64,000 nt of DNA from positions 7,606-71,605 of IMG/VR virus record IMGVR_UViG_3300027667_000003; one strand, given 5' to 3'. Numbering within the stretch: the first letter of the stretch is position 1; every line of letters starts with the position of its first letter. The notes under the pieces are model-generated. The model saw only the letters and a list, made by a program, of their open reading frames with translations. It had not been told where the DNA came from and did no database searches. The translations under genes and the position numbers were made by a program. The DNA is from a virus. Below are positions 1 to 64,000 of the stretch, one piece after another.

Positions 1-2
1 GC

Positions 3-113
3 TATATGGGCTGCAATCGCAAGCTGGGGCGCATAGACAACATCCCTTGGCTCGAAGCCATCCTTGCCTATCTGCGGTCCTGGCCGGCGAAACAGATTGA
101 AATCAAAAGGTGA
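3..113 (+). CDS. 3' fragment of a gene entering from the left edge, possibly endonuclease VII-like
   Basis: Manual translation YMGCNRKLGRIDNIPWLEAILAYLRSWPAKQIEIKR*; CNxxLG resembles the EndoVII/HNH C-terminal motif; partial. Confidence 0.3.
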   Translation, partial: YMGCNRKLGRIDNIPWLEAILAYLRSWPAKQIEIKR

Positions 114-116
114 ATA

Positions 117-284
117 GTGATTAAAATAGACGAAGAATTCAAATGCGATAGATGCGGTAAACCTATTACTGGCGTATATGGGAGCATCGGTGGGAATATT
201 GTGCCTTTCATACTAGCCAAATGCTACCACATGACTTGCATCCCAACAGTGTCAGAATTGCTACATTCAACAGAAATCAAATAA
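117..284 (+). CDS. small Cys/His-rich hypothetical protein (55 aa)
   Basis: Manual translation from GTG: MIKIDEEFKCDRCGKPITG...KCYHMTC; CxxC plus C/H residues. Confidence 0.55.
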   Translation: MIKIDEEFKCDRCGKPITGVYGSIGGNIVPFILAKCYHMTCIPTVSELLHSTEIK

Positions 285-353
285 CTATTGATTCTTCTTC
301 AAGTAAGTATTGATTAGCATGCCCGTACTGGAACACCCTTTAGGAGAACTCTA

Positions 354-1163
354 TTGAGTAGCACACCTACCCCCAAACCCACAGAAACATTGGTTCAAGA
401 GATCGAACACGGTGTCGCCGCCGGTGCCAAACGGATTGGTCTTTGGCTTGATCCCGCACACATCATTTTAGTCATTATGCTAGCCTTCGCGCTGTTAGGA
501 GGTGTTTATTTTTTCGAATCCAAGCGAGCCGATGTGGCCGAGGCAAAAGCCGAAGTCGCCACCCAGGTTTTAAAGGTGGCCCAGGAGGCCGCAGCATCCA
601 GCGCAGTCCAGAATGCGGTACAGCAAGAGCAGTCTAAAGCTGTCGAAGCGGCTATGGCCGCAGCCAACCAGCAGCTTATTACGGCTAACTCCCAACTCCA
701 AAACGCGAACAAGCAATTAACCAATCAACTGCTCACGCAACAGAAAACAGATGCTACGCTTCCGCCGTCCGGGCAAGCGCAGCGCTGGCAGCAATTAGTA
801 CCTCAAGCAACTGTATCTGTTACACCCTCGGGATTCTCAGTGGATCCGGTGGGCGGCTTGGCAACAATTCAAGCTTTGGAAGAGATTCCCGTGGATCGTC
901 AGACAATCGCAAACCTAACAAGCGAGGTGTCGAATGACCAAAAAACCATTGCTAATGATGCAGTTTCGCTTACCGCAGAAAAAATCGCCCATGCGAGTGA
1001 CGTTGCGAATGATCAAAAACAATTAGTTGCATCACAGGATGAAACAAAAAAAGTTAAAGATGATTTTACTGTGTATAAACACAAGGCGAGAAAAAACATT
1101 ATCAAAGCTTTCTTCATCGGTGTAGTTGTGGGGGTGATAGGTGGGCACGCTGCGGGTATCTGA
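354..1163 (+). CDS. membrane-anchored Ala/Gln-rich coiled-coil protein
   Basis: AGGAG RBS before TTG; hydrophobic segments IILVIMLAFALLGGVYFF and IIKAFFIGVVVGVIGG flank a long heptad-like region. Confidence 0.75.
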   Translation: MSSTPTPKPTETLVQEIEHGVAAGAKRIGLWLDPAHIILVIMLAFALLGGVYFFESKRADVAEAKAEVATQVLKVAQEAAASSAVQNAVQQEQSKAVEAAMAAANQQLITANSQLQNANKQLTNQLLTQQKTDATLPPSGQAQRWQQLVPQATVSVTPSGFSVDPVGGLATIQALEEIPVDRQTIANLTSEVSNDQKTIANDAVSLTAEKIAHASDVANDQKQLVASQDETKKVKDDFTVYKHKARKNIIKAFFIGVVVGVIGGHAAGI

Positions 1164-1443
1164 AGTTCCACCGCCCGAGCAGCGACTTTGTAAAATACAT
1201 GGACGCCCAGTACAACCCTCAGCTTGGCGAAGTAGGCATCGCAACACCGGCTGTTCTAAATGCGGAAATACAAGACCCAGTTATTTAAAGATAAAGCATA
1301 GGTATGAAACAGGCGAACAAGCAAAAGCACTGGATAGACAACACAAATCTAAAAAAAGTTTTCAACACGATCCTTTAAAGTTTATCCGCAAACAGATGAT
1401 TGTGCCTTTAAAAAGAATTCGAGGAGTCCTGAATGGCATTTGA
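1141..1443 (+). CDS. hypothetical basic protein with CKIHG and CSKC Zn-binding motifs
   Basis: ORF overlaps both neighbours; CxxH and CxxC motifs. Confidence 0.55.
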   Translation: MGTLRVSEVPPPEQRLCKIHGRPVQPSAWRSRHRNTGCSKCGNTRPSYLKIKHRYETGEQAKALDRQHKSKKSFQHDPLKFIRKQMIVPLKRIRGVLNGI

Positions 1444-2275
1444 AACCGAGCTTCAGGTAGTTCAGAAAAGATTTAAGAAAATCATTGTAGATGTTGATCG
1501 GCCCGTTTCAGATTTTCCCGAACTCGATGTAATCGTGCCGGACAGTTGGAAACAGATTCAACTCGCTCCTCTTTATGATGTCCACTTCGGCAATGAAGAG
1601 CAGGATGAAAAACTTCTTGCCAAGCATCTAAAATGGATTGCTGAAACCCCTGACGTATTGACATGGAATGGCGGCGATATGATCGAGAATATCACGCCGG
1701 CCCAAGGTAAAATGGGCCATACAAAACTAGCTCCACAAGATCAGTTGGATTTAGCGATAACATCGTTGGCCCCAATTCGACATAAGATGCTATTCAGTCT
1801 GCCGGGTAATCATGAAGCTCGAACATATCAAACTGCGCAGGTTAGCGCCGGAAAGATCATAGCCGATAGTTTACAACTGCCTTATTTTAGAGATTATTGC
1901 TTCATGACAATTCGATGGAGAGAACAGGTATTTAGAATTCTCGCACATCACGGAGCCGGCGCTGCGCAAACACCCGGCGCTCAACTCAATTCGGCTCGTA
2001 AAGATTTGGCTTGGACAACAGCTGATATCATTTGGACGGGGCATTTACACCAGAACAGGTTGGATGTGGTTTATCGTGTAGACTATGATCAGAGAGACGG
2101 ACGGGCATTCGAAAGAGACACTCTTGTAATCATTTCTCCATCTTACCTCAATTATTTCGGCGGATACGCCGCAGCGGTACGTTTGGCTCCCGGTGTACGC
2201 GGACTGAGTGTGGCTACCTTAAATCCTGACGGGCGTATAGATGCGAACATTCACGCTCGCGGAAAGAGGCTCTAA
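1433..2275 (+). CDS. calcineurin-like metallophosphoesterase
   Basis: Motifs DVHFG, GDMIEN, GNHE, AHHG, GHLH in the canonical order. Confidence 0.85.
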   Translation: MAFETELQVVQKRFKKIIVDVDRPVSDFPELDVIVPDSWKQIQLAPLYDVHFGNEEQDEKLLAKHLKWIAETPDVLTWNGGDMIENITPAQGKMGHTKLAPQDQLDLAITSLAPIRHKMLFSLPGNHEARTYQTAQVSAGKIIADSLQLPYFRDYCFMTIRWREQVFRILAHHGAGAAQTPGAQLNSARKDLAWTTADIIWTGHLHQNRLDVVYRVDYDQRDGRAFERDTLVIISPSYLNYFGGYAAAVRLAPGVRGLSVATLNPDGRIDANIHARGKRL

Positions 2276-2451
2276 TGAAAGCAACAGCAAAATTATATTT
2301 TCGAAAAAGCAAAACGGCGGCTGAACGCATCAAAGTTAACGGAGCTATAAATGTTTCTGCCGCACTAAAAGATTTAGCAATTTTGATCGGTGATACGACA
2401 GCAACCCGAACAGAAATTGTTATTACAGTTCCGCGCCGACGATCGAGCTAA
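2275..2451 (+). CDS. small hypothetical protein (58 aa)
   Basis: Manual translation MKATAKLYFRKSKTAAERIKVNG...; TAATG overlaps with genes on both sides. Confidence 0.65.
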   Translation: MKATAKLYFRKSKTAAERIKVNGAINVSAALKDLAILIGDTTATRTEIVITVPRRRSS

Positions 2452-2813
2452 TGCTGAAGACGATCCTTCTTCTCATCTCGATAGCGATGACAGTGGGAAT
2501 CTATACTCCGCTTTGGCGACGTGTGCTGAAAAGAAAACACACGCGGGATTTTAGCAAGATGTCACAATGGTTTATTACGCTTTGTCAGATGAACGGATTT
2601 ATTCTGGCGACAGCTGAACATGCACATTTTCTTCAAGCATGGTATGTTTTGCAAACAGCTTTATGTTTTACACAGATGTATTTCATTTATCATTACTGGG
2701 ATACTCTCCCGCCAATCATGAGGACTAATGAGCCTACTTCTGGGATTCGGCAACAAAGCGCGGCACGGGAAGGACGGTGCGGCTGCGGCGATTCTTTCAC
2801 ACGTCCAAGATAA
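2451..2813 (+). CDS. PQ-loop / SemiSWEET-like small membrane protein
   Basis: Three hydrophobic segments in the first 85 aa; YTPLWRRVLKRKHTRDFS resembles the PQ-loop consensus P(Q)xxKxxKxKSTxDxS. Confidence 0.5.
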   Translation: MLKTILLLISIAMTVGIYTPLWRRVLKRKHTRDFSKMSQWFITLCQMNGFILATAEHAHFLQAWYVLQTALCFTQMYFIYHYWDTLPPIMRTNEPTSGIRQQSAAREGRCGCGDSFTRPR

Positions 2814-3309
2814 GAACGAACGTCTCGCACATTACTATAATCAACCGGCCCCGATTCGGGCTCAACAATTTCGATTTGCCGAAGCTTTGTATGAAGAATG
2901 CCGAACGCTTCACGGTATGACTGAGAAAGATGCACCTCTACTTCAAAAAGTGGGCGCGGATCGTCGCGCAGAGAATCAGAACTATTGGATTGATAAAGTA
3001 ATGATTCAAGTGGATGCATTTTTCAAGAAATTTCCCAAAGGAGTCGCCATTATAACGGATGTTCGCTATAAAAACGAGGCCGCCACTATTAAAAGTAAGA
3101 GCGGTTATTTGATTAATGTCACAAGGTTGAATGAAGACGGAACGCCTTTCGTCGCTCCGGACCGTCCGGCCGACCATCCTTCGGAGGTAGAACTTGATGA
3201 ATACAACTGGAACTATTACATCCGAACTAAAGATGGAGAGCAAGCGCTCGCGGCAGAATATGCCGTTACGCTCTATGAATTTTTGCGGGGACTCCATGAC
3301 GCCTATTAA
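2728..3309 (+). CDS. deoxynucleoside monophosphate kinase
   Basis: N-terminal P-loop variant GFGNKARHGKD, IITDVRYKNE, HPSE; typical phage dNMP kinase pattern. Confidence 0.85.
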   Translation: MSLLLGFGNKARHGKDGAAAAILSHVQDKNERLAHYYNQPAPIRAQQFRFAEALYEECRTLHGMTEKDAPLLQKVGADRRAENQNYWIDKVMIQVDAFFKKFPKGVAIITDVRYKNEAATIKSKSGYLINVTRLNEDGTPFVAPDRPADHPSEVELDEYNWNYYIRTKDGEQALAAEYAVTLYEFLRGLHDAY

Positions 3310-3862
3310 AGACGGACCGGATGTTAGCCGGGCTTGGATCCAAACGGTCAGCGGAGGCCAGTTTCATATATTGGATCCCCGGCAGGATGAGATTCACATA
3401 ACAGATATCGGCCACGCGTTGGCTCAGATGTGCCGTTTCACCGGCCATGTACGCAGGTTCTATTCGGTAGCCGAGCATTGTGTATTGGCTTCTCAGATTG
3501 TACCCGCTCAGGATGCATTGTGGGCTTTGCTCCATGATGCTTCAGAAGCTTATATTGCAGATCTCAATCGTCCGTTAAAGCATTTCACTGCGGTTGGACC
3601 TACATATTTGGAAACTGAAAAGAAGATTATGGATGCTATCTGTGTAAAGTTCCGTATTAGTCCTGATCAACCGGCCAGCGTTCATAAAGCGGACACCGCT
3701 ATGCTCTACGCGGAGAAAGATCAACTGATGCCTCCTATGATTTGGGAAACAAAGTGGGGTAACGATCAACAACCCGCAGACATTAAGGTTCGCTGTTGGT
3801 CGCCTGAGATTGCTAAGGTCGAATATCTTCACCGGTACTATGAACTTACAAAACAACTTTAA
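3296..3862 (+). CDS. HD-domain phosphohydrolase (YfbR/YfdR-like 5'-deoxynucleotidase)
   Basis: DIGHALAQMCRFTGH, YSVAEHCV, LLHDASEAYIAD; start moved to ATG 3296 overlapping the upstream gene end. Confidence 0.85.
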   Translation: MTPIKDGPDVSRAWIQTVSGGQFHILDPRQDEIHITDIGHALAQMCRFTGHVRRFYSVAEHCVLASQIVPAQDALWALLHDASEAYIADLNRPLKHFTAVGPTYLETEKKIMDAICVKFRISPDQPASVHKADTAMLYAEKDQLMPPMIWETKWGNDQQPADIKVRCWSPEIAKVEYLHRYYELTKQL

Positions 3863-3874
3863 AGGAGAATTAAA

Positions 3875-4240
3875 TTGAGTATATTAGACAGTCAGTTTAG
3901 AACCGTAACTTGTAATGCGCCCTCTTGCAAAAATACAGTAACCTTCCAGCAAGCTCAAGATCAGATCGCGGTTAAAGAAGCGATGGAAGCTAACGCTTGG
4001 CTTAAAACGACTCGCCTAGTTCAGCAAATTTATGGAGGTCGTAATTTCTGCTATTGCTCTGATGCTTGCGAGTTAGAAGGGGTTGCAGCTAACTATCATA
4101 ACCCAGACGAACCTAAGAAGATCATTGCCACGCCAGCCGGCGCAGGCCAGATTGCTCAGGCTGCCGAAGCCGCGAAGAGAGCGGAAGAGGCAACAAAGGC
4201 TTTGAAGGCAGGCGGTCCGGTTACAGTTCACGGAGCTTAA
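3875..4240 (+). CDS. hypothetical protein with two Cys clusters
   Basis: AAGGAG RBS, TTG start; CNAPSC and CYCSDAC. Confidence 0.7.
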   Translation: MSILDSQFRTVTCNAPSCKNTVTFQQAQDQIAVKEAMEANAWLKTTRLVQQIYGGRNFCYCSDACELEGVAANYHNPDEPKKIIATPAGAGQIAQAAEAAKRAEEATKALKAGGPVTVHGA

Positions 4241-4250
4241 AGGAGAAAAT

Positions 4251-4469
4251 ATGCATCGAGAATTTCAAACCTTTCGATTGAATTCGGAAGGCATTTCTAA
4301 AGCTGAAATGGTAGCTACAGTATTTGATGATCTTTTAACAGAACTTGAGACTATCGCCGGAGAATTGGCGACGAGTCGAGAGATGTCAATTGTGCGTACC
4401 AAGTTGGAAGAGGCGGCATTCTTTTCTAAAAAAGCAGTAGCAAGTAATCCGCGCAATCAATTAGTCTGA
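4251..4469 (+). CDS. Acb2/Tad1-like helical hairpin protein (candidate cyclic-nucleotide sponge)
   Basis: AAGGAG RBS; C-terminal REMSIVRTKLEEAAFFSKKAVA resembles the RExSxAxTKLEEAxMWxxxAI motif of Acb2/Tad1-related phage proteins. Confidence 0.6.
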   Translation: MHREFQTFRLNSEGISKAEMVATVFDDLLTELETIAGELATSREMSIVRTKLEEAAFFSKKAVASNPRNQLV

Positions 4470-4477
4470 GAGAGCCG

Positions 4478-4807
4478 ATGACAGATTATATGGTTCGTTT
4501 CAAAGCCCACATTATACCCGCTCTGAAGCCCGAGGATTGGCCCAACCCCATCCTCACGGATTCTTTTTTCTCTGTTGATAGTTTTAAAGTCTTAGCAGAT
4601 GCAGTAAACAACAATATGAAGTTTTTTATCCGACAGGGCGGGATAATATTTTTGAAAGAAGCTCACCATCATTTAGGTGAAAATATTGAAACAATGAATC
4701 TTCGGGTATATGTGCCTATGCATATGATCTCTCACATCGAACAAGAAACAACGAAAATGATGGGTATCATGCCTGATCCGGAAGGCGAGGAGACAGTGTT
4801 CCAATGA
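4478..4807 (+). CDS. hypothetical protein
   Basis: 109-aa ORF coupled to the next gene by an ATGA overlap. Confidence 0.7.
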   Translation: MTDYMVRFKAHIIPALKPEDWPNPILTDSFFSVDSFKVLADAVNNNMKFFIRQGGIIFLKEAHHHLGENIETMNLRVYVPMHMISHIEQETTKMMGIMPDPEGEETVFQ

Positions 4808-5529
4808 TCTTATTAGGCGCAGATTTTGAGACGACAGGTCTTTCTCCGGATGCAGATCGTATCATCGAAGTAGGTGCTCTTCTCTATTCAACCGGCCAAA
4901 AGAAGTGTTTGGAATCCTCCGGTTATTTGGTGAAGTCAGATGTTCTAGTTCCTGAACTCATAACCAAACTTACAGGAATCACACAAGCCGCGGTCGATAA
5001 GTTTGGCTACGGCTCACGAGACGCACTTGAGGCCCTTTTGGATCTTATGGTTCAGGCCGATGCTATTGTGGGGCAGAACATCATTCAGTTTGATAAACGT
5101 TTCTTGGAACGCTGGGCACAAAGAGAAGGATTGGCAATTCCTAATAAGCTTTGGATTGACACACGCACCGATCTTCCGGGAGTTGATTCAAAACATTTAG
5201 GATACATGGCTGCGGACGCGGGGTTTTTGAATATGTTTCCACACTCGGCATTAGCGGATGTACAGACAGTGATCAAGCTGGTTGGAATGCATGATATCAA
5301 TAAAGTTGTTGAACGAGCCCAGAGTCCTACAGTTGTTTTGTTGGCTCATCAAAGAATCGAAGATAATAGTTTAGCAAAGGCAAGAAAATTCCTTTGGAAT
5401 CCCGATTACAAAGTGTGGTGGCGCGTCACGAAGCAAATGGATATTGATGAACTTGTGAAGGAAGCGCCTTTCAACATTTCAATTGCACCTCCGGAAATCC
5501 TCATTACAAAACTCTGGTATGGCAATTAA
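4804..5529 (+). CDS. DnaQ-like DEDDh 3'-5' exonuclease
   Basis: ExoI ADFETTG, ExoII GQNIIQFDKRFL, ExoIII HSALADV. Confidence 0.9.
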   Translation: MILLGADFETTGLSPDADRIIEVGALLYSTGQKKCLESSGYLVKSDVLVPELITKLTGITQAAVDKFGYGSRDALEALLDLMVQADAIVGQNIIQFDKRFLERWAQREGLAIPNKLWIDTRTDLPGVDSKHLGYMAADAGFLNMFPHSALADVQTVIKLVGMHDINKVVERAQSPTVVLLAHQRIEDNSLAKARKFLWNPDYKVWWRVTKQMDIDELVKEAPFNISIAPPEILITKLWYGN

Positions 5530-5533
5530 AAAG

Positions 5534-5613
5534 CTTGTCTCGGTCTAACGCATAGATATCTGCGGTAGGAGACAAGAGGTGCGCGGGGTACCTCGGAGAG
5601 ATCCAAAACCCCG
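5534..5613 (+). ncRNA. candidate structured intergenic RNA (two hairpins) upstream of the SSB-like gene
   Basis: CTTGTCTC(5534-41)/GAGACAAG(5569-76) enclosing CTA/TAG and CGCA/TGCG; CGGGGT(5584-89)/ACCCCG(5608-13) enclosing GGA-GAGA-TCC (GNRA loop). Confidence 0.35.
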
Positions 5614-5645
5614 ATTAATCTGAATAAAACCAATAAAGGAGAAAT

Positions 5646-6296
5646 ATGATAGTTCAAGATAGTTCAAAAAACTTCGAGAATCCGGAAACTGGTCGATTCA
5701 ATGGAACAATCATCGATATAGTAGATCTCGGAATAAAGAAGAACCGATTCGGCGAAGAAAAAGTTCGCATGCGAATCATTTGGGTATTAGACAAGAACGA
5801 CTCTCAAGGAGCGCCTTTTCGTGTGATGCGTGAAGTTAATGCAACGATCGCCGACAAGCCTAAGAAGTCGAACTTGTATGAAATTGTTGAACAGGTCACA
5901 GGGCGTGCGCCTTCTGTCCCGTTTGACTCTGAAGTTTTGATCGGTCGCTCTAACGAGTTGACTATTGTGAGAGAAGCAGATGCAGCAACTGGAAAGGTGT
6001 ATGCCAATATCAAGGTCATCATGCCTCTTCCAGCCGGTGTTGTTCCGCCTCAGGCTCCGGCCGGCTTCGTCCGCGCCGAAGTCAAGAAAGCAATGCAAGC
6101 TGCACAAGCTGGAGCGCCCCGCGTAGCCGCGGCCAATACCACGGGTTCAACGCCGACGGCGCAACCTACGGTTCAGGGACAAGCGGTCGCCCCTGCACAG
6201 CCCGCAGTCGCAGCACAGCCCAACCAGGCTGCACAGCCGGCGACCCCGGCACAACCCGCGCCTGCAACTCAGCCCGCGGTTGACGCTGCGTTCTAA
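5646..6296 (+). CDS. single-stranded DNA-binding protein-like phage protein
   Basis: NFENPETGRFNGTIIDIVDLG beta-rich N-terminus, Pro/Ala/Gln-rich tail ending in Phe, position before primase and polymerase. Confidence 0.55.
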   Translation: MIVQDSSKNFENPETGRFNGTIIDIVDLGIKKNRFGEEKVRMRIIWVLDKNDSQGAPFRVMREVNATIADKPKKSNLYEIVEQVTGRAPSVPFDSEVLIGRSNELTIVREADAATGKVYANIKVIMPLPAGVVPPQAPAGFVRAEVKKAMQAAQAGAPRVAAANTTGSTPTAQPTVQGQAVAPAQPAVAAQPNQAAQPATPAQPAPATQPAVDAAF

Positions 6297-6324
6297 AGAG
6301 AAGGGAAAGCCGCTGGATCTAGGC

Positions 6325-6353
6325 TTGACAGGCGTGGAGAGACACGCAATCAT
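6325..6353 (+). promoter_or_regulatory. sigma70-like promoter upstream of the primase gene
   Basis: TTGACA, 17-nt spacer, AATCAT; the spacer folds as GCGTG-GAGAGA-CACGC. Confidence 0.4.
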
Positions 6354-6367
6354 TTTAGGAGAACAGC

Positions 6368-8428
6368 TTGGGTTTCTATAAAGAATTGGCAACCCCTTTA
6401 GCTGAACGTGGAATTCCCACGGTACCTCTCCGCCCAAAAACAAAAATCGCTTTCATGGATGGTTGGAATAATCTAGCCACCACTGATTTAGCACAGATCG
6501 AACTTTGGGATAGTCTGTACCCAGATGCAAATTGCGGTTCCGTTGCCAAAGCGGAATTCGGCGCTGTTTGGTTCTTCGAGTTCGATGGGCCGGATGTTGC
6601 GCAACGCGTATTCGCCGACACTAAGCAAAAACTTCCCGATACTTTTATGGTCCGATCCTCTCCGGGTCGCGGCCACATTTATTTCCGGCAGAACGCCGCC
6701 AGTCTTGCGATGGGTAATATTGCGCAAGGCTTTGTAAAGAATGGCGATTGGTCGGCCCGCGTCAGTAATCAATATGTTGTGTCACCCGGCAGTCTCCACC
6801 CCCGCACCGGCCTACCTTACGAAATACGATCCCTAGCTCCAATTGTTGAAGCACCTCAATGGTTTATCGATTGGTGTATCTCTCAAAAAGTTGAAAAGAA
6901 AAAATTAATACTGGCGGATAGTACTGAGCCCATCTCGGAGCATGCTCGCAATGATACCTTAACTTCTATCGGCGGGGGTTTGCGTCATAAAGGTTTGATT
7001 CACGGTGAAATATTAGCTGCTTTGTTGCGCATCAATGAAGAGCGCTGTTACCCACCCTTACCGGAATCTGAAGTTCAAACAATTGCAGCGTCAGTTAGTC
7101 GCTATGAAGTAGGCAAATCTAATGTGGTTCTTGTGGGTGGCAAAGTAGCCGGCTCAACTTCGGAATCCCCACCCCAACAAATGGCTTTGGCAACCGAGGA
7201 AGAAATTACCGAAATAACAGCCATTCCTTATCCTAAACCGATCGGCGGTTGGGATTGGATCATGCGTGGCACCTCTGTATATGAAGGTTTGGTCAAGCCT
7301 TTCTGTGATGTCAATTCACGCTATCCTGAGTTCATGTTTATGCCCGCCATCACTCTTATGCTGAATTATCTAGGAACTAAGATATATGTGAAAGACAAGA
7401 ATCTTATTCCTTCAATTTTCATGGTATCAATCGGCCGCGCCGGTCGTGTAATCAAATCATCCTGTGTTCAGGATGCTATAGCTTACTTCGAATATATGGG
7501 CTGCGTAGGACACGGCGAACAATCTGTGAATAACGCAAATGGGCGATCTCTTGTGTTCACACCCGCTTCACCGGAGGGTTTAGGCAAGGAATTAAATAGA
7601 ATGAACTGCAAAAATGGAGTTCTTTTCTACGATGAACTTTCGACACTCACCAATAAAGCTGGCATCGATGGGAGCACGCTCACATCTACTCTTCTTACAC
7701 TTTATGAGTCCGGCAAATTTCAAAATATGGTTAAGTCCGCTAAAGACAGTTATTCACTTTTACCAGGCACCTACGTCGCATCCTTGATTGCATGTTCAAC
7801 CGATAAAAATTTCGCAATGAATTGGAGCAAATTAGCCGGCAAATCTACCGGACTTAATGATAGATTTTTCTTTCTTTACCAACCTGAGATTTTGAAAGAC
7901 ATCACAGATTATATACATGTAAACACCCAAGAAGGTTCAGCAAAAACACGTCAACTTATTGATAAAGCTCTTGAGAAAAAAGTTTATGAAATTACAAACA
8001 AATCTCCTCTAAATGTTTTTAGAAAAGAAAATGAAAATGAAAATCGAGCAGCTATAAGGGCAGAAAAGCTAGCGTTGTATTTTGCAGTCGATTTAGGACT
8101 CGATGAGATAGATGATGAGTGCATCGAGAGAGCCTTGGCCCTTATAGATTATGAAATGAAAGTTAAGAAATACTTGAAAGTCTACGAAGCCGCCACCCGC
8201 GAAGGCAGCCTTCAAATGGAAGTTCTTTATCAGTTGCAAAAATCGGGTGGATCACTCCCTATGCGAGAACTATATCGACTACTCCATCCGGAGCGTTTTG
8301 GAACCAGTCTTTGGAATAGCGTATACATTGGGCTTTTAAAGGCCGGCTGGTGTCGTGAAGAGGGTAGTGGAACCAGAGGTGATCCGAAAAAATTAATATT
8401 ATTGAGAGCCCCCGAAGATGAAGATTAA
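6368..8428 (+). CDS. bifunctional primase-polymerase (Prim-Pol + PriCT) fused to a DUF3987-like C-terminal domain
   Basis: PTVPLRPKTKIAF, VRSSPGRGHIYF, QYVVSPGSLH, PriCT RNDTLTSIGGGLR...CYPPLPESEV, C-terminal SPEGL...LFYDELS. Confidence 0.85.
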   Translation: MGFYKELATPLAERGIPTVPLRPKTKIAFMDGWNNLATTDLAQIELWDSLYPDANCGSVAKAEFGAVWFFEFDGPDVAQRVFADTKQKLPDTFMVRSSPGRGHIYFRQNAASLAMGNIAQGFVKNGDWSARVSNQYVVSPGSLHPRTGLPYEIRSLAPIVEAPQWFIDWCISQKVEKKKLILADSTEPISEHARNDTLTSIGGGLRHKGLIHGEILAALLRINEERCYPPLPESEVQTIAASVSRYEVGKSNVVLVGGKVAGSTSESPPQQMALATEEEITEITAIPYPKPIGGWDWIMRGTSVYEGLVKPFCDVNSRYPEFMFMPAITLMLNYLGTKIYVKDKNLIPSIFMVSIGRAGRVIKSSCVQDAIAYFEYMGCVGHGEQSVNNANGRSLVFTPASPEGLGKELNRMNCKNGVLFYDELSTLTNKAGIDGSTLTSTLLTLYESGKFQNMVKSAKDSYSLLPGTYVASLIACSTDKNFAMNWSKLAGKSTGLNDRFFFLYQPEILKDITDYIHVNTQEGSAKTRQLIDKALEKKVYEITNKSPLNVFRKENENENRAAIRAEKLALYFAVDLGLDEIDDECIERALALIDYEMKVKKYLKVYEAATREGSLQMEVLYQLQKSGGSLPMRELYRLLHPERFGTSLWNSVYIGLLKAGWCREEGSGTRGDPKKLILLRAPEDED

Positions 8429-8930
8429 GTGTGTTGTGAGGGGTTGCCCAAATAGCTTTGTTAAAAAATCCAATAATCACAAACACTGTGATACCTGCCG
8501 AACAGAATTGAACAATACTCGTAGTTTGAATTGGAACAAAAATAATGTAGAAAAGTGTTTGGCAGCTACTCGCAGATGGAGAAAAAGAAATAGAGAACAC
8601 ACAAAAAAGGACAACATGAGGTTCCAAAAAGAAAATCCTAAATACAAACGTTCGCGTAGTAGAAAACTTAAAATAGAAGTTTTAAGTTACTATGGTAAGA
8701 ACGGTAAACTCATGTGTTGTTGGAGAAAATGTACTGTATCTGATTTAGATTGCCTTACTTTGGATCATATGAATAATAACGGGGCAGAAATGAGACGAGC
8801 AGGCGGCCCAATAGGTGGGGTGGATCTATATAGTAAACTTAAAAACAATGACTATCCTAAAAATCATCAAACACTTTGTGCAAACCATCAATTAAAGAAA
8901 GAACTTCTCCGTCGTAGGAGATCAGCCTAG
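8418..8930 (+). CDS. free-standing HNH-type endonuclease
   Basis: CCWRKC...CLTLDHMNNNG...QTLCANHQ; basic N-terminal DNA-binding region. Confidence 0.7.
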   Translation: MKIKCVVRGCPNSFVKKSNNHKHCDTCRTELNNTRSLNWNKNNVEKCLAATRRWRKRNREHTKKDNMRFQKENPKYKRSRSRKLKIEVLSYYGKNGKLMCCWRKCTVSDLDCLTLDHMNNNGAEMRRAGGPIGGVDLYSKLKNNDYPKNHQTLCANHQLKKELLRRRRSA

Positions 8931-11107
8931 TGTTACATGTTGATTTTGAAACACGGGCGATGGTTGAACTCCGCGGGCCGAAGTCCGTAGGCTTATATAA
9001 CTACATGCATCACCCCCAAACAGATGTCCTCTTATTAGGTTGGGCTTTCGATTCCGAACCCGTTGAAATTTGGAACGTCATCCAGGGCGATCCTATGCCC
9101 AATAAACTTCAAAAAGGTTTAGAAGATTCTAAACAGACTTTAGATGCTTTTAATTCAACTTTCGAACGCTACTGTTTCGACTTCAAATTAGGTATTCATT
9201 TACCTATTGAGCGTTTCCAAGATCCTCAAGCTTCAGCCCGCTATCTATCCCTTCCCGCCGATTTGGAAGATGTCGGCACCATCCTCGGACTTCCTTATGA
9301 TTACGCAAAAGATAAAGAAGGCAAACGTCTTATCGATCTGTTTTGCAAACCCCACAAGAAGAAAAAGAAAAGAGGCGAGGCCGAGGTTTGGTTTTTTAAC
9401 GACTGGAATTCCCATCCCGAAGATTGGCTTCAGTTTATTGAATATTGCCGACAGGACGTTGTAGCCGAACGGGAGATTTTGCGCCGTGAGAAAATGTTGG
9501 GTGTATGGCCTTTGCCACCCAAAGAGAGATCGATCTGGGAATTTGATCAACGCGTAAATGATCGCGGAATTCCCGTAGATCGAAACTTTGTTCAAAATGC
9601 TTTTCTTTTAGCTTCTCGCGAAAAGAAAGACATGATTCAAGTGAACAACGGGCTCACTGGTCTAGAGAATTCCAACTCCAATGATCAGATGAAAGAATGG
9701 GCAATCGGACAAGGCTACGCTGGTCTGGATCCTGAAGTGGAAGAAGACGATTTGGAGTATCCAAAATATTCTCTCAATAAAGATGTTGTGAAATCGGAGT
9801 TAAAAGATAATGTTAATCTTACACCCCTCTGTCGCCAAGTATTGGAGAATCGCGAAGCAACATCTTCTACGTCCTATCAAAAGATGTCTGCAATCTTGCG
9901 ACAATTGGCACCCGATGACCGATTACGAAATCAATTCATTTATATGGGAAGTCCCCGATGTGGCCGATGGTCCGGGAACGCAGTTCAACTCCATAATATG
10001 GCGCGTCCCACAGAATTTTTTGAAGATGAAGTTAACGTTGACCTCGCCCGTTTTCTTATTTATGCCGGGGATTATGAAGGAATAAAATCTAAGTTTGCAG
10101 ATCCCGAAACGGGCAAATCCGCCTCTGTTCTTCTCACGGTTAAATCAAATATTCGCACTGCTTTTGTTACCAAGAGTGGTCTTCGATTTAATGTCAGTGA
10201 CCTCAATGCAATTGAAACTCGTGTAGGCGCTTGGGTGGCTGGCTGCGAATCTCTTCTCGAAGGTTTTCGTAATATAAAAGATTTTGATCCTTATATGGAT
10301 TTTGCGATGAAGATGACGCAAATCCCATATGAAATTTTAATGCGGGACAAATCATCCAAAGATCCTAAGATTAAAGCGGCCGCTAAAAAACATCGACAAA
10401 TTGCTAAGCCGGGTGTTTTGGGTTGCATTTATAGAATGGGCGCGGCCACATTGCAAGCCTATGCTGAAGACATGGGTGTTATTTTAACTCTTGAACAATG
10501 CGAACAAATTGTTAAGGTGTTCAGAAACGCATATCGTGAAATCGTAGAAATGTGGTACACGATTGAAAACGCTATCGCAGATGTGTTAGCAGAAGGCGCT
10601 GTACGAGTAAAGCGTGAGATCGGACCCAACGGTTGCATCAAAATAGATAAATTTGTTTTTGATTGCGGCGGAAATGAGCGTACAATTCTTCGAGTTCAAC
10701 TTCCTTCGGGTCGCTATCTGCATTATATGGACGCCCGCATTGAAAGCACCCAAATGCCCTGGAAGGATCGAGAAGGCAATGCCGTTTTTAAACCCACTCT
10801 TTGGTACGCCGGTCAAGATCAGGAAACAAAGCAATGGGGGGTTGTTACTTCACACGGGGGTAAGGTTTTCGAGAATATAGTCCAAGGAATGGCCCGCGAC
10901 GTGCTGGCAGAAAAGTTGTTGGCCTTCGAAGCCGCAGGCCTCTTTGTAGTGGGACACGTGCATGACGAAGGAATTACGGAAACCGAAGACGATCCTTTCA
11001 CACCCGGATTGGTGGAGATGAATAACATTATGGCCGAATCTGTACTCTGGGCTCCCGGCTTACCTCTTTCTTCTGATGGATTTGAAGGAAATTATTACCA
11101 TAAATAG
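8930..11107 (+). CDS. polA: phage family A DNA polymerase with 3'-5' exonuclease domain
   Basis: ExoI VDFET, ExoIII YCRQDV, motif A SDLNAIETR, motif B RQIAKPGVLGCIY, motif C HVHDE. Confidence 0.95.
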   Translation: MLHVDFETRAMVELRGPKSVGLYNYMHHPQTDVLLLGWAFDSEPVEIWNVIQGDPMPNKLQKGLEDSKQTLDAFNSTFERYCFDFKLGIHLPIERFQDPQASARYLSLPADLEDVGTILGLPYDYAKDKEGKRLIDLFCKPHKKKKKRGEAEVWFFNDWNSHPEDWLQFIEYCRQDVVAEREILRREKMLGVWPLPPKERSIWEFDQRVNDRGIPVDRNFVQNAFLLASREKKDMIQVNNGLTGLENSNSNDQMKEWAIGQGYAGLDPEVEEDDLEYPKYSLNKDVVKSELKDNVNLTPLCRQVLENREATSSTSYQKMSAILRQLAPDDRLRNQFIYMGSPRCGRWSGNAVQLHNMARPTEFFEDEVNVDLARFLIYAGDYEGIKSKFADPETGKSASVLLTVKSNIRTAFVTKSGLRFNVSDLNAIETRVGAWVAGCESLLEGFRNIKDFDPYMDFAMKMTQIPYEILMRDKSSKDPKIKAAAKKHRQIAKPGVLGCIYRMGAATLQAYAEDMGVILTLEQCEQIVKVFRNAYREIVEMWYTIENAIADVLAEGAVRVKREIGPNGCIKIDKFVFDCGGNERTILRVQLPSGRYLHYMDARIESTQMPWKDREGNAVFKPTLWYAGQDQETKQWGVVTSHGGKVFENIVQGMARDVLAEKLLAFEAAGLFVVGHVHDEGITETEDDPFTPGLVEMNNIMAESVLWAPGLPLSSDGFEGNYYHK
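11100..11107 (+). repeat. 8-bp target site duplication, left copy (ATAAATAG)
   Basis: Identical to 14386-14393; contains the polymerase TAG stop codon. Confidence 0.9.
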
Positions 11108-11129
11108 GGGAATTATATACTTGACACCA
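11108..11129 (+). repeat. left terminal inverted repeat GGGAATTATATACTTGACACCA
   Basis: 20/22 match to the reverse complement of 14364-14385. Confidence 0.9.
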
Positions 11130-11149
11130 AACGCCCAACCTGATACACT
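11121..11149 (+). promoter_or_regulatory. transposase promoter (-35 lies inside the left inverted repeat)
   Basis: TTGACA, 17 nt, TACACT; GGAGG RBS before ATG 11182. Confidence 0.65.
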
Positions 11150-11181
11150 CTCTTACAGATAGAGAGCATCGGGAGGCGAAT

Positions 11182-12114
11182 ATGAGCCGAAGCACCATAA
11201 GCACCTTTCAGTTATTTGAGAAGTTTCCAGACGAAGAATCGGCTCGAATCTATCTTGAAAAGAGACTTTGGAAAGACGGTGCTCGTTGCCCGAAGTGCAA
11301 AGGAACCGAGTATGTCAGAGGGCGGAAAGGAAAACACGGCGTGTATTTTTGCAACAAGTGCCGATTGGACTTCACGGTGAGAACAGGAACTATATTCGGG
11401 CGGTCGCATGTACCACTACACAAGTGGCTCTACGCGATGTACCTGCTTGTGACGGCACGAAAGGGCATCTCGTCTCTTCAGTTGGGCAAAGAGATAGGAA
11501 TCACTCAGAAATCGGCGTGGTTTGTTTTGCAGCGGCTTCGTGAAGCGTGTGGGGCGCAAGTCGTGATGCTCAAGGGGATCATTGAAGCCGATGAAACGTA
11601 TTTCACAGGCAAGGAAAGCAGTCGCCACATGTGGGAGCGGTTGCATGAGCCACGGGAGCGAGCGGACAAGGCTCTTGTGATGGGAATGCGGCAACGTGGC
11701 GGCGATACGATTGCGAAAGTAATTCGCAGTACGGGCGGTCGGGAACTTCGCGCAGCCATTCAAAATAACGTGGCACAAGGTTCTCGCGTAATGACAGATG
11801 CTTTTGCGGGATACACATCGCTCGGTAAAGATGGATTCAAACACGAAATGGTGAACCACACTAAGGATGAATATGTTCGCGGAGACGTTCACACGAACAG
11901 TATTGAATCCGTCTGGGCTGTGATGAAACGCGGGATGCATGGCGTCTATCACCACGCCAGCAAGAAGCATCTCGGACGATATGTTGATGAGTTTACGTTT
12001 CGTTTGAACGCAGGGAAGGTACAGCGTCACACGTTTGACCGACTGGATAGTTTCATTGACGCAGTTGCGGGAAAGAGAATCACCTACAAAACTCTTACAA
12101 AGGAGACCGTATAA
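11182..12114 (+). CDS. IS1595-family DDE transposase with Zn ribbon
   Basis: CPKC...CNKC, FTVRTGTIF, IEADETYF, MTDAFAGY, TNSIESVWAVMKR, HLGRYVDEFTFR. Confidence 0.95.
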   Translation: MSRSTISTFQLFEKFPDEESARIYLEKRLWKDGARCPKCKGTEYVRGRKGKHGVYFCNKCRLDFTVRTGTIFGRSHVPLHKWLYAMYLLVTARKGISSLQLGKEIGITQKSAWFVLQRLREACGAQVVMLKGIIEADETYFTGKESSRHMWERLHEPRERADKALVMGMRQRGGDTIAKVIRSTGGRELRAAIQNNVAQGSRVMTDAFAGYTSLGKDGFKHEMVNHTKDEYVRGDVHTNSIESVWAVMKRGMHGVYHHASKKHLGRYVDEFTFRLNAGKVQRHTFDRLDSFIDAVAGKRITYKTLTKETV

Positions 12115-12671
12115 TGGCAGCATATCAAGTGTTCTACACATTTCGAGACAAGGTGTCCAGTCACTTCCTAGATGCGGACTCCGCTATTGAAGCGATGGAG
12201 AAACTACCTCGATTCTATCCGCAAATTAAAACCGCGTTCAAGGCACAGAGAGTCTACACATCCAAAGCCGTACAGGACGAGTTGAGTTTTACTTGGACAA
12301 AGGAAATCGTCGCTTTCATCTATGCGATGGTTGACGGTAAAGTGCGGATGTATGTTGAAGGGAACAGCGACGTTTCTAAAGAAATCGAGGATAAATATCA
12401 AGAGTTAACAGGTGAAGTTCTCGTTCCCAAAAAAGGAGTTTACAACATTGCGCCTGATGCGAAATGGGGAACTGAAGGAACTGTGTATTATGGTTCGATT
12501 CCTTTTCCAGAAGATTTCGGACTAGAGCCTGAAAAGTCAGGTCAGGTCAATTCTACAAAACTGTTTTGGGTTTTGATTCGTATGGGCTTCCGACTAGAAG
12601 GCGCACACCATACGCACGAAATTGAAAACTCCATTCCAGCGGAGTTACGACGAGTTGCGGGAGTCGCCTAA
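12114..12671 (+). CDS. transposon passenger protein of unknown function
   Basis: 185-aa ORF coupled by TAATG overlaps on both sides, inside the inverted repeats. Confidence 0.75.
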   Translation: MAAYQVFYTFRDKVSSHFLDADSAIEAMEKLPRFYPQIKTAFKAQRVYTSKAVQDELSFTWTKEIVAFIYAMVDGKVRMYVEGNSDVSKEIEDKYQELTGEVLVPKKGVYNIAPDAKWGTEGTVYYGSIPFPEDFGLEPEKSGQVNSTKLFWVLIRMGFRLEGAHHTHEIENSIPAELRRVAGVA

Positions 12672-13552
12672 TGAGGGCATCCATCTACCCGATGGAAGGT
12701 GCCGTTTCGACAACGAGCCTCCCGCTCCAATCTTGGTCGCCCGACCTATATCTTGAGTTCTGTTCGGCGGGCGACCCTAGATACGAAGCGATTCGTAAAG
12801 ACCATTATGTTGTTCACAAAGGATGCCACGGTCAACAGATTCATTTCTTGGTTTGGTATAAGAATCAAATCGCGGGAATAATAAGCGGGGGTAGCCCCGT
12901 GTTTGCAACTGCCGCCCGCGATTCTTTTTTCAAAATCACAAAAGAGAATCGCACTAAAGTTATCAACGGCATCGTGGACAACGTAGTATTTCGGTTGGTG
13001 AACCACGAGCGTAATTTAGGCAGTCGTGTTCTCTCGTTGTGGGAAAAAGCGGCCGTCGAAACATGGGAAACCTTATACGGCGTAAAGGTTTTTGGCTTCG
13101 AGACGTTTATCGTTCGTGAAGGTTTGATGCGCGAAGAAATCACGGACAAGAATGATAATCTAGGCAGACCGCTTCGGAGGGTTGTAATGGTTGCGGATGC
13201 GGAAGGAAACATTCGACGCGGGAGTATGTACAAAGCGGCAAACTGGACGCACGCGGGGGAAACAAGCGGCAGTACCAAAGGACATGACGGCGTTGGACTA
13301 ACAGGCGGCAGAGAAGGCGGCAAAGGCTCGTTTCTCCGCAAGACTACGCTAATCAAAGATGTGTATTGTAAATGGGTGTCTGGATTGGCCGCACCAATCG
13401 AATCGGTTTACAAATCTTCATGGAAGGCTGCAACGAAAGAAGGCACACCCGAAGAAAAAGAAACAGCAAAAGCCAAGAGCGCGGCTCGGAAAAATTTGAT
13501 GGGACGGCGCTTTTATATCAAAGCCGGGAGGCTCACGCATGAAAACTTCTAA
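12671..13552 (+). CDS. DUF4338 (Druantia DruA-like) protein
   Basis: HY, AARD, NLGSRVLSL, WETLYG...FETFI, GSMYKAANW...GETSG match the DUF4338 pattern NLASxxL...YG...ETFV...GtxYrAaNW..G.T.G. Confidence 0.7.
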   Translation: MRASIYPMEGAVSTTSLPLQSWSPDLYLEFCSAGDPRYEAIRKDHYVVHKGCHGQQIHFLVWYKNQIAGIISGGSPVFATAARDSFFKITKENRTKVINGIVDNVVFRLVNHERNLGSRVLSLWEKAAVETWETLYGVKVFGFETFIVREGLMREEITDKNDNLGRPLRRVVMVADAEGNIRRGSMYKAANWTHAGETSGSTKGHDGVGLTGGREGGKGSFLRKTTLIKDVYCKWVSGLAAPIESVYKSSWKAATKEGTPEEKETAKAKSAARKNLMGRRFYIKAGRLTHENF

Positions 13553-14363
13553 TCGCCAGATGCAAGGTGGCTCTAGCGGGATGCACCCCGAACGGCGTAC
13601 CGTTCTGGATTCAATTCGTGTGGATGTTTTACCCTCGCATCCATTGAGTGTGAAAATTTATGGTAAACCAAAACCCACCGAAGAATTGTTGAAGAGTATC
13701 GCTGATGTTGGATTGTTACAGCCGCTTGTTGTCAACGATTTTGGCGACGGTAGTTTTCAACTTCTTGTTGGCAATACACGAGCAGAAGCGTGGCGTATTC
13801 TTCTCAAGCAGAAGAAAATTTCTACGGTCTGGATTCCTTGTCGCTTCGTGAAACTCTCCCCGCTAGAAGCCGAACGACTTGTGATTGAGTCGAATCGGCA
13901 GCGGATTAAAACTCCCGAAATGAAGGCGCGAGAGTTCAAGGAATTGAAACGCATCGAAGAGGCTCTGGCAAAAGAGAGAATGCTAGCGGGCACCAAACCT
14001 GACCCTATGGCCAAAAGGCCACAGGGTCAATCAGCCGCTTTAGCGGCGGCAGCAATCGGGATGGGCACTAATACCGCCAAGAAGATAGAAGCCGTCGTGG
14101 ACGCCGCCGACAGCGGGGATAAGAAGGCTCAAACTGCCCTTAAAGCGGTCAACGCTGGTGACCTGAGCATCGCAGGAGCATACAAGGCGGTTGCCAAGCC
14201 TAAACACCCAGAAAAAATAAACGCGGGCGTCCTAGAGGCGCGGGAGTTGACGCGTTTGTTCAAGAACGGGGAAGTGACCCGAAGCAAGCGGGACGGTCTG
14301 TTTCACGTCACTGTCCGCGACGTGACGCCCGAACAAGTGCGAAAATTAGCGAAAGCGATTTAG
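13539..14363 (+). CDS. ParB/Srx N-terminal domain protein with helical C-terminus
   Basis: ELLKSIADVGLLQPLVV...LLVGNTRAEA; ends at the base before the right inverted repeat. Confidence 0.8.
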   Translation: MKTSNRQMQGGSSGMHPERRTVLDSIRVDVLPSHPLSVKIYGKPKPTEELLKSIADVGLLQPLVVNDFGDGSFQLLVGNTRAEAWRILLKQKKISTVWIPCRFVKLSPLEAERLVIESNRQRIKTPEMKAREFKELKRIEEALAKERMLAGTKPDPMAKRPQGQSAALAAAAIGMGTNTAKKIEAVVDAADSGDKKAQTALKAVNAGDLSIAGAYKAVAKPKHPEKINAGVLEARELTRLFKNGEVTRSKRDGLFHVTVRDVTPEQVRKLAKAI

Positions 14364-14385
14364 TGGGGTTAAGTATATAATTCCC
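14364..14385 (-). repeat. right terminal inverted repeat
   Basis: TGGGGTTAAGTATATAATTCCC on +; its reverse complement matches the left repeat. Confidence 0.9.
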
Positions 14386-14393
14386 ATAAATAG
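14386..14393 (+). repeat. 8-bp target site duplication, right copy (ATAAATAG)
   Basis: Identical to 11100-11107. Confidence 0.9.
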
Positions 14394-14425
14394 TGCTTGA
14401 CAAGGATGAGAATATCGGTGAAAAT
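14388..14425 (+). promoter_or_regulatory. phage promoter motif AAATAGTGCTTGACA with candidate -10 GAAAAT
   Basis: Same 15-mer at 49264-49278 and a 1-mismatch copy at 20661-20675; 17-nt spacer. Confidence 0.55.
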
Positions 14426-14449
14426 GTGACTAGAATAGCGAGGAGTCAA

Positions 14450-15589
14450 ATGGCGAAAAAGAAACCGTTTACACCCATCTTAACTGATTTGTCTCAATTG
14501 TCCAAAGAACAGCAAGATGAGTACGTATTGGCGGCTTGTGAATTTTTGGGCGTACCATCCGAGCTTGGGCTAGTCGGGCTTTCTCTTATGGATACAGGAG
14601 ACGGCGCTCGCAACATGGTGTTATATGTGAAGAAAGGCGCAACTGACATTATTCGAAACAACCGAAAAATCAATGTGGAAAAATTAGAACAGACCAACGG
14701 CGACGGTTATGTAGGTTGGATGGCGACCGGAAAAGATGCTACAGGACGCCAAGAGATTGCAGTTGGCACGGTATCGATTAAAGGGTTGACCGGGCGGGCT
14801 GTTGCTGACGCGGTAATGACTGCTCAAACAAAATCAATGCGACGTATGACCATCCAGTTTGCCGGTGGCGGATTTTTAGATGAGACAGAAATAACTGAAA
14901 AAACCAGCAATCTTTCGAATGCGGCTGAATCACTTTCACAACTCGCACAGCCTATTCAACCGGTAGTTGTACCCTCAATTGCGGCGGGTAAAGACATTAC
15001 GGATGCTTCCAAGGCAGTCGCGTCAACTCCGACGCCCGAGCCGCTGAATAGCGCTGTAGGAGCTATTGGTTCATCGGCGGCTCAGGCTGAGGAGCCTCGA
15101 AAGAAACGAAAACGTAAGACTGTCTCATTGGATAATCCCGAATCGATCTCTGTAGTGCAGCCCTCGGCCGCCCCGGTTCCCCCGGTTGCGGTCCAGGTAA
15201 CAGAGCAGGTACCGGTGGAGCCCCAAGTGGCTGCACCACTAGTGGCTGAGAAGCCGGTGCCTGTTACTCCTGAACCTAAATCTCAAACAGTTTATCAAGG
15301 TACACCTCCCACCCAAGAACAAAAAGACGAGTTCAAGAAAAAAGTTTCAGATTATATCAACAATATTCTGCCTAAGGCCGGCTTCCTTCAGTCCGAAAAA
15401 TTGGGTAGTCGTAATGATAAAATGAAACTGTTCGCAAAGGCGATGTTTCCCTCAGCGAGTATGAAGACACTAGCTGTCGAACAGCAAAATCATTTCTTGA
15501 ATTTCATGGAGACAAAAATAAAGGAAGTAGGTATTGAAGGGCTTGTCAAGATCATCAATACGCAAATCGGGGAGGAAACCAATGTATAA
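14450..15589 (+). CDS. single-strand annealing recombinase (Bet/RecT-like) with Pro/Ala-rich linker
   Basis: LYVKKGATDIIR and AQTKSMRRMTIQFAGGGFLDETE resemble phage annealase motifs; GAGGAG RBS before ATG 14450. Confidence 0.6.
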   Translation: MAKKKPFTPILTDLSQLSKEQQDEYVLAACEFLGVPSELGLVGLSLMDTGDGARNMVLYVKKGATDIIRNNRKINVEKLEQTNGDGYVGWMATGKDATGRQEIAVGTVSIKGLTGRAVADAVMTAQTKSMRRMTIQFAGGGFLDETEITEKTSNLSNAAESLSQLAQPIQPVVVPSIAAGKDITDASKAVASTPTPEPLNSAVGAIGSSAAQAEEPRKKRKRKTVSLDNPESISVVQPSAAPVPPVAVQVTEQVPVEPQVAAPLVAEKPVPVTPEPKSQTVYQGTPPTQEQKDEFKKKVSDYINNILPKAGFLQSEKLGSRNDKMKLFAKAMFPSASMKTLAVEQQNHFLNFMETKIKEVGIEGLVKIINTQIGEETNV

Positions 15590-15815
15590 TGCTCTAATTG
15601 TCGCCGTTCCGGCTTTCTTTTTATTTGCAGCGATCGGACTATCGCAACTAGAGCCGAGGCTGCCCACTTTTACACCCGATGAATTGAGAGAGACGGCCGG
15701 ATACCATAATCGCATGAATCGAACGGGCACGTTTACACACCCCAAGTTTGCATCTGCTTTAAGTTTCAAAGTTTGCGAAAAGCGAATACTCTATTTGCCA
15801 GGAAGAACAACCTAA
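15582..15815 (+). CDS. small membrane-anchored hypothetical protein
   Basis: GGAGG RBS; N-terminal hydrophobic ALIVAVPAFFLFAAIGL; TAATG overlap with the next gene. Confidence 0.55.
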   Translation: MYNALIVAVPAFFLFAAIGLSQLEPRLPTFTPDELRETAGYHNRMNRTGTFTHPKFASALSFKVCEKRILYLPGRTT

Positions 15816-16285
15816 TGGATATAAGATCCGGCTGCGGCTATCCGGGCGCAGCGCTGTCAAATTTTGCGGCTCATCCTTTCGTATTTGACGGCATTCAGGT
15901 CAATTCCATGGAAGGTCTTCTTCAGTCCTTCAAGTTTAAAGAAATTGAAATACAAAGAGAAATCTGTCTGTTAGTAGGCTATGCCGCTAAGAAGCGCGGT
16001 AAAAGCAAGAACTGGCGAATTCGACAGACTTTATATTGGAACGGCGAAGGCTATCTTCGGGCCGATGATGGGTATCAAAAACTTTTAGACCGCGCTTACT
16101 TAACCCTCTATCAACAAAATGAAGGATTCCGTAAGGCACTATTAGCCACAAAAGAGGCGGTTCTCACCCATTCAATCGGCCGGACAAATACCGCAGAAAC
16201 AATTTTAACGCAACATGAATTTTGTTCCCGCCTTATGTGGTTGAAACAATTAGCAAAAGAAGAGCAGGAGAAACAAAAAGTCTAA
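15815..16285 (+). CDS. NADAR-family protein (T4 gp30.3-like)
   Basis: DIRS...ALSNFAAHPFVFDG...SMEGLLQSFK...TLYWNG...QNEGFRKALLAT...LTHS...TILTQHEF follows T4 gp30.3 along its length. Confidence 0.85.
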   Translation: MDIRSGCGYPGAALSNFAAHPFVFDGIQVNSMEGLLQSFKFKEIEIQREICLLVGYAAKKRGKSKNWRIRQTLYWNGEGYLRADDGYQKLLDRAYLTLYQQNEGFRKALLATKEAVLTHSIGRTNTAETILTQHEFCSRLMWLKQLAKEEQEKQKV

Positions 16286-16294
16286 GGATCTCCT

Positions 16295-17914
16295 TTGAGC
16301 CGCAGTCTTTCCGTTGATTTAAATGAAGAACAAACTATAGCAGCCAACGCCATAGAGGGTGTTTGGGTTGTGCTCGCAGGTCCGGGAAGCGGCAAGACTA
16401 CTGTGCTTCTTCGGCGCGATTATAATATGATGATGAGGAATATATCGGCTAAAGATCGACTTAATTTAACCTTCACCAACTCCGCGGCGTTGGAAATGGC
16501 CTCACGATCGGGGATGTTGGATGCTAAGTCCGTCTTCCGTACCTTCCACAGTTTTGCATTGGAATTGATCAAGAACGAGCGTCACAAACTGCCCTTTACG
16601 ACGTGCGACACTGTAATACCCGTTGATCTCCAAGATTATGAGTTATTATTTGAATTGGTGAAAATCTATCCAGCGATTAACTGGCGTACCCTCCAAGAGC
16701 GCATCACATCTTGGAAGTGTTCAAACACATCGCCCGAGCAAGCCATCGATGAAGTAAGACAAAACGGAATTGAATATTTCTATGCGTTGGCCTACCACGA
16801 TTACGAAAAGAAGTGTCGTGAACAGGGCTGGCTGGACTTTGCATCTCTGATGGAAGAGACAGTCAAGCTTCTTGAGACGGATGAAGAGGTTCGAAATAAG
16901 TACAAAAGAAAATACATTGCAGTGGATGAAGCCCAGGATTGTGATGAGCTTCAATTTCGTCTTCTGCAACTGCTGTTCGATGGCAATATATTCGCGGTCG
17001 GCGATGAGAATCAACTGATCTACGAATGGCGCAATGCAAAGAGTGGGAATCTAACCAATTTTGCTCGTGTGTTTCCCGGCGCGACGATTCTTTATCTGGG
17101 TACCAATCATCGAAGCACTTCTAGTCTCGTGGATTTCTTTAAAGATATTCTACCGGTTGATAATGGATTAGCATCACACATGTCAACTTATAATGAGATA
17201 GGGATTCCTTTTACGATAACCAAATATGCCGACGAGCAAGAAGAAGCTGAACAGATTCTAAAGAAAATTACAGATCCAACCAACACAGTTATCATCGCCC
17301 GTACCAACCGCCAATTATTTATTTTCCAAAGGATTTGCGCTCTGCGCGGAATCAAATACAACTTTTTAGGTAAGAAGGATTTTTGGGAACAAAATGAAAT
17401 TAAGAAGCTGCTAAGTTTAGCCAAAAATTCCCGTGATGCTAGATCAGCCAACGTCGTTCTAACACATTTAATCCAGCAACACAATCTTGTAGCCCTCTAT
17501 TCTCAGGCTGGCAGTAATCCCATGGAGTCTAGTCCTGTCGAAAACCTAAATAGCATCGTGAAGATAGCCCACGGAAAAGGTAATATTAAAGAATTTTTAG
17601 ATTATTTGCGCCGCCTTACCCATGCTCGGAAGAAATCGGATGCGTTGACCCTCTCTACCGTACATCAAGCTAAAGGTCGAGAATGGCACACTGTTTTTAT
17701 TGTGGGGTGTAAGCAAGGCACCATGCCCCATAAGGACGGAGAGTTGCCCGAGGAAGCCCGCATTTTTTTCGTGGCTTGCTCCCGTGCCGCCCGTGAACTT
17801 CATATCAGTTTCTATAAATCACTCAGTATGTACCTCAACAATTACCAAGATCGAATTATAGAATATGAGCCGGAGGAAGAAGATGGCGTTTCTATACATC
17901 AACACGAAGGGTGA
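16295..17914 (+). CDS. UvrD/Rep-family SF1A helicase
   Basis: LAGPGSGKT, TFHS, VDEAQD, VGDENQLIYEWR, NHRS, ARTN, TVHQAKGREW, FVACSRA. Confidence 0.95.
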   Translation: MSRSLSVDLNEEQTIAANAIEGVWVVLAGPGSGKTTVLLRRDYNMMMRNISAKDRLNLTFTNSAALEMASRSGMLDAKSVFRTFHSFALELIKNERHKLPFTTCDTVIPVDLQDYELLFELVKIYPAINWRTLQERITSWKCSNTSPEQAIDEVRQNGIEYFYALAYHDYEKKCREQGWLDFASLMEETVKLLETDEEVRNKYKRKYIAVDEAQDCDELQFRLLQLLFDGNIFAVGDENQLIYEWRNAKSGNLTNFARVFPGATILYLGTNHRSTSSLVDFFKDILPVDNGLASHMSTYNEIGIPFTITKYADEQEEAEQILKKITDPTNTVIIARTNRQLFIFQRICALRGIKYNFLGKKDFWEQNEIKKLLSLAKNSRDARSANVVLTHLIQQHNLVALYSQAGSNPMESSPVENLNSIVKIAHGKGNIKEFLDYLRRLTHARKKSDALTLSTVHQAKGREWHTVFIVGCKQGTMPHKDGELPEEARIFFVACSRAARELHISFYKSLSMYLNNYQDRIIEYEPEEEDGVSIHQHEG

Positions 17915-19091
17915 GCCTTGGCGGAAACATAGTTATAGCGCCGGCGGGGATTATGAACAAAGCCCCAGTAAATACTATGCTCGCCGAGTTTTGGGTTGGA
18001 AAGAAAAAGAAGATATGGCTCGCTTTATGTTCGGTCGAGCATTGGAAAAAGCGATTGAATATTTCCATGATAACAATGGAATGGGCATCACCGAGAAGTT
18101 TCTGGAACTCTGGGCTCCGACCAAAGATATGAAGGACGTAATTTATACGAAGGTAGAAAAGAACTGGGAAACACTTAATCGCATGGGCATTGATATGACG
18201 AAACTCTATATCGTTCGCCATCTCTCTCTGCCTATACCACTCGGAGGCGGCAGCGTCTTTCAACGGGAATATGCTAAGGAAGTTTATCCCAACGACCCTA
18301 ACTACGGCGAGATTCAAGACGCTGGTAAACTGGACATCGTATGCTACGTGGATCCTGCACACCCAATGTTAACACCCGTACACTGGAAACCAGAGTATGG
18401 AATTTTGAGGCCACTAATTGTTGATATCAAGACATCGGGCCAAGACTACGATGCCCGGCCGGGTATGCCGGCGTTCGACAAACAGCTTCGTCGATATTCT
18501 TGGCAGTCCGGAATTCGAGACGTAGCCTTTTTAACTTTTGTCAAGAAGAGCTTGGGTTACAAAAAGAATTCTAAAGTTACATTGTTGGTGGATGTGGGGG
18601 TTTATAAAGCCGGAACTGAAATGATTGTTGCCGGTACGATTGAGGGCGGCGCGTGGCTCGTAGGCGGCCAGTTCGCCATGGAAGCGATGAATGTTGCACA
18701 AGGTAAGAAGACCGATGGTAAGTTGGATACAACCAAAGCGGCAACCGCCAAAAAAGATGCCTGGCTTGAAGATAATGCGTTGAAAGTGTCCGAGTCAAAT
18801 TTTACACGTCAACGATTGCAATTCAATTCGGGTTTTGTTACGCAGGAATCAGCCGCCGAGGCCGGATTGATCGCCGGTCGGCAGATCGTACAGATTGTAA
18901 ATTCTTGGAAGAACAAGCAATGGCCCAACACTTTCGGCATTCGTTATCCACAAGACGATCGCCGAGATCCTTATTTTAGAGCGTTTGTGGAGAAAGATGA
19001 AGTTTACAAGAATGAACATTTTAAACTGGTAAGTCCCGATGAAATAGATCTCTTCGATGATGAGCCAGAGCCGGAGGGCGAAGATGAATGA
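17883..19091 (+). CDS. PD-(D/E)XK (RecB/AddB-like) nuclease
   Basis: GRALEKAIE, GKLDIV, IVDIKTSG, QLRRY. Confidence 0.8.
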   Translation: MAFLYINTKGEPWRKHSYSAGGDYEQSPSKYYARRVLGWKEKEDMARFMFGRALEKAIEYFHDNNGMGITEKFLELWAPTKDMKDVIYTKVEKNWETLNRMGIDMTKLYIVRHLSLPIPLGGGSVFQREYAKEVYPNDPNYGEIQDAGKLDIVCYVDPAHPMLTPVHWKPEYGILRPLIVDIKTSGQDYDARPGMPAFDKQLRRYSWQSGIRDVAFLTFVKKSLGYKKNSKVTLLVDVGVYKAGTEMIVAGTIEGGAWLVGGQFAMEAMNVAQGKKTDGKLDTTKAATAKKDAWLEDNALKVSESNFTRQRLQFNSGFVTQESAAEAGLIAGRQIVQIVNSWKNKQWPNTFGIRYPQDDRRDPYFRAFVEKDEVYKNEHFKLVSPDEIDLFDDEPEPEGEDE

Positions 19092-19287
19092 GGTGAAGTG
19101 TGTTATAGAAGGGTGCAAAGAAGTTTTCAAAACAGAAGAAGCGGTATCACCCAAAGTACGGTTTGTTTGTAAAAACCATCCTCGCGCACACCAATTAGCC
19201 GCGGTTGGCCGTTCTTATAAATCAGATGCAGATACTCGTGATACTGATGTACATTTTCAAACCCATCAGTTCGATAAAAAACTTTAG
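19084..19287 (+). CDS. small Cys-containing hypothetical protein
   Basis: CVIEGC...VCKNH; overlaps the end of the upstream gene. Confidence 0.6.
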   Translation: MNEVKCVIEGCKEVFKTEEAVSPKVRFVCKNHPRAHQLAAVGRSYKSDADTRDTDVHFQTHQFDKKL

Positions 19288-19295
19288 GAGGAATC

Positions 19296-19508
19296 ATGAT
19301 TAAATGTATCGGGAACTGCGGCCGTGAAACTGATGCTCTTCCTATAACAACGCCGTCCGGTGCTCCCTGGAAAGCGGAATGGGGCTGGTTGTGTCCTACT
19401 TGCGCCAATGAGAGCAAACGTCGAACCATAGCTGGTGGGGAAACCGAATGGCGAGAAAGTATGGCCGAACAAACACATCGATCCAATGAATCTACTTATA
19501 GTGAATAA
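19296..19508 (+). CDS. small Zn-ribbon-like protein
   Basis: AGGAGG RBS; CIGNC...CPTC. Confidence 0.65.
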   Translation: MIKCIGNCGRETDALPITTPSGAPWKAEWGWLCPTCANESKRRTIAGGETEWRESMAEQTHRSNESTYSE

Positions 19509-19516
19509 GGAGCCGC

Positions 19517-19948
19517 ATGCTTTCAGATACATTCGAAGAGCTTCGAGGATTTTTAGATGGTCAAGATCCTTTCATGACTACAGGCCATCAAATTTTAAAA
19601 ATTCGTCGCCCAAAGAAAACAATACCATCCTGGGCTTATAGTCATAAAAAAATTCAAGAGTTTTTACTTCGAGTTTTTCCTAATTTGGAAAAAGATCAAA
19701 AGCAAAGAGAACGAGCCGGTCGTTGGGTAAGAATTCTCTATCTTTATTTTAACCAGAATTGGAGTCGAGGTCAGATCGCTTCGGAATTAAAACTGACGTA
19801 TTCCGCTGTAAATTCCACAATCCGAGCTATCAAAAGGGCTGCGGCGGGCCTTAGATCAGATACCGGTAAATCCTTTAAAAAACCGCGAGGGAGGCCTCGA
19901 AAAAACATGCCCGCGTTAAAACATCCTTTAGAGAGGGTTGTGAAGTAA
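19517..19948 (+). CDS. helix-turn-helix DNA-binding protein with AT-hook
   Basis: WSRGQIASELKLTYSAVNSTIR (HTH) and KKPRGRPRK (AT-hook). Confidence 0.7.
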   Translation: MLSDTFEELRGFLDGQDPFMTTGHQILKIRRPKKTIPSWAYSHKKIQEFLLRVFPNLEKDQKQRERAGRWVRILYLYFNQNWSRGQIASELKLTYSAVNSTIRAIKRAAAGLRSDTGKSFKKPRGRPRKNMPALKHPLERVVK

Positions 19949-19973
19949 TTCTTCGTTTCATAAGATCCTTAAA

Positions 19974-20666
19974 ATGAGAGAGATCCATCTACCAGTTCGG
20001 GTTCATAGTTGCCGTATCAAAATGAGGCACTACCCTCCGGAAAGCCTCATGCGTGAGGAGAGGTATATTGAGATCCGGAAAACCGAGAAAGTAAAGGACT
20101 TCGGAGTACCTCTCAAACTTGGACAAGATTTTCCACTAGAGGAGCGTGAAGTTGTTGTAAGTGTCACCTACCTGAAATTGCCCAATCGTTGCCGATGTCG
20201 TAAATTTATCACCTATTATCGAGCCGACGAGGCCGTTGCGAGTGGCAAGGCGATGCGCACGTTCAAGCTCCTAGCCCGAGGCATAGTTAAGGATGAAAAT
20301 CAAATCTGGATGCCCATAGTGCGCGAAAGAGTGCCTCGTGTAGATCTGATCAGCCGGGCCGACATCGAAAGAGCCTATATCGGTAGTGAAAAGAAATCAA
20401 AGCACTTTAAGTTCAATAGAATCACTAATAGGTACGAAGTTGTTCAAGCACCGGAAGGAATAACTGTCATGGAGTGGTCAATGCGAGCCGAGGAAGAAGT
20501 TCGATTTGAAAGAAAGATTCGTAAGCAATTCAAACAGTATATAGCCGATTGTCATGCAGTAACTATGAATGCCCGAGCAGCACTTATTGTGCCTTTTCGT
20601 GAAGATCCCTTTGAGGGTCGAACCATATTTGCATTCGGACCGGAGCAACAAACCTCGGGTAAATAA
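19974..20666 (+). CDS. hypothetical protein
   Basis: 230-aa ORF in the same orientation as neighbours; no recognised motif. Confidence 0.7.
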   Translation: MREIHLPVRVHSCRIKMRHYPPESLMREERYIEIRKTEKVKDFGVPLKLGQDFPLEEREVVVSVTYLKLPNRCRCRKFITYYRADEAVASGKAMRTFKLLARGIVKDENQIWMPIVRERVPRVDLISRADIERAYIGSEKKSKHFKFNRITNRYEVVQAPEGITVMEWSMRAEEEVRFERKIRKQFKQYIADCHAVTMNARAALIVPFREDPFEGRTIFAFGPEQQTSGK

Positions 20667-20698
20667 TGCTTGACATTTGGATTTGAGGGGCGTAGTCT
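20661..20698 (+). promoter_or_regulatory. sigma70-like promoter
   Basis: AAATAATGC, TTGACA(20670-75), 17 nt, TAGTCT(20693-98), then AGGAGG RBS. Confidence 0.7.
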
Positions 20699-20716
20699 CC
20701 GAATAGGAGGTATAGG

Positions 20717-21175
20717 ATGAAAGTTAATATTTCACTCGTCATTGCCGCCTTTGCTGGCGCTCTCCTCATGGTAAGCGGATTTTGCATTGCTCATGCCGGC
20801 CCAAAATACCGATTTAAAACAAGCCCTGCGGCTCTTTATCAGAGTGACAATGAGCTTTATTTTGATAATAAACTCCCCAAGAATGTTATTTTCGTAGAAG
20901 GTGAGTGTCCCGATAAACCTACTGACGGCGGGTTTAATGTAGCCTGCACGTCTCATGCGGTAGGAACCCGTTGGTATAAAGTATGGGTCAGCCCCACCTA
21001 CAATGAAACTTTAACAGATGAGCGAGAGGCCGTCCTTCACGAGTCGTGTCATATCCGAGTATACGAAAATTATGAAAACAAAAACGAAACTTACGGAGGC
21101 GACGAACATGGCCCGGAATGGCAGGATTGCATGTTGACTTTGGCGAAAAAGGGCGCATTTGAAACAATCTGGTAA
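20717..21175 (+). CDS. SprT-like zinc metallopeptidase with N-terminal signal or anchor
   Basis: YFDNKLP...LHESCH...HGPEWQ; hydrophobic N-terminus. Confidence 0.75.
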   Translation: MKVNISLVIAAFAGALLMVSGFCIAHAGPKYRFKTSPAALYQSDNELYFDNKLPKNVIFVEGECPDKPTDGGFNVACTSHAVGTRWYKVWVSPTYNETLTDEREAVLHESCHIRVYENYENKNETYGGDEHGPEWQDCMLTLAKKGAFETIW

Positions 21176-21183
21176 GGAGATCT

Positions 21184-21351
21184 ATGAAAAAATTTTTCAC
21201 GCATCGATCGGCATCTTTTGCTAAGAGTGGAATTCGACTAGCCGGTTACGGTCTAATCGTTATTTATACTGAAAGTGCTTTAGTCTTTTTGGCATTTGGA
21301 CTTTTGGCCGTGGCAGAAGCGATCGGCATCGTTGAGGAATTTTTAGTTTAA
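21184..21351 (+). CDS. small membrane protein (55 aa)
   Basis: AAGGAG RBS; manual translation MKKFFTHRSASFAKSGIRLAGYGLIVIYTESALVFLAFGLLAVAEAIGIVEEFLV. Confidence 0.6.
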   Translation: MKKFFTHRSASFAKSGIRLAGYGLIVIYTESALVFLAFGLLAVAEAIGIVEEFLV

Positions 21352-21357
21352 ATCTAA

Positions 21358-21432
21358 TGTGGGGTGGCTCAATGGTACAGCAGACGCCTGTTACGCGTCC
21401 AATTGCTGGTTCGAATCCAGCCCCCACAGCCA
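21358..21432 (+). tRNA. tRNA-Asn (GTT) with encoded CCA
   Basis: Acceptor TGTGGGG/CCCCACA, G73, anticodon stem GACGC/GCGTC with loop CTGTTAC, T arm GCTGG-TTCGAAT-CCAGC; one C:C mismatch in the D stem. Confidence 0.92.
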
Positions 21433-21447
21433 CTTAAGGAGGAACAG

Positions 21448-21729
21448 ATGGGTCATTCAGTTTCAGATGCAGCGGCAGCTTCAGTAAAGAAAAGTGAAAA
21501 GAAAATCAAGTCTGAACGCACTGAAGAACAAATTATTCGAGACATCGGCAATCATCTCGAAGCTCGCTTGTCGGTGCCACCGGATGATGTTCGATTACTT
21601 TATCGACTTTATACTGAGTTAAAAACCGAAGTCGATCAAGTCAAAGCGACGGGCGTTTACCGAACCGAACTCGAAGAAGATGATCATCGAGATCGGGAAC
21701 AAAGTGAACGAGGGGCAGGAATTATTTAA
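21448..21729 (+). CDS. hypothetical protein
   Basis: AAGGAGG RBS before ATG 21448, downstream of the tRNA. Confidence 0.7.
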   Translation: MGHSVSDAAAASVKKSEKKIKSERTEEQIIRDIGNHLEARLSVPPDDVRLLYRLYTELKTEVDQVKATGVYRTELEEDDHRDREQSERGAGII

Positions 21730-21914
21730 TGTCTGATCAAATCCGCACCGGCACTAAGAAGAGCCATAGAGAACGTAAGAACGGCGCAAGTCGCGAGGCC
21801 TGGGAGAAACAAAAGTTTGAAACCAATACGGCACGCGGCCCTCAAGAGATATTTCAACATTCGGTAGAAATCGGAAATAGCAAAACGGTTACAATACGTC
21901 GAGTAAGAGGGTGA
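21729..21914 (+). CDS. small basic hypothetical protein
   Basis: TAATG and GTGA overlaps with neighbours. Confidence 0.55.
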   Translation: MSDQIRTGTKKSHRERKNGASREAWEKQKFETNTARGPQEIFQHSVEIGNSKTVTIRRVRG

Positions 21915-22045
21915 AACGAGCGTTGATAGCGGGATTGATTTCCGCGTTTCTGTTTTTGGGGACAATCGAAATCATCGCAAAAGTTTGGGTATTGATTTAT
22001 CAGGTGCGACCTTCTCGATATAACGTAATGAGGATTATACCCTGA
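21911..22045 (+). CDS. small membrane peptide (44 aa)
   Basis: Manual translation MKRALIAGLISAFLFLGTIEIIAKVWVLIYQ...; overlaps both neighbours. Confidence 0.5.
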   Translation: MKRALIAGLISAFLFLGTIEIIAKVWVLIYQVRPSRYNVMRIIP

Positions 22046-22320
22046 TGGTTTGTCAATGGTGCGGCGTTAACCACAGCGAAGGCATTTTAAATCATATCTG
22101 TGCGGACGGCTCTACTTTTGAAGAACGAGTAAAGCACTACACTGCGGGAGATAAGCCGCCGGCCAATCTTATGCGACGAATATCGGATCAGCTTAAAAAT
22201 GGCACGGCCATTTCAAAATTTGGTTTCGATTCAAGTGTCAAACCGAAAGACAAGTATGATGTTTTGCCGTTGACTCCGGAAGATATTGACTGGTTGATCG
22301 GCCTCAAGATAGGCTGGTAA
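22045..22320 (+). CDS. hypothetical protein with CxxC/H/C motif
   Basis: CQWCGVNH...HIC. Confidence 0.65.
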   Translation: MVCQWCGVNHSEGILNHICADGSTFEERVKHYTAGDKPPANLMRRISDQLKNGTAISKFGFDSSVKPKDKYDVLPLTPEDIDWLIGLKIGW

Positions 22321-22328
22321 GGAGACAC

Positions 22329-22934
22329 ATGATTCGAATTAATCTGTTATCTAAGCTGGATAAAGATGTCGCCGCAGCCCGCGCAGCTATTCGAGCCCGC
22401 TCATTTAGTGGAAGAAACCCCGCATTAGGCAAAATGTTCAATTGTGAAATCTGCGGAAATCGTCATCGATCTATTAAGATATGTAAACCCATATATGCGA
22501 CCGGCCGCTATGATCTCGCGCCAGAAGGTGAAAAGAAAATTTTGATAGCATCACAAAAGACACTGAAGGGCGTGATAGGGGCGCGGGCAGTCGCCAAGAA
22601 GCGATTCCACCCCCATCCGAGCAAACGCAAGCTCCGACTGGTTCAGCGCACCCAGGAAATCTACCCCACAAACGCGCCGTATTTCAAGTATGCTGTTGAG
22701 TGCATGAAGTACTCTCGAACACTCGCCGGCCGACAATTACGATTTGAGACAGGTCGAACAAAGAAATTAGCTCGTGATCAGCAAAAACTATCTCGCCGCA
22801 TTAATCAACTGTCGGCTGTACCCGGCGCTCGACTGCCGAATCGCCAACTAACTGTGACGGCTATAGGTTTGCAGAGCCGCCGCGAGAAACTGGCGAAGAG
22901 GACCGAAGCCAACAAGGTGAAGAATGAATCTTAG
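22329..22934 (+). CDS. basic hypothetical protein with Zn-finger-like motif
   Basis: AAGGAG RBS; CEICGNRH...C; Arg/Lys-rich. Confidence 0.7.
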   Translation: MIRINLLSKLDKDVAAARAAIRARSFSGRNPALGKMFNCEICGNRHRSIKICKPIYATGRYDLAPEGEKKILIASQKTLKGVIGARAVAKKRFHPHPSKRKLRLVQRTQEIYPTNAPYFKYAVECMKYSRTLAGRQLRFETGRTKKLARDQQKLSRRINQLSAVPGARLPNRQLTVTAIGLQSRREKLAKRTEANKVKNES

Positions 22935-23718
22935 TCGAGTTAGCATAGGAATAAAAACGTTCCTTCGGGATGACAAGCTTTTCAACACTATCCAGGCCAT
23001 ACGGGATACCATGCCTGAAGTGCAAATGATCGTTGCTGATGACGGCGATGCGTCCGATGAAAAAGAGGGTGTCTATTCAGATTTACTTCGAGACGGACAT
23101 GAGGTTATTTGTATGCCGTTCGATTCGGGTTTCGGAGCGAAATCCAATATGATTGCTCGTGTAAACCAGCGACCTTACCTGTTGATCGGATCTGACGATT
23201 TTGATTTTCGACCGCCTTCAGTCCGACAAGGTATTGAAATTATGTTTTATGTTTTGGAGCACGATCCAAGTCTTAGTGTTGTCAGTGGGAGGGTCCGCGG
23301 ATCCTATGAGTTTAATATAGAGGATCAGGGAGATACAATAGTTGAACATAGGGTTTACTTTTCGATCATGCCTCCTGTGCCGCTATATTTTGAGTGCGAT
23401 CTAACGGTGAATTATTCTCTGATTCGACGGGAAATTTTTCAAAAAGTGAGTTGGGACGATGATGTGAAAATAGGTGGGGGCGAACACGGGGCCTTTTTCG
23501 TGGACATAAAACGCGCCGGATTTAAAGTTGCTGTTGCGCCCGGTGCTCAGATAAGTGAGCAACAAGGGGAGGATAGTGATAGATACAAACAATTTCGGAA
23601 AAGAGCTAGTTCTAGCGCTCGTCCGTGCTTTGATCGTCGTGGCATACGTAAATATGTTCTTGGCTCTGGTAAGATTGACTACGAAAAAATCGATTATAAA
23701 GAACCGCTAACTCGATGA
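22924..23718 (+). CDS. GT2-family glycosyltransferase
   Basis: IGIKTFLR, IVADDG, FDSGFGAKSN, LIGSDDFDF, GGEHGAFF. Confidence 0.8.
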   Translation: MNLSRVSIGIKTFLRDDKLFNTIQAIRDTMPEVQMIVADDGDASDEKEGVYSDLLRDGHEVICMPFDSGFGAKSNMIARVNQRPYLLIGSDDFDFRPPSVRQGIEIMFYVLEHDPSLSVVSGRVRGSYEFNIEDQGDTIVEHRVYFSIMPPVPLYFECDLTVNYSLIRREIFQKVSWDDDVKIGGGEHGAFFVDIKRAGFKVAVAPGAQISEQQGEDSDRYKQFRKRASSSARPCFDRRGIRKYVLGSGKIDYEKIDYKEPLTR

Positions 23719-24416
23719 AAACGTTGATTGCTGTTAAAAGCTGCCGGCAAGATCGTGACCGCGACTACCATGAAGTTATTCGCGGCACTTGGGGTCAAGA
23801 TGTTATCAATGCTGATCTTCATTTTTTCATGGGCAACGGCAATGGAATTTTGCTAGCGAATCAACGAGACGAAGTGAGTGTAAATTGTCCAGACGATTAT
23901 GCATCCTTACCTTTTAAAACTCGGGAAATCCTAAGGTGGTCAATTGAAAATAATTATGATTTTACTTTCCTCTGCGATACAGATAGTTTTATTATCCTGC
24001 AAAATCTGTTAAGAAGCGGATTCGAAAAATACGACTACTACGGTGTAATACGGAAGCCATTGGGTAAAACATTCGTTTATGAGTCAATAGACCGTGAAAA
24101 AAGACATACTTGGGTTGGTGAATGTTATCCTTGGGCATCAGGTGGATTAGGATATTTTCTCTCTCGAAAAGCCGCAGAGATTATCATTCAAAGAGAGCCG
24201 GATATTTGGGCTGAAGATTTGTGGATAGGTCAAATATTAGGACCGTTGTACGAAGCCGGAGAAATCAAAAGCGGAGATGCGAGCCAAATGATTAGAATCG
24301 GAGACGCCAAAAATTTAGAAGGGGTTGCCACTTGGCACTTTCCTTCCTATAAATACAAAAGCGGTTATGATTTGAAGTTCAAGTGGATGGAACGGATGTA
24401 CGCGGAGCACAGATGA
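23715..24416 (+). CDS. GT31 / galactosyltransferase-like glycosyltransferase
   Basis: DDYASLPFKT, FLCDTDSF (DxD), ASGGLGYFLSRKA, AEDLWIG. Confidence 0.75.
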   Translation: MKTLIAVKSCRQDRDRDYHEVIRGTWGQDVINADLHFFMGNGNGILLANQRDEVSVNCPDDYASLPFKTREILRWSIENNYDFTFLCDTDSFIILQNLLRSGFEKYDYYGVIRKPLGKTFVYESIDREKRHTWVGECYPWASGGLGYFLSRKAAEIIIQREPDIWAEDLWIGQILGPLYEAGEIKSGDASQMIRIGDAKNLEGVATWHFPSYKYKSGYDLKFKWMERMYAEHR

Positions 24417-25204
24417 TCACGATAAAACTCGTGGGAGGATTAGGAAATCAATTGTTCGGTTATGCGTTGGGCCGCTCTTTGGGCCTAACCCAAGAAGTTC
24501 AATTTGACATTTCGGGTTTCGCCCGCGACAACAAAAGAAAGTACAATTTGGATAAATTGGGATTACAACTCTCATTGGGTGTGGGAAAAGGCCACGGAAT
24601 TCACGAGTCAAGTTTAAAGTTTGATCCTGCTATTTTGAGAGTCGCAGAAGAAAAAGGTGATGCAATCCTTCATGGATATTGGCAGAATGAGAGGTATTTC
24701 AAACGTGCTCGTACTAGAATTCTATCCGAGGTGTTCGTTGGAATGGGTCGCAGCGAAGCAACCCGAGAATACGCAGATAGAATTCATTCAGATGGAAAGA
24801 ACACAGTTTTTATTCATATTAGAAGAACGGATTATTTGATCGAACCGCATAGATCATTTCATGGGATTTTATCGAACGATTATTATCTTGATGCGGTGTC
24901 CTCGTTACAAAGAAAAAATCCAGATTTGAAATTTTATGTTTTTTCGGACGATAAAGAATTTGCAAAATCTTTACTACTCGATTGTACTGTTGTAGAAAAT
25001 ACAAACGAATTCGAAGATCTATATCTTATGTCGCTATGCCAGAATGCTATTGTAGCGAATTCCAGTTATTCTTGGTGGGGCGCATATTTAGGACCAGATC
25101 AACGGGGTATTGTGATTGCTCCTGAATACTGGTTTAAAAATGAAGAGATGCGAGCACAAAGTGAAGATTTGGTACCGGTTAGGTGGGTGCGCCTTGCTAA
25201 CTAA
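24413..25204 (+). CDS. GT11 alpha-1,2-fucosyltransferase
   Basis: GGLGNQLFGYA, HGYWQNERYF, HIRRTDY, NSSYSWWGAYL. Confidence 0.93.
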   Translation: MITIKLVGGLGNQLFGYALGRSLGLTQEVQFDISGFARDNKRKYNLDKLGLQLSLGVGKGHGIHESSLKFDPAILRVAEEKGDAILHGYWQNERYFKRARTRILSEVFVGMGRSEATREYADRIHSDGKNTVFIHIRRTDYLIEPHRSFHGILSNDYYLDAVSSLQRKNPDLKFYVFSDDKEFAKSLLLDCTVVENTNEFEDLYLMSLCQNAIVANSSYSWWGAYLGPDQRGIVIAPEYWFKNEEMRAQSEDLVPVRWVRLAN

Positions 25205-26207
25205 ACACATCGTCATCACAGGTGGTTGCGGCTTTATTGGACATCATCTCATCGAAACTATCTTAGATCATACAAATTGGTGCATCAGTGTGTTTGATGC
25301 TCTATCCTATGCTTCCCGTGGCGTAGAGCGGCTACAAGATATTGGAGCATTAGACAGTGGAAGAGTTCGTGTATTTCCTGTGAATTTATCTCGCCCAATT
25401 CATGATGATGTGAAGAAAGAACTAGGGAGAGTAGATTATATTGTGCATATGGCAGCCGAAGTTCATGTAGATAAATCCATCGCTGATCCCGAAAAGTTCA
25501 TCCATTCAAATATTATGGGAACTTTTCAAATGCTACAATTGGCTCGGGAAATAAAGAGTGTATCCCATTTTCTATATTTCTCCACGGATGAAGTGTTCGG
25601 TCCGGCATTGGGGGGCGTGCCGCACAAGGAATGGGATAGATATAATTCTACAAATCCTTATTCCGCTACGAAAGCCGCGGGTGAAGAACTAGCCTTAGCT
25701 TGGGCCAACACTTACGGTGTGCCCTTAACCGTTACCCATTGCACTAATGTGTTTGGGGAAAGGCAGAATCCCGAAGCTTTTATCCCTAAAATGATAAGCA
25801 TGATTTCTAAAAGAGAGAAGGTTCGAATTCATACAAACGATAAAAACACACCCGGATCTCGATTTTATATCCATGCGGCTGACGTTGCGGATGCTTTGAT
25901 GTTTCTACTGACGATGAAACCATCAAGAGATAAATTTAATATTTCGGGATCTTTAGAGGTTTCGAACCTTGAAGTCGCTCGAAGCATCGCTGATTTTTTG
26001 AATGCATTTTTGAGGTATGATTTGGTAAGCACCGATCGACCCGGCTGCGATTTTCGCTACGCATTGGATGGGTCCAAGTTATCAAATATGGGGTGGCGAC
26101 CTCTTCGAAATTTTTCAGACAGCTTAAAGAACACTGTGCGATGGTATGAGAAAAACCCCAAGTGGTTAGAGAAAAGATCTTCCGCTGTATTTGGAGGATT
26201 GCGATGA
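25194..26207 (+). CDS. rmlB: dTDP-glucose 4,6-dehydratase
   Basis: TGGCGFIG, HMAAEVHVDKSI, STDEVFG, PYSATKA, DRPGCDFRYALD; start set at TTG 25194. Confidence 0.85.
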   Translation: MLTKHIVITGGCGFIGHHLIETILDHTNWCISVFDALSYASRGVERLQDIGALDSGRVRVFPVNLSRPIHDDVKKELGRVDYIVHMAAEVHVDKSIADPEKFIHSNIMGTFQMLQLAREIKSVSHFLYFSTDEVFGPALGGVPHKEWDRYNSTNPYSATKAAGEELALAWANTYGVPLTVTHCTNVFGERQNPEAFIPKMISMISKREKVRIHTNDKNTPGSRFYIHAADVADALMFLLTMKPSRDKFNISGSLEVSNLEVARSIADFLNAFLRYDLVSTDRPGCDFRYALDGSKLSNMGWRPLRNFSDSLKNTVRWYEKNPKWLEKRSSAVFGGLR

Positions 26208-26887
26208 GGACCGCTTTGGTTTTAATTGCTACCGGAGAGAAATATCGAAATTATGCAAAGGCATTTATAACCAATGCGAGAGAATATTTTGTGCCCCACG
26301 ATGTAGTTTTATTTACAGATAAACCTATGGAAAACACGGAGGCGAAGTATGCGGTCCCGTATACGTACCAAGGCTATCCTCAAGCCAGTTACCTTAGATA
26401 CCACGCATTTACAAGCATTCAAAAAATCTTATCTCGATATGATTTTATTTTCTATTCAGACGTTGACATGCGTTTCGTTGCTCCCGTAGGCGAAGAAATT
26501 TTTTCTGAGGGTATAACCGCCACTGAACATCCCGGTTACGTCGGATTAGCCGGAACACCTGAAACGAATGTCGCATCAACAGCGTACTGTCCTCAAGTGC
26601 GAACATATTTTTGCGGAGGATTTAACGGCGGATCCACTTCCGCATTTTTGGACATGTCTTTGGACATCGCTAGAGACATCGATATAGATCAATCCCGCGG
26701 AGTGCAAGCAATTTGGGTTGACGAGTCTCATCTTAACCGATATTTATTCGATCATCCACCTTCAAAAATTCTGAGTCCTTCTTATTGTTATCCTGAGAAA
26801 GACGATCATTACCGACAGATTTGGGCACGAGCGAATAGAGGGCCTTTTGAGCCCCGTCTTCTTGCCCTCGAAAAAGGTGGGCATTAA
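26204..26887 (+). CDS. GT6-family (ABO-type) glycosyltransferase
   Basis: IATGEKY, SDVDM (DxD), YFCGGFNGG, WVDESHLNRY. Confidence 0.88.
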   Translation: MRTALVLIATGEKYRNYAKAFITNAREYFVPHDVVLFTDKPMENTEAKYAVPYTYQGYPQASYLRYHAFTSIQKILSRYDFIFYSDVDMRFVAPVGEEIFSEGITATEHPGYVGLAGTPETNVASTAYCPQVRTYFCGGFNGGSTSAFLDMSLDIARDIDIDQSRGVQAIWVDESHLNRYLFDHPPSKILSPSYCYPEKDDHYRQIWARANRGPFEPRLLALEKGGH

Positions 26888-28320
26888 TGTTAGTGTCCAT
26901 TATCATTCCGGTCTATAACCAAGAAGAGTATCTAAGACAAGCGATAGAGTCGGCATTAACCCAAGATCTTTCTGATATTGTTGCTTTTCCGGATCTCGTT
27001 AATCTCGAAGTTATCATAGTAGATGACGGATCAACGGATGGTTCACTCAATGTGGCTCGCGAATGCAAAATACGAGAAATCGAACGTGAAGTACTTGAGT
27101 ACAGTCAAGAAACTAAACGATTAGCTGCCGAATACTTACAAAAGGTCGGTGATAAAATAAATATAGAATGGTACAAACATCGTGAGCAAGATTGCACGGA
27201 TCGTAAAGAAGGCCGCGAGGTAAGAACCACAAGAAAGACTCTTATAGCGCGAGAATTTGGATGTAGAATAAAAATCATTCAACAACCAAAAAATATGGGC
27301 TTATCTTCCGCCAGGAATGCGGGAATTAATGCAACGCATTCACGCAACGGGCACGATTTAATTTTACCTCTAGATGCGGACGATTGGATTGAGTCGAACT
27401 ATCTGAAAAAGACGATACCTCTAATGAAAGATAGAACCGGTGTTGTAGGAACGTGGGCATCCGTATTCGGCATAAAAGATTATATCTGGCATACACAGAC
27501 TCCAACAGTTGAAAAACTCATGGAGGATAATTGTGTTCCTGTTTGTTCTTTGATACGACGTGGAACATTAGAAGAAACCGGAAATTTCTATAATATACAA
27601 TTGAAGCATGGTTATGAAGATTGGAACTTATGGATTGATATTCTTAAAAGAGGTTGGAGAATTGAAATTCTTCCTGAACCTCTATTTCATTATCGAGAAA
27701 AACCGAATTCCATGTTGAAAGATGCTACAAAAATCCGACCTGAATTAGTTACAAAAATTCACTCTTTACATCCCGATCTTTGGCCTCCGGACGGTAATAG
27801 AAGTATGTTGGATAAGTGGGCAGGTCATCGAGACGCAACCGGTGCCAACGTTGCCGGCTTTTACGGCATAGAAGAGACTTATAAGAAGACTGCTGTCTTT
27901 CTTGATGATGGACCTGTAGAGGATTGGGGTTGCGGTAAGGCCTATGCTCGCAAATTCTTTACGCAGCCCTATGTAGGGGTAGATGGTACTCCGGACGGCT
28001 GCGACACCGTGGTTGATCTTACAAAATACACATCCAACACTCATGGAATTCTTTTAAGGCACGTATTGGAGCATAATTTTGAATGGGAGAGAGTGTTAAA
28101 GAACGCCTTGACATCCTGTGAGAAATTAGCTATTGTTGTATGCACGGCGTTCGGTGACACGACTCGACTATTGTATATTGATGAGTGGGGTATTCCTATC
28201 TTCTCATTTCATGAAGAAGATTTGACAAAGCATTTCCCTTCTTACACAAAAGAGGTTATCAGTGGAGAAGGGCAAGGTCAACAGTGTTCGGAGACAATTT
28301 TCTACGTGAGGGTAAAGTGA
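26887..28320 (+). CDS. GT2 glycosyltransferase with an internal insertion, fused to a C-terminal SAM-methyltransferase-like domain
   Basis: VSIIIPVYN, IVDDGSTD, NMGLSSARNAG, LDADD, EDWNLW; C-terminal EDWGCG and RHVLEH. Confidence 0.85.
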   Translation: MLVSIIIPVYNQEEYLRQAIESALTQDLSDIVAFPDLVNLEVIIVDDGSTDGSLNVARECKIREIEREVLEYSQETKRLAAEYLQKVGDKINIEWYKHREQDCTDRKEGREVRTTRKTLIAREFGCRIKIIQQPKNMGLSSARNAGINATHSRNGHDLILPLDADDWIESNYLKKTIPLMKDRTGVVGTWASVFGIKDYIWHTQTPTVEKLMEDNCVPVCSLIRRGTLEETGNFYNIQLKHGYEDWNLWIDILKRGWRIEILPEPLFHYREKPNSMLKDATKIRPELVTKIHSLHPDLWPPDGNRSMLDKWAGHRDATGANVAGFYGIEETYKKTAVFLDDGPVEDWGCGKAYARKFFTQPYVGVDGTPDGCDTVVDLTKYTSNTHGILLRHVLEHNFEWERVLKNALTSCEKLAIVVCTAFGDTTRLLYIDEWGIPIFSFHEEDLTKHFPSYTKEVISGEGQGQQCSETIFYVRVK

Positions 28321-29246
28321 GTTTTAACATTGACACCTGCCAATGGGTAATGTGGAGCGATCGAGATGATCGCAATACTTTTAATCACATTCATCGAGCA
28401 TTTCTCCGTGCTCTAAAGTATATGGGAAAAGAAGCTTATTACCTATCCAACGGGGATGATCTGTCTAAGTACGACTTCTCAAATACTATGTTCCTCAGTA
28501 TGAATTGCGTCCTTGAAGGGCTACCCCAAAGAGATGATTGCTTCTATTTCATCCACAATATTTCCAACGATCCTCATGAATCTTATTTTGACGGTCTGAA
28601 CATGATGGGATATGGTGTACACGTTCTATCAAATAAATATTCTTCGGCTGTTCAAGAGATAGGACCGGACGTTTACTTCGATGCTTCTTCTCGAACGATG
28701 ATGATGTATTGGGGAACTGACTTACTTCCCCATGAAATTGAGGCCAACAAACCCCTCCGAGTTTTCAACCAAGAGAGTCGCATATGTAATTATATCGGAT
28801 CCGTAGACGGGAATAAAAATAAAGCGATTAAAGACTTCTCCCGTGCCTGTCAAGAGAACGGCATTCAATATCAAGGATATGGAGGGTACAACAACGGCCG
28901 CGTTGTTTCGATCGACGAGCACATTCAACTCATTAAGGATTCGTACATGGCTCCGGCATTTCAAGGACTGGATCAAGTTGCGCAGGGATACATGTCCTGT
29001 CGCATTTTCAAAAATTTATCGTATGGTCAAATGCCACTTACTCACTCAGCTTATGCCAACGAGTTGTTTGGGGGAAAACTGATTTTCAATACAGATACGT
29101 ATCGGTTGTTTTTTGATGCGAAAGAACGCCTTCAGAGTATGTCGTTGAAAGAACTACACAATCTTATGGACGAGGTAGCCAAAAAGCATACCTATCTTCC
29201 AAAGATTGAAGCAATAATTAAAGCCGTTAAGATTTTGGAGGGCTAA
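28317..29246 (+). CDS. glycosyltransferase (GT-B, CgeB/YkvP-like)
   Basis: YWGTDLLP, NYIGS, YMSCRIFKNLSYGQMPLT, KHTY; cluster context. Confidence 0.6.
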   Translation: MSFNIDTCQWVMWSDRDDRNTFNHIHRAFLRALKYMGKEAYYLSNGDDLSKYDFSNTMFLSMNCVLEGLPQRDDCFYFIHNISNDPHESYFDGLNMMGYGVHVLSNKYSSAVQEIGPDVYFDASSRTMMMYWGTDLLPHEIEANKPLRVFNQESRICNYIGSVDGNKNKAIKDFSRACQENGIQYQGYGGYNNGRVVSIDEHIQLIKDSYMAPAFQGLDQVAQGYMSCRIFKNLSYGQMPLTHSAYANELFGGKLIFNTDTYRLFFDAKERLQSMSLKELHNLMDEVAKKHTYLPKIEAIIKAVKILEG

Positions 29247-30046
29247 TGATAAAAATTTTTACTTTCACATTCAATAAAATTGATTTTATCGAGTTACAGT
29301 ACCGAGCCCTTCAAAAGAATCTCAAGGACGAATTCGTGTTCACGGTTTTCAATAACTCTACCTTCGGTCAGGAGCGAGCAAGCGGTAACTACGAGAAAAT
29401 AAACGCAGAGTGCCACAGATTGGGCATTCCTGTTATTGATATCCAGATGGACAAGAAAATGGCCGAAGATTGCCAAATCATGGAAACAGCGGTTACTATT
29501 TTCAACCGTGGGGGCTCCTATACTTGCGCCAATGTGGCTCACGCTTACGCTTTCTATTGGGCCTGGAAGAGTGTTATCTCCAAAGAAAAAGATCCGATTC
29601 TAATACTGGATTTTGATATGTTCCTGGTAGCGCCCATCAAATTAACTGATTATCTGCAAAATTATCAGATGTGTTTTGTGCCTCAAGGAATAGGATTGAC
29701 CGTGGATTATATCCATCCCGGCTTCGTACTCTTTGACATGTCTAAGTTGCCAGATCCAGAATCTATGAATTGGTGGTGCGGCCGGGTCGAAGGCGTTCCC
29801 GTAGATGTTGGCGGCCATACAAGTTTATACTTAGCGGCGCATCCTGAACTTAAAACATTGAAATTGGCTTTTCAGCACGTACAGGACGATCCCGAAACAG
29901 ATTTTCATCCTTCAGATTATGCATTTCTTTTGATTGAAGGACAGCCTGTTTTCCTACACTATTACAGGGGCTCTAACTGGAATCAACAACCCTCTGATTA
30001 CCATATAAAGAAAACGGAATGGTTGAAGAAACGGTTGGAAGAATAA
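29246..30046 (+). CDS. putative GT-A fold glycosyltransferase
   Basis: VFNNS, LILDFDMF (DxD), FLHYYRGSNW; cluster context. Confidence 0.55.
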   Translation: MIKIFTFTFNKIDFIELQYRALQKNLKDEFVFTVFNNSTFGQERASGNYEKINAECHRLGIPVIDIQMDKKMAEDCQIMETAVTIFNRGGSYTCANVAHAYAFYWAWKSVISKEKDPILILDFDMFLVAPIKLTDYLQNYQMCFVPQGIGLTVDYIHPGFVLFDMSKLPDPESMNWWCGRVEGVPVDVGGHTSLYLAAHPELKTLKLAFQHVQDDPETDFHPSDYAFLLIEGQPVFLHYYRGSNWNQQPSDYHIKKTEWLKKRLEE

Positions 30047-30048
30047 GA

Positions 30049-30672
30049 ATGAAAAAATCATTCACCAATTATCCTAACTGTCACAGCAGTTCTCGACTGG
30101 ATGAATTTTGTGCCCGTCTGTTTAATTTCAAAAAAGACGGCACGTACGTTGACATCGGTTCAGCGCACTCAATGTATCATAATAACTCATATTTTTTAGA
30201 TTCACAATTGGGTTGGAGGGGGCTATGCGTTGAGCTTGACGGTCAATACAACAGTAGTTATGTAGATAGGAAAGGTTGCACTTATATCAATGGTGATGCC
30301 ACAAAAATAGATTACGCCGCTGCGTTTGCGAAATTGAATCCGTCCTCTTCTATAGATTATTTATCTCTGGATGTAGATGTGCTTGATCTGAAAGTTATTA
30401 AAATTTTACCGCACGATAAGTATCGGTTCAAGATCATAGGTATTGAGCATGACGCCTACCAATACGGCGATAAATACCGCGTTCCTCAAAGAGAGTTTCT
30501 TTTAAGCAAAGGATACGTTCTGACTTGCGCGGATATTTTTGTTCGACACCCAGATTTCGAAAATTGTCCTTTTGAAGACTGGTATCTTGATCCGCAATAT
30601 TTCAATAAAGAAGAAATAGAAAAAGTGAAGAGCGAATCGTGTTATCCAGAAGATGTAATCAGCAAACTATAG
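30049..30672 (+). CDS. FkbM-like SAM methyltransferase
   Basis: YVDIGS, NNSYFL...GWRGLCVE, IDYLSLDVD, FEDWY. Confidence 0.75.
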   Translation: MKKSFTNYPNCHSSSRLDEFCARLFNFKKDGTYVDIGSAHSMYHNNSYFLDSQLGWRGLCVELDGQYNSSYVDRKGCTYINGDATKIDYAAAFAKLNPSSSIDYLSLDVDVLDLKVIKILPHDKYRFKIIGIEHDAYQYGDKYRVPQREFLLSKGYVLTCADIFVRHPDFENCPFEDWYLDPQYFNKEEIEKVKSESCYPEDVISKL

Positions 30673-30694
30673 TAGATTTAAAAAGGAGAAACAA

Positions 30695-30985
30695 ATGGCA
30701 AATCTACAAAGAGCGATTGTATGCGGTGTAGAAGTTCAAGGAGACGGTGTAAACAACACTTTCATTCTTGATCTACTTCACGATCCGTATGTTATTTTAT
30801 TCGGTTCAGGAGTTTTAGGAACAGCTCAAAATTGGTTCGCTCAAAATCCAGGAGCTACACAACCAATCGGTGTGGGTGGTATTTCACCAAGTACCGCCAC
30901 TCTTGTTGATAACGTAATCACCTTCACTCTTAGTTCGGCTCCGCCAGTGGGGCAGAATGTCATCGAATTCACTCTATTTTTCTAG
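30695..30985 (+). CDS. beta-rich hypothetical protein
   Basis: AAGGAG RBS; rich in Gly/Thr/Ser/Val with few charged residues. Confidence 0.7.
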   Translation: MANLQRAIVCGVEVQGDGVNNTFILDLLHDPYVILFGSGVLGTAQNWFAQNPGATQPIGVGGISPSTATLVDNVITFTLSSAPPVGQNVIEFTLFF

Positions 30986-31000
30986 AATGAGTTAACAAAC

Positions 31001-31041
31001 TTGACACAGCCTATTTAGAATTCTATTTTAGGCTGTGTCAA
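31001..31041. promoter_or_regulatory. 41-bp near-perfect palindrome with TTGACA on both strands
   Basis: TTGACACAGCCTA / TAGGCTGTGTCAA arms around a central TAGAATTCTA. Confidence 0.5.
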
Positions 31042-31058
31042 ATTTCTTCGGAGGATTT

Positions 31059-31709
31059 ATGATAGAAACACAAAAACAAATTCTTGAATATTTTACCAAA
31101 TATAATTACGATTTCCTTCCCGGTAAAGATCCTTATACCTTCAAACCATTTCCCGGTGCCCTTGTACTTGATATCGGTGCTAATCTCGGAATGGTTACAG
31201 CATTCTGGGCGATGAATGGGGCGAAAGTTACATCCTACGAAGCGGATCCCGAAACCTATAAGATCATGACTGATATGTTCTCACGAACCGGTATCAATGC
31301 CGACGCGATAAATACTGCTATTTGGACCCACGAAGGCGAAGTTAATTTTAGGGGCGTTGGGCATATGGACGGAGATCGTCCTTGCCGTAACGGAAAAATA
31401 GAACAAAGTTCTAAAGCGACTCCCGTGCCTTGCATTACTTTTGCTTCTGCGTTGGGTGATACAGTTTGGGATTGTGTAAAAATGGATATTGAGGGTGCTG
31501 AGTTTGAAGTTTTAATGGGCACAGATTTGAATTCTATGAAGAATATTAAATACATGAATTTGGAGCTTCACGAAGAGAAAAATGATCCCGGATGGATGAC
31601 AGTGACTCCGGATCAAGTAAAACAGTTGCGAGAAAAAATGAGCCTGATTTTTGATATCAAAGATAGCGTTTTTTCAGACGGTTTTTGGCACCTGATTAAA
31701 AAAGGATAA
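31059..31709 (+). CDS. FkbM-family methyltransferase
   Basis: VLDIGANLG, SYEADP, CVKMDIEGAEFEVL; GGAGG RBS before ATG 31059. Confidence 0.88.
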   Translation: MIETQKQILEYFTKYNYDFLPGKDPYTFKPFPGALVLDIGANLGMVTAFWAMNGAKVTSYEADPETYKIMTDMFSRTGINADAINTAIWTHEGEVNFRGVGHMDGDRPCRNGKIEQSSKATPVPCITFASALGDTVWDCVKMDIEGAEFEVLMGTDLNSMKNIKYMNLELHEEKNDPGWMTVTPDQVKQLREKMSLIFDIKDSVFSDGFWHLIKKG

Positions 31710-31710
31710 T

Positions 31711-32652
31711 ATGAAAGACAAAATTGGGATTTTTCTTCCGGGTGCAAACGGCGACATCATGCAAGCCACATCCGTGTTGAAATACAAAGATGTTTTATGG
31801 CCCGACAAAGACATCGTTTGGTTTTGCAGTGCGCCGAATAATGAAATTCTGAAGTATAATGATGCTATATTGGAAATCAGGCATTGGCCGCATGGTTGGG
31901 GTTTACCAGAACGGTGTTTACTAGAGAATCCCAGTGCAATAGCCGATGGAAAACCACTGTGGGCAGATTTTAGTACACTCAAGGATTCAAACAATCACTT
32001 GGATCAAGGGCACAAGCACCTGTTTGAATCCACAAAGGATTTAGAGCGGGGGTATTTTCCCGCTCCTTGGATGATGTCAGTGGAGCAGCGGCACGGAATT
32101 GATTATCCTAATGTATCCAGAAAGGTGTTTGGGGCTGATCCGTCATGGGAGTGGCATCCTTATTTGGGTTTTTTAGACGGGGAAGAAAAGGCAGTAGCGG
32201 ATTTTTGTTACGGACTTCCTTATAAAAAGACTGTAATGCTGGAAACCTCTTTTTACTCCGGCAAATCGCCGTGGGACGATGACTTAATACGAGAAACTAT
32301 AGCCCTGTGCCGGCAAAAACTGGGCTCGTGCAATTTCATTTTCGCATGTTTAGAAGATAACTCTAGATTTTTTGATGTGGGTGTAGTATCTTGTTCTCAA
32401 TTTACAGTGAGGCAAACGGCATTAGTTAATAACTACTGCGATCTATTTATCGGGGTATCCAGCGGGATCTCTCAAGCAGTAAACTGTTGGGGAAATAAGC
32501 CGACCCCTAAAATACAGTATTGTGGATCTTTTACTATGAGTTCCATTTCAATAGCAAACGGCCCTTTCGAGCTTGTGACAACAGATCCGCCGAGTTTAAA
32601 TCATCGAGAACAATTCAAAACTAAGTTGTCTGATACATTGGATAAAATATGA
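31711..32652 (+). CDS. GT9 (heptosyltransferase-like) glycosyltransferase
   Basis: PGANGDIMQATSVL, ILKYND, CDLFIGVSSG. Confidence 0.7.
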   Translation: MKDKIGIFLPGANGDIMQATSVLKYKDVLWPDKDIVWFCSAPNNEILKYNDAILEIRHWPHGWGLPERCLLENPSAIADGKPLWADFSTLKDSNNHLDQGHKHLFESTKDLERGYFPAPWMMSVEQRHGIDYPNVSRKVFGADPSWEWHPYLGFLDGEEKAVADFCYGLPYKKTVMLETSFYSGKSPWDDDLIRETIALCRQKLGSCNFIFACLEDNSRFFDVGVVSCSQFTVRQTALVNNYCDLFIGVSSGISQAVNCWGNKPTPKIQYCGSFTMSSISIANGPFELVTTDPPSLNHREQFKTKLSDTLDKI

Positions 32653-32906
32653 AAATTAGTCTAGGCAATTTAATCGATCAATTAGCTATTGCCAATTTGC
32701 GCATTTGGGCGGCCGAAGACTTGAAGAGAGATCCAAAGGCCACCGACAAGCAGATAGCTGATGCCACCCGCATAACTAATGTTGCTAATCAACAGAGGAA
32801 CGATTTAATCCAGGCGATCGATGAGGGTTTGAACGAAATCGCGAAGGGTGAATTACAGAAACTATATAAACAGGGAACCACCAAGAAATACGGCAAGGGA
32901 GAATAA
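32649..32906 (+). CDS. small helical protein (DUF4254-like)
   Basis: SLGNLIDQLAIANLRIW...NQQRNDLIQAIDE. Confidence 0.55.
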   Translation: MKISLGNLIDQLAIANLRIWAAEDLKRDPKATDKQIADATRITNVANQQRNDLIQAIDEGLNEIAKGELQKLYKQGTTKKYGKGE

Positions 32907-32907
32907 G

Positions 32908-33426
32908 ATGAGCGACCCCACAAATTTACTCAATAGATTAGGAAAAGAATTCAATCTCCGGGATTTTGTAGAAACAGGAACCTGGAAGGGTGATAGATTT
33001 CGAGCCGTTCGGGGACAATTTGATCGCGCCTTTACGATCGATGTAGTCACAGATGCCCCCTTTGATTATGTTGAACCCGAGAATTATTTCTTTTTCAAAG
33101 GCTCCAGCGGGGAGCGGTTGGGTGAAATACTCCAAACATACGGAATTACGCGGGCTCTGTTTTGGCTGGATGCGCACGGCAACGAGACGTATTATGTAGA
33201 TGACGGCAAGGATCAAGTTCCAAAAGAATTAGAAGTGATCACACAATACGCTCCTGATTCTCTAGTAGTGATTGATGACATTACTTTTGCAAAAGGTAAG
33301 TATTGGGTTAATACATCATACGAATTTGTAGTTCCCCAAGGATGGCAAGTAAGATATTGGCCCTCAATATTAGGCCGACAAGCCATTTTGCATCGAGGCG
33401 GATATACCCTACCGGAAAACTTATGA
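32908..33426 (+). CDS. SAM-methyltransferase-like protein
   Basis: FVETGTWKGD, LFWLDAH, VVIDDI. Confidence 0.65.
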   Translation: MSDPTNLLNRLGKEFNLRDFVETGTWKGDRFRAVRGQFDRAFTIDVVTDAPFDYVEPENYFFFKGSSGERLGEILQTYGITRALFWLDAHGNETYYVDDGKDQVPKELEVITQYAPDSLVVIDDITFAKGKYWVNTSYEFVVPQGWQVRYWPSILGRQAILHRGGYTLPENL

Positions 33427-34652
33427 TAACTCGAACCACATGCCGAGTCTGTGAAGGACAATTCGAATCTGTTCTTTCTTTGGGAGAACAATATGTTTCA
33501 AACTTTTTACTGCCCAGCGAATCGGACGGAATTAAAGCACCTCTGGAGCTAGTACTTTGCAAGCAGTGTTCCCTGCTACAGCTACGCCATACCGTGCCGT
33601 GCAACGCGATGTATCAGAATTATTGGTATCGTTCGGGCACCAATCAGACCATGCGAAATGCTTTAGCGGATATTGCTAACACAGCCGAACAGTTGGTAGG
33701 TCTTCGCCCCGGAGAAGCCGTCCTGGATATTGGATGCAATGACGGCACTTTACTTGCATCTTATAAAACAAAGAATATTTATAGAATTGGTTTCGATCCC
33801 GCAGAGAATTTAGCACACCTATCCAGAGATGTAGCCCATGAGGTAATAATTGATTTTTTCACAGCAGAAAAATTTCAACAGCATTTTCCCTTACCGGATC
33901 TTCAACCTATGATCGTGACTTCTATCGCAATGTTTTATGATTTAGAGGATCCCAATAAGTTTGTTGCAGATGTCAAGAAAGTCATGCATCCTGACGGCGT
34001 GTGGGTTTTGCAAATGAGTTACTTGCCCATGATGCTAAAGCAGCATGATTTCGGAAATATCTGCCACGAACATCTTGAATATTATTCTCTGAAATCTCTT
34101 GAGTATCTATTAGATTTGCACGATCTCACAATCTGTGATGTGCAGTTTAATGATGTCAACGGAGGTAGCATTCGAGTTTTTATCATGAATGACGACGAAG
34201 CCAAGTGTGATGTATGTGCAATTAAAAGAATCGAAGCGATACTAGCTCAAGAAGATGAAATGAAACTAGATGAAATTAGTACTTATCGAGAATTCGCTAC
34301 TTGGATAGAGCGAATCCGAGATGATATATTTCAATTTGTAGATGAACGGGTATGCCAAGGAAAAAGAGTGGCTATATATGGCGCTTCAACTAAAGGGAAT
34401 ACTATGTTGCAGTATTTTGATTTAGACTGGAGATGTCTTGTTGCTTCAGAACGTAATCCCGATAAGTGGGGAAAAGTAACAGTGGGTACTCGCATTCCGA
34501 TTGTCTCGGAAGAAGAAGCGCGAGCCCTCAAGCCGGATTATTTCCTTGTGTTGCCCTGGCACTTCATCGAGGAGTTTGTTACTCGTGAGAAAGATTATTT
34601 ATTGGGCGGAGGAAGATTCATTGTTCCACTTCCACATTTCACTTTAATTTAG
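33423..34652 (+). CDS. NDP-hexose C-methyltransferase (Zn-binding N-terminus)
   Basis: CRVC...CKQC, VLDIGCNDGTLL, HEHLEYYS, YGASTKGNTML, PDYFLVLPWHF. Confidence 0.9.
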   Translation: MITRTTCRVCEGQFESVLSLGEQYVSNFLLPSESDGIKAPLELVLCKQCSLLQLRHTVPCNAMYQNYWYRSGTNQTMRNALADIANTAEQLVGLRPGEAVLDIGCNDGTLLASYKTKNIYRIGFDPAENLAHLSRDVAHEVIIDFFTAEKFQQHFPLPDLQPMIVTSIAMFYDLEDPNKFVADVKKVMHPDGVWVLQMSYLPMMLKQHDFGNICHEHLEYYSLKSLEYLLDLHDLTICDVQFNDVNGGSIRVFIMNDDEAKCDVCAIKRIEAILAQEDEMKLDEISTYREFATWIERIRDDIFQFVDERVCQGKRVAIYGASTKGNTMLQYFDLDWRCLVASERNPDKWGKVTVGTRIPIVSEEEARALKPDYFLVLPWHFIEEFVTREKDYLLGGGRFIVPLPHFTLI

Positions 34653-34664
34653 GAGAATATAGAC

Positions 34665-35618
34665 ATGAAGAAGAAAGCGCTCATTACTGGAATTACTGGT
34701 CAAGACGGATCTTATCTGGCCGAGTTCCTCTTAAAAAAGGGGTACGAAGTACATGGAATTATCCGGCGCACAAGCAGCAACAATACGGAGCGCATTAATT
34801 CTATCATTGATGATCTCCATCTCCATTCCGGCGATATGACGGACGCCGAATCTTTGAGTAGAGTCGTTCGAATTGTGAAGCCCAACGAAGTTTATAACTT
34901 ATCGGCGATGAGTCACGTACGCACCAGTTTCGAAGTGCCGGAGTATACCTCAGAAGTAGACGGGTTGGGTGCTCTGCGCTTACTCGATGCAATTAAGGAT
35001 GTTGATTATGTGAAGTTTTACCAAGCCAGCACCAGTGAACTCTTCGGTTTGGCCGGCCCCCCGCAAAGTGAATCAACGCCCTTTTATCCTTGCTCTCCTT
35101 ACGGGATAGCGAAGATGTTCGCTTACTGGACTACAATTAACTATCGTCAAAATTATGGGATGTTTGCCTGCAACGGCATCTTGTTTAATCATGAGAGTCC
35201 TCGACGAACTGAAACTTTTGTCAGCAGGAAAATAGCGAAAGGATTGGTTCGCATCAGTTTGGGAAAGCAAGACAAACTCTTTTTAGGAAATCTGGATGCC
35301 AAGCGAGATTGGGGTTATGCGCCCGAGTTTGTTGAAGCAATGTGGCTTATGTTACAGCAAAACAAACCGGACGATTTTGTTATCGCGACGGGTGAAAGCC
35401 ATACCGTTCGAGAGTTTTTGGATGTCGCCGCAGAGCGATTAGGTTTGGACTGGACTAAACACGTCGAAATAGATCCGCAATATTATCGCCCCATGGAGGT
35501 AGATTATCTCTTGGGAGACGCTTCTAAAGCTCGTCGAATTCTGGGGTGGGAACCTAAAGTAAAATTCCGGGAACTTGTGGAAATTATGGTCAAAGCGGAG
35601 TTGAAAAACAATGATTGA
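34665..35618 (+). CDS. gmd: GDP-mannose 4,6-dehydratase
   Basis: [57 protein letters not shown]. Confidence 0.97.
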
Positions 35619-36546
35619 TTTATACAAGAAACGGGTATGTGTTACTGGTGGAGCCGGATTTTTCGGCCGTCGCATTGTTGAAGAATTATTTAAGGGAGGA
35701 TGTAAGCATGTATTTGTACCCCGCTCCTCTTTTTACGATCTTAGAACAGAGAAGGATATTAGGAGTATGCTGTGCTATCATCCCTCGGATATTATAATCC
35801 ATGCGGCGGCCCAAGCCGGTGGAATAGGACTCAATCAGAATAAACCCGCAGAGTTGTTTTATAACAACGCCGTTATGGGGGCTCTGTTGATGAATCAAGC
35901 CTACAAATGGGGGGTGGAAAAATTTATTCAAATCGGGACCGTTTGCGAATATCCCAAATTAACAGAAACTCCTTTTCGGGAAGAGGATTTGTGGAAAGGA
36001 TATCCCGAAGAAACGAACGCACCTTACGGTGTAGCTAAGAAGTCGTTGTTAGTGATGGGTCAGGCTTACCGCCAACAATATGGCTTCAATGTGATTCATC
36101 TTTTGCCTGTAAACCTGTATGGACCGGGTGATAATTTCAAGATTGAAAGCTCTCATGTCATACCCGCTTTAATCCGAAAGTTCGTGGAAGCAAAGAAAAC
36201 AGATGAGTCAACCGTGAAATTGTGGGGTACAGGCAACGCCAGTCGAGAATTTCTTTACGTTGAAGATGCAGCTAAAGCCGTTGTGAAAGCAACTCAACTG
36301 TATGATAAAGCGGATCCTATAAACATCGGATCGGGCAAGGAGATCAAAATATCTTCTCTTGCTTTAATGATCGGGAGTATGGTAGGATATGAGGGTGAGA
36401 TAACATTTGATCCATCGAAACCCGATGGGCAGCCTCGTCGCCTTTTAGATACTCGGAAAGCGCTGGAAGAATTTGGTTTTGTGGCTACAACAGATTTAAA
36501 AGACGGCCTTCGAAAGACGATCGATTGGTACACGAAAGGAGGGTAG
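35611..36546 (+). CDS. fcl: GDP-L-fucose synthase (epimerase/reductase)
   Basis: [65 protein letters not shown]. Confidence 0.93.
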
Positions 36547-36548
36547 TG

Positions 36549-36713
36549 ATGGACATTCATATCTACAAAAAAGGTAAGTATATTCGAACCGATCGGAACG
36601 TCGAATCAGGGGTCATTGATATAGACTCCTTAAAAGGTAGTATATCAGATTACACAATTGAACAAGATGTTGTGTTGCCGCCCACACGATGGCCGGAAGG
36701 TGCTGAACTGTGA
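36549..36713 (+). CDS. small hypothetical protein
   Basis: GGAGG RBS; GTGA overlap with the next gene. Confidence 0.55.
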   Translation: MDIHIYKKGKYIRTDRNVESGVIDIDSLKGSISDYTIEQDVVLPPTRWPEGAEL

Positions 36714-37042
36714 AAAACTATGTCAGTTTGAAACAATTGAAAATCTTTTATGACGAACTCAATGAGAGATTTTTTAATAACGATCTCCCAAAGAGAGCCA
36801 CTGTAAAATTCTCTGATATGGAAGAGGACGGCCTCTGTACATGCTCCGAGAAGCTGATTGAAATTCACAAAGATCTTCAACGACACCCCGATTTGATGAT
36901 TGTTGTCTTGTTACACGAAATGGGCCACTTAAAATTAAGTGACGATTATGTAGGTATGCCCACTACTGCGAGTCACGGAATGCGGTTTCAAGCCGAGCTT
37001 GTGAGATTGTTCAAAGCCGGCGCTTACGATAACGTTTTATGA
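36710..37042 (+). CDS. SprT-like zinc metallopeptidase
   Basis: LNERFFNNDLP, LLHEMGH, HGMRF. Confidence 0.8.
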   Translation: MKNYVSLKQLKIFYDELNERFFNNDLPKRATVKFSDMEEDGLCTCSEKLIEIHKDLQRHPDLMIVVLLHEMGHLKLSDDYVGMPTTASHGMRFQAELVRLFKAGAYDNVL

Positions 37043-37161
37043 AGAAAAGAATCGTCATTAAGACATCATTTTTCCCTACGGCAGAAGAAATTGGGCGTAT
37101 TTTAGGTGTTTCAAAACGTAGAATTAAACAGTTGAAAAAATTGGTTATGGGTGATAAATGA
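37039..37161 (+). CDS. 40-aa helix-turn-helix-like peptide
   Basis: Manual translation ...TAEEIGRILGVSKRRIKQL...; ATGA overlaps on both sides. Confidence 0.55.
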   Translation: MKKRIVIKTSFFPTAEEIGRILGVSKRRIKQLKKLVMGDK

Positions 37162-37721
37162 GAACACTTGTGATCGCGGATACACATTTCAATCACGAGG
37201 AGATCAAGACGTACTGCGATCGGCCCGACAATTTCACTGACCTTCTAATCAAGAATTGGAATGAACGTGTCGAGGACGGCGATTTGGTGATTCACGCCGG
37301 TGACGTCGGTATAGGATCGAAGAAGCACATTCGAGATATTCTGCACAGCCTCAAGGGCCGTAAGACACTAATCCGCGGTAATCACGATCGGGATAAGTCT
37401 TGCCTGTGGTGGATGCAAAACGGCTTTGACCTGGCTGTAGATGCACTGATGTTTCGAAATTGGTGGATCACGCATGAGCCGGCCAAACATCTGCCCTGGG
37501 AGTTAGGGCCGCACTGTCAAGGTAACATCCACGGCCATCTACACAACATCTTTCATGGGTTTCATGTCAAGGAAGGGGCGCAAACCCCTACAAAACTTCA
37601 CAACCCTTGGCAACGGCTATTTGCGGTCGAATATACAAATTACTGTCCGATCGAATTCATGGAGTTCGTGGATCACCCGGACAAATACAACGCGAGAGGT
37701 ATAGAACATGGCAAGTTTTGA
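37158..37721 (+). CDS. calcineurin-like phosphoesterase
   Basis: ADTHFNH, HAGDV, RGNHD, THEP, HGHLH. Confidence 0.88.
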   Translation: MRTLVIADTHFNHEEIKTYCDRPDNFTDLLIKNWNERVEDGDLVIHAGDVGIGSKKHIRDILHSLKGRKTLIRGNHDRDKSCLWWMQNGFDLAVDALMFRNWWITHEPAKHLPWELGPHCQGNIHGHLHNIFHGFHVKEGAQTPTKLHNPWQRLFAVEYTNYCPIEFMEFVDHPDKYNARGIEHGKF

Positions 37722-38241
37722 TATCGCAGTTGCAATCACACTGGACCCCCAACACGAAGGCGGCTTCCAGAAGAATCCTAACGATAAAGGCAACTGGACC
37801 AGCGGCCAGGTCGGCGTAGGAGAATTGAAGGGCACTAATTTCGGTATCTCCGCGGCGCAGTTTCCAACTGTAGATATAGAAAATCTTACAGTCGCTCAAG
37901 CCAAACAGATTTACTTCACCGCATCACAACGGTACTGGAACCCTTTATATGCACAGATCAAAGATCAGTTCATCACGAACAAGCTCTTTGATTTAGGGGT
38001 GCCATTCGGACCGGGCACCGCGGTCAAGATACTTCAAGGCGTTCTTCAACCGCAGTTTCCATCCGTAACACCTGACGCGGCTTTTGGACCTGCAACACTA
38101 GCGGCCGTAAATGAGTCCGATCCTCACTCTCTTTTGATTGCCTATAAGACGGCTTTTGTGGCGCATGCGATAGCAGTGGGTGCGGCTAATCCTCTGGAGC
38201 GGGCATTCGTAGGAGATTGGATAAGGAGAATAAATTCCTAA
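37708..38241 (+). CDS. glycoside hydrolase family 108 endolysin with peptidoglycan-binding region
   Basis: HEGGFQKNPNDKGNWT, TNFGISA, DAAFGPATLAAVN, WIRRI. Confidence 0.9.
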   Translation: MASFDIAVAITLDPQHEGGFQKNPNDKGNWTSGQVGVGELKGTNFGISAAQFPTVDIENLTVAQAKQIYFTASQRYWNPLYAQIKDQFITNKLFDLGVPFGPGTAVKILQGVLQPQFPSVTPDAAFGPATLAAVNESDPHSLLIAYKTAFVAHAIAVGAANPLERAFVGDWIRRINS

Positions 38242-38699
38242 TGGCTTACTTCAACGCACCCCACCGAAGTTTCATCTCGGGTAAAAAGAAATATGTTGAT
38301 TTGCTTAAAGTGACAAGAAATTTCCTCATCTTGTTTGGAAAAGATTTATGGGAAAGAGTTTACGATTTTTTCAATAAACCCCAGCCTTATGTATCTCAAT
38401 ACAGTTTGAGGACAGAGGCCGAGCATGCCTTAATTCGGGCTCGTCTAAAGAGAGATCCCAGAAATTGTACACATGAAAAAGGTGGTCCGCAATTGTGGCG
38501 TCGTCCCTGGAAAGATTACAACGTCTCTCAGCATACTTTCACAAATAATGTGACTAGAGTTCGCTGCAACTCCTGCGGAAAAAGGTGGTATGCGGGTAGA
38601 CCTGGATGGGATGAAGCGCTTAGTATGGTTGACCAATCAACAAACCATCCATCGGCTTCGGAACGAAGAATAAAGGTGTATAATGGGCGAAGCACATAG
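38241..38699 (+). CDS. hypothetical protein with Cys/His motifs
   Basis: TAATG overlap; CTH and CNSC. Confidence 0.65.
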   Translation: MAYFNAPHRSFISGKKKYVDLLKVTRNFLILFGKDLWERVYDFFNKPQPYVSQYSLRTEAEHALIRARLKRDPRNCTHEKGGPQLWRRPWKDYNVSQHTFTNNVTRVRCNSCGKRWYAGRPGWDEALSMVDQSTNHPSASERRIKVYNGRST

Positions 38700-38832
38700 A
38701 GCTTGGCTGAAGAAAAGATTAGCACTTTATGAGAAGCAACGGGCGTTGGATAAAGAGCGCCAAGAAAGACAAGCGGCCATAAACAAAGAACATGAAGAGT
38801 TGATTAAGACGGAGCCGCCCAAGGAGTCTTAA
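38683..38832 (+). CDS. small charged coiled-coil peptide (49 aa)
   Basis: Manual translation MGEAHRAWLKKRLALYEKQRALDKERQ...; TAATG overlap with the next gene. Confidence 0.55.
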   Translation: MGEAHRAWLKKRLALYEKQRALDKERQERQAAINKEHEELIKTEPPKES

Positions 38833-39023
38833 TGCCCCGAGAGGAGATAGCCCTGTGGATCATCGTCCTTCAAGGATTTGCTATTATGTATTTCGAATGG
38901 GGTGTTTGGTGGATGAAGTATTTGGATTGGAAAGATAAAAAGAAATGGCGTGAGGATAAGAGAAAGGCCGTGATCAAAAAATTGGAAAGTCAATCTAAGT
39001 CGGAGGAGCAAAATGGCGGATAA
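38832..39023 (+). CDS. single-TM protein with basic tail (holin-like topology, unproven)
   Basis: IALWIIVLQGFAIMYFEWGVWW then a Lys/Arg-rich tail; about 0.6 kb after the endolysin. Confidence 0.55.
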   Translation: MPREEIALWIIVLQGFAIMYFEWGVWWMKYLDWKDKKKWREDKRKAVIKKLESQSKSEEQNGG

Positions 39024-39225
39024 TAATTCAGTAATGTTTTCAATAGGACACCTAGAAGGTTGGATCGGACAAGCCGGCCAAATGGGTGCGAACAATGCTG
39101 AAACTGCGTTGGCGCATCTCAAGATTGTTGAAGAGGCCTACAAAGAACAGATCATAACTCTTCGGACATTCCGCAAAGTTGCTCAAGAAATCAAGGGGAG
39201 GGCGGATGCTGCCGCGAATCTTTAA
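39013..39225 (+). CDS. hypothetical protein
   Basis: GGAGG RBS; overlaps neighbours. Confidence 0.65.
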   Translation: MADNNSVMFSIGHLEGWIGQAGQMGANNAETALAHLKIVEEAYKEQIITLRTFRKVAQEIKGRADAAANL

Positions 39226-40444
39226 AGAGACAATAGACCTAATCGTTCACAACCCCAACCAATTTTTGGGTGGCGGCCTCATGTTAGGAATGATTGGGGG
39301 TGTCGTTGCCTATTTTAAAGATATTCCCCGCAAGATCTATGAATGGGTGCTACATTTATTTTCAATGACATTAACTATGACGGATGATTCCGAAGCTCTC
39401 GTATGGTTCAAGTGGTGGTTTGACCAACATGAGAGATCCAAGAAAATTCGCCATGTGGATGTCTTTACGCCCTATTTGTATGATACGTATAAAACTATTT
39501 TGAGTCCTGCGCCGGGTGCTCATTGGTTTATATACATGGGCCGTCCTTTCCGACTAGAATTTACCCGTGAAAAAGAAAAACCGAAATATGCAGAAGCTCG
39601 CCCTGAAACTATCACTCTTCGTGTAATAGGCAGAGATCAGCCTTTCTTAAAAAAGTTCGTTGAAAATATCCAACAGAAATATGATGAGACACACAAATCA
39701 CGAAATTATTTTCATTATTGGGCAAATTCAGGGTGGAACTCTTCAGGAGATTTTTCACCTCGTTCTTGGGAATCAGTTATTCTACCCTCCCAAATGAAAA
39801 AAGATATCGTTGAAGACATACAAGATTTCAAAAATAATCGAGAGTGGTACGATTCGGTGGGCATGCCTTATCATAGATCTTATCTATTGTATGGGCCGCC
39901 CGGAACGGGGAAAACATCTTCTCTATTAGGATTATCCTCTCATTTTAAAATGGATTTATATCTCCTCAAAATAAGTAGTATGACGGATGACTTATTGGTA
40001 GCTGCTTTGAGAGAAATTCACAGCAATTCTATGGTAGTATTAGAAGATGTAGATTGCCTCAATAATAAACGAGAGGGTGTGTTAAAGGAAAAGAAAAAAG
40101 GCGACAATAAAAAAGAAGGCAATGCTTCACTCTTTGGTCTAACATTGTCAGGTCTGTTGAATGCATTAGACGGTATCGAGACACCCACGGGAAGTATGTT
40201 CTTTTTAACAACCAATCTAATTGATAAATTAGACCCGGCTCTTTTACGGCCTGGTCGCGTAGACAAGAAATACTTTTTGGGGCCGGCTACCGACGAGCAA
40301 AAACTCGAAATGTTCCATCGGTTCTTTCCTCGTGAGAGCGAGAAATATGAGAATGACCCCGAAATTTTTGTAATGAATCATCCCGAACTGAAAACAATGG
40401 CTGAGTTCCAAGAGGCGCTTAAGCAGAAAAGGAGTGAAGCGTGA
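39206..40444 (+). CDS. BCS1-like AAA+ ATPase with N-terminal TM segment
   Basis: NQFLGGGLMLGMIG, RSWESVIL, GMPYHRSYLLYGPPGTGKTS, LEDVD, LTLSGLLNALDG, TTN...LDPALLRPGRVD. Confidence 0.88.
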   Translation: MLPRIFKETIDLIVHNPNQFLGGGLMLGMIGGVVAYFKDIPRKIYEWVLHLFSMTLTMTDDSEALVWFKWWFDQHERSKKIRHVDVFTPYLYDTYKTILSPAPGAHWFIYMGRPFRLEFTREKEKPKYAEARPETITLRVIGRDQPFLKKFVENIQQKYDETHKSRNYFHYWANSGWNSSGDFSPRSWESVILPSQMKKDIVEDIQDFKNNREWYDSVGMPYHRSYLLYGPPGTGKTSSLLGLSSHFKMDLYLLKISSMTDDLLVAALREIHSNSMVVLEDVDCLNNKREGVLKEKKKGDNKKEGNASLFGLTLSGLLNALDGIETPTGSMFFLTTNLIDKLDPALLRPGRVDKKYFLGPATDEQKLEMFHRFFPRESEKYENDPEIFVMNHPELKTMAEFQEALKQKRSEA

Positions 40445-40719
40445 TGGCTTATCCCAAGAAAGACAATTTGAAATGGTTTGTACATCGAGCTAACCCCAGT
40501 ATAGAAGTTACATATGAAATTAATTCCGGTTGTTACCTGCTCTCTTCCTTTTCAGTTATGATAAGTGAGGCGATTGAAGACTGGTTAATTGTTTTAGATG
40601 TTGATGAAGAGTTCCAGAATACCATGCAAAAATCTTTGGAAATTTCCCGTGAGTTTATAGAAAGACACTCATCTGAAAAGACTTTCCAAGATAAAATTTG
40701 GGATTCGGTCGCTGAATGA
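40441..40719 (+). CDS. hypothetical protein
   Basis: Overlapping start/stop codons with both neighbours. Confidence 0.6.
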   Translation: MMAYPKKDNLKWFVHRANPSIEVTYEINSGCYLLSSFSVMISEAIEDWLIVLDVDEEFQNTMQKSLEISREFIERHSSEKTFQDKIWDSVAE

Positions 40720-42134
40720 TTAGAAGGCACAAGGACGAATCCCGCGCCCAGAGTTCGCACATCTCCGTCCCGGTGCCACAGGGTTTAACTTACCTGCCTT
40801 TTCAATTGGCCGGCATAGAGTATGCTTCCAAACGCGATCGAACGTTGATCGCCGATGAAATGGGATTGGGCAAAACCATCCAAGCCATCGGCCTTGTAAA
40901 CGTAATACAGCCTCAACGAATCCTCGTAATATGCCCCGCCTCTTTAAAGATCAATTGGACTCTCGAATTTGAGAAGTGGGGCGTGCAGGATCTGCGCTCG
41001 ACTTATATTCGGGGTCGCAAAGATGGCTTAGTGGGCGATGTTTGTGTCATAAACTATGAGCTTTTGAGTGCCTACGGGGATCAACTTAGGGCTACTCCTT
41101 GGGATCTGTTGATCATAGATGAGGCCCATTACCTGAAGAGCGCCAAAGCCGATCGTACGGCCCAGGTATTCGGCCGTAGACGCGCTAAAGGCGCGAAACC
41201 GAAGATTAGTCCTATCCCTTGGGCCAGATTGCTCATATTGACCGGCACGCCCATCCTGAACAAACCTAAGGAGCTATGGCCGCTCCTCCAGGTGCTGGAT
41301 CCCGAGGGCTTGGGCTCCGACTGGTTCTACTTCGCTAAACGGTACTGTAAACTGTTCGAAATCGAGCAATTTGACGCCTCTAAAGGGCGAAAGGTTCATG
41401 TGGGTTGGAAATGGGACGGAGCCGATAACTTAGACGAGCTACAAGCCATTATGCGGGAACGCTTTATGCTTCGTAGGCTGAAGAAAGACGTGCTGAGGGA
41501 ACTGCCGCCTAAGACGCGCCAAGTCATAGTGCTGGACGCGAAAAAGGGCTTGACAAAGCTTTTGGAACGTGAGAGGATGGATTATGACTCCTACGTGAAA
41601 GTACACGGAGCCGTTGTCCTTGAATCTCCGGCTTTCATTGAGATCGCCAAGATCCGAAAAGAAGTAGCATTAGCAAAAGTTCCATATGTGATAGAATATT
41701 TGAAAGAGGTGATGGATGAGAATTCAAAAATTGTCGTTTTCACGTACCACCACGAAGTCTTCGATTCTATCGCGGCTGCTTTTGGATCTATTGCAACAGG
41801 GTTTGACGGACGAACAAGTATTGCAAAGCGTCAAAACTCGATTGAACTTTTTCAGTCTGATGCGCCCACAAGGTTATTCATCGGCGGAATACAAGCCGCT
41901 GGCGTTGGCATCACTCTTACAGCCGCCTCAATTGCCGTTTTTGCTGAACTTGACTGGGTGCCCGCAAACGTCACGCAAGCTGAGGATCGACTTCATCGAA
42001 TCGGGCAAAAAGAAAACGTATTGGTTAGACACATCGTCCTTAACAACAGTCTCGACCAAAGAATCGCGCAAGCCATTATCCAAAAACAAGAAATCGCGGA
42101 CAAGGCTCTAGATAATGAAAAAAGCAATCCGTAG
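40716..42134 (+). CDS. SNF2-family (SMARCAL1/HARP-like) helicase
   Basis: IADEMGLGKT, IIDEAH, LTGTP, RRLK, GVGITL, QAEDRLHRIGQ. Confidence 0.93.
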   Translation: MIRRHKDESRAQSSHISVPVPQGLTYLPFQLAGIEYASKRDRTLIADEMGLGKTIQAIGLVNVIQPQRILVICPASLKINWTLEFEKWGVQDLRSTYIRGRKDGLVGDVCVINYELLSAYGDQLRATPWDLLIIDEAHYLKSAKADRTAQVFGRRRAKGAKPKISPIPWARLLILTGTPILNKPKELWPLLQVLDPEGLGSDWFYFAKRYCKLFEIEQFDASKGRKVHVGWKWDGADNLDELQAIMRERFMLRRLKKDVLRELPPKTRQVIVLDAKKGLTKLLERERMDYDSYVKVHGAVVLESPAFIEIAKIRKEVALAKVPYVIEYLKEVMDENSKIVVFTYHHEVFDSIAAAFGSIATGFDGRTSIAKRQNSIELFQSDAPTRLFIGGIQAAGVGITLTAASIAVFAELDWVPANVTQAEDRLHRIGQKENVLVRHIVLNNSLDQRIAQAIIQKQEIADKALDNEKSNP

Positions 42135-42306
42135 GTTACGGCTTCGGAAAGGTGACATACTAGTAGTGAACGATCCTTATTTACCTGACAGGATCATGCA
42201 AATTCAAGCGGGATTGGATTTTCCCGTTCCGATAGTATTTGCACCCGACGGCATTAGACGATTTAATAGAGAGTATCTACTCAAACTTTTGGAGGAAAAC
42301 AAATGA
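42115..42306 (+). CDS. small hypothetical protein
   Basis: Part of an overlapping gene string. Confidence 0.55.
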   Translation: MKKAIRRLRLRKGDILVVNDPYLPDRIMQIQAGLDFPVPIVFAPDGIRRFNREYLLKLLEENK

Positions 42307-42635
42307 AGACAAAAAAGAAGTCGTTTAAAACCATTCTTGAATATAGCGGAAGAATCGTTCGATTGACGAAGACTCAAATGCTGTTTTCCTACTTGGATCC
42401 AACCGATTTTTCAGGTGGTCCTCGTTACAAAGTTCAACGATCTGATATTCGGAGGGCTCTTAAGCTTTTGAAGGAAAACAAAAAGGATGTACATATAACT
42501 TATAGAGATGGAATGGATGATTTTAAGATGGCTCGAACTGCGAATGTTCTAAACAGTCGCTTTATTGAAATCGGTTGTCAATCTTTCGATGAAAAGAATT
42601 CCCGACTTCTTCGTGAGTGGGCCGGCGTTAAGTGA
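42303..42635 (+). CDS. hypothetical protein
   Basis: GGAGG RBS; ATGA overlap. Confidence 0.65.
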   Translation: MKTKKKSFKTILEYSGRIVRLTKTQMLFSYLDPTDFSGGPRYKVQRSDIRRALKLLKENKKDVHITYRDGMDDFKMARTANVLNSRFIEIGCQSFDEKNSRLLREWAGVK

Positions 42636-42742
42636 GTGGAAGGAAGATTGAGGAGCTACAAGACTTTGTGAACAAATTACTAGAGCGGATGATCAAAATT
42701 GAACGTCGCGTAACCGCTTTAGAGAAAGGAGAAAAGAAGTGA
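42632..42742 (+). CDS. 36-aa coiled-coil peptide
   Basis: Manual translation MSGRKIEELQDFVNKLLERMIKIERRVTALEKGEKK; GTGA overlaps on both sides. Confidence 0.55.
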   Translation: MSGRKIEELQDFVNKLLERMIKIERRVTALEKGEKK

Positions 42743-42981
42743 GCGAATATCTAAATATCATCGAACAACCCACAGAGCGGAAGACGAAGGTTTTTTACGT
42801 GTACTCAAAGACTGAGAGCGGCGGCCGGCCCCTCTGTGAAATCTCATTTTATCCCCAATGGCGAAAGTACGTCATGAAAGTGGGCGGCATAGTTTTTGAT
42901 GTGTCCTGTTTGGAAGATATCATATCTCATTTGAAAATTGAAACCGGAATTTGGAAAAACAGCTTAGGAGGAAAACAATGA
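42739..42981 (+). CDS. hypothetical protein
   Basis: AAGGAG RBS; overlapping gene string. Confidence 0.65.
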   Translation: MSEYLNIIEQPTERKTKVFYVYSKTESGGRPLCEISFYPQWRKYVMKVGGIVFDVSCLEDIISHLKIETGIWKNSLGGKQ

Positions 42982-43211
42982 ACTTCCCTAATATAAAAGT
43001 TACTCCACCCCCGACCCGAGAATATCCGGATTACGAAGTCAAAGGGCGAGGCGAAGAACGATTGACGGTGGGGAAATTAAAATATATTGTCGGCAATAAC
43101 GGCCATATATCCGGTTATTTTTTCATATCAGAAGGTTATCAGCCTATTTCAGAAGGCACCTTCCTTCAGATTTATCAACAATTGTACGATCTCAACAGAA
43201 GGATATCCTAA
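42978..43211 (+). CDS. hypothetical protein
   Basis: AGGAGG RBS before ATG 42978. Confidence 0.6.
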   Translation: MNFPNIKVTPPPTREYPDYEVKGRGEERLTVGKLKYIVGNNGHISGYFFISEGYQPISEGTFLQIYQQLYDLNRRIS

Positions 43212-43969
43212 TGCGAACCACACTCTCACAAAACACTCAACAAGGTCGCCGGCCGTATCAGGAAGATAGGCTTGTTTATAAGATCTCCGAAGACGGTGTA
43301 TTGGCGGCGATCTTTGACGGACACGGAGGAGACTACACATCCAACTTTTGCGCAGAGATGTTATTCGCGGCCTTCGATACTGTGGGAGCAGATGCTGAAT
43401 TACCCACTGTCATTGATAAGATGCGTCGTCTATTCGGCATTCTGAATTTCGCAACTGAACATATGGAAGAGGGAACAACCGCTTCGATCGTCTACATTAC
43501 ACCTCAACTGGATAAGGCCGTGGTGGGTATATTAGGCGACAGTCCGGTGATCATCAAAAACAAGGGGGCCGAATACTGGCATGCGCCCGAGCACAACGTG
43601 CGATCCAATCCCAATGAAGTTAAGAGAATCACTAAAGTGGGCGGATATGTACACGGAGGTTATGCTTTCTCCGGAAGAGGTAGTTTGGACGCCGGAGGAC
43701 TTCAATTAACCCGAACCTTGGGTGACAAAGCATTTTCCGACATCTTGTCTCGTGATCCGGAAATCTTTGAACACGAATTAGGAGTAGGAAGTTTCGTGAT
43801 GGTGGGAAGCGACGGTCTTTTTGATCCCTCGCATCAATCATCTAGTCCGGCCCGCGAAATTGTTGAGTTGGTGGAACGAGGGCGGGAAGCCGGCGATTTG
43901 GTGAAGCATGCGATTGATAAACCAACCCATGATAACGCATCGGCTATCTTAGTGAGGATACTCGCGTGA
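43211..43969 (+). CDS. PP2C/PPM-family Ser/Thr protein phosphatase
   Basis: RPYQEDR, IFDGHGG, LGDS, TRTLGD, GSDGLFD, HDNAS. Confidence 0.92.
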   Translation: MRTTLSQNTQQGRRPYQEDRLVYKISEDGVLAAIFDGHGGDYTSNFCAEMLFAAFDTVGADAELPTVIDKMRRLFGILNFATEHMEEGTTASIVYITPQLDKAVVGILGDSPVIIKNKGAEYWHAPEHNVRSNPNEVKRITKVGGYVHGGYAFSGRGSLDAGGLQLTRTLGDKAFSDILSRDPEIFEHELGVGSFVMVGSDGLFDPSHQSSSPAREIVELVERGREAGDLVKHAIDKPTHDNASAILVRILA

Positions 43970-44730
43970 GCGATGTGCAAATATTCGAAGAGTTCGGCTT
44001 TCCTTGGCCCAATAACTTAATCATGTCCTATGTGGGTGGATCCACTGCGCATGGGGCTAAGCTCGTCGAAAAGGCCGACACCGATTATTACGGAGTCTTC
44101 ATCGAGCCCGCTTATAAAATACTGGGCATCGACGCCTTTGAGCATTTCGTGCATACGACGGGTACGGGACATAACACCGTTCATGATGTAGATATCTGTC
44201 TTTATAGTCTGCGCAAGTGGGCCGGGCTAGCCGCTAAAGGCAACCCCTCATCCCTCCACTTTCTATTTGCTCCTCGATCCTTTACACATCCTCTTTGGGA
44301 CTACATTCAATACCACCGAGATAGTTTTTTGTCCAGAAATCACATTCGTCCTTTCATGGGATTTGCCGACGATCAAATGAAACGACTGTTCGGAGAGAAG
44401 GGTCAAAAGAATTGCAATCGAGCCCAGGACGAATTGGAATTCGGCTACGACACGAAGTATGCCATGCATGTCATCCGCCTCTACAGCGAAGCTAAAGAAT
44501 TGATGGAGACTGGAATTATCACACTGCCCCGCCCGGACAAAGATTTACTCATTGACATTCGAAGGGGTAAGTACAAGCTCTTTGAAATTAGGGAAATGGG
44601 CACACAGTTGGAAAGAGAAGCCATGCAGGCCGCGGATAAGTCACCCTTACCACCCGCAATCAACAGAGAGAAAGTTTCTAAAATGGTGGCCGAGGTATAC
44701 CAAGCGTTCTGGGGAGGATACGATCTATGA
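43966..44730 (+). CDS. RlaP-like Pol-beta superfamily nucleotidyltransferase
   Basis: GGSTAHG...ADTDYYGVF, LAAKGNP, GYDTKYAMHVIRL, LIDIRRG. Confidence 0.85.
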   Translation: MSDVQIFEEFGFPWPNNLIMSYVGGSTAHGAKLVEKADTDYYGVFIEPAYKILGIDAFEHFVHTTGTGHNTVHDVDICLYSLRKWAGLAAKGNPSSLHFLFAPRSFTHPLWDYIQYHRDSFLSRNHIRPFMGFADDQMKRLFGEKGQKNCNRAQDELEFGYDTKYAMHVIRLYSEAKELMETGIITLPRPDKDLLIDIRRGKYKLFEIREMGTQLEREAMQAADKSPLPPAINREKVSKMVAEVYQAFWGGYDL

Positions 44731-45050
44731 AATGGAAAACTAGTGATACAACACCGCCAAAATTAGGCGACACTTATCGAAGGGATATCTTCTCTCTCCT
44801 ACCCCGCGATTGTTCTGACGGCTACACGCGCTGGCTAGAGCGCGTGACTATAGCCATGAAATTTGTCGAACAAGAAATCTCAGATGGCGAACTTATGGGT
44901 ATACCCACGACTCACACCATTCAATGTTATGTGGAAATTTCGGCTCACCCCTTAGCCGGCTCTCTCGATCATACGATAGAACTCGCACGAAAGAGATCCC
45001 GAGAGAGATTTGAAAAATTACAAGCGGAACGAGAGCGTATCAAGCCATGA
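44727..45050 (+). CDS. hypothetical protein
   Basis: ATGA overlaps. Confidence 0.6.
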   Translation: MKWKTSDTTPPKLGDTYRRDIFSLLPRDCSDGYTRWLERVTIAMKFVEQEISDGELMGIPTTHTIQCYVEISAHPLAGSLDHTIELARKRSRERFEKLQAERERIKP

Positions 45051-45310
45051 GCGATCCCATTCAAGACCGCATGCTTTGGGAATTTGATTGTGCAAAGTGG
45101 AGGGGGAAAGTGCTGAACGGGCCGGACGCTCATTATTGTTTCGATTGGGACGAGCTACCTGTAGATGCGACGACACCCGAATATGATTGTTGCACTTGTT
45201 TTCCCCATACTTTGAAAGGCCGAATCATCAATCGATTGTACATGATAGTTTTTAATTTCAAGGCTCATCGAGTACAAAAAGCAGCTGAGAGAGGAAAAGG
45301 TACCTTCTAA
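45047..45310 (+). CDS. hypothetical protein
   Basis: Overlapping gene string; Cys-rich. Confidence 0.6.
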   Translation: MSDPIQDRMLWEFDCAKWRGKVLNGPDAHYCFDWDELPVDATTPEYDCCTCFPHTLKGRIINRLYMIVFNFKAHRVQKAAERGKGTF

Positions 45311-45573
45311 TGAAAATCGTCTACAAGGATTTTGATGTAGATGCGCATCGAGAGAAGAGTATGGGCGGAGATACATTACTCTACTACTCGATCTTTAGAA
45401 AATCAGACGGTTACGAAGTCACTTCGGGCTTCAGTTACGGGACAGATAAGATTGTGGACTTTGTGGGCTATCTCAAGGATTGGGTGGACGATTTTATTGC
45501 AGATCCCCAGGCCTGGATGACCGACGAACGTATAACAATTGAAACTGAAGAGGAGGAAATACGTGAACTCTAA
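45310..45573 (+). CDS. hypothetical acidic protein
   Basis: TAATG overlap. Confidence 0.6.
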   Translation: MKIVYKDFDVDAHREKSMGGDTLLYYSIFRKSDGYEVTSGFSYGTDKIVDFVGYLKDWVDDFIADPQAWMTDERITIETEEEEIREL

Positions 45574-46315
45574 AGATTCACTGGGTGACAGGATGAAAAG
45601 TCAGTATGAAGATCGTTATCGTATTATGCTTCCTCGACGGACATATACAATAATTAGATTAGACGGCAAAAACTTTCATACCTTCACTCGCAATGCTGTA
45701 CGACCCTTCGACTTTGAATTTACAAAAGCCATGGACCGAACAGCCGAATATTTGGCTTCTGAGGCTCAGGGCTGTCAATTCGTCTACACCCAATCCGATG
45801 AGATCTCACTTTTGTTAACAGATTTTGAAACACCTCAAACAGCCGCTTGGTTTGACGGCAATCTTCAAAAAATAGTATCCGTAATTGCCGGCCTGTCGTC
45901 TGCAAAATTCGGGGAGATAGCGCGAAAATTTAGTTGGTTTCCAGATAGCGCTCCGTCTTTTGACGCCCGTGCCTTCATTATTCCTGATCCCGTAGAAGTA
46001 GAAAACTATTTTATTTGGCGACAAAAGGACGCTTCTCGAAATAGCATCAATCAAGTAGCGCAGCATTTCTTTCCTCATTCCGAATTACAGAACAAAAACA
46101 TTTCCAAAGTTCAAGAAATGCTTATACTTAAAAAAGGCTACAATTGGGATACGGATACACCCACAGGCCTTAGGAACGGAAGAGCAATCACATACTGGGG
46201 CCGATTAGGGGAATCTTGCCGTTGGCACGCCGATCCGGAAACACCCGAGTTCACCAAGAATCGAAGTTATCTTATATCTAAAATCCCCATACAGTGGGGT
46301 GGAGATCCTTTATGA
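45563..46315 (+). CDS. thg1: tRNA(His) guanylyltransferase / 3'-5' RNA polymerase (Thg1-like)
   Basis: GDRMK.YE, IRLDGKNFHTFT, YTQSDEISLL, FDGNLQK, FDAR, WRQKDASRNS; GAGGAGG RBS before GTG 45563. Confidence 0.93.
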   Translation: MNSKDSLGDRMKSQYEDRYRIMLPRRTYTIIRLDGKNFHTFTRNAVRPFDFEFTKAMDRTAEYLASEAQGCQFVYTQSDEISLLLTDFETPQTAAWFDGNLQKIVSVIAGLSSAKFGEIARKFSWFPDSAPSFDARAFIIPDPVEVENYFIWRQKDASRNSINQVAQHFFPHSELQNKNISKVQEMLILKKGYNWDTDTPTGLRNGRAITYWGRLGESCRWHADPETPEFTKNRSYLISKIPIQWGGDPL

Positions 46316-46530
46316 CAATAGATGAAATCAAGAAGTCGCAGGCTGACGTACGAGAAACATATCTCAGTCAAAACAATGTGGGACAGGAAGCTCGCGCTTC
46401 TTGCATCATAGCCGAGGCCGTTTACGAAGTGGCTTTGCAACTCGCTCTATTTAGAAAGAAGCAGAGACACAACAACGGCCTAAGTGATAACGCTAATGAA
46501 TTCATTGACAGTATACTTGGTGATGATTAG
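46312..46530 (+). CDS. hypothetical protein
   Basis: ATGA overlap with thg1. Confidence 0.6.
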   Translation: MTIDEIKKSQADVRETYLSQNNVGQEARASCIIAEAVYEVALQLALFRKKQRHNNGLSDNANEFIDSILGDD

Positions 46531-46742
46531 TGGATAACACACTCTCACTTACATCCGAGGCCTACGAAGAATTGAAAGCCAAGATTATAGCCGTAGGTTA
46601 TGGAAATTCTAGAATCAAGATGGAAGGCGACCGGGAATACCTGGACCTGGACAGCATAGGTTTAATACGCGGAGACGATAAAGATCTGAAATGTTATCTC
46701 GTGTATAAGGGCGGGATCGTGAAAACCGGGAGAACAGACTAA
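46530..46742 (+). CDS. hypothetical protein
   Basis: TAGTG and TAATG overlaps. Confidence 0.6.
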   Translation: MDNTLSLTSEAYEELKAKIIAVGYGNSRIKMEGDREYLDLDSIGLIRGDDKDLKCYLVYKGGIVKTGRTD

Positions 46743-46930
46743 TGGGTAAATGTGAAATTTGCCATACGGAAGAACAGGCAGAATTAACAACCTGCACTTA
46801 CTGCGGTCTAGAATTGTGCTATGACTGTTGCAACGATCACGAACCGGATTGCGACGATAGAGACGATAGAGACGATAGAGACGATAGAGACGATAGAGAC
46901 GATAGAGACGATAGGGACTCAGATGACTAA
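46742..46930 (+). CDS. small Cys-rich protein with a (Asp-Asp-Arg)7 tail
   Basis: CEIC, CTYC, CYDCC.H then DDR repeats. Confidence 0.7.
   Translation: MGKCEICHTEEQAELTTCTYCGLELCYDCCNDHEPDCDDRDDRDDRDDRDDRDDRDDRDSDD
46853..46915 (+). repeat. 9-bp tandem repeat GACGATAGA x7 (last unit GACGATAGG)
   Basis: Counted directly; in frame within the 46742 ORF. Confidence 0.95.
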
Positions 46931-47168
46931 AATAAGCGGACCGACCTGGATAACTTATTTCATTATGCAAAATATAACTAACAAGGATCGCCGGCTTGCC
47001 CACCCCACTTCTACCGATGAACGGCCTCCTTCCCGTAAATTCCGAGATCTCGAAGAAAGAATGCGATTGAAAAAGCTTCTGGCCCATGTGGAAAACCGAA
47101 TATCATTAGCTGAGTTCTCTAATACAACGACGGATAAAATAATACTTCGAAGGATTTTTGGTGAATAG
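46923..47168 (+). CDS. hypothetical protein
   Basis: ORF fills the gap between neighbours; start uncertain. Confidence 0.5.
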   Translation: MTKISGPTWITYFIMQNITNKDRRLAHPTSTDERPPSRKFRDLEERMRLKKLLAHVENRISLAEFSNTTTDKIILRRIFGE

Positions 47169-47544
47169 CGCCCGCAACCGCAGACCCGCAATTAGAGAAC
47201 GCGCCCGTTATGCTCGTATCCGCCGACTGAGCTTGGAACTTGAAAAGAATGGAATGCCCGAACCCAAGATCAAAAAGACTGGGCCGGCCACAATTGAAGG
47301 TCGTGTCTATCTCAACTATGACGATACTGAGGAGCGACATGTTTATACCAGTCTGTGGATTGAACTGCCTCTAAGCAATCTTACAGAAACGGTTCAGTCC
47401 ATGTACAAGAATGGATTCTGGGCTCCCCGGCCGCACAAGAATGAATTGATCTTTATACCACCCTACAAGATTTCTCAGATTGTTTTATCAACCGATATTC
47501 GAACGACAGAATTAGTTAATCCCGATTATTCAGTAGGAGGATAG
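47158..47544 (+). CDS. hypothetical protein
   Basis: 128-aa ORF in the gene string. Confidence 0.6.
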   Translation: MVNSARNRRPAIRERARYARIRRLSLELEKNGMPEPKIKKTGPATIEGRVYLNYDDTEERHVYTSLWIELPLSNLTETVQSMYKNGFWAPRPHKNELIFIPPYKISQIVLSTDIRTTELVNPDYSVGG

Positions 47545-47757
47545 ATGACAGATTGTGAAATTCGATATGGAATGCTTATAGCTCTTCGAACAAATAACAT
47601 TGAAGAAGCCCGGCGCTTACAAGGGTTGAGACACGACTTAATTGAAAATGAGGCTTTAGAACAACACAAACTCATTGAGTCTTCTTTCGAAAGATTATGG
47701 GAAGAAAAATCTAATACTTGGCTACCTCCATACCATAGTCCGAAGGCGGTCGAATGA
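47545..47757 (+). CDS. hypothetical protein
   Basis: AGGAGG RBS. Confidence 0.6.
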   Translation: MTDCEIRYGMLIALRTNNIEEARRLQGLRHDLIENEALEQHKLIESSFERLWEEKSNTWLPPYHSPKAVE

Positions 47758-48119
47758 GCTACATGCAATTTCAACAGAGATGCGAAGACTGTAAAAAGGA
47801 ATGGAACGCGGCTTTCGGAATTGTGGGCACAACCATTCTTGCTTCACCACCTGTTAAGTGTCCTCACTGTAAATCCGAAAAAATCTCTCGAATAGCCGAA
47901 GGTTGGAAAATTACTAAAGAAAATGAAAAAGAATTTGCAATCCGATTAGCAAACAAGATACTCGACCGTCCAAGCGGTGATCCCGATGATGATCTAGCCA
48001 CTCTGTCACGACAGTTTTTACGAGCACTTGAACTACGCACACCCAAATGCCCTAAATGTGGTAGCAAAAAATTACGCTGCGAAAACGGCTGTACCTGGGA
48101 GATTGAAAATGTTTCATAG
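47754..48119 (+). CDS. multi Zn-ribbon protein
   Basis: CEDC, CPHC, CPKC, CENGC. Confidence 0.7.
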   Translation: MSYMQFQQRCEDCKKEWNAAFGIVGTTILASPPVKCPHCKSEKISRIAEGWKITKENEKEFAIRLANKILDRPSGDPDDDLATLSRQFLRALELRTPKCPKCGSKKLRCENGCTWEIENVS

Positions 48120-48234
48120 TCGATGCCGCGGTCATCTGACTTGGAAAGAAGAACTTGGATGTGTAGTTGCCGCTCTCATGTTAACCGGAATCATTGTGGC
48201 TACGGCACATTGGCTAGCATACTTGGGATATTAA
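48109..48234 (+). CDS. small membrane peptide
   Basis: GGAG RBS; hydrophobic CVVAALMLTGIIVATAHWLAYLGY. Confidence 0.5.
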   Translation: MFHSRCRGHLTWKEELGCVVAALMLTGIIVATAHWLAYLGY

Positions 48235-48237
48235 GTA

Positions 48238-48267
48238 TTGACAAACGATCGGAATTAATGGTATGTT
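48238..48267 (+). promoter_or_regulatory. sigma70-like promoter directly ahead of tRNA-His
   Basis: TTGACA(48238-43), 18 nt, extended -10 TG-G-TATGTT(48262-67). Confidence 0.65.
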
Positions 48268-48273
48268 GATTCC

Positions 48274-48348
48274 GTGGCGGTGGCTCAACGGCTAGAGCAC
48301 GCGACTGTGGCTCGCGGTATGTGGGTTCGATTCCCACCCGTCACCCCA
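48274..48348 (+). tRNA. tRNA-His (GTG), C73, encoded CCA, C (not G) at position -1
   Basis: Acceptor GTGGCGG/CCGTCAC, D stem GCTC/GAGC, anticodon stem CGCGA/TCGCG with loop CTGTGGC, T arm GTGGG-TTCGATT-CCCAC; upstream bases are TTCC. Confidence 0.95.
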
Positions 48349-48362
48349 ACAAAGGAGATATC

Positions 48363-49269
48363 ATGAAAATTAAATACAAAGACTTTCGATTATCAACCGG
48401 CAGCCTCTCCCTCGTGGAACAATGTAACGAGATAATCGAAGACTACACCAGCCAGGGATTCATGCTGACTTTGCGGCAACTTTACTACCAACTGGTTTCC
48501 CGAGATATAATTCCCAACACCGAACGATCTTATAAACGTGTAGGCTCAATTATCAATGACGCTCGATTAGCCGGCCTCATAGATTGGAACGCCATAGAAG
48601 ACCGCACTCGTAATGTCCGTAGTCTTTCTCACTGGGATAGTCCGGCCGATATTGTGGAAACTGTCGCAAAGCAATTTCGAGTAGATATGTGGGTTGGTCA
48701 GACATACCGGCCTGAAGTTTGGATAGAAAAAGACGCTCTCGTGGGCGTAATTGAAGGCATCTGTCACCAATACGATGTGCCCTATTTCTCGTGCCGAGGA
48801 TACACATCCCAATCAGAAATGTGGGGCGCAAGTCAACGTATGATCGAACACGCCGAAGGGGGGGCAGGTTCCCTATATCCTGCATTTCGGGGATCACGAT
48901 CCCTCGGGTAAAGATATGTCTCGCGATATTACCGATCGATTGAATATGTTTATGGGCGACGGTGGACTGGAATTCAAACGAATGGCCCTCAACATGGATC
49001 AGATTAAGAAATATAATCCGCCACCCAATCCTGCAAAATTAACCGACGCTCGTTGTGCGGGATACATCCGAGAATTCGGAGACAGTTCTTGGGAATTAGA
49101 CGCTCTCGAACCTCGTGTAATTTCAAATTTAATTTCTAATGCTTTAGACAATTTAATTGATCAAGAAGTTTGGGATGAGCGAGCAGACGAGATTAAGAAG
49201 GGCCGGAAGACTCTTCAAACCATATCCGACAATTACGTTAAGGTAGAGAAGTTTTTAGCCAAAAAATAG
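48363..49269 (+). pseudogene. Topoisomerase VI subunit A-like (winged helix + Toprim) gene split by a +1 frameshift in a G7 run
   Basis: LTLRQLYYQLV and EVWIEKDAL in the first frame; the Toprim motif ILHFGDHDPSGKDM is in the +1 frame right after GGGGGGG at 48858-48864. Confidence 0.75.
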
Positions 49270-49301
49270 TGCTTGACATCCTTTCGAAATCATGAGACTA
49301 T
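49264..49301 (+). promoter_or_regulatory. phage promoter motif AAATAGTGCTTGACA upstream of the integrase
   Basis: Exact copy of 14388-14402; -10 element poorly defined; GGAGG RBS follows. Confidence 0.5.
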
Positions 49302-49318
49302 TGATTTCGGAGGTCATA

Positions 49319-50251
49319 ATGGAAATGGACGTAGCAACACAAGCCGACATCTATCTCATGAGTCTTCAGACTCGCAAGCGTGGCACCGCGAAGGCATCCA
49401 CATTGGCGGCTTATCAATCCTATCTGAAAAATTGGATCGTGCCCAACATCGGCAATCTGGATTTAGGTGAGGTCAAGAATGGCACCCTCAAAAAGCTCGT
49501 GACAACCATGGCCGACGCCGGCCTCAGCCCGGCAACGATCGCTGGGGTGACAAATTGTGTCAAGGGTATAATCAATTCGGCCGTAAGTGAAGAAGGGGAT
49601 TACCTTTATCCCGTCAAATGGAACCACGAATTCATCGATTCGCCGCCAGTTAACGCCCGCGATCAAGAGAGTCCCATGATTGGGCCTTTAGAGGTCCGTA
49701 CAGCCATTTTGGCGGTTTCGGGCCAGTACCGCCCACTTCTGGCTCTGCTGGCCGGGACTGGCTGCCGTATTAGCGAGGCTCTAGCAATAAAGAAAGGGCC
49801 TTGCCCCGATTCTTCCTATTGGGATCCCGCTCGGGCCATTGTGTCCATTAGCACACAGATTTACCGCGGCCAAGAACAGTCGCCCAAGACGGCCGCGGGT
49901 TTTCGCGAGATTGATCTGGCACCCTCTCTAAACGATTTTCTTACCTGCAACTTTAACCTTAAACCTGCAAGTGAACTTCTCTTCTGCGACGAAAACAAGG
50001 AACCCCTCACGCTATCCGCGGTGTACCGCGCAACCGCATCGGCCAATATTCCGGGCTTCCATTCCTTCCGTCGGTTCCGCACCACGCATCTGCGCTCCAT
50101 GCGCGTGCCTGAAGACATCATCCAATTTTGGATCGGCCACTCGGGGAAGAGCATCACCGATCGTTATAGCAAAATGGCTCAAAATATCGAGGAACGAAAA
50201 AAGTATGCAGTCGAAGCGGGGTTGGGTTTCGAGCTACCGGAGGCACAATGA
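49319..50251 (+). CDS. int: tyrosine recombinase / integrase
   Basis: GCRISEAL (R), FHSFRR (HxxR), IGH, DRY (catalytic Tyr); N-terminal SAM-like region. Confidence 0.88.
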   Translation: MEMDVATQADIYLMSLQTRKRGTAKASTLAAYQSYLKNWIVPNIGNLDLGEVKNGTLKKLVTTMADAGLSPATIAGVTNCVKGIINSAVSEEGDYLYPVKWNHEFIDSPPVNARDQESPMIGPLEVRTAILAVSGQYRPLLALLAGTGCRISEALAIKKGPCPDSSYWDPARAIVSISTQIYRGQEQSPKTAAGFREIDLAPSLNDFLTCNFNLKPASELLFCDENKEPLTLSAVYRATASANIPGFHSFRRFRTTHLRSMRVPEDIIQFWIGHSGKSITDRYSKMAQNIEERKKYAVEAGLGFELPEAQ

Positions 50252-50427
50252 CAAACGAAAAGTTACGAAGAATTCACAACATGTTAGTTGAGTACCGAGA
50301 ACAACTGGAAACTCGTCATAGAACAGAACCGCTAAAATCGCCCCCACTGTTTTTGTTAAATCAAGCTATTGAAGCGCTTCTACCGGCATTCGTATTTTCT
50401 AAAAAGAAAAAGAGGAGGATTAAATGA
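50248..50427 (+). CDS. small hypothetical protein (59 aa)
   Basis: Manual translation [21 protein letters not shown]...; ATGA overlaps on both sides. Confidence 0.55.
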
Positions 50428-51047
50428 AGATAGATATTAAATCGAGGTGGAATTCAACAGTTTTATTTACAGCCGAAGCGGCGAGCGTATTGCTAGCTCT
50501 TCAAGCCGCAATTAAAAGCGGGGCGAATCTGCGCGGGGCGGATCTGCGCGGGGCGGATCTGCGCGGGGCGAATCTGCGCGGGGCGGATCTGCGCGGGGCG
50601 GATCTGTACGGGGCGAATCTGCGCGGGGCGAATCTGCGCGGGGCGGATCTGTACGGGGCGGATCTGTACGGGGCGAATCTGTACGGGGCGAATCTGCGCG
50701 GGGCGAAAAACAGCGAATTGGCTATCGCCCAAACAATTATTGCTCCCGAAGGACACATTGTAGGTTGGAAGAAATGTCAAAACAACGTAATTGTAAAACT
50801 ACTTATCCCCCAGGATGCGAAACGATCGAATGCCTCGGGCCGGAAGTGCCGAGCAAGTTACGCCAAAGTACTAAGAGTTTTCGGCGCGGAAGAAGGGATT
50901 TCAGTGTTCTCAGATACAAACACGCCGCCTCTTACTTACCGAAAAGGCGAGATTGTGAAGCCTTCTTCTTGGAATGAAGACCGTTGGGTAGAATGCAGCA
51001 GTGGAATCCATTTCTATCTTACTCGCGTTGAAGCGGAGAATAATTAG
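50424..51047 (+). CDS. pentapeptide-repeat protein with DUF5758-like C-terminal domain
   Basis: 12 x A(D/N)L(R/Y)G then IVGWKK...IVKLLIP...KCRAS...CSSGIHFY. Confidence 0.9.
50520..50705 (+). repeat. 15-bp coding tandem repeat (pentapeptide repeats)
   Basis: GGGGCG(G/A)ATCTG(CG/TA)C units, no unique spacers. Confidence 0.95.
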
Positions 51048-51068
51048 AAATCAATAATGTGTTGATTT
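51048..51068. promoter_or_regulatory. inverted repeat AAATCAA-N7-TTGATTT (candidate operator or IHF-like site)
   Basis: Intergenic; near-identical geometry at 274-294. Confidence 0.3.
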
Positions 51069-51147
51069 TAGGAGGATTTATGTTACAAAAAATCTGGGTT
51101 TGGATAATGCCGCTCTTATGTTTTTGGCGGGATAGGATAAAAGAATA

Positions 51148-51354
51148 ATGACTCTCTCCAAAGAACAAGGGGAAGAAAAAGTCAAGTATGTAAGATGGCT
51201 TTGGATTTGGGGGCGAGATCTCCTAGAGCTTGCTCACAGACACCAGGCCTGGTATATCAAAGCTCTTGAGTTAGGATTTTCGATGGAAAAGATTTGGACG
51301 CAGTGGCCACATACCGATGAGGGCCGGCACATCGCCTACCGGAGAATCGGATAG
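51148..51354 (+). CDS. hypothetical protein
   Basis: 68-aa ORF in the gene string. Confidence 0.5.
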   Translation: MTLSKEQGEEKVKYVRWLWIWGRDLLELAHRHQAWYIKALELGFSMEKIWTQWPHTDEGRHIAYRRIG

Positions 51355-51424
51355 TACTTTCGTACCATTGACCCCCAGATGTTTTTATGAGAGGATTACA
51401 AAGATAAGCAATAAAGGAGGAATA

Positions 51425-51643
51425 ATGGATCCAATTAAAATTCGATCAATGGCAACCATGTTACGTAAGAAATTTGAAGGTCATACAGAAACCGTTCGAG
51501 AAATCGTCCGAGAAATGACCGATACCGAAATCGCGTCCCGCTATCTTTCACACGAGGCTGATAAACTCCACTACGCTCGTCTAGATGCGGCCGAACGCGT
51601 TCAACAAAACCTCTATGCCCGAGCGGTTGAAGCTCATAGTTAA
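51425..51643 (+). CDS. hypothetical protein, last gene of the + strand arm
   Basis: AAGGAGG RBS before ATG 51425; stop overlaps the stop of the converging gene. Confidence 0.65.
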   Translation: MDPIKIRSMATMLRKKFEGHTETVREIVREMTDTEIASRYLSHEADKLHYARLDAAERVQQNLYARAVEAHS

Positions 51644-52038
51644 ACACCCCAATCGGGACAACCAAATCGATGGGAATATCGACCACCGCAATGTATGCAA
51701 GGATCGGGGCAAGCAGAAACGCCCCCGTTTCCTTCCCCTTTTTCCTCAAAACCGAAATCCATGGGTTTTCCGTTTAGAAAAGCGTCGGCATATTTAGTAG
51801 CTCGAAGATGAGCCGTCGGTCCATAAAAAGCGACTCGCACACCCTCATCCGTTCTCACAAACCAAACGCCCTTCATATTATCAGATTCAGAAACCCAAAC
51901 TTTTTGATTAGCTTTAGGTTCGAGAGGTCGTTTCGGTTTGAATTCAGGACGTTTCAAAATGTGATCCGCACACTTTTTCTCGATCTCTTCCTTCCATTTC
52001 CGAAACTCTTCTGCGGACTTCTCAGATTGAACACTCAT
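51640..52038 (-). CDS. hypothetical protein with C-terminal Cys/His motif
   Basis: GGAGG RBS before ATG 52038; CPDPCIHC...HRFGC. Confidence 0.65.
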   Translation of the reverse strand: MSVQSEKSAEEFRKWKEEIEKKCADHILKRPEFKPKRPLEPKANQKVWVSESDNMKGVWFVRTDEGVRVAFYGPTAHLRATKYADAFLNGKPMDFGFEEKGEGNGGVSACPDPCIHCGGRYSHRFGCPDWGV

Positions 52039-52048
52039 TGGCCCTCCT

Positions 52049-52834
52049 TCAGAGTGGTTCGAAATCGTGCGTATATCTACTACCCGGATCCACATGAGAT
52101 AATATTTCTCGAAGTATTTGAATCCGCTCTTGAATTGTCTCACCCTTATTCATATGCGGTTCCAACCGGTTGTAGTATCTAAATCCTTGATGAACCGCCA
52201 CAGACGGCTCTGCACATAAGACACGACCTTTTATCGACCGTTGAACCTTTCGAATCAATCCGTCATCCAAAAATCCGTCCATTCCTATCATGGTCGGAAA
52301 ATGTTTATCCAAATAGCCTTGATTATTTGCAAAATATTCTGAATTGATATGAGACACAATCTGTTTGAGGGAAGATCGACGATAGCAGGTACCGGGATTG
52401 GAATAAAAATCCGAAGGCATCCGACCGTGACGGCGACCGCATGTAACAAAGTAAGGAGCAGATTCATGTGTCTCCCAATTCCAAGAAAAAAAGGACGGTC
52501 GGATCATCACATCCTCTTCGATCATAAAAATAAACTCGGCCCCGGTGTCGTAGCCGGCTTTAAGTGCATTAAGGATGTTCCAGCAACCCGAAAGAACAGT
52601 AATGTGCTCATTCGCGTGAAAGAGATCGGCCGTGGGCAAATAAGTATCCCGCACATACGCGATCTCTTCCACACGTTTATCATCGGTTCGATCGATGTAC
52701 AACCGAACATCTAATCTATTGGCTTGAGGAGTTTGACTAATTTTTTCTAAAGCTAGGGCTAGAAACTCCGGCCTCTTCAGACAGGGCATCACTACGACGC
52801 TCTTCTGCACGACGCTGTTCTCGTTCTTGATCAA
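52049..52834 (-). CDS. GT-A fold glycosyltransferase
   Basis: VVVMPCLKRPEFL, RLYID, FMIEEDVMI; GGAGG RBS 9 nt before TTG. Confidence 0.7.
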   Translation of the reverse strand: MIKNENSVVQKSVVVMPCLKRPEFLALALEKISQTPQANRLDVRLYIDRTDDKRVEEIAYVRDTYLPTADLFHANEHITVLSGCWNILNALKAGYDTGAEFIFMIEEDVMIRPSFFSWNWETHESAPYFVTCGRRHGRMPSDFYSNPGTCYRRSSLKQIVSHINSEYFANNQGYLDKHFPTMIGMDGFLDDGLIRKVQRSIKGRVLCAEPSVAVHQGFRYYNRLEPHMNKGETIQERIQILREILSHVDPGSRYTHDFEPL

Positions 52835-53045
52835 GATGTTCCGCCTCCGCGGCCTCTTTAGCCAACCGCTGAGCTTTTTGAGCGCGAGCTTCTTCTTCCT
52901 GAGCCGCTGCTCGTTCTAAAAATCCCTTAGAATCGAAATCCTTTACTGCATCTTGAAACTTCTCTTCTGTGATTCCCGGTTCCGAAGCTGGAAAAGCAGC
53001 TTTTGCGCCGCCTCGCGCCATTCTATCGCCGAATCCCTTACCCAT
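52737..53045 (-). CDS. charged coiled-coil hypothetical protein
   Basis: GGGAGG RBS; Ala/Glu/Arg-rich; overlaps the next gene by 98 nt. Confidence 0.6.
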   Translation of the reverse strand: MGKGFGDRMARGGAKAAFPASEPGITEEKFQDAVKDFDSKGFLERAAAQEEEARAQKAQRLAKEAAEAEHLDQEREQRRAEERRSDALSEEAGVSSPSFRKN

Positions 53046-53066
53046 TGTTGTGACCTCCCATTGATT

Positions 53067-54152
53067 TTACTTCCTCTCCCATTCTACCAGCTTCTGCCAG
53101 ATTGTCAAGTGTTTTCTTTGAAGATACTGAAGCCAATGCTTTACACCCTCATCGTTCTGCCTTTCAATGCATCGGAAGCCTTCCAAAGCCGCACAGGATT
53201 GGGACAAAAGATTCACACCCACCCTTGCTATGTCCATCGCATCGTCAGAATCTGCTTTCCAATCCTCGGGCACCCAAGTGATAGCACTACTTACTACACT
53301 GGGTACACCACAATAGATCCCGTCGGCCGTGACCATGTTAAACGATTCAGTATAAGAAGGCTGCAATAGCAGATCCATCTTACCTACGATTTCTACAAAC
53401 TCTTCCCAAGGTCGCCAGGGATGCTTAACCAATGTAATGCCTTGAATTCCACTACACATAGCTACGATTGCCCGACCGACATCTCCGCCGTCACCTTCTC
53501 CACCGAAACTCATGTGTATTTCAACTGGAACATCCAATATCGCTTGAATAGCTGCTGCGCCGGCGGCCGCTGTCATAAAATTCTTGAGGGGTCGAATTGC
53601 TCCAAATATCCCGATCTTAACGGTACTAACACCGTCCCAGGTTTTTTCAACTACACCTGATAGGGGATAAAGATTAGGAAGATAAACGATTTTTGTCTTA
53701 TAAACTTTTTCCATCCAACGTACAAATCGAAGAGAATTACCGCCCACTCGAATGTTATCATGTGTCTTAGCTAATTCTAAAGCGTCCAGCAAATGTCGCA
53801 TACCCAAAGGATCGGCCTGAAGAAAACCCACATTGGAATGAGATTCTATCACAAATTGAATGCGAGGAAAACCTTCAATAAGGCTCTCCATATCCATCTC
53901 ACTCAACCAAGGTGCTGAAATGATCACATGGGTAAAAGAATGCTGATGTTCTCTTTCGTAATCCTTTATTTCATCTACCAAATCAATATTATGCTTTACC
54001 GGAAGAACAGATGTTTTAATACCATGTCTTCGAAGTACACGGGCGTTTGTTAAAGCTGCTACGTTCAGGCCTATATGTGAAAGACCCGTCCAACTCGCGA
54101 AGTTTTTAAACGCAATGCCGACTCTTAATTCATCTTTCGGTATCTCTCTCAT
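53067..54152 (-). CDS. GT4-like (GT-B) glycosyltransferase
   Basis: IGIFGAIRPLKN, MDLLLQPSYTESFNMVTADGIYCGVPSV. Confidence 0.8.
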   Translation of the reverse strand: MREIPKDELRVGIAFKNFASWTGLSHIGLNVAALTNARVLRRHGIKTSVLPVKHNIDLVDEIKDYEREHQHSFTHVIISAPWLSEMDMESLIEGFPRIQFVIESHSNVGFLQADPLGMRHLLDALELAKTHDNIRVGGNSLRFVRWMEKVYKTKIVYLPNLYPLSGVVEKTWDGVSTVKIGIFGAIRPLKNFMTAAAGAAAIQAILDVPVEIHMSFGGEGDGGDVGRAIVAMCSGIQGITLVKHPWRPWEEFVEIVGKMDLLLQPSYTESFNMVTADGIYCGVPSVVSSAITWVPEDWKADSDDAMDIARVGVNLLSQSCAALEGFRCIERQNDEGVKHWLQYLQRKHLTIWQKLVEWERK

Positions 54153-54175
54153 GGCCCGCGCCCCAGTCTAAATTT

Positions 54176-57100
54176 TTATTTACCTTTCAAAATTGCTCGA
54201 ACATAATTTTTTGTTTCTTCGGGTGTATGATCTAACCAATTATCACCCCATTTATCAACTGCATTTTGAACTCTATCTGGACTCCAATTGTATGCTGCTA
54301 AAGCTCGATCCCAGCGACCGAACTGATTGTGAAGTTGTGCCATGAGTTTCGCGCCGCCTGCTATATTCTGAACGGGATCGAAAGAATCTTGAACACCCAA
54401 AGCTTTCGCGGTTGGGTCCATGAGTTGCATCACCCCTTTGGCCCCTTTTTTACTGATTGCTCGGGGGTTTAAACCCGATTCTTGACGAGCCTGAGCGCGG
54501 AAGATATCCTGCGGGATACCATTGTCAGTTGCAGCCCGATCAATCAAACTAGGAATGTCTGTCTCTCTTCCCTCAGATTTAAAAGCGGTTTTTGTGGGTT
54601 GGAGTTCTTGTGTTTTAACTGCGGGTTTCTCTTCTTTCTTAGTCAAACCGGCTAACGCGCCTAATCCTCCGGCCGCAACTAATGCGCCCGCTAGAGGGTA
54701 GTTTGGTTTTTCTGTCTTTTTATTTAACTGGGTAGGGCTTTGTCCAACTCGGCTCTCGCGGCCGCTTTCTGTTCTGGCGACAGCCCTTTCACTACGTTCT
54801 TCAGTGCCCCCACCAACTCGCGGGGCGTTCCCTTGGCCGGAATTTTTGGATTGCTCATCTTTAATCTCCTTGGCGATCTGCGCGACTCGCTCCTTACTCA
54901 TGTGATGAGTTGTGGGCAGATCTTCTTCGCGCTGGCCGGAATACTTTTTAACTATATCAGCGAATCCGGGCTGTGTCAATACCTCGCGGGCTCGATTCTT
55001 CGCGGCCTCGATCTTGGCTACGGCATCGTCGTAAGTATACCCCAAAGCGCTTAAAAGACTGTGCGCCTCATGAATATCGCCTTTCATGCCCGCATTACTT
55101 TCCATGGGTGTGCCACTGAAAGCTTCTTCTCCCGCGCCGCCACCCATCAATAAAGTCAGAAAATCGTGAATGTGCGGAACAACCTTATCGTAGTCAATTC
55201 CATGTTTCGTTGCGCCCCAAGGATCTAAGTCTATGCTAACGGACGCGGCCGTGTTATCTACACGATTGTCCGGATGACGATCACTACGAATGCCGTCGTC
55301 TGTCCCCAAGCCCATAGAATCACCTACAAGCGCATGACCTAGCTCGTGGTGAATGTCATCCATAACTTCGCCCGGATAGTGCACAGTTTCAGGCAACCTC
55401 TCTAAAAGAGTTTTCTGAAGTTTAAACGAAGTGGGGTTGGGTTGAGATAGATCTAAACGATAAATCCCGTTCTCAACATCTACGGGATAACCTTTTTTCT
55501 GAAGAGCTTTCCACGCACTCGCGGCCGATGGGCTGGTTTCGCCCTTGGCATCTGAAGTAAAAAACTTAGCGCCTTGAGTCTGAGCTTTGTTCGCGGCCTC
55601 CAAAATCAGCTTTTGACCGTAGCCTTTTCCGCGTTCGCCTTCATCTAACCAACTGGAATTGACGGACGCATTTTCGCCTTTATGGGTGAAGTACAACGCA
55701 CCCATGTCTTCGTCGCCGATACGTAATTTGGCTTCGTTGATACCTTCTTTACTGCCCCCGTGTACTATCTCGGGAGCGGGCGTTGTGGCTGCCGCCCCCT
55801 TATTAGGGTTTTCAACTTCTCCGAAACCCTCGGGCTGCACCGTACGGCCCATTCTTACACCACCCGGTTTAGTGGGGATTGCAGCTTCTTTCGATGGGCC
55901 GGCCTTCTGCATGCGCTCCAATGCCTTACGCGTAAGTACATTGGGGTTCTCTTGTTGATCTCTCCACCAATCTGCGCCCAAAGAAGACAACTCCCCTATG
56001 ATAGCGCCCGGTGCTCCGCCTAATACCGCACCGGCGATCGCAGGCATCGCACCCCAACCTTTACGTCCGGTCAACCCTTTCCAGACGCTCCACTTTCCTG
56101 CGTCCTCTGATCTCTTGGCTGCATCGCGCAGTGCATCTCGAACATCAATGAGGCCTGCTTCTTGTCTCCGCCACTCTTGAACACCTTCGACACCCAAATC
56201 TTCAAACTTCTGATCAATCGCCTCTCGAAGAGCCCTATTGGCAACTGCTTTAGCATAAACTTCGGCAGAAGGAACTTTGCCCGCTTCGCCAAATGCAGGA
56301 GTAGAATCTTCTTTAAATCTTTGACGAATGTTTTCCGCACCGTAAAGATCAGGAGTCGGAGCAACGCGATTGACAGTTGGAGTCATCTCACCGGTGTTAG
56401 GATCTTTCGCCATCTTAGTTTCCAATCCTAACATCTTCATAACCGATGAAGAAGCTTTTTCGATTTCGTCCGGACTATATTTACGTTCAGCTTTATTCCA
56501 ACCTTCGTTCAAAGCATTTTGAATTTCAGTTTCAACGCCCTCCATACGGGCTTGCGGTAAACCGCGCATGTCCGCGGCTTTAGCCTTCAACTGAGACTCA
56601 ATACCGTTACGGTGGTTTTCGATCGCCTCGGCCATATCCACCGGAGTTTCAACGTTCGGATTTTTGTTGGCTATCACCGATAACTGTGGCATAGCATCTT
56701 TCAACGTAGTACGAAAATCATCGGCGACTAAACCTTTACCGGGTTTGATAGCTTTATACAAATTATCTGCGGCTGCTTCTAAATGCTCTGCCGGAGTTGC
56801 TTCTGGAGTTTTATCTGGAATCAAAGCTGCGGCCATCTTCGGAATAGCAGAAGAAACTTTACTAGCTGCTCGGCCCAAAGCTGCGTCGGCTGCGGCACCG
56901 GCTTTCGTCCAAGGCTGGGCGGCCGCCTCTCCTGGTGCTGTTTTAGTAGTGGCATGTTGAGTAGCCAGAGTAGACATGGCCCCGCTTAAAACGGCATGAG
57001 TGAGTTGATATTCTGCTTCTGGGGCATCGCCTGCATCGTAGGCTTCTTTAAAAGCTTTCATATGCTTATAGGCATTAGCGATTGTATCGCCGGCGAACCC

Positions 57101-57790
57101 CGCGCTGACCAAGCGGCTAGCCATACCCAAAGCTTGGGGCGACTCAACCATGCCCATTCCGCCCGTAGCAACCATCGTCGCCAACATCTGAGGACTGACA
57201 AAACTCTGGGCCGCCTCAGCGATCGCTTTCCCCATAGGGTGTTTCTTTTTATCCACAAACTGTGCAGCGTCTACCGGAGGTTTTGCCAAAGAACTTTTAA
57301 TTTCCTCATGAGCACCCTCACCTTTAAAATCTGGGTTGACTTTTTGAATAAATTTCTCAAGAGGACTACCCGGAATAACATGCGGACGCTCAGAGTCCCA
57401 AATCTTTCCTAATCCTTGTCGTACATTTCCATGAAGAATGTCTGACGCACCGGAAATCTCAGTAGATGCTTCTTTCGTTGGAGCTTCATTCGCAGATCCT
57501 AATACCGTATTAGGTCCGGTAAATAGTTTCCCTATTGTAGATTGAGGAGGTGCAGCCGTCGCAGTGGGTGCAATCGTTCCGCCGAACTGTTTAACCAAAT
57601 CGTTATAGTTGGCATGTGAAGCAACGTCGGCCGAAGCACCGGCTGGAGCCTTTGAAACCGGAGCATCGGTAGGTGCAACAGTCTGGGTAGAGGATGCAGC
57701 CGGAGCAGGGGTCGCAGCTACCGTTCCACCAAACTGCTTTGCTAACGCGGCATAATCCGGAGTTTCTTGTCCGTTCTGATCGTCAGGCAT
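54176..57790 (-). CDS. large virion ejection protein with GNAT-like, M41-like metallopeptidase and lytic transglycosylase domains
   Basis: RGKGYGQKL (about 55443-55742), HHELGH...MGGGAGEE (about 54950-55370), QESG...GAKGVMQLM...ALAAYN...ETKNYV (about 54179-54560). Confidence 0.8.
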   Translation of the reverse strand: MPDDQNGQETPDYAALAKQFGGTVAATPAPAASSTQTVAPTDAPVSKAPAGASADVASHANYNDLVKQFGGTIAPTATAAPPQSTIGKLFTGPNTVLGSANEAPTKEASTEISGASDILHGNVRQGLGKIWDSERPHVIPGSPLEKFIQKVNPDFKGEGAHEEIKSSLAKPPVDAAQFVDKKKHPMGKAIAEAAQSFVSPQMLATMVATGGMGMVESPQALGMASRLVSAGFAGDTIANAYKHMKAFKEAYDAGDAPEAEYQLTHAVLSGAMSTLATQHATTKTAPGEAAAQPWTKAGAAADAALGRAASKVSSAIPKMAAALIPDKTPEATPAEHLEAAADNLYKAIKPGKGLVADDFRTTLKDAMPQLSVIANKNPNVETPVDMAEAIENHRNGIESQLKAKAADMRGLPQARMEGVETEIQNALNEGWNKAERKYSPDEIEKASSSVMKMLGLETKMAKDPNTGEMTPTVNRVAPTPDLYGAENIRQRFKEDSTPAFGEAGKVPSAEVYAKAVANRALREAIDQKFEDLGVEGVQEWRRQEAGLIDVRDALRDAAKRSEDAGKWSVWKGLTGRKGWGAMPAIAGAVLGGAPGAIIGELSSLGADWWRDQQENPNVLTRKALERMQKAGPSKEAAIPTKPGGVRMGRTVQPEGFGEVENPNKGAAATTPAPEIVHGGSKEGINEAKLRIGDEDMGALYFTHKGENASVNSSWLDEGERGKGYGQKLILEAANKAQTQGAKFFTSDAKGETSPSAASAWKALQKKGYPVDVENGIYRLDLSQPNPTSFKLQKTLLERLPETVHYPGEVMDDIHHELGHALVGDSMGLGTDDGIRSDRHPDNRVDNTAASVSIDLDPWGATKHGIDYDKVVPHIHDFLTLLMGGGAGEEAFSGTPMESNAGMKGDIHEAHSLLSALGYTYDDAVAKIEAAKNRAREVLTQPGFADIVKKYSGQREEDLPTTHHMSKERVAQIAKEIKDEQSKNSGQGNAPRVGGGTEERSERAVARTESGRESRVGQSPTQLNKKTEKPNYPLAGALVAAGGLGALAGLTKKEEKPAVKTQELQPTKTAFKSEGRETDIPSLIDRAATDNGIPQDIFRAQARQESGLNPRAISKKGAKGVMQLMDPTAKALGVQDSFDPVQNIAGGAKLMAQLHNQFGRWDRALAAYNWSPDRVQNAVDKWGDNWLDHTPEETKNYVRAILKGK

Positions 57791-59889
57791 TATTGTTTGA
57801 CTCCTGATTGAGCGGCCAAAGCCGCCTTAAACTGATCCGCTTGTTCCTGTGTATTGAAATGAGCGGAGTGGCCGTCCGGAAGGGGTACCTCAATTGTAGC
57901 CTGAGCCGCTTGTCCTTTATTTCGAATATACTGCGCAGCTTCGATCTGCTGAGGACTAACACCCGGCATCGGTTTGTTCCAACGAGAAGAAGGCATCGCA
58001 TCTTTCCATTCATTTTGATATTGGGAAACTTTTTCCATAATGCGATCATTCTGTTCTTCGACTGCGGCTTGCTTAGAGCCTTGAGGATCCAGTGTTCTGA
58101 AGACCGAAGGATCCAAAGAATTCTTAGCTCCCTCGATGTCTTGATTACTAGGGGCATTACCGCCAGCAAGAAATCGAGCTAACTCCATAGAAGCGTCATT
58201 CAAATCAGCCTGGCGTTTTGCATAATTCACTCCGCCGATGAGAGCACCCGGAAGTTTATTATCATCATACAATGCTTTCAAGTGAACTAAAGAAGTACCG
58301 GCAGAGTTCAACTGATTGGCAACTTGTCCGCTCGTGAATTTTTTAGTGGCCTCAACATATCCACCGATCTTACTAACATCAAGTTGAGGATCAGAGAGTG
58401 CCGCTTCTGCAAGGAACTGCTGACCGTCTTTACTCGATAGCATACGCTGTAGCTGGCCGGGAGGCAATTGACCGTTGATAAAAGCCTGCATCACAGGTTG
58501 ACGAGACGGAGGCAAAGATTTAAGATAAGGCTGACCGGTTAAATTAGGATCGCCTTCAACTTCCAACGGCTTGTTCTTAGCCGCAGTAGCGTTGGCCTTA
58601 ATATTCTCCAAAGATGATTTTTCCCATTGATCAATACTCTTGTCAATGATCTTTTGACCCATGCCATTCTTAACGGAGTCCAACTGCTTCTGAACAGCTT
58701 GAGCATGATCGGTCGGCTGACCGGTCTTAGAATCAATTTCCTTAGCGGCATCCTGCATATTCTTCATTGCCAGTCCGGGATCACCTTTAGCATCATTGAG
58801 CCAAGGCAAAAACGTGTGGCCGGCTTCTCGAAACTCTGCTTTATCCTGAAGCTCCGCCAACTTCTCTTTCGTGGTACCACCTTCAAGTGCAGCTTGAGAG
58901 GCTGCATTTTCTTCCACAACTTTAAGCCCGATTTGAGCACGCAATGCACCCGCATCTCGGGGCTGAAGAACATCGCCTTCTTTAAAATCTTTACCCAAAT
59001 ATTTCTTGGCCTGAGATGCAATACTTGCATTAATGGTTAATGGATCACCCCAAGTCAAAGCAGAATAGGTTGCTTGACGTTGCGGTGCCCCCGTAGGCTT
59101 CCCGTTGCGATCAGTGCCTTGAATAATATCGCCGTTAGGGTCAGTCACATTGCGCCAACCGTCTTGATGAAGATTCTGATCAGACAACCACTTCATTCCT
59201 TGGGGATCCGAATCTGATTTGTGCTGAGCAGCCAATTGCTTCAATTCCATATCCGTCATGTTAGCCTGAATCACTGTTTGACCGGCATCTTTCTGTGCAG
59301 TTTCCCAAGGCTTGTAGATCTTATTATACATTTCATCTTGCGCTTCTGAAGTACTATGACGCAAAGCATCCTGAGTCTTGACACCCCGAATAAGAGTGTC
59401 AGCATCCTGAGCATCTTGCTTCATCTTGAGTTCTTTAGTCTTATAGTCGTTTTCAAACTCTTGCTGCTTAGCTTGAGAAGCCTGCTTCTTCTGTTCATTC
59501 TGCTGAGCTTGGCGTGCTTCCATCACTTTACCTACACCGTAAAGAGCGCCACCGCCCGCGGGAACTTTCCCGATATTTCCGACTCCCGCCAATGCTGATT
59601 GCAAGCCGCCTACAAGAGCTTTAGCCCAGGCTCCAGGTGCCGACGGATCGCTGGCAGTTTTAATAAGTTTATCGGCATTGCGAGCAAACTGGGTGCGCAG
59701 ATCTTCCGATACGCCACCTTTAGGCGGAGGAGGTGGAAGGCCACCCAATGAAGATGCTCCACCCGTTGATGTGGTATCCATTGGAAGAGCACCCGTAGTA
59801 TCCGGTGCTCCCGTCGAAGGAGCCGCAGTCGATGCCGCAGGATCGGTTTGTCCACCTAAAAGTTGTTCTGGTGATAATTCCAATGCCAT
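57790..59889 (-). CDS. internal virion / DNA ejection protein
   Basis: Ala/Gln/Gly-rich helical 699-aa protein between the pilot-like gene and the transglycosylase gene; podovirus-like order. Confidence 0.6.
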   Translation of the reverse strand: MALELSPEQLLGGQTDPAASTAAPSTGAPDTTGALPMDTTSTGGASSLGGLPPPPPKGGVSEDLRTQFARNADKLIKTASDPSAPGAWAKALVGGLQSALAGVGNIGKVPAGGGALYGVGKVMEARQAQQNEQKKQASQAKQQEFENDYKTKELKMKQDAQDADTLIRGVKTQDALRHSTSEAQDEMYNKIYKPWETAQKDAGQTVIQANMTDMELKQLAAQHKSDSDPQGMKWLSDQNLHQDGWRNVTDPNGDIIQGTDRNGKPTGAPQRQATYSALTWGDPLTINASIASQAKKYLGKDFKEGDVLQPRDAGALRAQIGLKVVEENAASQAALEGGTTKEKLAELQDKAEFREAGHTFLPWLNDAKGDPGLAMKNMQDAAKEIDSKTGQPTDHAQAVQKQLDSVKNGMGQKIIDKSIDQWEKSSLENIKANATAAKNKPLEVEGDPNLTGQPYLKSLPPSRQPVMQAFINGQLPPGQLQRMLSSKDGQQFLAEAALSDPQLDVSKIGGYVEATKKFTSGQVANQLNSAGTSLVHLKALYDDNKLPGALIGGVNYAKRQADLNDASMELARFLAGGNAPSNQDIEGAKNSLDPSVFRTLDPQGSKQAAVEEQNDRIMEKVSQYQNEWKDAMPSSRWNKPMPGVSPQQIEAAQYIRNKGQAAQATIEVPLPDGHSAHFNTQEQADQFKAALAAQSGVKQ

Positions 59890-59905
59890 TGTAAAACTCC
59901 TTTAA

Positions 59906-60556
59906 TTATCCAGCTAATGACTTTAAACCACCCTGAAGTCCACCACCGCCCATCGCACCTGCGCCGAATGTTGCAGCATCCATACCCAAACCTACAATTC
60001 CTCCGGCAATATCCGCTTCCATTTGACCTTGCTGTTGAGAAATTGCACTAGCTGATCCGAAAGCCTGACCTTGCGCCGTAGTAGTTGCGCCGGCGAAACC
60101 CAAGGGATTCTGAATACCTGCCAATGTCTGATATCCGCCAATAGCTGTCTCAGTGTTCCGCTCAGCCTGAGCTTGATTGGCTAATTGAATCTGAGCCTGT
60201 TCTGTCGATAACTGTCCTGCGCCTTGACTTGCAATACCGGCTTTAATCTGAGCATCTACACCCGATTCTAATCCACTGTCTCCACCGCGGCCAGCTAATT
60301 GATTATTTGTAGCTCGGGCAGCCTTTGCATAGTTAGCGCCCGTAGTATCAATTGCAGAAGTGTTAAGCGCAGCCAAAGTATTTGCGTCAAATCCAGGAAG
60401 CAATTTACCTTGAGATACTCCTGAGAGAATATTCCCTAAGGAACTCAATGTCATGGTCTGCCCAGCAAATCTTGATGAAAAATCTTGCGACAGAAGATTT
60501 GAAAAACTGGCCTGTTGGCCTGCGATCTGCTTCTCTTGTCCTGACGGTCCGCACAC
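59906..60556 (-). CDS. small internal virion (DNA pilot-like) protein
   Basis: Gly/Ala/Gln/Ser-rich with C-terminal Gly zipper GGIVGLGMDAATFGAGAMGGGG. Confidence 0.6.
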   Translation of the reverse strand: MCGPSGQEKQIAGQQASFSNLLSQDFSSRFAGQTMTLSSLGNILSGVSQGKLLPGFDANTLAALNTSAIDTTGANYAKAARATNNQLAGRGGDSGLESGVDAQIKAGIASQGAGQLSTEQAQIQLANQAQAERNTETAIGGYQTLAGIQNPLGFAGATTTAQGQAFGSASAISQQQGQMEADIAGGIVGLGMDAATFGAGAMGGGGLQGGLKSLAG

Positions 60557-60569
60557 AGTGCTACCTCTC

Positions 60570-60986
60570 TTAAAACATAAAAATATAATCGTTGGTATTT
60601 TCTACTGACTTAAAACCCATTCTATCCATAAAACGAATCAACAAAGGTGATACAGATTCAAACACAAATCCTTTAGCCCCTTCTTGCTTTGCCTTAAAAG
60701 CTAAAGCTGGAATAGCTCGCGATATCACCCGTATCACTCTAGTTTTTGTGACTTCATTTTCCGGTGCAAACTGAGTGTGCAATCGAACTAATTCCCCTTC
60801 TAAATCGAAACGAAAGTACATCGTTGGCCCACCTGCATCTTCTATACAACCGGACAAAACTCCTTGACCGGTCAGCCACCATCCAGGCCCATCGATCGAT
60901 GCTTTCGCACAATGATATGGATCGGCTAGTGCCCAACGAAGAATCTGCGGTTGATCATCCGGAAGTGTGGAAGTGAATTTAATCAT
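60570..60986 (-). CDS. GNAT-like protein in the virion module
   Basis: RLHTQF...FESVSPLLIRFMDRMGFK; position before the pilot gene as in podoviruses; TAATG overlap at 60986. Confidence 0.5.
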   Translation of the reverse strand: MIKFTSTLPDDQPQILRWALADPYHCAKASIDGPGWWLTGQGVLSGCIEDAGGPTMYFRFDLEGELVRLHTQFAPENEVTKTRVIRVISRAIPALAFKAKQEGAKGFVFESVSPLLIRFMDRMGFKSVENTNDYIFMF

Positions 60987-62389
60987 TAGGCTGGATTCCA
61001 AATAAAATCAAAAAAATCTATGGCAATTTGTTTGTTCTGAGTAGGGGATGCACTCGTATCGTTTCCAAACAAAAATGCTGGAACAACTGCTGGAAAACCC
61101 GTAGCAACTTGCGACGTATTCACAACAGTAGAAATAGTTGCTGTGGGCACTGACCAAGATAAATGATCCTTGTCTCCAACGTATTGGAGGGGAAACGTCC
61201 CATTTAAAGTTGCCAAAGTCCCGGTAAATCCTGTGAAAGTAACTAAAGAACCCGTACTAAATGGCCCGTCGTTTCCTGCAAAAGAAGCGGTAGCTACGTG
61301 ATTATTTACTATAGCCGAGCCCGATCCGCCGGAATTAAGAGCGAATGTCGGCACCGCCAATGTTGCCGTAGCTGAGGATCCGTCAGTTCCTGACAAAGAA
61401 AAATTAACAGATCCTGACCCGTTGCTTGACATCGTAAGCGTATACCAAGTAAACTCAGTGGGAACAATTGTGGTGTTAAAGGTGTTGCCTTGAACATTGC
61501 TAACTGAACCAGATGTAACATCATTTGCAACGCATTCAAACCAAAAGGTTGAATCACCAATAGAAGGGGATGTCGTATCCGTATCGAACCTCAACCAGGC
61601 TCCTGCTGCTGGCCTTCTAAAAACATTTTCTGAAGCGTTAGAAGGGCTTATATAACCCACATATAAACTAGTTTGAACTAAAGGAAATGCTGATGCTGTT
61701 GCTGATCCGGCGGGATCTGGATACCGTTTTACTTGAAAAATCATTGTGGAGGTCCAAACAGGGTAATCAAATAAAGGCCACAATGCGTTTTCAGATCCCG
61801 CTTGGCCGGCTTGACTAATAGAAGGAAAAGTCAACTCTGTCGTACTCGTGCCACTAGAAGGAGATGAACTATTTGGAAAATTAAATGTTCCTAAATGTGG
61901 AAAGCCCCCCGAAGATGTATAAGCCAAAGTAAATGTAGATCCTGCACAATTCCATTTTAATTCCCCACCAGGAATCGCATTTGCAACAGCATTATCCGTA
62001 CCGAAAGCAAAGTGATCTATAAACTGAATAGCATTGGGTACAAAAGTTGAAGTTACAGGAACTTGTTTCGGCAAACCTGCAATCGCCTGATTGACAATTG
62101 TCGTGGCAACGCCTATCGCCTTGGCGTTATCACCCGCACCGCCTTGAACCGGCATGAGTCTTACTGTTCCTAAACCAGGAGCGGTATCTGTTTTAGCCAA
62201 ATCCGTAGCTAACCCGAAATTAGGAGGCAGAGGACCAGAATTAAATGGATCGCGGCCTGTTGGAGTTGGAGGACCACCTACGGGAAGATTGGGATTAATG
62301 GGCGGAGCATCCACTGGCTGCCAATTTTCCGGCATACCATAATTATTTTCCGGTCCGTCTTCTTGAGGGGGCTTCTTTTTGTCTGGCAT
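60986..62389 (-). CDS. Ser/Thr-rich beta-structured virion protein (fibre/lectin-like) with Pro-rich N-terminus
   Basis: Composition and position in the structural arm; start set at MPDKKK. Confidence 0.55.
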   Translation of the reverse strand: MPDKKKPPQEDGPENNYGMPENWQPVDAPPINPNLPVGGPPTPTGRDPFNSGPLPPNFGLATDLAKTDTAPGLGTVRLMPVQGGAGDNAKAIGVATTIVNQAIAGLPKQVPVTSTFVPNAIQFIDHFAFGTDNAVANAIPGGELKWNCAGSTFTLAYTSSGGFPHLGTFNFPNSSSPSSGTSTTELTFPSISQAGQAGSENALWPLFDYPVWTSTMIFQVKRYPDPAGSATASAFPLVQTSLYVGYISPSNASENVFRRPAAGAWLRFDTDTTSPSIGDSTFWFECVANDVTSGSVSNVQGNTFNTTIVPTEFTWYTLTMSSNGSGSVNFSLSGTDGSSATATLAVPTFALNSGGSGSAIVNNHVATASFAGNDGPFSTGSLVTFTGFTGTLATLNGTFPLQYVGDKDHLSWSVPTATISTVVNTSQVATGFPAVVPAFLFGNDTSASPTQNKQIAIDFFDFIWNPA

Positions 62390-62390
62390 T

Positions 62391-63998
62391 TTAAAGTTCA
62401 ATCATCAAACGGCCAAATATGGTTAAATCAAAAATCTCATCGCCCGTATCTGTTGTACCGTAATCCACTCGCAATTGCAGATGACGACACCGAGCCAACG
62501 ACCCTGTTTGTGCAAAATAATACCGCAGGGGCTGATAACTTGATGGAGTGATCGTTCGACCATAAAGAGATGGGGGATCAAAAACAGGGCTCGGTATATT
62601 TGTAAATGGGCCTGAAATCTCATTTAAGAGATAACTCACTGTGGGTGTGAATCCCGCAGAGAAATCCCCCTCCACAAACTTCAAAAGTGCCAAAGATCCC
62701 GGATGCGCAAGGACTATACTCCCCATGACAAAGAACGCGTCGTACGAAATTCCGTTATCCGTGAATACATTCAAATTCCTTTCCAGAATCTGAAAACACC
62801 CGTTTTGATTTGCAGTGTTGCCCCCACCTCCGCTAGAAGACGCAGGGGGCACTGTAATAGAATTACTGAGTAAAGTTACCGCACCGTTTTGAGCCAACAG
62901 TCGGCCGCTAGTGGAAGCATTTGTGCCTACACTGATCGATGTCAAAGCTAAAATTGTACCCCCAAAAATAGATGAGGTTCCTAATGTGGCAGAAGATCCG
63001 ACTTGCCAGAATACATTAAATGCCGTCGCTCCATTTGTTAAAAGTACACTGGAGCCTACACCCGTAATAAGAGTTGTAGCCATCTGGAACACATAATTTC
63101 CTGCTCCATTTAGAGTAACGGTTTGTCCCGCTCCCAACGAGAATGTTCCACTCAAACTTGAATAGATACCAGGAGAAAGTGTCTGACCGTCCAATGCCGT
63201 TGGAATAGTTACGGCTCCTAACAGACCCGCAGCTTGGTTATAAGCGGTAGTCAAATCTAATTTAGCCTGAACCGCCGCTGGATTGTCTATGTTCGTAGCA
63301 CCTGTTACTGTGGGTGATCCAGTTACCGCGCTGCCCGGACTAAGCCCTAAATCCCCAAAGATAAAAGTGGGTCCGGAATTCGTAATAGTTGATCCGGCTA
63401 AAACACCATAGGTGGAAGCCGACAAAAGATTTACAGAAGGAGGAACTCCAACAATCCCTCCACCTCCGCCTGCACCCAGTGTAGATTTTGTACCCACAAG
63501 TAATTTCTTGATTCCCGGTGCAACTTCAACCGATTGAACCATGCGAGCGCCATTTGTAATTGTAGCGAAGGGGCTCCAAATTGCCTCAGGCCCATTTGAA
63601 CCACCCGGTACTTGATGCGGATTACAGCGCCACCAACCGGTTGAACCGTCCGCAACATAAAAAGCGTTATCCACACCAGCTTGTTGAATAGCCAAATAAC
63701 CCGCGGAAGGATCCAAAAGAGTTAATTGATCCCCAATTGGGAAGCCCGCATTTGATAACTGCAAAGAAGGATTAATGATCTTAAGTTGAGAGTCCGAAGA
63801 AAAGAAATATATTTCTCCCGCATAGATATCCAAGAAATTGTAGCTCAGCATTCCAATACCAGGTGCTAATGTCACTTGATAGAATGAATTTGTCTGCGGA
63901 CCACCACCAATAAATTCAACGCTGTCCGTAAGAAATGTGACTAATCCCTGTGAGTTTTTAACCACTCGGGTTACAGGAGCCAAGAATGGAAAATTATC
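62391..63998 (-). CDS. virion structural protein (tail/DNA-stabilisation-like), 5' partial, containing a DUF3494 ice-binding-type domain
   Basis: Frame is open to the window edge (DNFPFLAPVTR...); aa 184-378 of the listed ORF match the DUF3494 pattern. Confidence 0.8.
   Translation of the reverse strand, partial: DNFPFLAPVTRVVKNSQGLVTFLTDSVEFIGGGPQTNSFYQVTLAPGIGMLSYNFLDIYAGEIYFFSSDSQLKIINPSLQLSNAGFPIGDQLTLLDPSAGYLAIQQAGVDNAFYVADGSTGWWRCNPHQVPGGSNGPEAIWSPFATITNGARMVQSVEVAPGIKKLLVGTKSTLGAGGGGGIVGVPPSVNLLSASTYGVLAGSTITNSGPTFIFGDLGLSPGSAVTGSPTVTGATNIDNPAAVQAKLDLTTAYNQAAGLLGAVTIPTALDGQTLSPGIYSSLSGTFSLGAGQTVTLNGAGNYVFQMATTLITGVGSSVLLTNGATAFNVFWQVGSSATLGTSSIFGGTILALTSISVGTNASTSGRLLAQNGAVTLLSNSITVPPASSSGGGGNTANQNGCFQILERNLNVFTDNGISYDAFFVMGSIVLAHPGSLALLKFVEGDFSAGFTPTVSYLLNEISGPFTNIPSPVFDPPSLYGRTITPSSYQPLRYYFAQTGSLARCRHLQLRVDYGTTDTGDEIFDLTIFGRLMIEL
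62850..63434 (-). other. DUF3494 / IBP-1 ice-binding-type beta-solenoid domain inserted between Gly-rich linkers
   Basis: YGVLAGSTITNSG, GDLGLSPG, QAKLDLTTAYNQAA, LDGQTLSPGIY, VFQMATTL, VLLTNGATAFNVFWQVGSSATLGT, GTILALTSI, GRLLAQNGAVTL. Confidence 0.9.
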
Positions 63999-64000
63999 TG

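Follow-up and report, generated by a model that had tools for sequence, protein, structure and literature searches.

A DUF3494 ice-binding-type domain inserted in the predicted tail nozzle of an uncultured soil phage, a candidate adhesion module of the virion

We wanted to understand what a domain of the ice-binding type (DUF3494) is doing inside a structural gene of an uncultured soil phage, i.e. whether the domain is genuine, which protein carries it, where on the particle it would be found, and what it might bind. The window analyzed here is a stretch of 64,000 nucleotides of the phage genome; the gene bearing the domain lies on the minus strand and extends past the window end, the full gene (P0003) occupying genome positions 69996-74426 and encoding a product of 1476 amino acids. 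Translation of window positions 62850-63434 on the minus strand gives 195 stop-free residues, which correspond to residues 1130-1324 of the 1476-aa protein. An earlier note, made from the sequence alone, had read these ~195 residues as carrying the full series of DUF3494 motifs and had proposed a profile search and structure prediction as checks. Both bear the reading out. The segment matches the Pfam profile PF11999 (Ice_binding) end to end (profile positions 1-208 of 208) with an E-value of 5.2e-47 and a score of 160.6 bits, far above the cut-off (a gathering score of 28.7 bits), and the full 1476-aa protein matches the same profile over residues 1140-1323 (window 62853-63404; E 3.7e-46, 157.9 bits). 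The AlphaFold2 model of the domain (pLDDT 92-98) is a DUF3494 solenoid that superposes on all 25 solved DUF3494 entries with Z-scores of about 30-34 and rmsd values of 1.0-1.6 A. The closest solved sequence in a phmmer search is 6EIO (EfcIBP; E 1.8e-40), on which the model superposes with a Z-score of 34.3 and an rmsd of 1.6 A over 208 residues at 44% identity; the corresponding values for AnpIBP are a Z-score of 33.8, an rmsd of 1.0 A, and 42% identity. The model has the right-handed triangular beta-solenoid and the one long flanking alpha-helix of IBP-1 proteins, the long helix packed on the solenoid being the hallmark of this fold. Like EfcIBP (6EIO) and AnpIBP (7BWX/7BWY), the phage domain is capless and combines the long helix with a flat B face of small, hydroxyl-bearing residues. 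The two known proteins, however, are secreted by cold-adapted cells as free proteins of a single domain, and their ice activity has been measured, whereas the phage domain is a putative ice binder that forms an internal cassette (residues 1131-1330 of 1476) of a phage structural protein, without a signal peptide, and so does not qualify as a secreted ice-binding protein. In this fold, the coils stack in the order beta1-beta6-beta5-beta4-beta3-beta2, which brings both termini to the same end of the solenoid (PMC7277481), and the domain is thus well suited to insertion into a loop. The coordinates of the features described here are collected in Table 1.

Table 1. Features of the nozzle gene, its DUF3494 insert, and the downstream genes, in window coordinates
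Feature	Position	Strand	Residues of the 1476-aa protein	Basis
Predicted tail hub/nozzle gene, 3' part (535 last codons and stop)	62391..64000	(-)		ORF reading
Host beta-strand GIKKLLVG, last conserved element before the insert	63492..63515	(-)	1103-1110	alignment with insert-free homologs
Linker 1, LGAGGGGGIVGVPPS	63435..63479	(-)	1115-1129	sequence; pLDDT <50
DUF3494 / IBP-1 beta-solenoid, capless EfcIBP/AnpIBP type	62832..63431	(-)	1131-1330	PF11999, AlphaFold2 model, structural alignment
Long alpha-helix along the solenoid, PAAVQAKLDLTTAYNQAA	63228..63281	(-)	1181-1198	DSSP on model (H302-319)
B-face row beta4, SSATLG (putative ice-binding site)	62979..62996	(-)	1276-1281	HMMER alignment to 7BWX and published AnpIBP rows
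Linker 2, PPASSSGGGGNTANQNG	62799..62849	(-)	1325-1341	sequence; pLDDT <50
Host beta-strand QILERNLNVFTDNG, first conserved element after the insert	62751..62792	(-)	1344-1357	alignment
C-terminal beta-sandwich part of nozzle	62394..62750	(-)	1358-1476	homolog alignment, P0011 model
Downstream virion genes, same strand as nozzle	54176..62401	(-)		ORFs
471-aa gene downstream of nozzle	60986-62401	(-)		ORF
143-aa gene downstream of nozzle	60570-61001	(-)		ORF
216-aa gene downstream of nozzle	59906-60556	(-)		ORF
699-aa gene downstream of nozzle	57790-59889	(-)		ORF
1204-aa protein with C-terminal SLT transglycosylase domain (E 7.4e-25)	54176-57790	(-)		ORF and profile match

The earlier note had suggested looking for homologs with no insert between LLVG and QILER, and these proved to be abundant: in more than 100 of them (1100-1300 aa), GIKKLLVG joins QILERNL directly, and the junctions are precise. 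Positions L1108 and G1110 before the insert are invariant among 20 homologs, R1348, T1354, and D1355 in the strand after it are invariant among the aligned homologs, and the C-terminal beta-sandwich, which corresponds to strands 1009-1124 in the model of the insert-free homolog P0011, is kept in all of them. The glycine-rich stretches GAGGGGG and SSSGGGG, already remarked upon as flexible boundaries, were found as LGAGGGGGIVGVPPS preceding the domain and PPASSSGGGGNTANQNG following it, and the pLDDT of the AlphaFold2 model falls below 50 over both (up to model residue 244, and at 450-482). A direct repeat of 13 nt is common to the two linkers and may merely reflect Gly codons. We conclude from these sequence alignments that the DUF3494 domain is a true insertion. 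Among the nozzle homologs listed, the cassette is carried by ~7 of ~119, and identity among the carriers is 57-71% in the insert versus 55-65% in the host protein, the insert being free of stops or decay. The insert has the same GC and GC3 contents as its flanks, which argues that the insertion is old and has been maintained.

The structural model assigns the host protein to the podovirus tail hub/nozzle class, i.e. that of P22 gp10, T7 gp12, and SU10. A sequence profile of the host family found no relative in the PDB, and the fold search alone identified the class: all top Foldseek matches of the P0011 model (61% identical to P0003; pLDDT 85.5) are podovirus nozzle chains, T7 gp12 included, with Z-scores of 24.2 for P22 gp10 (421 of 471 residues), 25.1 for Pa223, and 22-24 for crAss001, SU10, and VP1. 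The AlphaFold2 run on P0003 itself covered residues 880-1476 only, and the host part of that model is poor (pLDDT <50). Generic propellers align up to about residue 1000 of the P0011 model, and the splice falls between its strands 980-986 and 992-998; the model thereby places the splice site in a hairpin loop that belongs to the last blade of the nozzle beta-propeller. The present family has the propeller core and the N- and C-terminal elements in common with P22 gp10, T7 gp12, SU10, the crAss001 muzzle, Pa223, and VP1 (Z 22-25) but is larger (1100-1480 versus 470-800 aa), with insertions of Trp-rich repeats and the cassette sites; to our knowledge, none of the solved nozzle proteins matching the insert-free model has a DUF3494 domain. 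The position of the gene is that of a nozzle gene as well. The genome runs from the terminase through an SU10-type portal, a major-head-like gene, and the tail genes to the nozzle, followed by internal proteins and the SLT protein, so the gene follows those for portal, capsid, and tail and precedes those for the internal/ejection proteins. The same order of nozzle and then large internal proteins is known from T7 gp12-gp16 and is paralleled in gp19-gp25 of Tunturiibacter phage Tunturi_3, where an SLT protein likewise comes last. An SLT-ended 1204-aa gene after the nozzle is as expected of ejection proteins and agrees with the original placing of the gene in the virion arm, upstream of the ejection genes.

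Among cultured phages, the only homolog is Tunturi_3 gp19 (PP885686), which is 31% identical across 78% of the query. This phage resembles the present one in its syntenic structural module; it has podovirus morphology, comes from Arctic tundra soil, and infects a host of the Acidobacteriota. Its gp19 is annotated as a "head decoration protein," whereas the fold instead indicates a tail nozzle; a weak match of the Trp-rich repeats to a "head decoration" PHROG probably gave rise to the annotation. PF11999 is absent from the whole Tunturi_3 genome, and because this insert-free phage is also from Arctic soil, the insert is not a requirement for a cold habitat.

Nozzle proteins assemble into a hexamer that encircles the DNA channel. 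Given this fold class and the steric constraints, six copies of the domain would project outward from the particle, and, because six 22-kDa domains cannot fit in the DNA channel, display on the particle surface is the sole sterically reasonable reading. The loop itself would face outward, a reading based on steric grounds and on the insertions that it tolerates. There is thus good support for display of the DUF3494 domain on the virion. The earlier note had proposed that the domain is displayed on the particle, where it could bind ice, limit freeze damage, or act as an adhesin; the display part stands and has gained a nozzle host, a propeller-loop position, and disordered linkers, whereas the part on ligand and function is one that sequence cannot decide. 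Overall, we hold with high confidence that a complete, capless DUF3494 solenoid sits as a cassette in a propeller loop of the nozzle between two disordered Gly/Ser linkers.

The cassette is also found at other sites and in other proteins. First, in the nozzle relatives P0006 and P0007, it is placed one strand later, after the host strand equivalent to QILERNLNVFTDNG, and elsewhere among the nozzle relatives, it lies at the N terminus (residues 98-292) and comes from a different DUF3494 lineage. Second, a further gene of the same genome, P0004, carries a DUF3494 cassette inserted into a small conserved phage protein (125-160 aa), of which insert-free homologs (P0245 and P0247) exist. The matches for this small host protein have atlas feature scores below 0.9, and neither the sister phage nor Tunturi_3 has a match to the 126-aa neighbor of P0004. 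The gene context of an insert-free P0004 homolog is phage-like. Third, on other viral contigs, DUF3494 domains occur in four tail sheath proteins and one fiber. The nozzle inserts form a virus-only clade, joined by three unrelated phage proteins. The nearest domains of cellular origin share 45-57% identity and are spread over many phyla, with no single donor standing out; Acidobacteriota, the host phylum of Tunturi_3, are the biggest group. The cellular relatives are surface-anchored by PEP-CTERM, autotransporter, LPXTG, or Big-domain anchors. A tblastn search of 50,697 deposited phage genomes with three DUF3494 segments gave no match at E <= 1, a search in which the low-complexity filter probably masks this Gly/Ser/Thr/Ala-rich domain, and HMM-based scans of PHROGs found no DUF3494 family. 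We conclude, as far as sequence comparison goes, that the cassette is portable and that independent acquisitions have occurred repeatedly, at more than one site and in more than one virion protein. Its mobility among nozzle, sheath, fiber, and small 125-160-aa protein genes speaks for selection on it as an autonomous surface module.

What the domain might bind was approached through its B face, the putative ice-binding site. The rows STITNS, SAVT, TTLITG, SSATLG, TSISVG, and GAVTLL were mapped by alignment from the AnpIBP site rather than from coordinates, and the residues that point outward read S,T,T,S / G,A,T,L / T,S,S,G / S,S,T,G / T,T,I,G, i.e. a flat face of small, mostly hydroxyl-bearing residues, which is in part a family-wide signature. 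In the alignment, AnpIBP S153 and T156, at which substitutions with tyrosine reduce ice binding (PMC7277481), correspond to S1276 and T1279 of the phage domain. The phage domain reproduces the AnpIBP row S153-G158 exactly, and this row belongs to NVFWxVGSSAT, a signature found family-wide. Conservation among the six nozzle inserts is barely higher in the B-face rows (0.81) than in the remaining domain (0.76) and does not set the face apart. As for habitat, the insert-bearing nozzle gene of the sister phage was found in 20 permafrost or peat runs from 16 studies, and one carrier contig that was decoded (L092) comes from the Stordalen palsa (sample 3300030503). The earlier note had suggested checking for a cold habitat; the DNA of the window itself matched only runs labeled "soil metagenome." DUF3494 proteins have a worldwide distribution that extends to the tropics and to hot springs (PMC7783341), and membership in the family therefore does not imply ice binding.

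On this evidence, we think it probable that the cassette is an adhesion module displayed on the virion. It would form a pad on the particle surface, with a flat B face made almost wholly of Gly, Ala, Ser, and Thr; display in six or more copies would lend it avidity for a periodic surface, and the virion would be held on the substrate to which the DUF3494 surface proteins of the host itself attach. Ice is the only experimentally validated ligand of the DUF3494 fold, and the 42-44% identity to two active ice-binding proteins, the small, hydroxyl-rich B face, and the occurrence of the sister phage in permafrost and peat all speak for it. We tentatively regard ice as the likeliest single ligand, a judgment short of an even chance; if it is the ligand, the module would serve adhesion to ice or to brine-film surfaces of freezing soil and not antifreeze protection. 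Glycans, whether of the host exopolysaccharide or of the soil matrix, rank closely after ice and are a possible ligand that we view with slightly more doubt. It may also be, with the same reserve, that phages of freezing soils (peat, permafrost, and tundra) multivalently display genuine ice-binding domains on nozzles, sheaths, fibers, and small accessory proteins.

The alternative that survives best, and which we consider possible if not probable, is that the domain is an adhesin directed at the host: six solenoids would bind a repeating envelope polymer or exopolysaccharide, e.g. that of acidobacteria, as an auxiliary, reversible adsorption step beside the fibers and with no role for ice. The anatomy of display is the same in both readings, and the ligand alone differs. 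Accessory domains of phage tails usually bind carbohydrates. The cassette occupies variable sites of a tail protein, DUF3494 is found in a fiber of other lineages, and its occurrence in warm habitats means that ligands other than ice must exist; further, Pfam holds a related family described as a "putative ice-binding-like adhesive domain," and the cellular DUF3494 proteins are anchored to surfaces. However, the literature searched shows no DUF3494 protein with a demonstrated glycan ligand, the nearest characterized relatives are all ice binders, and DUF3494 is also present in the tail sheath, along the shaft, an atypical place for receptor recognition.

A cryoprotective role, in which the domain would limit ice recrystallization or growth near the particle and spare the tail from freeze-thaw damage, as in the freeze-damage option of the earlier note, appears unlikely to us. 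The closest relative, EfcIBP, has thermal hysteresis and shields proteins and cells from freezing (PMC10992025), and the habitats of the sister phage would suit such a role, but a potent ice-recrystallization-inhibiting polymer gave phages no added protection over many freeze-thaw cycles, and its authors did not consider ice growth a major mechanism of phage damage (PMC8672357); moreover, six tethered copies per particle amount to a very low bulk concentration. Equally improbable is a neutral or structural passenger, captured by recombination and tolerated in an exposed loop without any ligand. The small fraction of nozzle homologs with the cassette and the cultured relative without it would fit such a passenger, but the fold is intact and stop-free, the insert matches the host protein in conservation and is fully ameliorated in composition, and independent acquisitions have recurred in several virion proteins and at varying sites. 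Finally, a soluble ice-binding protein that the infected cell would produce for its own protection, the interpretation given to PF11999 genes on Arctic viral contigs (PMC11515562), is very improbable here, because the domain lies in frame inside an essential nozzle protein of the structural module, has no signal peptide, and is not an independent gene outside that module, the P0004 copy likewise being an insertion.

The adhesion module that we favor can be set against known systems. SfIBP_1 of Shewanella frigidimarina (6BG8; Z 29.9), a proposed ice adhesin, also carries DUF3494 on a larger scaffold for attachment and not for freezing-point depression; there, the scaffold is the bacterial cell envelope, whereas here it would be a virus particle. 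T4 Hoc and other Ig-like or accessory decoration domains are, as the cassette would be, non-essential, exposed domains set into capsid, sheath, tube, and fiber proteins and are thought to be weakly surface-adherent. They are Ig sandwiches, whereas DUF3494 is a beta-solenoid of a family with a validated non-biological ligand, ice. The earlier note knew of no characterized DUF3494 example in a phage virion protein, and we found none in the literature, although PF11999 genes of Arctic viral contigs are published as auxiliary metabolic genes (PMC11515562). These "auxiliary metabolic genes" of Arctic vOTUs belong to the same Pfam family and to viruses of cold habitats and were read as host-protecting, whereas the domains described here, together with those of at least four sheath proteins and a fiber, lie within virion structural proteins.

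If the virion does bind ice, these would be the first virus-borne ice adhesins, holding virions on the ice surfaces and in the brine films to which their hosts are restricted, and the PF11999 "auxiliary metabolic genes" of polar viromes would be virion surface modules. Binding of ice would represent a new kind of interaction between a virus and its environment, in which particles attach to a mineral phase and not to cells; it would bear on phage persistence and host finding in frozen soils, where a great part of the soil carbon on Earth is stored, and it would provide a natural multivalent ice-binding scaffold. Three results hold even with a glycan as the ligand: DUF3494 is a portable plug-in for phage virion proteins, the automatic scoring of viral PF11999 genes as host-protecting auxiliary genes is unwarranted, and a large family of soil podovirus proteins, annotated in its one cultured member as a "head decoration protein," is that of the tail nozzle.

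The window (bases 7606-71605 of an IMG/VR virus record of 110,892 bp, rated complete by CheckV) contains the 3′ part of the gene for P0003 (the last 535 of its 1476 residues), whose N terminus aligns with those of its homologues. The earlier note had recognized a DUF3494 domain between flexible linkers here and proposed a profile search and a structure prediction, and both bear it out. The whole PF11999 profile (Pfam Ice_binding, DUF3494) was matched by residues 1140-1323 (E 3.7e-46), far beyond chance, which confirms the domain as genuine, and in a model of residues 880-1476 the domain scored a pLDDT of 92-98, with both linkers, LGAGGGGGIVGVPPS and PPASSSGGGGNTANQNG, below 50. The insert can be superposed on every one of the 25 solved structures of DUF3494 (Z 30-34, rmsd 1.0-1.6 Å), the best matches being EfcIBP (6EIO, 44% identity), which is active in experiments (PMC10992025), and AnpIBP (7BWY, 42%), both of the capless subgroup. 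Residues 880-1476, used as a query, retrieved 413 relatives, the majority of them 1100-1300 aa long and lacking any Pfam domain; among the best 120, seven nozzle-family proteins carry PF11999. The insert-free homologues that the earlier note had advised seeking join a conserved strand, GIKKLLVG, through a loop of 4-8 residues to QILERNLxVFTDNGxxYDA, and P0003 and its homologues P0005, P0008, and P0009 have ~220 additional residues within that loop. As judged by alignment, the domain is thus a true insertion. Its GC and GC3 equal those of the flanking sequence, so it did not arrive recently from a foreign source. The linker DNA contains a 13-nt direct repeat on both sides of the cassette, which may reflect recombination, as its scar or its substrate, or just Gly codons.

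Sequence profiles found no relatives of the P0003 family in the PDB, and the PHROGs gave a weak "head decoration" match alone, at residues 600-662 within Trp-rich repeats (TxDGxVxW) that span residues ~330-760. For the AlphaFold2 model of full-length P0011, an insert-free homologue 61% identical to P0003 (pLDDT 85.5, pTM 0.71), every top Foldseek match (probability 1.00) was a nozzle/hub chain of a podovirus tail (Pa223, cyanophage A4, SU10, P22 gp10, Sf6, VP1, crAss001, and T7 gp12). The model aligns with Pa223 over 437 residues (Z 25.1, 3.4 Å) and with 421 of the 471 residues of P22 gp10 (Z 24.2). Gene order agrees: the minus-strand arm runs through terminase, an SU10-type portal, a weak major-head match, homing endonucleases, and tail genes to the P0003 gene, followed by four genes and the SLT protein, and from P0003 onward it mirrors T7 gp12-gp16. 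The earlier assignment to a virion structural protein thus stands, and the predicted fold, which is decisive, narrows it to the podovirus tail hub/nozzle. The SLT protein also has weak GNAT acetyltransferase matches near residues 691-744. The sole cultured relative of P0003 is gp19 of Tunturiibacter phage Tunturi_3 (31% identity, same gene order). This phage has podovirus morphology, with a tail of 21 nm, and was recovered from tundra soil in the Arctic with a host from the Acidobacteriota (PMC11924767). The gp19 protein is labeled "head decoration protein," probably in error, and the weak PHROG match of the Trp-rich repeats is the probable source of that label. Neither of the two DUF3494 carriers (P0003 and P0004 types) is present in the Tunturi_3 genome; both are present in the complete sister genome G002 (111.5 kb), which has terminal repeats.

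The P0011 model can be aligned with generic WD40-type propellers as far as ~residue 1000, and the splice site falls between strands 980-986 and 992-998, in a predicted hairpin loop of the final blade. Because six 22-kDa domains exceed the space of the nozzle channel, they would point outward, an orientation drawn from channel size and not from coordinates. Display on the phage particle, as the earlier note had proposed, is well supported. The solenoid coil order (β1-β6-β5-β4-β3-β2) places the N and C termini at the same end (PMC7277481), which accounts for the ease with which the fold enters loops.

Features of the phage genome and of related viral contigs (L numbers, stretches of viral contigs; L003 and L004 belong to this genome, and G000:C1 is its whole record)
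Feature	Location	Strand	Remarks
DUF3494 stretch	window 62850-63434	minus	195 residues, zero stops
Linker repeat	window 62821-62833, 63457-63469		12/13 identical, 636 nt apart
P0003 gene	genome 69996-74426	minus	1476 aa; ORF extends past window end
P0003 tandem small domains	within L003:1000-5427	minus	N-terminal variable site of nozzle; outside window
SLT protein	window 54176-57790	minus	1204 aa; C-terminal SLT, E 7e-25
GT4-like glycosyltransferase	window 53067-54152	minus	next gene after SLT protein, within virion arm
P0004	genome 98717-99883 = L004:13718-14884	minus	388 aa; PF11999 E 2e-37; outside window
GIY-YIG homing-endonuclease genes	L003:5561-6142, L003:14000-14740	minus	interspersed in structural module; outside window
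NUMOD3 gene of a relative	L009:14478-15116		directly after nozzle gene
15-nt tandem repeat	G000:C1:1-60		GCGCGAACTTGGGCGGC-like units inside 115-aa ORF at record start; outside window
Sheath carrier	L057:7803-10142		DUF3494 near N terminus; IMG/VR contig
Sheath carrier	L062:7803-10127		DUF3494 near N terminus; IMG/VR contig
Sheath carrier	L065:4297-7155		DUF3494 near N terminus; IMG/VR contig
Sheath carrier	L068:7536-10364		DUF3494 near N terminus; IMG/VR contig

The position of the cassette varies. First, in P0006 and P0007, the nearest relatives of P0003, the domain follows the strand ILxRDLxVYTDG instead of preceding it, and despite the shifted site it is sister to the P0003 domain (SH-aLRT 97). 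Second, P0105 and P0115 carry PF11999 at residues 98-292, where P0003 has two tandem 85-aa small domains (GFxNxxNNG motif, residues ~105-280); their DUF3494 lineage differs from that of the P0003 insert, indicating an independent acquisition. Third, P0004 has a cassette between Gly-rich linkers (GGGSGGGG and GSGSGGS), and an exhaustive search with the flank on its C-terminal side recovered P0245 (124 aa) and P0247 (158 aa), which match both flanks and lack the cassette; by this comparison P0004 is a small conserved phage protein (~125-160 aa) with a spliced-in cassette. An insert-free P0004 homologue is encoded on a phage-like ENA contig of 34.9 kb (L175) alongside GT11 and GT6 glycosyltransferases and GDP-sugar enzymes. 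One GIY-YIG gene sits immediately upstream of the nozzle gene, and another, with NUMOD3, separates capsid from tail genes; homing endonucleases could promote local recombination that shifts cassettes.

An IMG/VR scan with a DUF3494 alignment yielded 152 viral stretches. The 82 carrier ORFs (217-2288 aa) hold the domain at any position, occasionally repeated; four are myovirus tail sheaths by Pfam Phage_sheath_1C or phrog_279, one matches a tail fiber, and one has collagen repeats. The 117-kb contig of L062 encodes two more carriers, one matching a tail fiber (L070), and a single 103-kb contig encodes three. In a tree that took in 80 cellular relatives, the nozzle inserts and the domains of three unrelated phage proteins form a virus-only clade (support 0.99). 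The nearest non-nozzle relatives of the insert (46-51% identity) are P0031 (890 aa, 4.3-kb contig), with four tandem DUF3494 domains, and P0188 (575 aa), with three. Cellular relatives, 45-57% identical, come from many soil phyla, most numerously Acidobacteriota; Singulisphaera acidiphila is among the matches, and the cellular proteins are as a rule surface-anchored.

Full-text literature searches turned up no account of a phage virion protein with DUF3494, in keeping with the earlier note, and viral PF11999 has been read as a host-protecting auxiliary metabolic gene (PMC11515562). New here are the predicted tail nozzle as a DUF3494-bearing host protein, repeated and independent acquisition as shown by sequence comparison, a second cassette in the same genome with insert-free relatives, tail sheath proteins among the carriers, and a close relative of the phage linked to permafrost and peat. 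Regarding the cold habitat that the earlier note had raised, the insert-bearing nozzle gene of the sister phage occurs in 20 runs from 16 studies, every one labeled permafrost or peat metagenome, and one carrier contig comes from Stordalen palsa peat permafrost (Tunturi supplement); the runs containing the window DNA itself are labeled only "soil metagenome."

Ice is, tentatively, the likeliest single ligand: all the nearest characterized relatives bind it, relatives occur in frozen soils, and the putative B face is suitable. When the published AnpIBP ice-binding rows (PMC7277481) were transferred by HMMER alignment, the insert's rows read STITNS, SAVT, TTLITG, SSATLG, TSISVG, and GAVTLL, with outward residues nearly all Gly, Ala, Ser, or Thr. 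The row with the activity-critical S153 and T156 of AnpIBP is identical, with two caveats: this row lies within the family-wide signature NVFWxVGSSAT, and conservation of B-face rows exceeds that of the remaining domain only marginally (0.81 versus 0.76). Against ice, DUF3494 is found in hot environments as well, and it "may bind a variety of substrates" (PMC7783341), and Tunturi_3, without the insert, likewise comes from Arctic soil. Host or matrix glycans come next, as an only slightly less likely candidate. That the domain limits freeze-thaw damage to the particle is weakened by an ice-recrystallization inhibitor that gives phages no such protection (PMC8672357). Overall, we propose that the DUF3494 domains would form a multivalent surface-adhesion pad on the virion, which may place it on the substrate to which its hosts also attach.
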